A DNA stretch of 32,000 bases. Origin: Bigelowiella natans nucleomorph. Lineage: Eukaryota; Protista; Cercozoa. The first letter of the stretch is position 1. Every line of letters begins with the position of its first letter. The stretch lies in the NCBI GenBank assembly GCA_000002455.1, contig DQ158857.1, positions 90,001 through 122,000 of the forward strand, read 5' to 3'. Positions 1 through 32,000 of this stretch are shown in pieces. The notes beneath the pieces are model-generated. The model made no database searches. It had not been told where the DNA came from and was given only the letters and a program-made list of their open reading frames with translations. A program made the position numbers and the translations under genes.

Positions 1-756
1 AAAAAAACTTGAAATGATTTTAGGATTTTTTCTATCGGATATTATCTTCATTATAGTATTCTCATGACCACGCATTGAATTCACTTCTTTATTAGATCTT
101 GTATCCCAAACCTTAATAACACAATCTCTTCCTCCACTGAATAATATTTTCAATGGGTTAAACAAATTTATCGTATAAACACCAGATTTATGGCCATAGT
201 ATTGGTTAATTACACGATTTTGTTTAAGGTCCCAACATTTGATTGTTTTATCTAGACTTGCAGAATATAATAAATCTTGATCTTGATCTACTAATATATC
301 AGTAATTTGATCAATATGACCAGGTAATGTAGATAAAAGCCTACCTTTAGGAAAATTCCAAATTTTTATTGTCCTATCTGAGGATCCAGTAAAAAATAAA
401 GAATTAGAATAATTAAAATCTATTGATCTAACCCATCTATAAATAATACCGGTACCCTAAATGAGCAAAAATAGTATTATATATCTTCCATTTGAATCTA
501 ATTGCCATTTCTTTTTTTTGCGTTTTATCATGATACTGTTTTCTAATAACATTGCTTAATCTATATTCAAAGTAATTACATTTTTCTTTTTATATCATTA
601 TTGGAAGTACATTTATTTTTTTTTATTGACAATATTTTTTCGATTATACTTTCTATTTTTATAAATTAAACGTCTTGAATTTTTTTCCATGATAAACTTA
701 TTTTCATTAATGATTTTTTGGTGTATTACAAATTTGTTATTTTTATGATTACCCAT
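1..756 (-). CDS. prl1: PRL1/PLRG1/Prp46 WD40 splicing factor (3' end runs off the window; start approximate)
   Basis: Manual translation gives WKIYNTIFAHLG|WVRSIDFNYSNSLFFTGSSDRTIKIWNFPKGRLLSTLPGH...DKTIKCWDLKQNRVINQYYGHKSGVY...GGRDCVIKVWDTR, matching PLRG1 WKLYRVISGHLGWVR...CWDLEYNKVIRHYHGH. A 19-nt intron lies at 437-455. Confidence 0.9.
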
Positions 757-799
757 TATCCTTTATAATAAAAATTATAACAATTGTTTTTTTATAAGA

Positions 800-1336
800 A
801 TGAAAGGTCTATATAAAAAAAGAATACAACACCTTCTTTTTACAAAAAGAATTAAAAATTTCAAAAAGAATTTACAAAAAAGTCAAAATAAAAAGATCAA
901 AATAAATTACTTTAGAAACTTTATTAATAATTTAAAAATATTTAATAATAAAAAGAAGAATGATTCATCAATAAAGGACAAAAATAATATTAAAAATATT
1001 ACTCCTAGTAAAATAGTTTTTATAGAGAAGGAATTTGCTTTATATATTTCAAAGTTATTCTTATCAAATAAAATATACAAATCAATGACTAAAGTATGTT
1101 CATAAAGCATTAGATCCGTTGCTATAATTTTTGTTTCTCTCTAGGATATAATAGAATTGATAACACTAAATTCTTTAAATGGATGAAAAGTCGTCAAAAA
1201 ATTTCAAAATCTATACTTGTAAAATTTATAAAATTAGATTCACAACCTTCTCTATAAAATACATAGCCTTAAATTTTATGAGACAGAATATAAAGAACTA
1301 AAAAGTAAGAAAACTATAGATAGAACACGAAAATGA
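800..1336 (+). CDS. Possible Bud31/G10-like splicing factor, divergent and lacking the C-terminal Cys cluster
   Basis: Splicing 1094-1113 (20 nt) and 1219-1237 (19 nt) gives ...LYISKLFL...RCYNFCFSLGYNRIDNTKFFKWMK..., resembling G10 RYIFDLFY...[21 protein letters not shown]. TGA at 1334-1336. Confidence 0.45.
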
Positions 1337-1394
1337 ATAAAACAACATGATAAATACCTTTTAATTAGCCAGTTATATTGTTATCTTACAATTC

Positions 1395-3348
1395 ATGGAT
1401 TCCTTAAAAAGTTTATGCCACTCATTAACTATACAAGATTTAGATATTAAGCTTCAAATTTATAAACAAATAAAAAACAACATCAAGCACTATAATTTTT
1501 TTAATGTCATAAAAAATTCTATCAATAAACTTCCACTAACTCTAGCTATAGTTAGAATGGTATTAAATAAAAAATAGCCTTTGATTATTGAATTAAATTT
1601 AGATAGGATAAGAATTTTTAATGATAAAATATTTTATTTTTTGATTAATAAACCTTTAAAATTACTATCAATACTAGAAACAACAATAAGTGAAGTAATA
1701 TTTAATAAATTTAACTTACTGACTAATAATGTTAAAGTTTAACTATCAATACTAGCTAATTTTTGTTTCAGTTTTGAAACCCGAGATACCTTATGTCCTA
1801 AATCATCTTCTAATTGACAAACTTATCATAACTAACATCCAAGTCTCTCAATTAGAATTACTTTGTTTGGCCGGTATGCAAGAAAAGTATAATGAAAATC
1901 AAAAACTCAGAAGTTCTTTAAAAATAAATAGTTAATCAAAAAAATTTAATATCTCAAAAAAAAATTCAACTTAGTTTAGTTTATTTTAGTAAAATCCAAG
2001 CTTGGTTGCTTGATAAAAAAAGCAGAAAAATTCAACCTATTAATATATATTTTCATGAAGATTTAATATCCAATATAAAAATATGGGATACTGTAATGGT
2101 TGTAGGAATATTAAAAACATTAGCCTCCAGCAATAATTTTATAGTTTCTAACACAAGTATTTACTATGAATACATTATTATAGGATTAGGATATAAAAAA
2201 TTCAATTATTTATTCGACATCAAACTTGAGTATACATTTATTAAATAGGTCAAAAAAACAATTGAATATTTTTTCTAAATTTTTTAGTTTAGCCTCAACT
2301 CCTTATTTATATTACATAATTATTAACCATATAATACCAAATATTGGAGGTATAATAAATATAAAAAAATGTATCCTATGTATGATTCTAAGCTCTTCTT
2401 CTAAAAACCGTATTAAAAAAAATTTTAGGTCTAATACAAAATAGTAATGTAAATGCGTTATTCTACAGCGATAACCTTGGATTTAAAAAACATATTTTCA
2501 AGATATTAAGTTACTATAATCAAGAAATGATCGAATTCAATAGTTCCTACCATATTCATGATTACAAATTAAGTACAATAGATAAAAAATCAACCTTAAG
2601 ACAAAATTATTCCAACAAATTTTTTCTCTTATATTCCAATGCTTTTGTACTGATAGATAGATTTGAAAACATGGATTTTAATACAAAAGCATTACTAGAG
2701 GAAATTATGACATACGGTAAGATTTCAATAAATTATAATACTAAAATATATTTCTTTTCATGTACACCTAGAATTTTTTCTTGGTATAACATAAAAGCTA
2801 ATAAGTAGCAATAAATATAACTAGATTCAATAAATTTGATCTTGTAAAAAATATGATGGAAAATTTTTACTTAAACAATAAATTTGATCTATTATTTAAA
2901 AATTACATTCACAATTCTAGACTTTCAAATCTATTTAGTACAATAACTGATAAGTATTCTTTTAGTCTTCAAACAGTAATATTTTATAAACAGTTTTCTT
3001 TTCCTAAGATTTTATTAAGAAAATATTTATTATTTACTAGATCTTACGTAGAACCTATAATTACCAAAGATAAACTCAATTACTTAATTTATTACTATTT
3101 AAATCTTAGACTATTAAACAAAAAAATTAAAGTTTAAATCAGTTAATTAGAATTTATTACCATCTATTCATTTTCTTATTTCTATTATAAAAATATCTAT
3201 TTGTGTGGCCAAAATTAATTGTAATCTCACAGTTAGTTTTTCTCATTTAAAAGAAGCCATAAAAATAACAAATTCATCTCTGTTATATAACAAATATTAT
3301 TTCTTTATAGAAAAAAGTAATTATCTAAAAAAAAGAACAAAATTATAA
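1395..3348 (+). CDS. Highly divergent MCM2-7 family protein (multi-intron; may extend to about 3378 if 3317-3335 is an intron)
   Basis: Collinear MCM-like segments: LINKPLKLLSILE, IYFHEDLISNIKIWDTVMVVGI, IIPNIGGIINIKKCILCMI, VLIDRFENMD..LLEEIM..GKISI, NKFDLLF, LLRKYLLFTRSYVEP, LKEAIKI. Introns include 1560-1577, 2230-2248, 2410-2428 and 3132-3150. Confidence 0.8.
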
Positions 3349-3440
3349 TAAAATTATAACAACCAACATCAATAACTAAAAATAAGGTAGTATCTAATGT
3401 TTAAAAAATTAATTAAAAATTAAATATTACATTTTAAATA

Positions 3441-5897
3441 ATGAAATTATCTGTAAATAACCTATATGAAAAAAACAACGAAAATACTTCTAATAAAGAA
3501 TACCATATTTATACAAACAACTACTCAAAAGAAGAATCAAATGATAACAAAAGGCTAGAAGATTTCTCATTACAATATTTACAAGACTTTTTTAAGGAGA
3601 AAAGTAGAATGGATGATCAAATTGACTTATATCTTAGATCTAAAAACATAATATTAGATCAATCCAGAAAGCCAACTGAAAATATGATTAATAAATTAAC
3701 TAGACGAACTTTTTCATTTTTTCAAAAAAAAAGTCCCTTACATGATCTATCAAATAGTTATTTTTACTGTAATTCTATCAAAATTTTTGGTACAACATCA
3801 AATGATAAAATATTAGATCATGAATCTCTAAAAAACTTTTTATCTCTTCAAACTAAAACCATTTGTAATAAAAAACAACTTTTTAATGATATTAATATGT
3901 TACAACAATTAAAATTGTTCAAATCTGTGAAATTTTTCATTATAAATAAAAACCAAGGATCCTACGATATTATTATTAATCTTCAAAAAGAAAAAATTGG
4001 CAAAATCCAAAAACTATCTTTTGTTAATTGTAATATTTTGCCAAACTCATTAAAAAGTTCTATAATAGAACATTTTATCGGGAAAGATAACGATGTTATC
4101 AATGTCAGCTTAATAAAAAAAATAGTAGATAACTGGTACCATGATTGGGATTATCTAGGTTCCACGGTACATGGAATAGTAGGCATTAAAGACAATAATT
4201 TAAAAATCGTGGTTAGAGAAGCCTACTTGAATTCTTTGAACGTTGGGTTTGTATCAGAATACGATGAAGATGATGAAGAATATGAAAAAAATTTTCAAAT
4301 TAAACGCTTCTATGAAAATTTATTGGATCCTTTCGTCAAAATTTTTCATTCTCTCTTTAATATAAAAATTGGACAGCCTTTTAACAGATCAATCAAATCA
4401 GAGATTCTAAAATATATCAATAATTTAGAAATTATTAACTCTTTCTCTTACTACGAACAGCATATGCCTACTTCTGATGATTATAGATATTTTCCATTTT
4501 TATTTGATAATAATGAAAACATGTTTATCGATGTTTTTTATGAATTAGGCATGTGTACATTATCCTCAATGTTTGTCAGACTAACATTAGGCTTCAGCCG
4601 ATTAAATAACGAAATGAAAGGCATGTCTCCAGAGTATTACTTTGAGAGCGATTGGGAACTAATTTCAATTAAAAAAAAAATTCAAGTATTTAATCTATAC
4701 TACAACAAAAACGCTAGTATTTATAGCGATATGTATGATGAAATCGAAATGCTTTGTGAATTATTTATGCCATACTTCAACTACAGTGACGATATTCACA
4801 ACTTGTTGAATTTCCGTTTAATACTATTTATTGAAGATGGATTATTATCTTTAAGTGACTTACATGACAATCATAGTATTGATAACGATAATGATACAGA
4901 CCTTTTACTAAATTTTTGGGAATTTGAAAAAGATGAAATATTATATTCAAAACAAAAAACTATTAGCCCACTAGCTAAAAATAATTATCATTACGACGAG
5001 ATAGAAAGAAATAAATACACACAAAACTTTGAAGAATTTCAGGTAATGTGTGATGATCAGTCTGACCCTGACGAGGATGATGGTGATGATGATATTTATT
5101 ATGATTACGATGAAGATCCTTTCGAAACCTATAGACTTGGTATTAAAATGATGTTCGAAGAAGAAGTATCTGATACAGCTTTCGTGGCACTGAATTATTT
5201 ATTAAATTATACAATAATAGAAGATGACTATGAAAGTTATCTTGATAATACTGAAAACGTCTATAATAATATCAACACCATAAACGATACCCCACCTTTA
5301 TTATATAATAATCAAAATATTGATCCTAAATTAGCAATGCAGTTTCTTTTTAATTATAATGATTTACAAATAAAATCGTGGAAAATTAGTGGCTTCAAAA
5401 GTTCTTATTTTTTTGAAACCGGCTTATCTCTTAATGGTTTACAACAAAAAATGTTGTTTGAATTAACAAACTACTCAACATTGTATCAGAAGAAAATAGG
5501 AGCACTTAACGGTATTACTTTAATTCTTCATAATAAATTTGGTTATAACATAGGACAGCTGCCATTTTATGAAGCTTTTATATTAGGGGGTTCTAAGTCA
5601 ACCAGAGGATATTCTGATGGAGAAATAGGTATGGCTAAGAATATGTTACAAATGTCCATAGAGATCCGATTATCAATAAATTCTTACGTAGACAAATTAT
5701 TTAATTTTTTTGATTATTCAAGTGATTTGGATTCATCTAAAAATCTAATATACAATCCAGGGGATTACAAACTTTTTAGTGGCCAAGGATCAAGTTTTGG
5801 AATAGGCTTCTTTATTGGTTCAGGTAGAATAGAATACGGAATTAATACTTTGAAGAATACGCCATTTTTAAATCTTGAATATGGTGAGAAATATTAA
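3441..5897 (+). CDS. toc75: Toc75/Omp85-family plastid outer-membrane beta-barrel translocon
   Basis: Uninterrupted 818-aa ORF. POTRA-like [14 protein letters not shown], then C-terminal [33 protein letters not shown] and terminal EYGEKY, as in Toc75/OEP80. Confidence 0.88.
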
Positions 5898-6081
5898 ATA
5901 ATAGCATATTTTGTTTTTCGATAATATTTTATTAATTTATACATTTTCTTTCTATATCTAGCTCTTCCTGAGTTTTTTACTTTTTTATCACTTTTTGCGA
6001 TAAATTTTGTCTGATTTCTTACTTTTCCTGCTCTTGTTAACGAACCATGAACTTTACCTATTTGTTACAAAAAAAACCCAT
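5894..6081 (-). CDS. rps30: 40S ribosomal protein S30 (eS30)
   Basis: After a 20-nt intron (6058-6077): [41 protein letters not shown]...*. Missed by the ORF track. Confidence 0.95.
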
Positions 6082-6144
6082 TATTAGACAAAATGTGTAG
6101 CGATTAATATTTTAAAAATAGGATTATTTTATAACAATAGTAAA

Positions 6145-7172
6145 TTAAAAAAATTTAGAATACATAGAAATTTGGAATTCTCCAAAAAACATTTCATTGG
6201 GATTTAAAAACAGTCTACGTGTAATATTTCCCACACCTACTAATTTATTTTCATTTTTATCAGTCTCAATTACAAAATCAGTAAAACCTTTTTTAACATG
6301 AATATCTAATAATAAACCATTATCGACGTTAAAAAATAGTTTTGTTTTGTATCCATTCATATAAATTCTCTTAAATTTTTTATCTATAGTTTTTATTGGA
6401 ACTTTTTGTATCTAAAAATAGAGAAGAATCCACTTGAAACTTGTTGACTGATAAAAATTCTCTTTCTGAATAATAATTTAATCCTTGTAAACCATATAAC
6501 CGTGTAGTCTCATTAGATAACATATTATAAGATTTTAAATCTAGAATTACTATCGATTTGAAGAATAAACGATAGTCACCTTTTTTTTTATAATAAACTT
6601 TTATTAATTATCAGTGACTTACAGGTAATTTGAGAAAACTTAAATGATTTACTATTTTTGATTATATTTAAGGTTTCAAGGACAAGAATTTCAATCTAAT
6701 AAAATTAAATTTTACAATTTTATACGATACTAAAAAATTTTTTGATGGAGTATTTTCAATCAAGACTAACCTATAGAAGTCCGACAAATTTTGGTTTGCT
6801 TTTGAGTAAGTCTAAATTAAATTTGTATACCTTTCCTACTAGCGACCACTTATTTATTTTATTGTTTTTAAAATCTAAAATATTTGAATAATTTTTTAGA
6901 GGAAAGAAATTTCTCAACTTTAATCTAATGGGTATTATTTTTACTCTTCTGTTTTGTAATATTTATTATCTTTCATTGATTCTATATCTATCTTTAACGA
7001 TTCATCGTTAAAATAAAACACCATTTTTTTATCACTTTTAATTGGTAATGTTAGAATTTTTTCACAAGTATTTACATATTTATTATAATATTTTTTGTTA
7101 GATAAAAATAAATTTTGATAAAAAAATTTTCTTTTTATTAGTTACATACTTCTGAAACACCTTGTCTATCAT
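6145..7172 (-). CDS. Hypothetical multi-intron protein (exon structure only partly resolved)
   Basis: ATG at 7172. Several 19-20 nt GT..AG segments (gtatgtaactaataaaaag, gtatacaaatttaatttag) restore long open frames ending in ORF 6145-6360. No family recognised. Confidence 0.55.
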
Positions 7173-7207
7173 TTAATTATTTAAATGTTTTATATATACA
7201 ACATAAT

Positions 7208-8549
7208 TTAGAAGAATGCATTGAATTTTAAAAATTTTTTATTATTGCAATATTTTCTTAAGCAATGAGGAATTTTAACACCTTCTTTAACTTGAAAATT
7301 CTCCACAAGCGCACACATTAACCTTTCAGTAGCGGCAAGTGTACTATTAAAAGTACACATGTCACAATCAAAAGAATTTTGTGTTTTTATCTTGGATTTA
7401 AGACTATTTGACTATTATTTAGCGGATTACTTGCATGTTTAAACAATTTGTACAGGATACTACTTCCCGATAGGTTTTCGATCCTGGAAACCATGCTTCA
7501 ATATCATATTTTATAAAAGAAAAAGAATTCAATTCTGAAGAATTCATCTCAACTATCTGGTAGGGTAGTCTAATTTGTTGATAAAATTTTTCAGATCTTT
7601 CTAGTAAAAGCTGAAATTCTTTATTTTTTAAGAAATATCTGCTATAAGAAATGATGAATTGTTCAATTTTCTCAAATTGATGCACCCTATTTTTGCTTTT
7701 GTAACCTAAAAAGACCTCCAGAATCAATACCATGACTCCCAGCTTCCTTTCTAAAACAAGTCGAATAACAACAAAGTTTGAGCGGAAGATCACTAATTTT
7801 ATAAGTATTATTATACATTTGAGAACAAATCGCTTGCTCTGCTGTTGCAATTAAGTAAAAAGTATTTTTAGCAATTGGTATCTTATATAATTGATTCTTA
7901 AAATCCAGTATTTGTACGCATTTTTTCATTATTTGCTATTATACACAATCCTACTTTTCTAAGGAATAAAGGGGCCCAAAGTTTAACATGTTGTTGCGTT
8001 TCTAAATACTCCAGACCAAACTTAACTAATGCTAAATTTAAATCCAATCCAAAGCCCTTGAGAAAATATCCCCTATTTCCTGCTGCTTTTAAACCGTTAT
8101 TTAAATCTACTATATCTAATTTCCTCATTATTTCTACATGTGAATACCTATAAAAAGGTTGTCTCTTAAATTTCTTTATAATTAGGCTATTTTTCTATTT
8201 TAAATAGCTATACATTATCACATTTGAAAGGCACAAAATAAGATACTCTTTCATATCTTTCCATTTTTACTTCGTTTAAAGTTGACTTTAAATCAAAGCC
8301 AACTGATATGAATTGATACATATTACTTATGGTTTTCCTACCGCTGATTTGAAAAATTTTTTTGCATATATTTCGTTGTACTTTTTGATCTGTTTAACTT
8401 TTTCTTTACAGTATTTGCTTATCAATTTATTTTCTACTGAGTATAAAGCTTTTTCAAATTTAACTGTTTTTATTTTATAAGTTTCAATCAATCGTAAAAT
8501 ATTTACTATTGAAAATAGTCTAACTTTGTGTTTTGAGCAATGTAAACAT
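7208..8549 (-). CDS. Seryl-tRNA synthetase, eukaryotic cytosolic type (start approximate)
   Basis: AGNRGYFLKG, YLIATAEQAI, YSTCFRKEAGSHGIDSGGLFR|VHQFEKIEQF, KYDIEAWFPGSKTYREVVSCTNC and NSTLAATERLMCALVENFQ, spread over exons joined by short introns. Confidence 0.95.
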
Positions 8550-8566
8550 TTAATAGATATTATTAA

Positions 8567-9442
8567 TTAATCTTTATTAAAAGGGATAATTATTGGTCCA
8601 AAAAGTTTAATATGGTTTAAAAATTTAAATAGTCCATCAATCTTAAAACGAGTTATTAAATTTCTCCAGCATATATTGAACTGCAGATAGAATATTTTAA
8701 TCTGTAAAGAGATAGCTATAGTGTTTAGTTTACTAATATTTTTTTTATTAATCCCGTAAAAATTCTTTATTCTAATTTTTCTATCCTATTATGAAGTTTA
8801 TTACGAAATAAATGAATACAACGTCTATACTCGAAGTAGAATATGAAAATCGTTCAATAATAATTACTTTAATATTTCTCAGTAAATAATCAGTACTCAT
8901 TATAGTAGTCATAGAATGAACAAATTCTTTGGATATAAATAAATACACTTGCCTGTCTAGATAAGATCCTCTTAGTGACAAATGATTAAAACATATTGAA
9001 AAATTAATTTTTTTCAAAAATCGAAATTCATAAAATTTTGACATAATTTTTAAAGAAAGAAAAAATTTAGTTATTTTGAACCTTTCCTTTTACTTTGAAT
9101 AAGACCAATAATAATTTTTTCTTATGAATACTTTCCTTTTTACAGATTTTTTTTATTCTAAAAATTATATCAAAAGCATTATCAGACATATTTTGAATAT
9201 GGGAGAGTAATATGAATCCTGGATTATTGTAAATTGGTTTCAAAAGAGTGAGTTTTCTTATATTATAGTAATTAATTTTACGCATTTTTTTATCTGAATC
9301 AACACACCTAAGTGATATCAATAAACATTAAATAACTTTTAGATATTTCAAGTCTAATTTTATTTTTATTTAATAAGAAATCGTTGTTACATTTATAATA
9401 CATGAAACTAGTTTTTGCTTTTATGTAAGACTTACTTGCCAT
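8567..9442 (-). CDS. Hypothetical multi-exon protein
   Basis: ORFs 9067-9321 and 8781-9044 plus a terminal exon ending at the TAA at 8567-8569 and an ATG at 9442. Only a weak AAA+-like look (PGFILLSHIQNMSDNAF). Confidence 0.5.
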
Positions 9443-9461
9443 ATGCAATTATAAATTAATT

Positions 9462-10172
9462 ATGTGCTCCATTGTTACTTTGAAAAATGAAGAGTTTAGA
9501 AAAGTACTATCTGTTAAAAAATAACTACTATGAAATGCTTTATCGAAGAGGTTACTATGTTGAAAAAGTATTACAAGTAATTCTAGAAAGTTTTAAATCT
9601 AAATTATTCTCAATTTAAAAAAAAATGTATTGAAAAGAAAAGGTATTTCAAATCATTTAAAATCATAAATCATTTGAATGATACAAATAACAAAGTATAA
9701 AACTATTCACAAGATAATAGGATTTTATAATAATAAAGGTTTGATTGATGTTAACTATCTTGGAGTATTCATATAATTTATTAGTTAAAAATAGAAAAAG
9801 CAAAAACAAATAATTCAAACAGCATAATTTTTATTACTAAACGATACTTAAGCAAACAAACCAATATCGCACTAAGTCATTTTAGGAGAAATTTCAACAT
9901 AGAAATTTTTTTCGAGTATGAAATTTTAATTAACCCTATTAAACATTTCCTAGTCCCCAAACATGTCTTATTAGCGCCAGATATTAAAAGAAAAATTTTA
10001 AAAAGTTATAACGTAAAAGATTCACAGTTACCTAAAATTAAGGTATTAATTTATGATATAGTTATCAGATCCAATCTCCAAATATTATGGAGCTAAAAAA
10101 GGGAATATGTTTAAAATTATTAGATTTTCAGAAAATATAGGAGTATATTTGAGCTATAGAATAATAAACTGA
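9462..10172 (+). CDS. rpb5: RNA polymerase I/II/III common subunit RPB5
   Basis: EMLYRRGYYV near the N-terminus and C-terminal EILINPIKHFLVPKHVLL...QLPKIK|LSDPISKYYGAKKGNMFKIIRFSE..LSYRII. 19-nt introns at 9474-9492 and 10043-10061, plus others. Confidence 0.93.
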
Positions 10173-10173
10173 A

Positions 10174-10252
10174 TCCGTCGAGCTGGATTCGAACCAACAA
10201 CCAAAAGATTTTTCAATTACAGTCTTACGCTCTACCATTGAGCTATCGACGG
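10174..10252 (-). tRNA. trnY-GUA: tRNA-Tyr(GUA) with a 7-nt intron at 37/38
   Basis: CCGUCGA UA GCUCAAUGGUAGAGC G UAAGA CU GUA A [UUGAAAA] A UCUUU UGGUU GUUGG UUCGAAU CCAGC UCGACGG A. Intron at 10210-10216. Confidence 0.93.
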
Positions 10253-10256
10253 GCAA

Positions 10257-10342
10257 TTCTAATCAGTCCCCTTAACCACTCAGGCATGGTCGCCATTTCG
10301 CGACCAACAGGATTCGAACCTATGCGAGTAAACTCAACTGAT
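10257..10342 (-). tRNA. trnS-AGA: Circularly permuted tRNA-Ser(AGA): 3' half (10342-10299), then a 5-nt spacer, then the 5' half (10293-10257)
   Basis: 3' half: A UCAGU UGAGUUUACUCGC AUAGG UUCGAAU CCUGU UGGUCGC G. Spacer: AAAUG. 5' half: GCGACCA UG CCUGAGUGGUUAAGG GG ACUGA UU AGA A. Perfect acceptor (GCGACCA/UGGUCGC) and anticodon (ACUGA/UCAGU) stems, long variable arm, G73. Confidence 0.93.
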
Positions 10343-10401
10343 AATTAATATTTAATAATTTTCTGCATGCAAATTATTTTAATCATTAATAGTATAATTA
10401 T

Positions 10402-13023
10402 ATGATAAAGAGTTTTACTCAAACTAAGATCCATTTATTCAATATAAAAAAGGATTTTACAAATTTAAGACTAGATCTTAAAAGCTATGCAAAAAAAACA
10501 AATAAAAATAATAAATACGTATTAAAGAAAAAATCTTACAGGAAAAATTTTGATTTTGATTTTTATAACGATTCATTAGGACTTTTAAAAAAGAACAATT
10601 ACAAACATCAAAAAGACAGATATGTAGATTTTTTTAAATCTATTCTCTTCTCAGAAGATTATTTTAAGTTAGAAGAAAAAAAGCTATTACTGACTATTTT
10701 ATTAAACTTTTCCGATTTTTCAAATAGCAATAAGAAATTTATTCTATCTTTAAAACTAGATAAAACATCAAAAGAATTAGGATCCCTTAACCTTAAAGAT
10801 TATTTTCTTAAATCACTACGATACGACAAAATTTTTGATACTCTATTACAAGAAAATTACTCAATAAGTAAGAAATCCAATCATGATCCTGAATTTTCTA
10901 ATAGAAATTATAAAACTAAATCTGATTCTTTTTATCAAGGAATACTTGTCATTGTAAACGCTTATTCAAATTTTTACAATTTTTATTCAAAAGATGACTT
11001 AGAATACTTTTCATACTATCTATTGAAAGAATTTTTATCATATTTAGACTTTAATAAAAAATATGATACAACTAACTGGGATCCTAAAAATGAAAATTTG
11101 GATCTTAAAAACTTACTAGCTTTCGTTGAGTTCTTTTTATATATAAAATTCAAATACATGGATAACAACTCAATAAAAGTTAATCCAGAACCCTCACCTA
11201 TCACTATACACATCTTTAAACCTTTACTAACACAATATTTGGTTAATTCTTTTAAAAAATGGTATTTCAACTATCAATACTTTCATTATTTAATGGCTTT
11301 TAGTCAAGTATTTGTGAAACTGGAATATAATCATTTTAAGAATGAATTTGAAAAAGATCTTCAATTAAATGAAAATAACTTATCTATGAGAGGCAATTTT
11401 GACTCATATCTAGAATTAGATTCAATTACAAAATCTCGAATGAAGAACTATTTTTTTGACAAAGAATTTAACAATTTACACGATCTAAATTTACCTTATG
11501 CTAAACAATTTTTATACAATATGTACATACAAGAAAATTCATCACATGCTTTGAATTATTATTCATATATTTCTACAATTTCAAAGTTTAAATTTAATAG
11601 ATCCTTAACTAAAGATAACATTTCTCTAAACTTAATTAGAAAATTATATAGAAAAATGGTATTTCTGAAAATGAAAAATAATATTGAACGAATAAAATAT
11701 GTATATAAACTAGCCTTCCTACTGAATTTATATAGTATAAAAAACTGTAACATTTCAAATCTTTGCGAATTCTATACAAACTTTTTGGATTTTACTGATA
11801 GATATAATTATTCTTTAAACCATAACTTGTTGGAAAAACAGTTTTCTCAGTTTTTCAACTCTTTTGAAAAAATATTTCATATTTTCTTCAGTATAAAATC
11901 TACATTTTCAAAACAAAGACTAAACTCTTTTTATACCTCTACTGGTAATATACTAGTAAAAAAAAATTCATGTCTTAAAAATAAAAGGAAATATAATTTT
12001 CATACATTTAATAGCAATAAAATCAACCACCTCAGGGTAAGCTTACCAAGAAAGACATTCAAGAAAAATGTTATTAATGAAAGTGATCGCTTTTTCGATA
12101 TTCACTCCAAAAAATCTAAAGAAAATATAGAATTCGTGAGGGATACTTATTTAAAAAAATACCCTAAACACCTAAACTCTAAATGTATATTACAAGCTCT
12201 TACTGTCTTAGGTAATTACGATACTTTATTCATACCAGAAAACAATACTGATAACAAAACTAAGCTAAATAAAAATATCCTAAGAATAAATAGAACCTTT
12301 ATGGCTGGAACCTACGGAATTTTTAAGAACATCCATAAGAGAAGTATGTATGATAATTATAATTTTGTTAAAACTAACTATTTCCATCTTGTATTAGATT
12401 ATCAGAACTTATTAAGAAATAAAACTTTGGAAAAAAGATTATACCTTGACTATAATGTTTCATATAATTATTTTTTTCTCAACTATTTTAAGATTTTAGT
12501 CAAAAGTTCTAATTCGACTTCCAGCTTATATTCACTAGCTCTTATCACTTTCGTATTGTTTAAAAAATACAAAATTTTATGGCATTTGCCATTAAAAAAT
12601 TATTTGTTTTTTCGAATGAAATATTTAGAATACAGTGGTTTCGAACTAGACGAAATTTCAAATCCTGATTATTACTGTTTTGACAAGTTTATTAGGAATA
12701 GTATTAACGCAAGGGATAAGTCTATCGTAAATTATTATTTATCAAAAGAAACTATCACCATAATTTTAAAAATAAGTTTGGTTCTTTTCTATGTCAGTAA
12801 AAGAAAAAATAGATCTTTAAGATATCTTTTAGCATTTATTAATATTAGTAGCAATTCGAATGTAAAACTAAGTAATATAACGAATAGTCGAAAAAAATTA
12901 TTATATCTCCTAAATGTGTATTTTAGAAAAATAAATAAAAAAAATATCAATAGAATAAAATCTATCATAAAAGTATTAAATCTCAGCAAAGAAGAAACTA
13001 AGTATATTTTAAGTAATAAATAA
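10402..13023 (+). CDS. Large intronless hypothetical protein (873 aa, K/N/F/Y/L-rich), possibly plastid-targeted
   Basis: 2.6-kb uninterrupted ORF in DNA where stops are frequent. Basic, hydroxylated N-terminus. No motif recognised. Confidence 0.75.
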   Translation: MIKSFTQTKIHLFNIKKDFTNLRLDLKSYAKKTNKNNKYVLKKKSYRKNFDFDFYNDSLGLLKKNNYKHQKDRYVDFFKSILFSEDYFKLEEKKLLLTILLNFSDFSNSNKKFILSLKLDKTSKELGSLNLKDYFLKSLRYDKIFDTLLQENYSISKKSNHDPEFSNRNYKTKSDSFYQGILVIVNAYSNFYNFYSKDDLEYFSYYLLKEFLSYLDFNKKYDTTNWDPKNENLDLKNLLAFVEFFLYIKFKYMDNNSIKVNPEPSPITIHIFKPLLTQYLVNSFKKWYFNYQYFHYLMAFSQVFVKLEYNHFKNEFEKDLQLNENNLSMRGNFDSYLELDSITKSRMKNYFFDKEFNNLHDLNLPYAKQFLYNMYIQENSSHALNYYSYISTISKFKFNRSLTKDNISLNLIRKLYRKMVFLKMKNNIERIKYVYKLAFLLNLYSIKNCNISNLCEFYTNFLDFTDRYNYSLNHNLLEKQFSQFFNSFEKIFHIFFSIKSTFSKQRLNSFYTSTGNILVKKNSCLKNKRKYNFHTFNSNKINHLRVSLPRKTFKKNVINESDRFFDIHSKKSKENIEFVRDTYLKKYPKHLNSKCILQALTVLGNYDTLFIPENNTDNKTKLNKNILRINRTFMAGTYGIFKNIHKRSMYDNYNFVKTNYFHLVLDYQNLLRNKTLEKRLYLDYNVSYNYFFLNYFKILVKSSNSTSSLYSLALITFVLFKKYKILWHLPLKNYLFFRMKYLEYSGFELDEISNPDYYCFDKFIRNSINARDKSIVNYYLSKETITIILKISLVLFYVSKRKNRSLRYLLAFINISSNSNVKLSNITNSRKKLLYLLNVYFRKINKKNINRIKSIIKVLNLSKEETKYILSNK

Positions 13024-13206
13024 ATATTTTTTAATTATACATAACGATTAAAGTATAAATATGAACGCAAAGAAAACCTATTAAAAAACCTTCTCTTTCC
13101 AGTACTAATAACAGCAATCAATTGGTGTAATTTCAATATTCATAAAAATGGTAATCTATAGTGGCACAAATTTTATTAACTACATTTTAATTTTGATTAA
13201 ACTATT

Positions 13207-15906
13207 ATGATAATGAAAATAAAAAGTGTTTCAAAGCTAAATCTTCATGGAACAATAAATGAAAGATATATAAGAGCAAAAAATAAAAATATTCAGAAGA
13301 ATATTAAATATAATCTAAAAAAAAATCATATTTCAATGCTTTGGAATAAAAACTATTCTATCGTAAATGACAGAAGTACCATATGCCATGTAACAATAGA
13401 TCCTAGTAAATTCAGCGAAGATTTAACAAATATTTTAGCACTAGCACAAATGGAAGCTGCTGCTAGAAGTACTTTCAAAATCACAGGACCTTTTATACTA
13501 CTTGGCATTTTAATGGCTCGTGGTAGCACAACAGGTTATGCTATGCTCAAAACTTGGAAAGTAAATTACTTGAAGGCAAGAATAGAAGCCGATAAGATAA
13601 GATCAGATTTGACCAATCTATTTGGAGAGTTACCCGAAACATATAGTTTTGATGATGAGGCTCATCGTATTCTGGATTATGCAGAAAGATACGCAAACTT
13701 TTTCGGATTGGTACAAATTGAAACTATACATGTTGTCATGGCAATGTTTAGATATAAAAGAAGTAACGCATATAGAATTATTGAAACAATAACACCAAAT
13801 TTTGAATCATTGGAAGAAATAGTAGATAATATAAGGCCTAACATCTCTTTAAAAAGAGACAGTAAAGGATTTATTTATCAAGCACAAAAATCAGAACTAC
13901 CTGAATTAGACCCTGAATCTGAAGATATTATTGATACATTTGGAGTAGATTTAACCGAGAAAGCCGAATTCGGCGAAGGAGATCCAGTTATAGGAAGAAA
14001 AAAAGAAATTGATAGATTGATCAGAGTCCTTGCAAGAAAGTCTAAAAATAATCCTTGCTTAGTTGGTGACCCAGGAGTAGGTAAAACAGCCATTGCCGAA
14101 GGTCTTGCTTATAGAATATGGAATGACGAAGTTCCAGAATTTTTAAAAAATAAAAGGATCATCAATTTGGAGCTAACTAAAATTGTTGCTGGATCCAAAT
14201 ATCGAGGTGATTTCGAGTCCAGAATTTTATCAATAATAGAAATGGCTAGATTCGAAGATAGTGTTATTTTATTTATTGACGAAATCCATACAATAATGGG
14301 GGCCGGATCCAGTGAAGGTACATTAGATGCAGCTAATATGCTCAAACCTCCTCTTTCTAGAGGTGAAATATCATTGATCGGTGCAACTACTGAAGAGGAA
14401 TTTAGAAAATATATAAAAGCTGATGGAGCGCTAGAAAGAAGATTCCAAGCTGTTAAAGTACCAGAACCTACAATATCAGAAGCCATTCAAATACTACACG
14501 GAATTAAAAAAAATTTCGGAAATTATCATGGAGTAGTTTATAGTGATGAAGCAATAGAAGCTTGTGTAAAATTTTCTAAACAATACATCTCCGATAAATT
14601 TTTACCTGATAAAGCCATTGATTTATTGGATGAATCAGGAGCATTCGTAAAAATGAAAGAAGGATATGCAATAAAAAATATAGAAGATTATACATTCTTA
14701 ATAAAATCATACAGGGAAACTAAGAAAGCTGTGGTTGAAAAAGATATTCAAAAGTTAAAAGCAACACTCATTACAGAGATCAAAGCACTAAAAAAAGTCG
14801 AACAGGTACTACAAAAAATAAAACTTAGCCAAGAAGCAATAAAAAGAGATATAAACAATATCAGAGTAGTAAAAGTTCCTGACGTAGAGACTGTGATCGA
14901 AGAAATGACCGGAGTTAAAATAAAAGAAGTATCCAAATCAGAATCTGAAAATCTATTAAACCTTGAGTCAATCTTACATAAAAGCGTAATTGGACAAGAG
15001 GAGGCTGTTACAGCTGTATCCAAAGCAATGAGAAAATCAAGAGTTGGATTAAGAGATCCTAAAAGACCTATTGCTTCTTTCATTTTTGCTGGCCCTACTG
15101 GGGTAGGAAAAACAGAACTTGCCAAAACTCTATCTAGAGTTTACTTTGATTCTGAAGATGCAATGATTCGATTTGATATGAGTGATTTTGCTGAAAAGCA
15201 TAATGTATCTAAATTAATAGGATCACCTCCGGGCTATATAGGGTATTCAGACGGCGGCCAATTGACAGAAGCTGTTAGAAAAACTCCTCACTCATTGGTA
15301 CTTTTCGATGAACTAGAAAAGGCTCATCCAGATGTTTATCTACCTTTATTACAAGTTCTTGATGATGGTAGGTTAGCAGATTCTAAAGGAAAAATAGTAG
15401 ATTTTAAAAATACAATAATTATACTAACATCAAATTTAGGTGCTAAAGAAGTAGAAGCTCGAAGAAAAGCGATCAAACAGTCATCTGAAACTGAGGATAT
15501 ATCAGAAAAAGAATCTTTTTCAATTTACAATGCCGCTATAGCAGAGTACTTTAGGCCAGAATTTCTAAACAGAATCGACGAAATTATTATATTTAAACGT
15601 TTAACTCAATCACAAGTCTATGAAATTTTTGCTATATTCATGAACTCTGTAAAACATCGAGCAGCAAAGCTCGGTATTACAATCCAAGAAACAGAAAGAT
15701 TGAGACAACTAGTTACAGAAGCAGGATATACGCCAGCTTTTGGTGCTAGACCTCTAAAAAGAACTATATCAAGATTGATAGAAAGTCCATTATCAGAAAT
15801 GATTTTATCAAATGAAGTTGTTTCAGGAGATACTGTTTTATTAGATTACTACAATAAGAAAGTAACTTTCATAAAAGTCGATAAGAGCATTCTTAAATTT
15901 GATTAA
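13207..15906 (+). CDS. clpC: ClpC/Hsp100 AAA+ chaperone with an N-terminal transit-peptide-like extension
   Basis: Clp N-domain, NBD1 (GDPGVGKT, LFIDEIH, GSKYRGDFE), short middle domain, NBD2 (GPTGVGKT, GSPPGYIGY, LFDELEKAH, FRPEFLNRIDE, FGARPLKR). Confidence 0.95.
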   Translation: MIMKIKSVSKLNLHGTINERYIRAKNKNIQKNIKYNLKKNHISMLWNKNYSIVNDRSTICHVTIDPSKFSEDLTNILALAQMEAAARSTFKITGPFILLGILMARGSTTGYAMLKTWKVNYLKARIEADKIRSDLTNLFGELPETYSFDDEAHRILDYAERYANFFGLVQIETIHVVMAMFRYKRSNAYRIIETITPNFESLEEIVDNIRPNISLKRDSKGFIYQAQKSELPELDPESEDIIDTFGVDLTEKAEFGEGDPVIGRKKEIDRLIRVLARKSKNNPCLVGDPGVGKTAIAEGLAYRIWNDEVPEFLKNKRIINLELTKIVAGSKYRGDFESRILSIIEMARFEDSVILFIDEIHTIMGAGSSEGTLDAANMLKPPLSRGEISLIGATTEEEFRKYIKADGALERRFQAVKVPEPTISEAIQILHGIKKNFGNYHGVVYSDEAIEACVKFSKQYISDKFLPDKAIDLLDESGAFVKMKEGYAIKNIEDYTFLIKSYRETKKAVVEKDIQKLKATLITEIKALKKVEQVLQKIKLSQEAIKRDINNIRVVKVPDVETVIEEMTGVKIKEVSKSESENLLNLESILHKSVIGQEEAVTAVSKAMRKSRVGLRDPKRPIASFIFAGPTGVGKTELAKTLSRVYFDSEDAMIRFDMSDFAEKHNVSKLIGSPPGYIGYSDGGQLTEAVRKTPHSLVLFDELEKAHPDVYLPLLQVLDDGRLADSKGKIVDFKNTIIILTSNLGAKEVEARRKAIKQSSETEDISEKESFSIYNAAIAEYFRPEFLNRIDEIIIFKRLTQSQVYEIFAIFMNSVKHRAAKLGITIQETERLRQLVTEAGYTPAFGARPLKRTISRLIESPLSEMILSNEVVSGDTVLLDYYNKKVTFIKVDKSILKFD

Positions 15907-15986
15907 TAGTTTTGTAATGATATTTTTATTAACTTAATAATCTAGATTTTTGTTCTTCAATCCTTATATTTATTTAATTATAGTCT

Positions 15987-18344
15987 ATGGTTGACACTAA
16001 ATCAGATCATATTAAAAAAGTACGATTCCTTCATAAAAAACTTCACATTTATAAAGGCATTCCGAAATTTATACAATCATATAATTATTCTAAAAATAAT
16101 TTTTCGAAACCAGAGCTTCATCGAAACAAAAGATATCAAGAAATTTATAAGATATTAACATATCACAAAAATTGTCTTTCTCTATTAAGATTAAAAATGA
16201 AATATTTTCTAAAAAATAGTACTTTTAGTCAACAAATTTTTAGATCAAGAAATTTAATTTTGAATGTCAATAATAACAAAAAAAAAGATGAAGAATGTAA
16301 GAACATACTTTCTGCTAACGATCTACCGGTAAAAAAAAATGAAAAAAATATAATTAAAGTTTAAAAAAGTATTAAAGATAATTAAAAATAGTGATATAAT
16401 CTTAGTTATCGGAGAAACGGGTAGTGGTAAAACAACACAAATCCCACAAATAATTTACAAAAACTTTCAACACAAATTTAATAAGATTTTTTGTATGGAA
16501 CCGCGTCGAATTGCAGCTATAAACGCAGCAACTAGAGTAGCAGATGAAATGCATTTTATATTAGGTGACAAAGTAATTAAAGAAGAATAGATTGGATACA
16601 AAATTAGATATGAAAATATGACAAACAAGAATACAAACTTAAAATTCGTTACAAATGGAATGTTCTTAAGAGAGTCAAGTATAGTCTCATACAATTTATT
16701 TAATATTTGGTATATTATAGATGAAGTACATGAAAGATCAATCGAAGTTGACATTATCTTAGGAATTACCAAATTTAAATATCAACAAGGTTGTAAAATT
16801 ATCATAATGTCTGCAACTTTAGAAATTAATAAATTTTTGAGCTACTTTAAATCCTTGACTTATATTCATATAAAAGGTATAATTTATCCTGTATTCATAC
16901 AAGTTCACATAAAAATTACTTAGTGGATTAAAAAAACTAAAGAAGATGCTTTTACCATGATAATAAAAATAGTTTCAAAAATCTATCATATAAAAAAAAA
17001 AGGGCATCTTTTAATATTTTTATCGGGACAAGAAGAAATTGAGTTATTACGAAAAATTCTTCTCAACTATTTGTCCGAGGTAAAATAAAAAGTCAAAGAA
17101 TAATATTAAGAATTTTATTTTACTTCCATTCTATACCCGAATTAGCCAATGTTATAAAAATATTGTTTTAAAAGATGTTAGCGACAATTTGCAAAAGTGC
17201 ATTTTATCCACCAATATTGCTGAAACATCAATTACAATTAAAAATGTTAGATTTGTCATAGATCTAGGTATACATAAAGCCAAACAATATTATCCTAATT
17301 TATTATCTTCTAGTTTACAGGTTTAATAAGAAATTAAAGCTAAATGTCATTAGTAAGTCTTCTGCAATTCAACGAACAGGGAGAGCTGGCCGTACTCATG
17401 ATGGAATTTGCTTTAGACTTTATACGAAAAGATTTTACCAGAATATAATGAAAATATCCCAGATTCCCGAAATAAAAAGACTGTCTTTAAACGAAGTAAT
17501 CATAACAATTAAGGTTAATGTTTTTTTTAAAGAACTTAAAATTAAATAGTTTTCAATTTTTTGAAAATCCTAATTTACTTAATCTACAGAGCTCATTATA
17601 TCATCTTTGGTTAATAGATCTATTAGATTCCAATGGAGATCTAACGAAAGATGGACTATTCTCTATAGAATTAGGTATGCCTTCTGTTTTTTCTAAACTT
17701 ATATTGAATTCCATCAGAATGAAATGTTCCGATAAAGTAATTTAATATTTAATAGTGCTTAACTTTAATAGGAATTCTATCTAATTACTCTACAATAAAC
17801 ATAACAAAGTCTTTTCTTCTAAAAGAATTTCTTCACGAAAAGAATCAATTTATATTGAGAGCAGAACTATTAATTAAAATGGAAGTTTTTTACAGATGGA
17901 AATTCTCTAATTTTTCAGTCAGCTGGGCTATAAAAAATGGCCAAGATTTAAAATCTTTGATGAATATTAGAAAAGTTTACTAAAAGTTATTAGATTCGAA
18001 AGCACCTAAAATACCAATTACTTAAATGTAATCTAAAACTTAACACTTCGATGTTTTATACTACAAGTTTGTTAAAATCCATAACTTCTATTTATTTCAT
18101 GAATACATCCATTCTCGTAAAAGATAATATCTACATGACACTAATAAGCGGTATTAGAGGATACTTCGACTCTTCAAAACAATCTATTCAAAAAGGATGT
18201 AAACCAAAATTATTATTATTCTGTGAACTACTAATAAATGATAGAATACGGTTCTTAAACACTATAGGAATAAAAATACATTGGATACTAAAATACGGGA
18301 ATAAAGTATTCCGTACGAAACTTAACAATCAAAATAATTTATAA
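15987..18344 (+). CDS. prp16: Spliceosomal DEAH-box helicase, Prp16-like
   Basis: GETGSGKTTQ, PRRIAA, LGDK|IGYKIRYE (18-nt intron 16573-16590), DEVHERS, MSATL, FLSGQEEI, STNIAETSITI, QRTGRAGR. SSLYHLWLIDLLD resembles Prp16 NSMYQLWILGALD. Confidence 0.85.
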
Positions 18345-18410
18345 TCATAAAAATATTAAGTAATAAATAAATATATTGCTTAGAAATAGTTTCTACTTAA
18401 TATTCATTAT

Positions 18411-18991
18411 TCATAGGTTAAAATTAACAGGCTTCATAAAAATCGAATTTAAAAGAATTATATCGAAAGATGTTCCGTTGTTAGACGAGTATTCGTAATA
18501 GTTTTTCAGCTTACCAATCCCCAAAAATATAGAATTAAAATTAAAAATAAAAAAAATGTTAATACTTCTGTCAAAATAGGTTAGTAATGAAACGTATTTT
18601 GAGTTAATACGATTTCTAAAAATATCTTTCTTAGAAAAACAGTTTTTTAACCATAAACGATTTACAGAGAATTTTGATAGAAAATCTAAAAAAAAGAAAT
18701 TAATTTTCACTTTAACTTTTGAAAAACCATAATACAGTTTTCCTAGCTTTATTCCTAGAGATAAAATTTTTGAATGAGAAAACTTTTCTTTCTTAAATTA
18801 CTTCATTTATTTCAGACAATATAACTTTATTGAAAATAAAAATATCGTTTTTTATTATTCTTAAAGTGTTCGATTTAAAAAGCAATTTAAAAAAAGTATT
18901 TAATCTTAAGCCTAATATTTTATAAAGATTTTTTACTATTAAATGAATTTCCTATTTTTTAATACAATACTAATTTCGTCAATACTCTCAT
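18411..18991 (-). CDS. nip7: 60S ribosome biogenesis factor Nip7 (PUA domain)
   Basis: Spliced MRVLTKL|EIHLIVKNLYKILG...ILSLGIKLGK...FLDFLSKFSVNRLWLK...FNSIFLGIG matches Nip7 MRPLTEEE..KYIG...SLGTCFGK...LDYLAPYAKYKVWIK...PLGFG. Two 19-nt introns. Confidence 0.8.
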
Positions 18992-19023
18992 TAATTTCTT
19001 GCTACTCAGTTAACAAATTTACA

Positions 19024-19357
19024 ATGACTACTGCTCACAGATCGACTATTATTCCCAGTCAAAATAGTAGCTCTTCTAATATATTTACTGATTTTTATAT
19101 AAAAAAGAGTCTGAGTAGAAAAGATAAAATTATAAATAAAAGACTTATATACAAGTAAAATATTAAAATAAAGAAAGCTTAAATATCATGTAATCAATAC
19201 CAAAAATATCCGTACTTTTCAGGGACATATTGCTGTAGATAGTGCTTTTAAATTTGAACAAGTATACGTAAAATAAAAGTTTAATAACCTAAAGAAACGT
19301 CTGAGACTAGAGCTATTAAAGGTTATGGCAAGAAAAAATAAAAGTATTAATAACTAA
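19024..19357 (+). CDS. cwc15: Cwc15-like splicing factor, reduced
   Basis: Begins MTTAHRSTIIP (Cwc15 N-terminus MTTA(H/A)RPT). A 19-nt intron near 19155 and an 18-nt intron at 19262-19279 give about 100 aa. Confidence 0.6.
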
Positions 19358-19659
19358 AATCTACTCTTGAATTTGTGTCTTCATTAGATTTTATAATTAA
19401 ACTAAATTTTTCACGATCTACTCTTAATTACTTAGAATTGTTTCAATATTTATAATAATCAGTTTGGCTATCGCTAATATTTATAAAAGAACCTATCATA
19501 ATTAATTATAATTTAATAATCAATTTTTAATATCTATTAATAAGATCATTGGTTCCCACTTTACTATTTTATCAATAATCTAAGAATATACTATGCAAGT
19601 TAATCAAATAAATTTACTCCTTAAAAAATTAATTACTTTAATACAATAATTAATGCTTT

Positions 19660-22312
19660 ATGGTAACATATATAAAAGAAAACACTTCATCAAAGGTACT
19701 CTTTAAATTTAATAGCTTAAATCATTAAATAATCTACTATTCTTTATTGATAAAGTAGAAAAATAAACAATTAGATTAAAAAAAACTTAGTATATTATAA
19801 AGCTTTCAAAAATATACTTTTTTTAATTTCAGGAAACTTGATTATTACACTTGAGCTATCACAGTCATCTTTAAGCTATACACAATCTCTAGAGTTAATA
19901 AAAATAAATAAACTAAATATTAAAAAACATCACAAGAATTTTAATTATATCGTAGTTCAAAGCAAAATTGACTCAATTGTATATTATGTAAATACAGACC
20001 ATGCAGTATTATTAGAATACAATAGAAAAAGTATTTTTTTAAAAAAAAAATCATCTGCACTGCTGTTTCTAAAAAAAAAAAAATAACCTTTTATTTGGGT
20101 TTGCAAAAGTTTCAGTTAATCAGTTTTGACCCAACAAATGGAAAAATCAATTATAGTATAAATACGAAGTAATCCATTTGAGATTAGTTCTGAAATTATA
20201 GAAATTTCGCATTCTAATAACTATAATCTGCTTATATTATTAACAAGGAAAGGAATTTTCATAATAAATGAAAAATTTAAGGAGACTCAAGAAATTTTTA
20301 CCATAAGACATCGGCATCTAGACAATAGTATTTTTCATAAAAAACTATCGTTAAACAAAATAAAAGTTCTACAAAAAAGTATTTTATTTTTATGAAGAAT
20401 ATAATATTTATAATTTGTGTATAGGAACTAATCTAGGGCATCTCGTTATCCTATACTTAGATAACTTTACGAATAAAACTATTATAAAAAAATGCTTTTA
20501 CGAATCCATTAGAACTTTAGATATTTTAAACAACAAATTATATTTAACTATTAGCTTCAATTTAACTTATAAAATATGGAAATTAATATCATATAGTACT
20601 GATATTAAACTAATTTCCAATATTATAAATCCTAACCGAGGCTTAATAATGACAAGGTTCAATAAACTTTTTAGATTTCTCAATAAAGAAAACACATTGA
20701 TAGTTTTAGATTATAAAAACAAACTTAGAATATTAAAAGATTATAATTTTAATTTCTGTCAATTTAAACTCCAGGTATCATAAAAATATTAAAGATTAAG
20801 TATTTCAAAGTTAGAAAAAATAAATTATTAAAAAAAATGATGCGCATTGTAATAAGTAGTTGTGCATTATGCTACTCTACGCAACATAATTATCACCGCG
20901 TCTCTTTCTTATTTGGAAAGATTCCTATACTATTTTTTATTAATTCGTCATACAATGATGTTTTTTTTACCCTCTTAAAACAAAGTAAAACAATAATCTC
21001 AAAAAAAAAACTATTTTATGGATGTTTACATTATTCAAAATCAAGAAACTTTTTATTTCTCTGTAATAATAACCTAGAAATTTTAAAGTTTTATTATGTG
21101 AAAAAGATTTAACTGCCAGTCTTATACTTTCAGTGGTAGATTTATATCAAAAAATATATTAAATAAACTGAAAAATACAACTCTTCCGATTTCTTTAGAA
21201 TCTGACCATAGAGATCAGTCCTTATACAGTATTCACTTCGATAAAATGATAATAATATGGAATATCGAAAATTATGAATGCAGGATTATTTTAAAAGTTT
21301 TTATCGTTTAACCAGATTAATAGTTCATTAACTTTTGGATCAATTACTACGAGACGAAAATCGCTAAATATAGCACTTGAAAATACTAGCGTTCTCGAAT
21401 TAAAACAATATAAAATGCTCTTATTTAATTTCAGTGACATTGATATAATTATTGGAATCAAATACTTATCATCTATGAAGATTATTGTAATCTTTTCGAT
21501 AGATGAAACAGTGAAAATTTACTCTTTTCGAGGTTTCTTTTTACTAGTAAATCAATTTTAAAGTAGGAGTTATACAAAGAAGTAAATTTTTACAATAACT
21601 TTTTCTCATGGCACACGGATGTGATAAAAAAATGTTTTATCAAGAAAGTTACCCACGTATGTAACAATAATTTCGAATCGGTAAAGAAAAAAAATTACCA
21701 AAACATATCATTCATATCGAAAGAAAATAAAAAGCATTATTCTTTTTTTGAAAACTATCTCATGAAATTGTTTCAGTTCAGAGTCTATAAAAGTGATTTT
21801 CTTAATTTATTCAATAAAAGATTTATTAAAAGTATTTTAATCTTTAAAGTAAACCTAAATAGCAATGAAAGTGTATTTAATTTGTTATTTGGAATTCATA
21901 GCGCTAAAAAATTTATTAACGAAAAAAGATTTTTGTATATCAATCAAAAAAATATAGATTATACGAAAAAGCTTCTATCAATTCTAATTATAAATAAAAA
22001 TATTTTCATCAAAAATTATATTAAAGAAATATATTCGATGATTGTATTATTTTAAGTTAATAGAAAGTTAGTCAAAGCGTGACTATAAAAAAAATTAAAC
22101 TTTTTCTAATTTACACTTTATTTAACATCAAGAAAAACTCAAACTTAATTGAAATAATGATACTTTTTATGTCAATAAATTGTTATATTAAAACAATTAT
22201 TAAAAATAATACTTTAATAACATACATTTGGAATACTGTAAAAAAGCTATTAAACGAGAAAATACATTTTGTTATAGGAAAACTATTATTATTAAAATGT
22301 ACTATAAATTAA
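19660..22312 (+). CDS. Large divergent WD40-repeat protein, possibly a U3/SSU-processome Utp; multi-intron
   Basis: Successive same-strand exons with WD-like ends (TISFNLTYKIWKL, FDKMIIIWNI, SIDETVKIYSF) and a helical C-terminal region. Boundaries approximate. Confidence 0.55.
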
Positions 22313-22341
22313 TTAAATAAATTATTCAAATATAGTTAAGT

Positions 22342-22773
22342 ATGAATGATCTTAATTCAAAAATACCAGGTTATTTGAAAAAAATCCCCTGGTACTCAAA
22401 GCAAGATAATAATAAAAATACACACATTTTTAAGAACTTTTATAAAACATATACTTTACCCAAATACGTAGGTACAATAAGAGAAAAATCAACAAATGAT
22501 CAAAAAAATAAGAATATCAAAATAACACCCTTTTTTAATCTATTAAACCATTATACTTTTAAAAAAACCAAAGTTTATAAATCAAATAAACAACTTATAG
22601 CTTTCAGATCTTTTTTAAATGTAAAATCTCTCAATAATAATCATTATAAAATGAGAAAATTTATCCATACCACTCCTTTAGAGAAAAAAAAAAATAAGTT
22701 ACAATACAACAAAACACCACTTTTATTCATCAAGAAACTACGTTTCCTCTATGCACCTATACATAATAGCTAA
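22342..22773 (+). CDS. slu7: Slu7-like second-step splicing factor, N-terminal portion only
   Basis: DLNSKIPGYLKKIPWY corresponds to Slu7 DINPHIPQYISSVPWY. 143 aa, no zinc knuckle. Confidence 0.7.
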   Translation: MNDLNSKIPGYLKKIPWYSKQDNNKNTHIFKNFYKTYTLPKYVGTIREKSTNDQKNKNIKITPFFNLLNHYTFKKTKVYKSNKQLIAFRSFLNVKSLNNNHYKMRKFIHTTPLEKKKNKLQYNKTPLLFIKKLRFLYAPIHNS

Positions 22774-22844
22774 AAAAATCACTTTAAACAAACTTTTGAA
22801 TTTAATGCTATGAACATAATTGATAAATTAAGAGTTATATCACG

Positions 22845-22916
22845 GTGGATATGGTTTAATGGATAAAACATCACATTGTGGTTGTGAAAATCCGGGTTCG
22901 ATTCCCAGTATCCACA
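22845..22916 (+). tRNA. trnH-GUG: tRNA-His(GUG)
   Basis: GUGGAUA UG GUUUAAUGGAUAAAAC A UCACA UU GUG GU UGUGA AAAU CCGGG UUCGAUU CCCAG UAUCCAC A. A G precedes position +1 (22844). Confidence 0.92.
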
Positions 22917-22952
22917 CTAAAACTGTTGTATAACTTAAAACCATTAGATAAT

Positions 22953-23327
22953 ATGAATAAAAGAAAAGGTGCTGGTAATCCAAATGAAATTGTTCTTTTT
23001 ATGTGTGGAGCTATGGTAATTAAAAATAAATTAGTTCTCATTTATTTTAACAAGAATCAATGATAAATCTTCAATTAATACATCTAGAAGCTATTCTACA
23101 AAGTAAACAAAAGAAAAAAAGTCGCGATACCTTAATTAATTTATGCAATGAAGCAATGATTCAAATACAAAGCTTATCTGGAGAACAGCCAAGCTCGACC
23201 GAAGTATACTTTTTCAATATAGTTTAATCTTAAAAAAACTAATCTATCCATTGAAAAACAGTGGACCGATTCACTTTCATGGAAAAGGTACAAAAGCGTT
23301 ATTATAGATGGAAACAACAAAGAGTAA
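22953..23327 (+). CDS. Small hypothetical protein (about 105 aa) with three 19-nt introns
   Basis: Removing 23016-23034, 23103-23121 and 23204-23222 yields a continuous MNKRKGAGNPNEIVLFMCGAMFSFILTR...QWTDSLSWKRYKSVIIDGNNKE*. Confidence 0.7.
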
Positions 23328-23391
23328 GTAATCCAGAATGGTATGTTTAATATTAATGCTTTCCTTTTTAATTTTTTTTTGAATTAATTAA

Positions 23392-24483
23392 ATGATAAAT
23401 AATTCTTGCCATAAAGCATCTAAAAGAAATATTGGATTAATGGAATTACAAGTCTCTTTTTACTTGATAGAAATTAGGTATCTCAGATCTAGATATTCAA
23501 AAATTAATTGATAACGGTATTTTTACTATCAATTCATTAGCAAAAGCTTCTAAGAAAGAATTATATTCTATAAAAGGACTGAATGATCGTAAAGCTGAAA
23601 AAATTTTGTCTTTAGGTAAAGATATTGACAAAAGCTAAAAAAAGGGTTCCTGTAGGATTCTCAACACTAAAAAATTATTTAAAAACAAAGAAACAGCAAT
23701 TTCACATTTCTACTCTTAATAAAACGATTGATAATTTATTAGAGGGTAATCTTTAAACATTTAGGCGGTATTGAATCATCATCAGTAACTGAAATTTTCG
23801 GCGAGAGTAAAACTGGAAAAACCCAATTTTGCCATATTCTATGCGTAAGTGCAATGGTATGGATAATTTACATAGGTTGATAACTATTCTTTTGTTCAAA
23901 CTAAGAAAGTCATTTATATAGACACAGAAGGTAATTTTAGACCAGAAAGGCTAATCGAAATATCTGAAAAGTACAATTTAATAATTCAAGATTTAAAATA
24001 AATTTTGATTTTTTAATAAACAATGTCTTCTATGCTAGAGCCTTCAATACTGAGCATCAATTTCAATTATTAGTAGCAGCTGCATCCATAACTGCCTTTT
24101 CAAATGTGGCTCTAATAATAGTAGATAGTTGTACGGCACTATTGCGGACAGAATATGTCGGTCGAGGTGAACTGTTTTTACGTCAAACCTTACTTGGAAA
24201 ATTTCTCAGAAACATACAAAGACTTGGCGAGGAATGCAATATTGCTATTTTGCTTACAAATCAGGTCGTAACCAGTAATCTCGATGGTATGACGTTTTCG
24301 GCTGCCTCAAACCTAAAACCTATTGGAGGACATATAATGGCTCATTATACTAATACTAGAATATGGTTAAAGAAACGAACCAGTCAATATAATGTGATGA
24401 AAGTAATATCATCATCCAAATTAAGTGAGAAAGAGGTGAAATTTATTATCCAAAATACTGGTTTGCGTGTTGTAAGTGAATGA
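23392..24483 (+). CDS. rad51: RAD51 recombinase
   Basis: N-terminal HhH ([22 protein letters not shown]), Walker [34 protein letters not shown] (RAD51 rather than DMC1 residues). Several 19-nt introns, e.g. 23452-23470. Confidence 0.9.
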
Positions 24484-24523
24484 TGATTATTTAACAAATT
24501 GATTAAGTACTAAAATTAGAAAT

Positions 24524-24814
24524 ATGTATAAAATTAAATATTATATCAAAAAACAAAAAATGATTAATAGAAAAAACGAAGCTTTATTGAAAAATAGTTC
24601 ACAAAACGATAATTTAATAATTTCGATTAAAAAGAAAAAAAAAACCAAGAATCTTAATTTATATTTTATAAAAAATAATTTTAAAAGAAATTTGAGAAAA
24701 AGTATAATAAACAATATTCTTGACAAAGATTTCATGTTATGCAAAGATTTCAATGATTTTGGTATTTGTTCTTATGGAAACACATGTAAATTCCTGCACT
24801 GCTCAGACCGATAA
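24524..24814 (+). CDS. cwc24: Cwc24/RNF113-like CCCH zinc-finger protein without the RING domain
   Basis: CKDFNDFGICSYGNTCKFLH corresponds to Cwc24 [20 protein letters not shown]. The stop follows almost immediately. Confidence 0.75.
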   Translation: MYKIKYYIKKQKMINRKNEALLKNSSQNDNLIISIKKKKKTKNLNLYFIKNNFKRNLRKSIINNILDKDFMLCKDFNDFGICSYGNTCKFLHCSDR

Positions 24815-24861
24815 AATTTCTAAATTGCTGATTACTGTTATACCTGTGATTAAAATTATCA

Positions 24862-25155
24862 ATGAAAAATTACATAAAAATTTGGATCGAAGGAGAGAAT
24901 TACACAATTGGTAATATTTTAGAATTTTATATAAAGAAAAAGTAAAAATATATAAAAAGTATATTAATTGAAAATGTAAGTTTCGAAATGCTACATCCAC
25001 TAAAGAATATTCTATGCGCTTCAATTAAAACTAAATGTTAGCATTATTCAAAAAGGTGACATCAATATAACTTTAATTCTAATGAAAATATTTAATTCCA
25101 TTATAAGCGTGATAAGCAATATAGTAAGGGAGTTTTTAGAAAATATTATAACTAA
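24862..25155 (+). CDS. RNA polymerase RpoL-family subunit (RPB11, or its paralog AC19)
   Basis: Spliced MKNYIKIWIEGENYTIGNILEFYIKK|NILIENVSFEMLHPLKNILCASIKTK|CD.. matches EDHTLGN...HPL. Introns at 24942-24959 (18 nt) and near 25037-25055. Missed by the ORF track. Confidence 0.8.
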
Positions 25156-25179
25156 TAACAATTATAAGTAGGTAATTAA

Positions 25180-28100
25180 ATGAATATTCTCAAAAACAAT
25201 AGAGTACTACAATTATTAACAACATTCTTTAGAGGTAATAGCATAATCAAACAACAAATTATATCCTTTAATGACTTTATTAGAAAAGAAAGTCAACACA
25301 TAATTGACAAAATACCAAACTTAGTCATTCAAATATCTTATAAAAACTCGAATAAAATTGTGAATAGAATTCTCTTATTAAAACAACTTTATACGGAAAA
25401 ACCAAGGATAATAAAAACCAGAGAACTATACAATTTAGTTGAACCATCTTACGATGAAGGAGAATTAAATATTTCACCTAATAAGTCACGTTTAAGGAAT
25501 ATAACGTAACCCTTTCTTTTATAGTTATTCATCTAAAGTCAGAATACAAGTATTCGATGAAATAACTGATAAGCATGATGCAAATTTGAAAAAAAAGGTC
25601 GTTAATAAGTCTAAAAAATTTATTTATATCGGAAAAGTTCTAATAAATTGTTTAGTTTCCATGTATGATAAAATCAGATACTTGCTATCTTAATAATTTT
25701 TCAGAAATTAGTCTAGCTAGAAATGACGAATGCCCTTTTGACGAAGGTGGATATTTCATAATAAATGGAAATGAAAAAGTACTGGTTGCTCAAGAAAGGT
25801 TAGTAAAAAACAAAGTTTATATTTTTTCTAAAATATTTGATAAAAAGACCCGTGTAATGGCCCAATGTAGGTAACATTCTTTTTCAAAGATCATATGATT
25901 CAAGTCTTTATAATCAAGGTTATATGGTTTATCTGAAATTAGTAACAGATAAGTCCAATAATCCAAATCAATGCTCTGAAATTACTGTAAAAATAGCTAG
26001 CTTAAGAGCAGAGATTCCTTTAGTGATCTTATTAAAATTTCTAGGCTTTAAAGTATCTTTAATCTTAATAGAATGATAAGGAAATTATTAATTCAATTTT
26101 TAAAAATAATTCTAATTCTAAAAAATTAAACATGCTGTATAACTCTTTCTTAGGAGTTACAAAGGTACAAACGATTAGTCACGCTTTAAGGTATATCGTT
26201 GATAGATCTTTTTCTAAAAGTAATAATAAAAAGCTTGACCCAGAAAAAACAGCCAGGTAGATATATTGCTCATAGGGAAATAATAGATAAAAAACTATTG
26301 CCTCATATGGGTACGTCAATAAATAGTCGGTTTAGAAAAGGACTTTTTATTTGTTACATGGCACATAGACTAATAAACACATTAAACGAAATTGAACAAC
26401 CCGATGATAAAGATAGTTACAAAAATAAAAGAGTTGATATTTCTGGTCACTTATTTTCATCTCTATTTAATAATTTAATCAAACGATCTATTAAAGTTTC
26501 CCTTTTTCTAATAGGATGTAAAGAATCAATTATTGAAAAAGGTAAAAAAATCAGACGCGACTGAGTTAGAAGAGTTATTTTCTTCAAATATCCTAACGAA
26601 TGGTTTTCGCTACTCTTTAGCTACAGGAAATTGGATTATTGATGGAATGCTTGATTATAAAACAGGTGTTTCACAAGTATTGAATAGGATGTCGTATTTA
26701 TCCATGATTTCCCACTTGAGTAGACTGAATTCATCTTATACAAGCAACGGAAAGATACTAGATATAAGAAGAGTCCACACAAGTTACTGGGGTATTGTAT
26801 GCCCTGTAGAAACCCCAGAAGGACAGACTTGTGGAATAGTAAAAAATTTTGCTTTTCTAGCACACGTAACAAATTCTCATCATATTCAAAAAAATATAAT
26901 TCAATTTCTTAAGAAAATAATGATAAAAAACTCTTTTACTAAGCCGATGATTAAAACTAAAAAAGATAAACCTGATATTAGTATTTTTGTAAATGGTTCT
27001 TGGATAGGTAATACTTTCGAATACTTTTCATTAATGAAATACCTAATCACTCTACGTCGGCAAGAAATTATTCCATTCGATGTAAGTATAGTTTTTAATG
27101 AAAAAAATAAAAGAATTTTTATATGGAGCGATCCAGGAAGAATAAAAAGACCTCTATTTGTTTTGAAGAATTCTAATTCTTTTTTTAACCACTCTATTGA
27201 AAAAATAGCAAAAAAGATAAAAGATAATTTCCACAGATGGTACTTTTATATAAAGAATTCTATTGTGGAATATCTCGATACCGAAGAAATAGAAAATATT
27301 GTTATAAAGCTTAATTATTATAATAATACCGAGTTAATCGTTGATCAAACCCAAATTTATAAAAAAATGATAAATTTTTCCGAAATTCATGCATCTTCTA
27401 TCCTTGGAGTCAGTGCTTCACAGGTTCCTTTTTCTCAACACAACCAATCACCCAGAAATACGTATCAGAGCTCTATGGGTAAGCAAGCAATAGGAATAAA
27501 TTATAGTAACTTTCAATTGAGGTATGATACACAAATCAACATCTTAGAATCTAATCAAAGACCATTAGTTTTTACGATACAAAAATTATGTCTACGAGGA
27601 CAAGAAATGCCCTCGGGTATCAACACTATAATGGCTATATTAAGTTATTCTGGTTTTAATCAAGAAGATTCTTTAATAATTAATCATTCAAGCGTTGAAA
27701 GAGGGTTGTTTCGTACAATTATTTATAAGACTTTTGCAGAAAGAGAGAACACAAACGTGAATGGCATTATTGAAAAAATAGAGTTAGGTATTTAATTTAT
27801 TAAATAGAATCAAAGTCTTCTAACTTATTTGGACTTGACATAGACGGAACTAGAAAAATAGAAACATTAGTAAACGGAGATGATGTTCTCATTTCAAAAA
27901 CAATTAAACTTACCGGTAAAGGTGATACAAAAGTTAATACCATTCATAGCGACTTGAAATTACCATTGAACAGTCAAGGAGTAGTTGACTCCATAATGTA
28001 TAGTCTTGATGAGGGTGGTTATAAAATCATAAAAGTTAGAGTAATTCAATTTTTTATAGATTAGATCCATTAGAGAACCTGTCATTGGTGATAAATTTTC

Positions 28101-28832
28101 TAGTTTACATGGTCAAAAAGGGATTATCGGGTATTCCTATCGTCAAAGTTTACTTCCAACGACTGCTACGTCAGTAACCCCTGATTTAATAATGAATCCA
28201 CATGCTATACCCTCGAGAATGACTATAGGTCATATGATAGAAATGCTTATGTCGAAGGTATCCTCCCATAGTGGTAAATTAGGAGATGCTACTGCGTTTA
28301 GTGAGGGCAATATTGGTAAAATTATAGGGCATTTAAGCAAGTATTTAGATTATTAAAAAGGTTTGGTATTCATCATTTTGGATTAGAAAAAATGATAAGT
28401 GGATTTAATGGAGACATTCTCCAAAAATCAATCCTAGTCGGTCCTATTTATTATCAAAGACTAAAACATATGGTAGTCGATAAGTTTTTCAGTAGATCTA
28501 GAGGACCATACGAAATATTAACCAGACAACCAGTAGAGGGTAAAACCCGAGAGGGCGGTTTACGATTCGGTGAGATGGAAAGAGATTGCGTTTTAAGTCA
28601 CGGATCATCTTTGTTTTTAAAAGAAAGACTAATGGACGAATCAGATAAATTTCGAGTACATATATGTGAAAAAAGTGGCCTATTCTGTCCAGCTAATTTA
28701 AAAACCCAAACCTTTTGGAGTACCATTTATCACAGCAAATCTATTTGTCAAATTTTTATTCCATATGCTTGTAAGCTTTTGTTTCAGGAATTAATAGCTA
28801 TGTGCATAGCACCACGACTGGTTGTTAAATAA
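25180..28832 (+). CDS. rpb2: RNA polymerase II second-largest subunit
   Basis: ECPFDEGGYFIINGNEKVLVAQE, RYSLATGNW, CPVETPEGQTCGIVKN, HNQSPRNTYQS, GFNQEDS, NPHAIPSRMTIG, YYQRLKHMV, GGLRFGEMERD, PYACKLLFQEL. Many short introns. Confidence 0.95.
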
Positions 28833-28878
28833 TTAATCTAATAAGGTTATAACAATTGAAAATATTTGACCTAAATTA

Positions 28879-30566
28879 ATGTTCAAGTCTCTAAGAAGCG
28901 GTATTTGGAAAAACACAGAAGTAAGAAAATCATCTATAGGACCAAATTTTAAAAGCAGCTGTAATGAAATACGGTCTAAATCAATGGGATAGAATATCTT
29001 CGCTATTAATTAATAAAACCGCCAAACAATGTAAAAGTAGATGGTTTTTTTACTTAAATCCCAAGATAAATCGAAAAGGTTGGACATTTGACGAAGACGA
29101 AAGGTTAATATATCTTGCGTTTATTTTGCCATCGCAGTGGAATACTATTGCACCTTTGATTGGTAGAACAACAGATCAGTGCTTCGATAGATTCCAAAAA
29201 CTAATGTAAGAAAAAAATTATAGTAATATCAAAACAAATAACACTGTTACAAAGTCCATTAATTTAGACCCAAGAGAATCAATTTTAAAAGATTTTAATA
29301 CTAACCTAGAAACCAAGATTGCCGTCAAGGACAACATAATCAATGATTACGAAATGCAAAATATATTAGTCGAAGCTAGAGCTCGTTTAGCTAATACTAA
29401 AGGTACACTTTTAAGTCCTAGGAAAGAAGGCTATCAGAAAAGCCAAAAGTCTAAACAATTATTTTTCAAACTTCATCCAAGCAGAAAAAGTATCTTCAAG
29501 TTTACTAAGTGTAAAAGCTTCTGATACTAGAAGTAAAACCTTATTTACTTACTATGATAATTTACCCAACAAAAATCAAAAAATTAATTTACGGATAAAG
29601 TTCGCATTAATAAAATAAGGCAATTGATAAAAGCAACTTACAAATCAAGACCAAGAAATACTCGAAATATTAAAAAACTTAACAAAAATAGTAATTTAAT
29701 AAATATATTGATGTCCATTGATTCTAGTAATATTACTAATCTCTCAACTAATAAACTAAGATGCTTTTCAAATATTAATAGGAAATCAAATCTTCAACTT
29801 CACGCATTACCATCAACTAAATTTGTAAACATTACTTCTTCAAAATACCGTCAATTCACAATGAACGGAAACATCAGTTTGTTTCAAAGAAAAAAAAGTT
29901 TACTGGTAAAAAAACCTTTCCCGATTAACAAAGTAGTACAAAAGAGTTTAAAAAACATGGATTTTTCACTCAGAATTCGAAAAAATAATATTATTTTACG
30001 AAAATTAGAAAAATTTCCTTTTTTTATAAGGTTGCAAAATTATTTTAATAAAACCTATCATTGCAACAAATATTATGATAAAATATCTATTCAAAGACAG
30101 GAAGCTCTTCATCAGAACGTTAACCAAACAGTTACTCGGTTAATAAATGCTTTTTCTCATGATGAGGTATCTAGTAATAACCAAACTACATACTCAATAT
30201 CATTAAATAAAGAACTACATCGAAGGAACTTGAAATCGCTTAACACGTTAAATAAAAAAAAATAGGGAACTTTTTACAATTGTAATTGTAAGAAATTTAT
30301 TTTCCACTTTATTATTTAGCATCTTACGAATAAAAAATAATATAGAACATAAGACTTTTCACTCTTTTTACGAAGTTTTTTATCCATTTTTAAAAAACCA
30401 AATAACTTTTAAAATTCAAAGGTTCGTTAAATTACTTTTCTTATTTAATACTGTTTCCAGACTATCAAATTTAGAAATACACAAAATTAATAAATTTAGC
30501 AAGTATTTTAATCAATATTATATAAATTATATTGAAAATAAAAATTATGATTTGTATAAATCATAA
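28879..30566 (+). CDS. cdc5: CDC5/Cef1 Myb-domain splicing factor
   Basis: GIWKNTE|DQILKAAVMKYGLNQWDRISSLL..KQCKSRW..QWNTIAPLIGRT..EARARLANTK|GKKA. Introns include 28921-28939 and 30247-30265; the latter opens a further exon to the TAA at 30564-30566. Confidence 0.92.
28921..28939 (+). other. Representative 19-nt GT-AG spliceosomal intron (one of dozens in the window)
   Basis: gtaagaaaatcatctatag interrupts the conserved WKNTE|DQIL of CDC5, and its removal restores the frame. Confidence 0.95.
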
Positions 30567-30623
30567 TTGTTCTTCCTTTGCTCTTAATTAAAATAACTTA
30601 ATCAATTTATGATAAAGAAACAA

Positions 30624-30954
30624 TTAATCAATTCTTAGAGATTTGTTTTCCGTTTTTAAAAATTTTATCAAAAGTCTTTTATAAAATAACCTTACTTTTG
30701 TTTAACTATTTTATGATGTATTTCCTTACCATAGATCCTAGATAATCGGGGTTTCTTATTACTCGTCTATAAATGAAAAATAAACCGGTATGTCTTTATT
30801 CGTATATTTGCACTTGTTAGAGGTTCTTAGCTTTTTTATATATTTTGCTACATACTTTCCACCTAAAACTGATCAAAATACTTGGACTCTTTTTTATAAT
30901 AAATTTATTACTATTCGTTTTGTACGTTTTTCTTTTTTTTAAAGTTATTCTCAT
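30624..30954 (-). CDS. rpl34: 60S ribosomal protein L34 (eL34)
   Basis: Spliced MRITLKKRKTYKTNSNKFIIKKSP|SGKYVAKYIKK...PRLSRIYGKEIHHKIVKQ|KLLIKFLKTE matches eL34 (SYNTASNK..TPG...VSRAYGG). Three 19-20 nt introns. Confidence 0.88.
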
Positions 30955-30999
30955 TAAATCAAAAGTAGTTTAAAAGTTACCATATCCGTTTAGTATATA

Positions 31000-31628
31000 A
31001 TGGAAGAAACCATCAACTTAATCAAAACAAATACTAAAACCATGAAAGGCGGAGCCTTCCCAGAATGCCACTTAATTCAAAACTTATTTATCAAATTCTT
31101 TGTGTTAAATAATAGAACTCATTCCCACATAGTATCTCGAAGTTTTAACTTAAAAAATAGATAAAAGTATCGAGTATAAAATAAAACAGTTATACAATAA
31201 TAGACTTTTACTAAAGGAAACCAAAATTATGATTAATAAAAATTTAGCAAATAATTTTGGTAATCTTCACATGGATAAAAAATTCCAAAAGTATATAAAA
31301 TTTACTCATTGTGTATAAAAATTATTAACAGGGATCTACTCGCATCATCAAGTTAATCTCAAAGCAAAAAGATGTTTTACATTATTTTCAAAAAGATAAA
31401 ATAAAAAAACACTTATTGTATTCAATGTCACAACAAACCAACCAGAAGAATAAAGTAGAGAATAAAAAAAAATCATTGGCTATTCCCAAGGCCATATCAA
31501 ATTGGAAAAACCCAAGAGGTTTTAGTATTCCATTACATCATCGAAACAATGCATTGAACGAAGTAAAAATAAATTTAAACCAAAAATTCATATATCTTTC
31601 CAACGTTATTGATTTATTAGATAAATAA
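31000..31628 (+). CDS. prp45: SKIP/SNW1/Prp45 splicing factor, C-terminally truncated
   Basis: GGAFPECH (SKIP GGAFPEIH), YIKFT..RIIKLISKQKD and IPKAISNWKNPRGFSIPL. Two 19-nt introns, about 197 aa. Confidence 0.88.
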
Positions 31629-31637
31629 TAAATGATT

Positions 31638-31770
31638 AGCAAGGCCGAATTCCTTAATTGGTAAAGCCTTAGTAAAAATTGAGACGAGATTCTTTGAATC
31701 TCATAGCAACGGTTAAGTTGCTAAGAACAGATACTACACTTGATCTTAGCCAAAAGGCCGAGATAGGTAG
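31638..31770 (-). ncRNA. U2: U2 spliceosomal snRNA (short form; ends approximate)
   Basis: Reverse strand reads UACCUAUCUCGGCCUUUUGGCUAAGAUCAAGUGUAGUAUCUGUUCUU, then stem IIa UAGCAAC/GUUGCUA, stem IIb GAGAUUC/GAAUCUC, Sm site AAUUUUUA and one 3' stem AAGGC/GCCUU. Confidence 0.95.
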
Positions 31771-31856
31771 TTAAGACTCGATTTTTTTTATATAACTATA
31801 TATTTTAAATTTTTAATATTTAGTTAATTATTGATACTTTATACTTACTTCTATTC

Positions 31857-32000
31857 ATGTCTATGAAAGACAAGAAAAATATATCGTTAAAAAGTAACAA
31901 AGATAAAAGAAGAAAAGGTTCTTCTACAGTAATTAGATAGATTCAACAAGTCTTCTTTTAAAAATACTTTAAATATTCCACTATTTTTACGATCTATGAA
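31857..32000 (+). CDS. 5' part of probable 40S ribosomal protein S3a (eS1); runs off the window
   Basis: With the 19-nt intron gttcttctacagtaattag removed: MSMKDKKNISLKSNKDKRRK|DRFNKSSFKNTLNIPLFL, similar to eS1 [22 protein letters not shown]. Confidence 0.5.

Follow-up and report, generated by a model that had tools for sequence, protein, structure and literature searches.

Can a serine tRNA gene whose two halves lie in inverted order be a working gene and, if so, how would its transcript be cut, closed and freed from the tRNA that follows it? The question is raised by a locus in the nucleomorph genome of Bigelowiella natans (372,870 bases; three contigs of 140,590, 134,144 and 98,136), situated in the 32,000-nt stretch of DNA analyzed here (the window, whose numbering is used below). 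An earlier sequence-only reading had placed tRNA positions 38-73 ahead of positions 1-37 on the minus strand, with AAAUG in between, and every element was found where it had been described. The features of the locus, in the order of transcription, are as follows.

10343..10350, minus strand: 5′ leader, in which -3 to -6 are able to pair with U32-G35, and -7/-8 with trailer positions +2/+3
10299..10342, minus strand: 3′ half of tRNA-Ser(AGA), positions 38-73, with A38 at 10342 and G73 at 10299
10294..10298, minus strand: intervening sequence AAAUG (5 nt), the hairpin loop closing the acceptor stem
10257..10293, minus strand: 5′ half of tRNA-Ser(AGA), positions 1-37, with G1 at 10293 and A37 at 10257
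10253..10256, minus strand: 4-nt linker without a T-run terminator, serving as trailer of the Ser precursor and possibly as 5′ leader of tRNA-Tyr
10174..10252, minus strand: tRNA-Tyr(GTA) in normal order, with a 7-nt intron (10216-10210), assigned by Rfam and manual numbering

The 3′ half (10342-10299) comprises the anticodon 3′ strand, the variable arm, the T arm with the B box, the acceptor 3′ strand and G73, while the 5′ half (10293-10257) comprises the acceptor 5′ strand, the D arm with the A box, the anticodon AGA (10260-10258) and A37. Re-ordered, they give an 81-nt tRNA-Ser(AGA) with G73 and a long variable arm, which ARAGORN calls tRNA-Ser(aga), the outcome that had been expected of the re-ordered sequence. 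The stems joining the halves are complete (acceptor 7/7, anticodon 5/5 and T 5/5 pairs); the D stem has 3 pairs plus G13.A22, and the variable arm 4 bp. [quoted passage not shown] It is single-copy: neither half is part of an intact tRNA, and the genome holds no intact copy elsewhere.

The claim that standard tRNA finders miss this gene was borne out, since in native order ARAGORN calls no tRNA and Rfam recovers only a T-arm fragment (11 bits). None of 100 shuffled versions of the window contained the permuted pattern. When 232 kb (parts of chromosomes 1 and 2) were scanned for permutations, 475 constructs passed at the AGA locus and 340 at a second permuted Ser locus, compared to a background of at most 9 in 20 simulated sets; additional hits were either intact tRNAs or no higher than background. 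No further permuted tRNAs were found in these 232 kb (type I/II junctions, overlaps included) or by a genome-wide Rfam scan; the pattern scans were run on native gene order. Since many junctions pass ARAGORN, the anticodon is not fixed by its call alone: junction 37/38 ties with 38/39 and 39/40 for the top threshold, and no other option combines U33, a purine at 37 and A38. Other junctions, giving Ile, Thr or Asp anticodons, scored lower and lacked either purine 37 or an intact stem. The proposed identity and junction are thus upheld by the cloverleaf and by the match to a published table.

As cited through PMC3978253 and PMC4494063, Maruyama et al. 2010 (doi 10.1093/molbev/msp313) give a type II permuted trnS(AGA) for the B. 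natans nucleomorph, and Table 1 of PMC3978253 has entries for Ser(AGA) and Ser(CGA), each of type II (37/38) with a 5-bp spacer and no intron. Because anticodon, junction, spacer and companion CGA gene agree with the published tables, the locus is the published gene, known in print since 2010; the sequence-only reading, which had cited a chlorarachniophyte nucleomorph example of a class that is not new, had this very gene before it. As a finding it adds nothing new, and a 2014 review tabulates it; being overlooked by ordinary tRNA finders, it serves well as a positive control. The companion, tRNA-Ser(CGA), lies at locus L006 (G000:C2:39672-39587, minus strand), has a 5-nt spacer and adjoins tRNA-Ile(UAU), with 6 nt from A37 to the start of tRNA-Ile. 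A T5 run is present inside its variable region. We count 20 intact tRNAs plus the two permuted Ser genes; 22 tRNAs are listed in PMC4494063. One of the intact genes, tRNA-Leu(UAG) (L012), is 74 nt long and has no long variable arm. Other contents of the window are ordinary nucleomorph content:

3441-5897, plus strand: Omp85/Toc75-type gene
7419-7850, minus strand: exon of a class II aminoacyl-tRNA synthetase
13207-15906, plus strand: Clp-type AAA chaperone
31585-31770, minus strand: U2 snRNA

To judge whether the gene works, it was compared with homologues. A metagenome pattern scan gave 66 loci, four of which, three of them distinct, proved to be genuine permuted genes for tRNA-Ser(AGA):

L057, 1747-1844: permuted homologue, spacer 17 nt
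L070, 2243-2330: permuted homologue, spacer 7 nt
L073, 1193-1280: permuted homologue, spacer 7 nt
L099, 1703-1790: permuted homologue, spacer 7 nt

The remaining 62 of the 66 read as ordinary-order tRNA-Ser genes within tRNA arrays and were set aside. In most of these (in the series L036-L101) the tRNA genes are densely packed and include an intact tRNA-Ser(AGA) of eukaryote type, frequently arranged as Phe-Arg-Ser-Gly-Leu; these arrays are possibly giant-virus tRNA clusters. The four permuted genes lie on contigs of 60-63% GC on which Pfam named nothing; they are from high-GC eukaryotes, and their spacers are unlike those of the published table. They share with B. natans the 81-nt mature length, G73, A38 and a 32:-3 pair, and are identical to its trnS(AGA) at 59-66 of the 81 positions. 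They differ from it in their spacers (7-17 nt), in standing free and in a T-run 4-10 nt after A37. When pairs were counted by position (not from the MAFFT alignment, which misplaced the spacer), the homologues and the CGA paralogue showed both-sided changes at 5 of the 7 acceptor and 3 of the 5 anticodon-stem pairs, with none broken.

Codon usage points the same way. An AGA anticodon with inosine at position 34 reads UCU, UCC and UCA, and in 15 long ORFs TCT, TCC and TCA together account for 658 of the 985 Ser codons. Of the 20 intact tRNAs a single one is a tRNA-Ser; its anticodon is GCT and it reads AGY. If the gene works, it would in all likelihood supply the tRNA for UCU/UCC/UCA codons. 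The argument is weakened by the lack of tRNA genes for Ala, Arg, Gly and Pro in the nucleomorph genome, which makes import necessary (the nucleomorph must import some tRNAs; PMC6461891), and import could cover Ser too. The comparative support from homologues and compensatory changes therefore appears stronger than the codon need.

The same requirement for import would accommodate a silent remnant, left by tandem duplication of an intron-containing tRNA-Ser and replaced by imported serine tRNA. The contigs searched here (see below) provide no RNA evidence against it, and permuted Ser genes are undetected in two Lotharella species (PMC4494063). A remnant is nevertheless highly improbable in view of the intact stems with their compensatory changes, the retention of both permuted Ser genes in A. 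amoebiformis (PMC4494063) and of the gene in distant homologues, and the expression reported for "some" nucleomorph and green-algal permuted tRNAs (PMC3978253). We consider it very probable that the locus is a functional, single-copy, circularly permuted trnS(AGA), matured by the published pathway.

The steps foreseen by the sequence-only reading (endonuclease, ligase, circle, then RNase P and tRNase Z) agree with the published model. It had also noted, correctly, that the B box lies upstream of the A box, a feature treated in PMC3978253. Because of this order an upstream start is needed, and transcription would begin in the AT-rich stretch upstream of 10350:

10343..10401, strand not assigned: AT-rich intergenic stretch of 59 nt, head-to-head with an 873-codon ORF starting at 10402

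An upstream promoter would have no intergenic room other than this stretch, and TATA-like words within it have no weight at such AT content. Pfam gave no match for the 873-codon ORF itself (10402-13023, plus strand). A hint of a transcript antisense to the ORF comes from one RNA contig, from which 18 nt of it (11204-11221), bounded by GT-AG on the minus strand, have been removed. The transcript of the permuted gene would fold into a cloverleaf with its ends located at the anticodon loop, where a splicing endonuclease of eukaryote type, probably encoded by the host and imported, would cleave on the 5′ side of A38 and on the 3′ side of A37, relying chiefly on the tRNA body, with help from the U32:A(-3) pair. 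Ligation would give a circle, from which RNase P and tRNase Z would excise the 5-nt loop, and CCA would be added. Circular intermediates have been reported for red and green algae (PMC3978253).

What the endonuclease recognizes at 37/38 is a separate matter, since a full bulge-helix-bulge (BHB) had been proposed there. At the register described, U32-G35 can form 4/4 pairs (one G-U) with leader positions -3 to -6, flanked by two 3-nt bulges, so that a relaxed BHB (hBH) formed by the termini is possible; it is statistically weak on its own, as such pairing has a probability of ~0.05 by chance at this register in such AT-rich DNA. The emphasis on a full BHB was overstated. The structure falls short of a strict hBHBh′: the outer helix h′ has 2 bp, and the modelled energy worsens on adding the helix, from -23.6 to -21.9 (-19.0 with h′). 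Nor is the helix conserved beyond 32:-3. All four homologues have a covarying Watson-Crick pair at 32:-3 (U-A; C-G in L057) and a pair at 35:-6, but the middle pairs 33:-4 and 34:-5 are broken; the CGA paralogue retains 2 of the 4 central pairs and has C.U at 32:-3.

The ordinary tRNA introns of the genome are 7 nt (Tyr), 5 nt (Lys) and 8 nt (Met, boundary set by hand) in length, and have C.A, C.C and C.A, respectively, at 32:-3. They are located at 10216-10210 of the window (Tyr) and at L008 and L013 (Lys-CUU; elongator Met), and none has a Watson-Crick pair at this position. The tRNA body is the reference from which eukaryotic endonucleases measure. Since 32:-3 is unpaired in the other four splicing substrates of the genome, recognition here is probably also by the tRNA body, as judged from the sequences, rather than by a strict BHB. 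Recognition of a strict archaeal-type BHB formed by the termini, to which the complete pairing and two 3-nt bulges at exactly the canonical register would be suited, is unlikely in the light of the chance level and the missing energy gain, the broken pairs in the homologues and the CGA paralogue, and the unpaired 32:-3 of the Tyr, Lys and Met introns. PMC3978253 likewise places permuted junctions in the relaxed hBH class, suited to the eukaryal enzyme.

Searches of the nucleomorph found no endonuclease or TFIIIC B-block domains, and those for BRF1 and PRORP, which had no working control, were also blank (profiles PF01974, PF07741, PF04182 and PF16953). Neighboring spliced genes, whose spliceosomal introns are 18-20 nt long, were searched exon by exon. 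With genes interrupted by tiny introns, and no working control for two of the searches, these blanks do not show absence; they are compatible with host-encoded enzymes.

Both permuted tRNA-Ser genes directly precede an intact tRNA, by 4 nt (Tyr) and 6 nt (Ile). The downstream partner of trnS(AGA) was called Phe by ARAGORN with introns allowed; this was rejected in favor of Tyr(GTA), with its 7-nt intron, on the basis of Rfam and manual numbering. Among the intact tRNAs, 2-3 of 20 have a tRNA this close downstream (post hoc Fisher test on two cases, p 0.03-0.04). All three tRNA-Ser genes (L003, L006 and window 10174-10342) are the upstream member of a tandem, with Cys, Ile and Tyr. The layout makes it plausible that a two-tRNA precursor is made and divided where the endonuclease cuts after A37, and we lean modestly towards a transcript that continues through tRNA-Tyr, in which this cut would also free a pre-tRNA-Tyr with a 4-nt leader. 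Promoter donation, by the Tyr boxes or by the Ser A box with the Tyr B box, is unlikely given known Pol III geometry, since a start set in either way would be too far downstream for the Ser 3′ half.

The same tRNA-Ser may instead be transcribed alone and tRNA-Tyr from its own A and B boxes, which are complete, the 4-nt spacing reflecting compaction. Tight tandems also occur among intact tRNAs (Ser-GCT/Cys, Trp/Ile/Gln), in about half of the tRNA genes the 70 nt downstream contain no run of T≥4, and T4-T5 runs are found within several tRNA bodies; T-runs being irregular as terminators in the nucleomorph, where Pol III termination may be atypical, little can be read into the lack of one. Such separate transcription has to contend with a 4-nt gap that leaves no room for a terminator, with a layout present in both permuted genes vs 2-3 of the 20 intact tRNAs, and with the T-run that follows A37 in 4/4 homologues. 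It is a real possibility, to which we give somewhat less credence than to the shared transcript. The shared transcript can be extended to both loci, and this we offer only tentatively: in both permuted Ser genes an intact tRNA downstream may have taken the place of the terminator, and both may be made as two-tRNA precursors, in which the cut at A37 would both start circularization and separate the tRNAs, by an endonuclease that would work without the anticodon-intron pair and also handle 5-8-nt introns.

RNA contigs from public runs were inspected for products of this pathway. Neither a ligated 37/38 junction nor a circular back-joint was found in the contigs of four public runs, which carry plus-strand mRNA introns and from which small RNAs would be lost. 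Contigs of three probable RNA runs, which are strandless, span both tRNAs (Ser and Tyr) unspliced, and the introns removed in them are plus-strand introns of the neighbor on the opposite strand:

9788..10172, plus strand: last two exons of rpb5

The rpb5 stop codon is 1 nt from the tRNA-Tyr 3′ end (10170-10174), which necessarily places the rpb5 3′ UTR antisense to this tRNA. Since plus-strand rpb5 introns are removed and the stop adjoins tRNA-Tyr, the spanning contigs are probably antisense read-through of rpb5 mRNA, and argue neither for nor against tRNA processing. At 10217 all four runs, including an unspliced, DNA-like one, have C, giving tRNA-Tyr G37, whereas the assembly gives A37; the assembly base is an error or a strain difference, not editing.

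Possibly unreported is the position of trnS(AGA) 4 bases ahead of a normal tRNA, perhaps on the same transcript. The tandem position before tRNA-Tyr or tRNA-Ile is unmentioned in PMC3978253 and PMC4494063, the two papers compared, and PMC3978253 mentions no dicistronic, polycistronic or clustered arrangement. If confirmed, an endonuclease cut acting as separator of a two-tRNA transcript would be of interest to tRNA-processing specialists, as would a nucleomorph endonuclease that tolerates introns of 5-8 nt and does without a 32:-3 pair.

Compared with known systems, the gene itself differs in nothing from the published B. natans trnS(AGA): organism, anticodon, junction 37/38, 5-bp spacer, absence of an intron and companion trnS(CGA) are the same. 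The nuclear permuted tRNA-Ser genes of prasinophytes (Ostreococcus, Micromonas) share the type II junction but have longer spacers (12-64 nt published for Ser, vs 5 nt in B. natans). The permuted tRNAs of Cyanidioschyzon merolae (Soma et al. 2007) have the circular intermediate and the inverted A and B boxes in common with it; they differ in having junctions at four positions, introns in some permuted genes, and a regular upstream TATA and downstream T-stretch. Those of Thermofilum pendens (Chan et al. 2011) also have inverted halves and a short spacer, but their junction is at 59/60, CCA is encoded and the endonuclease is archaeal.
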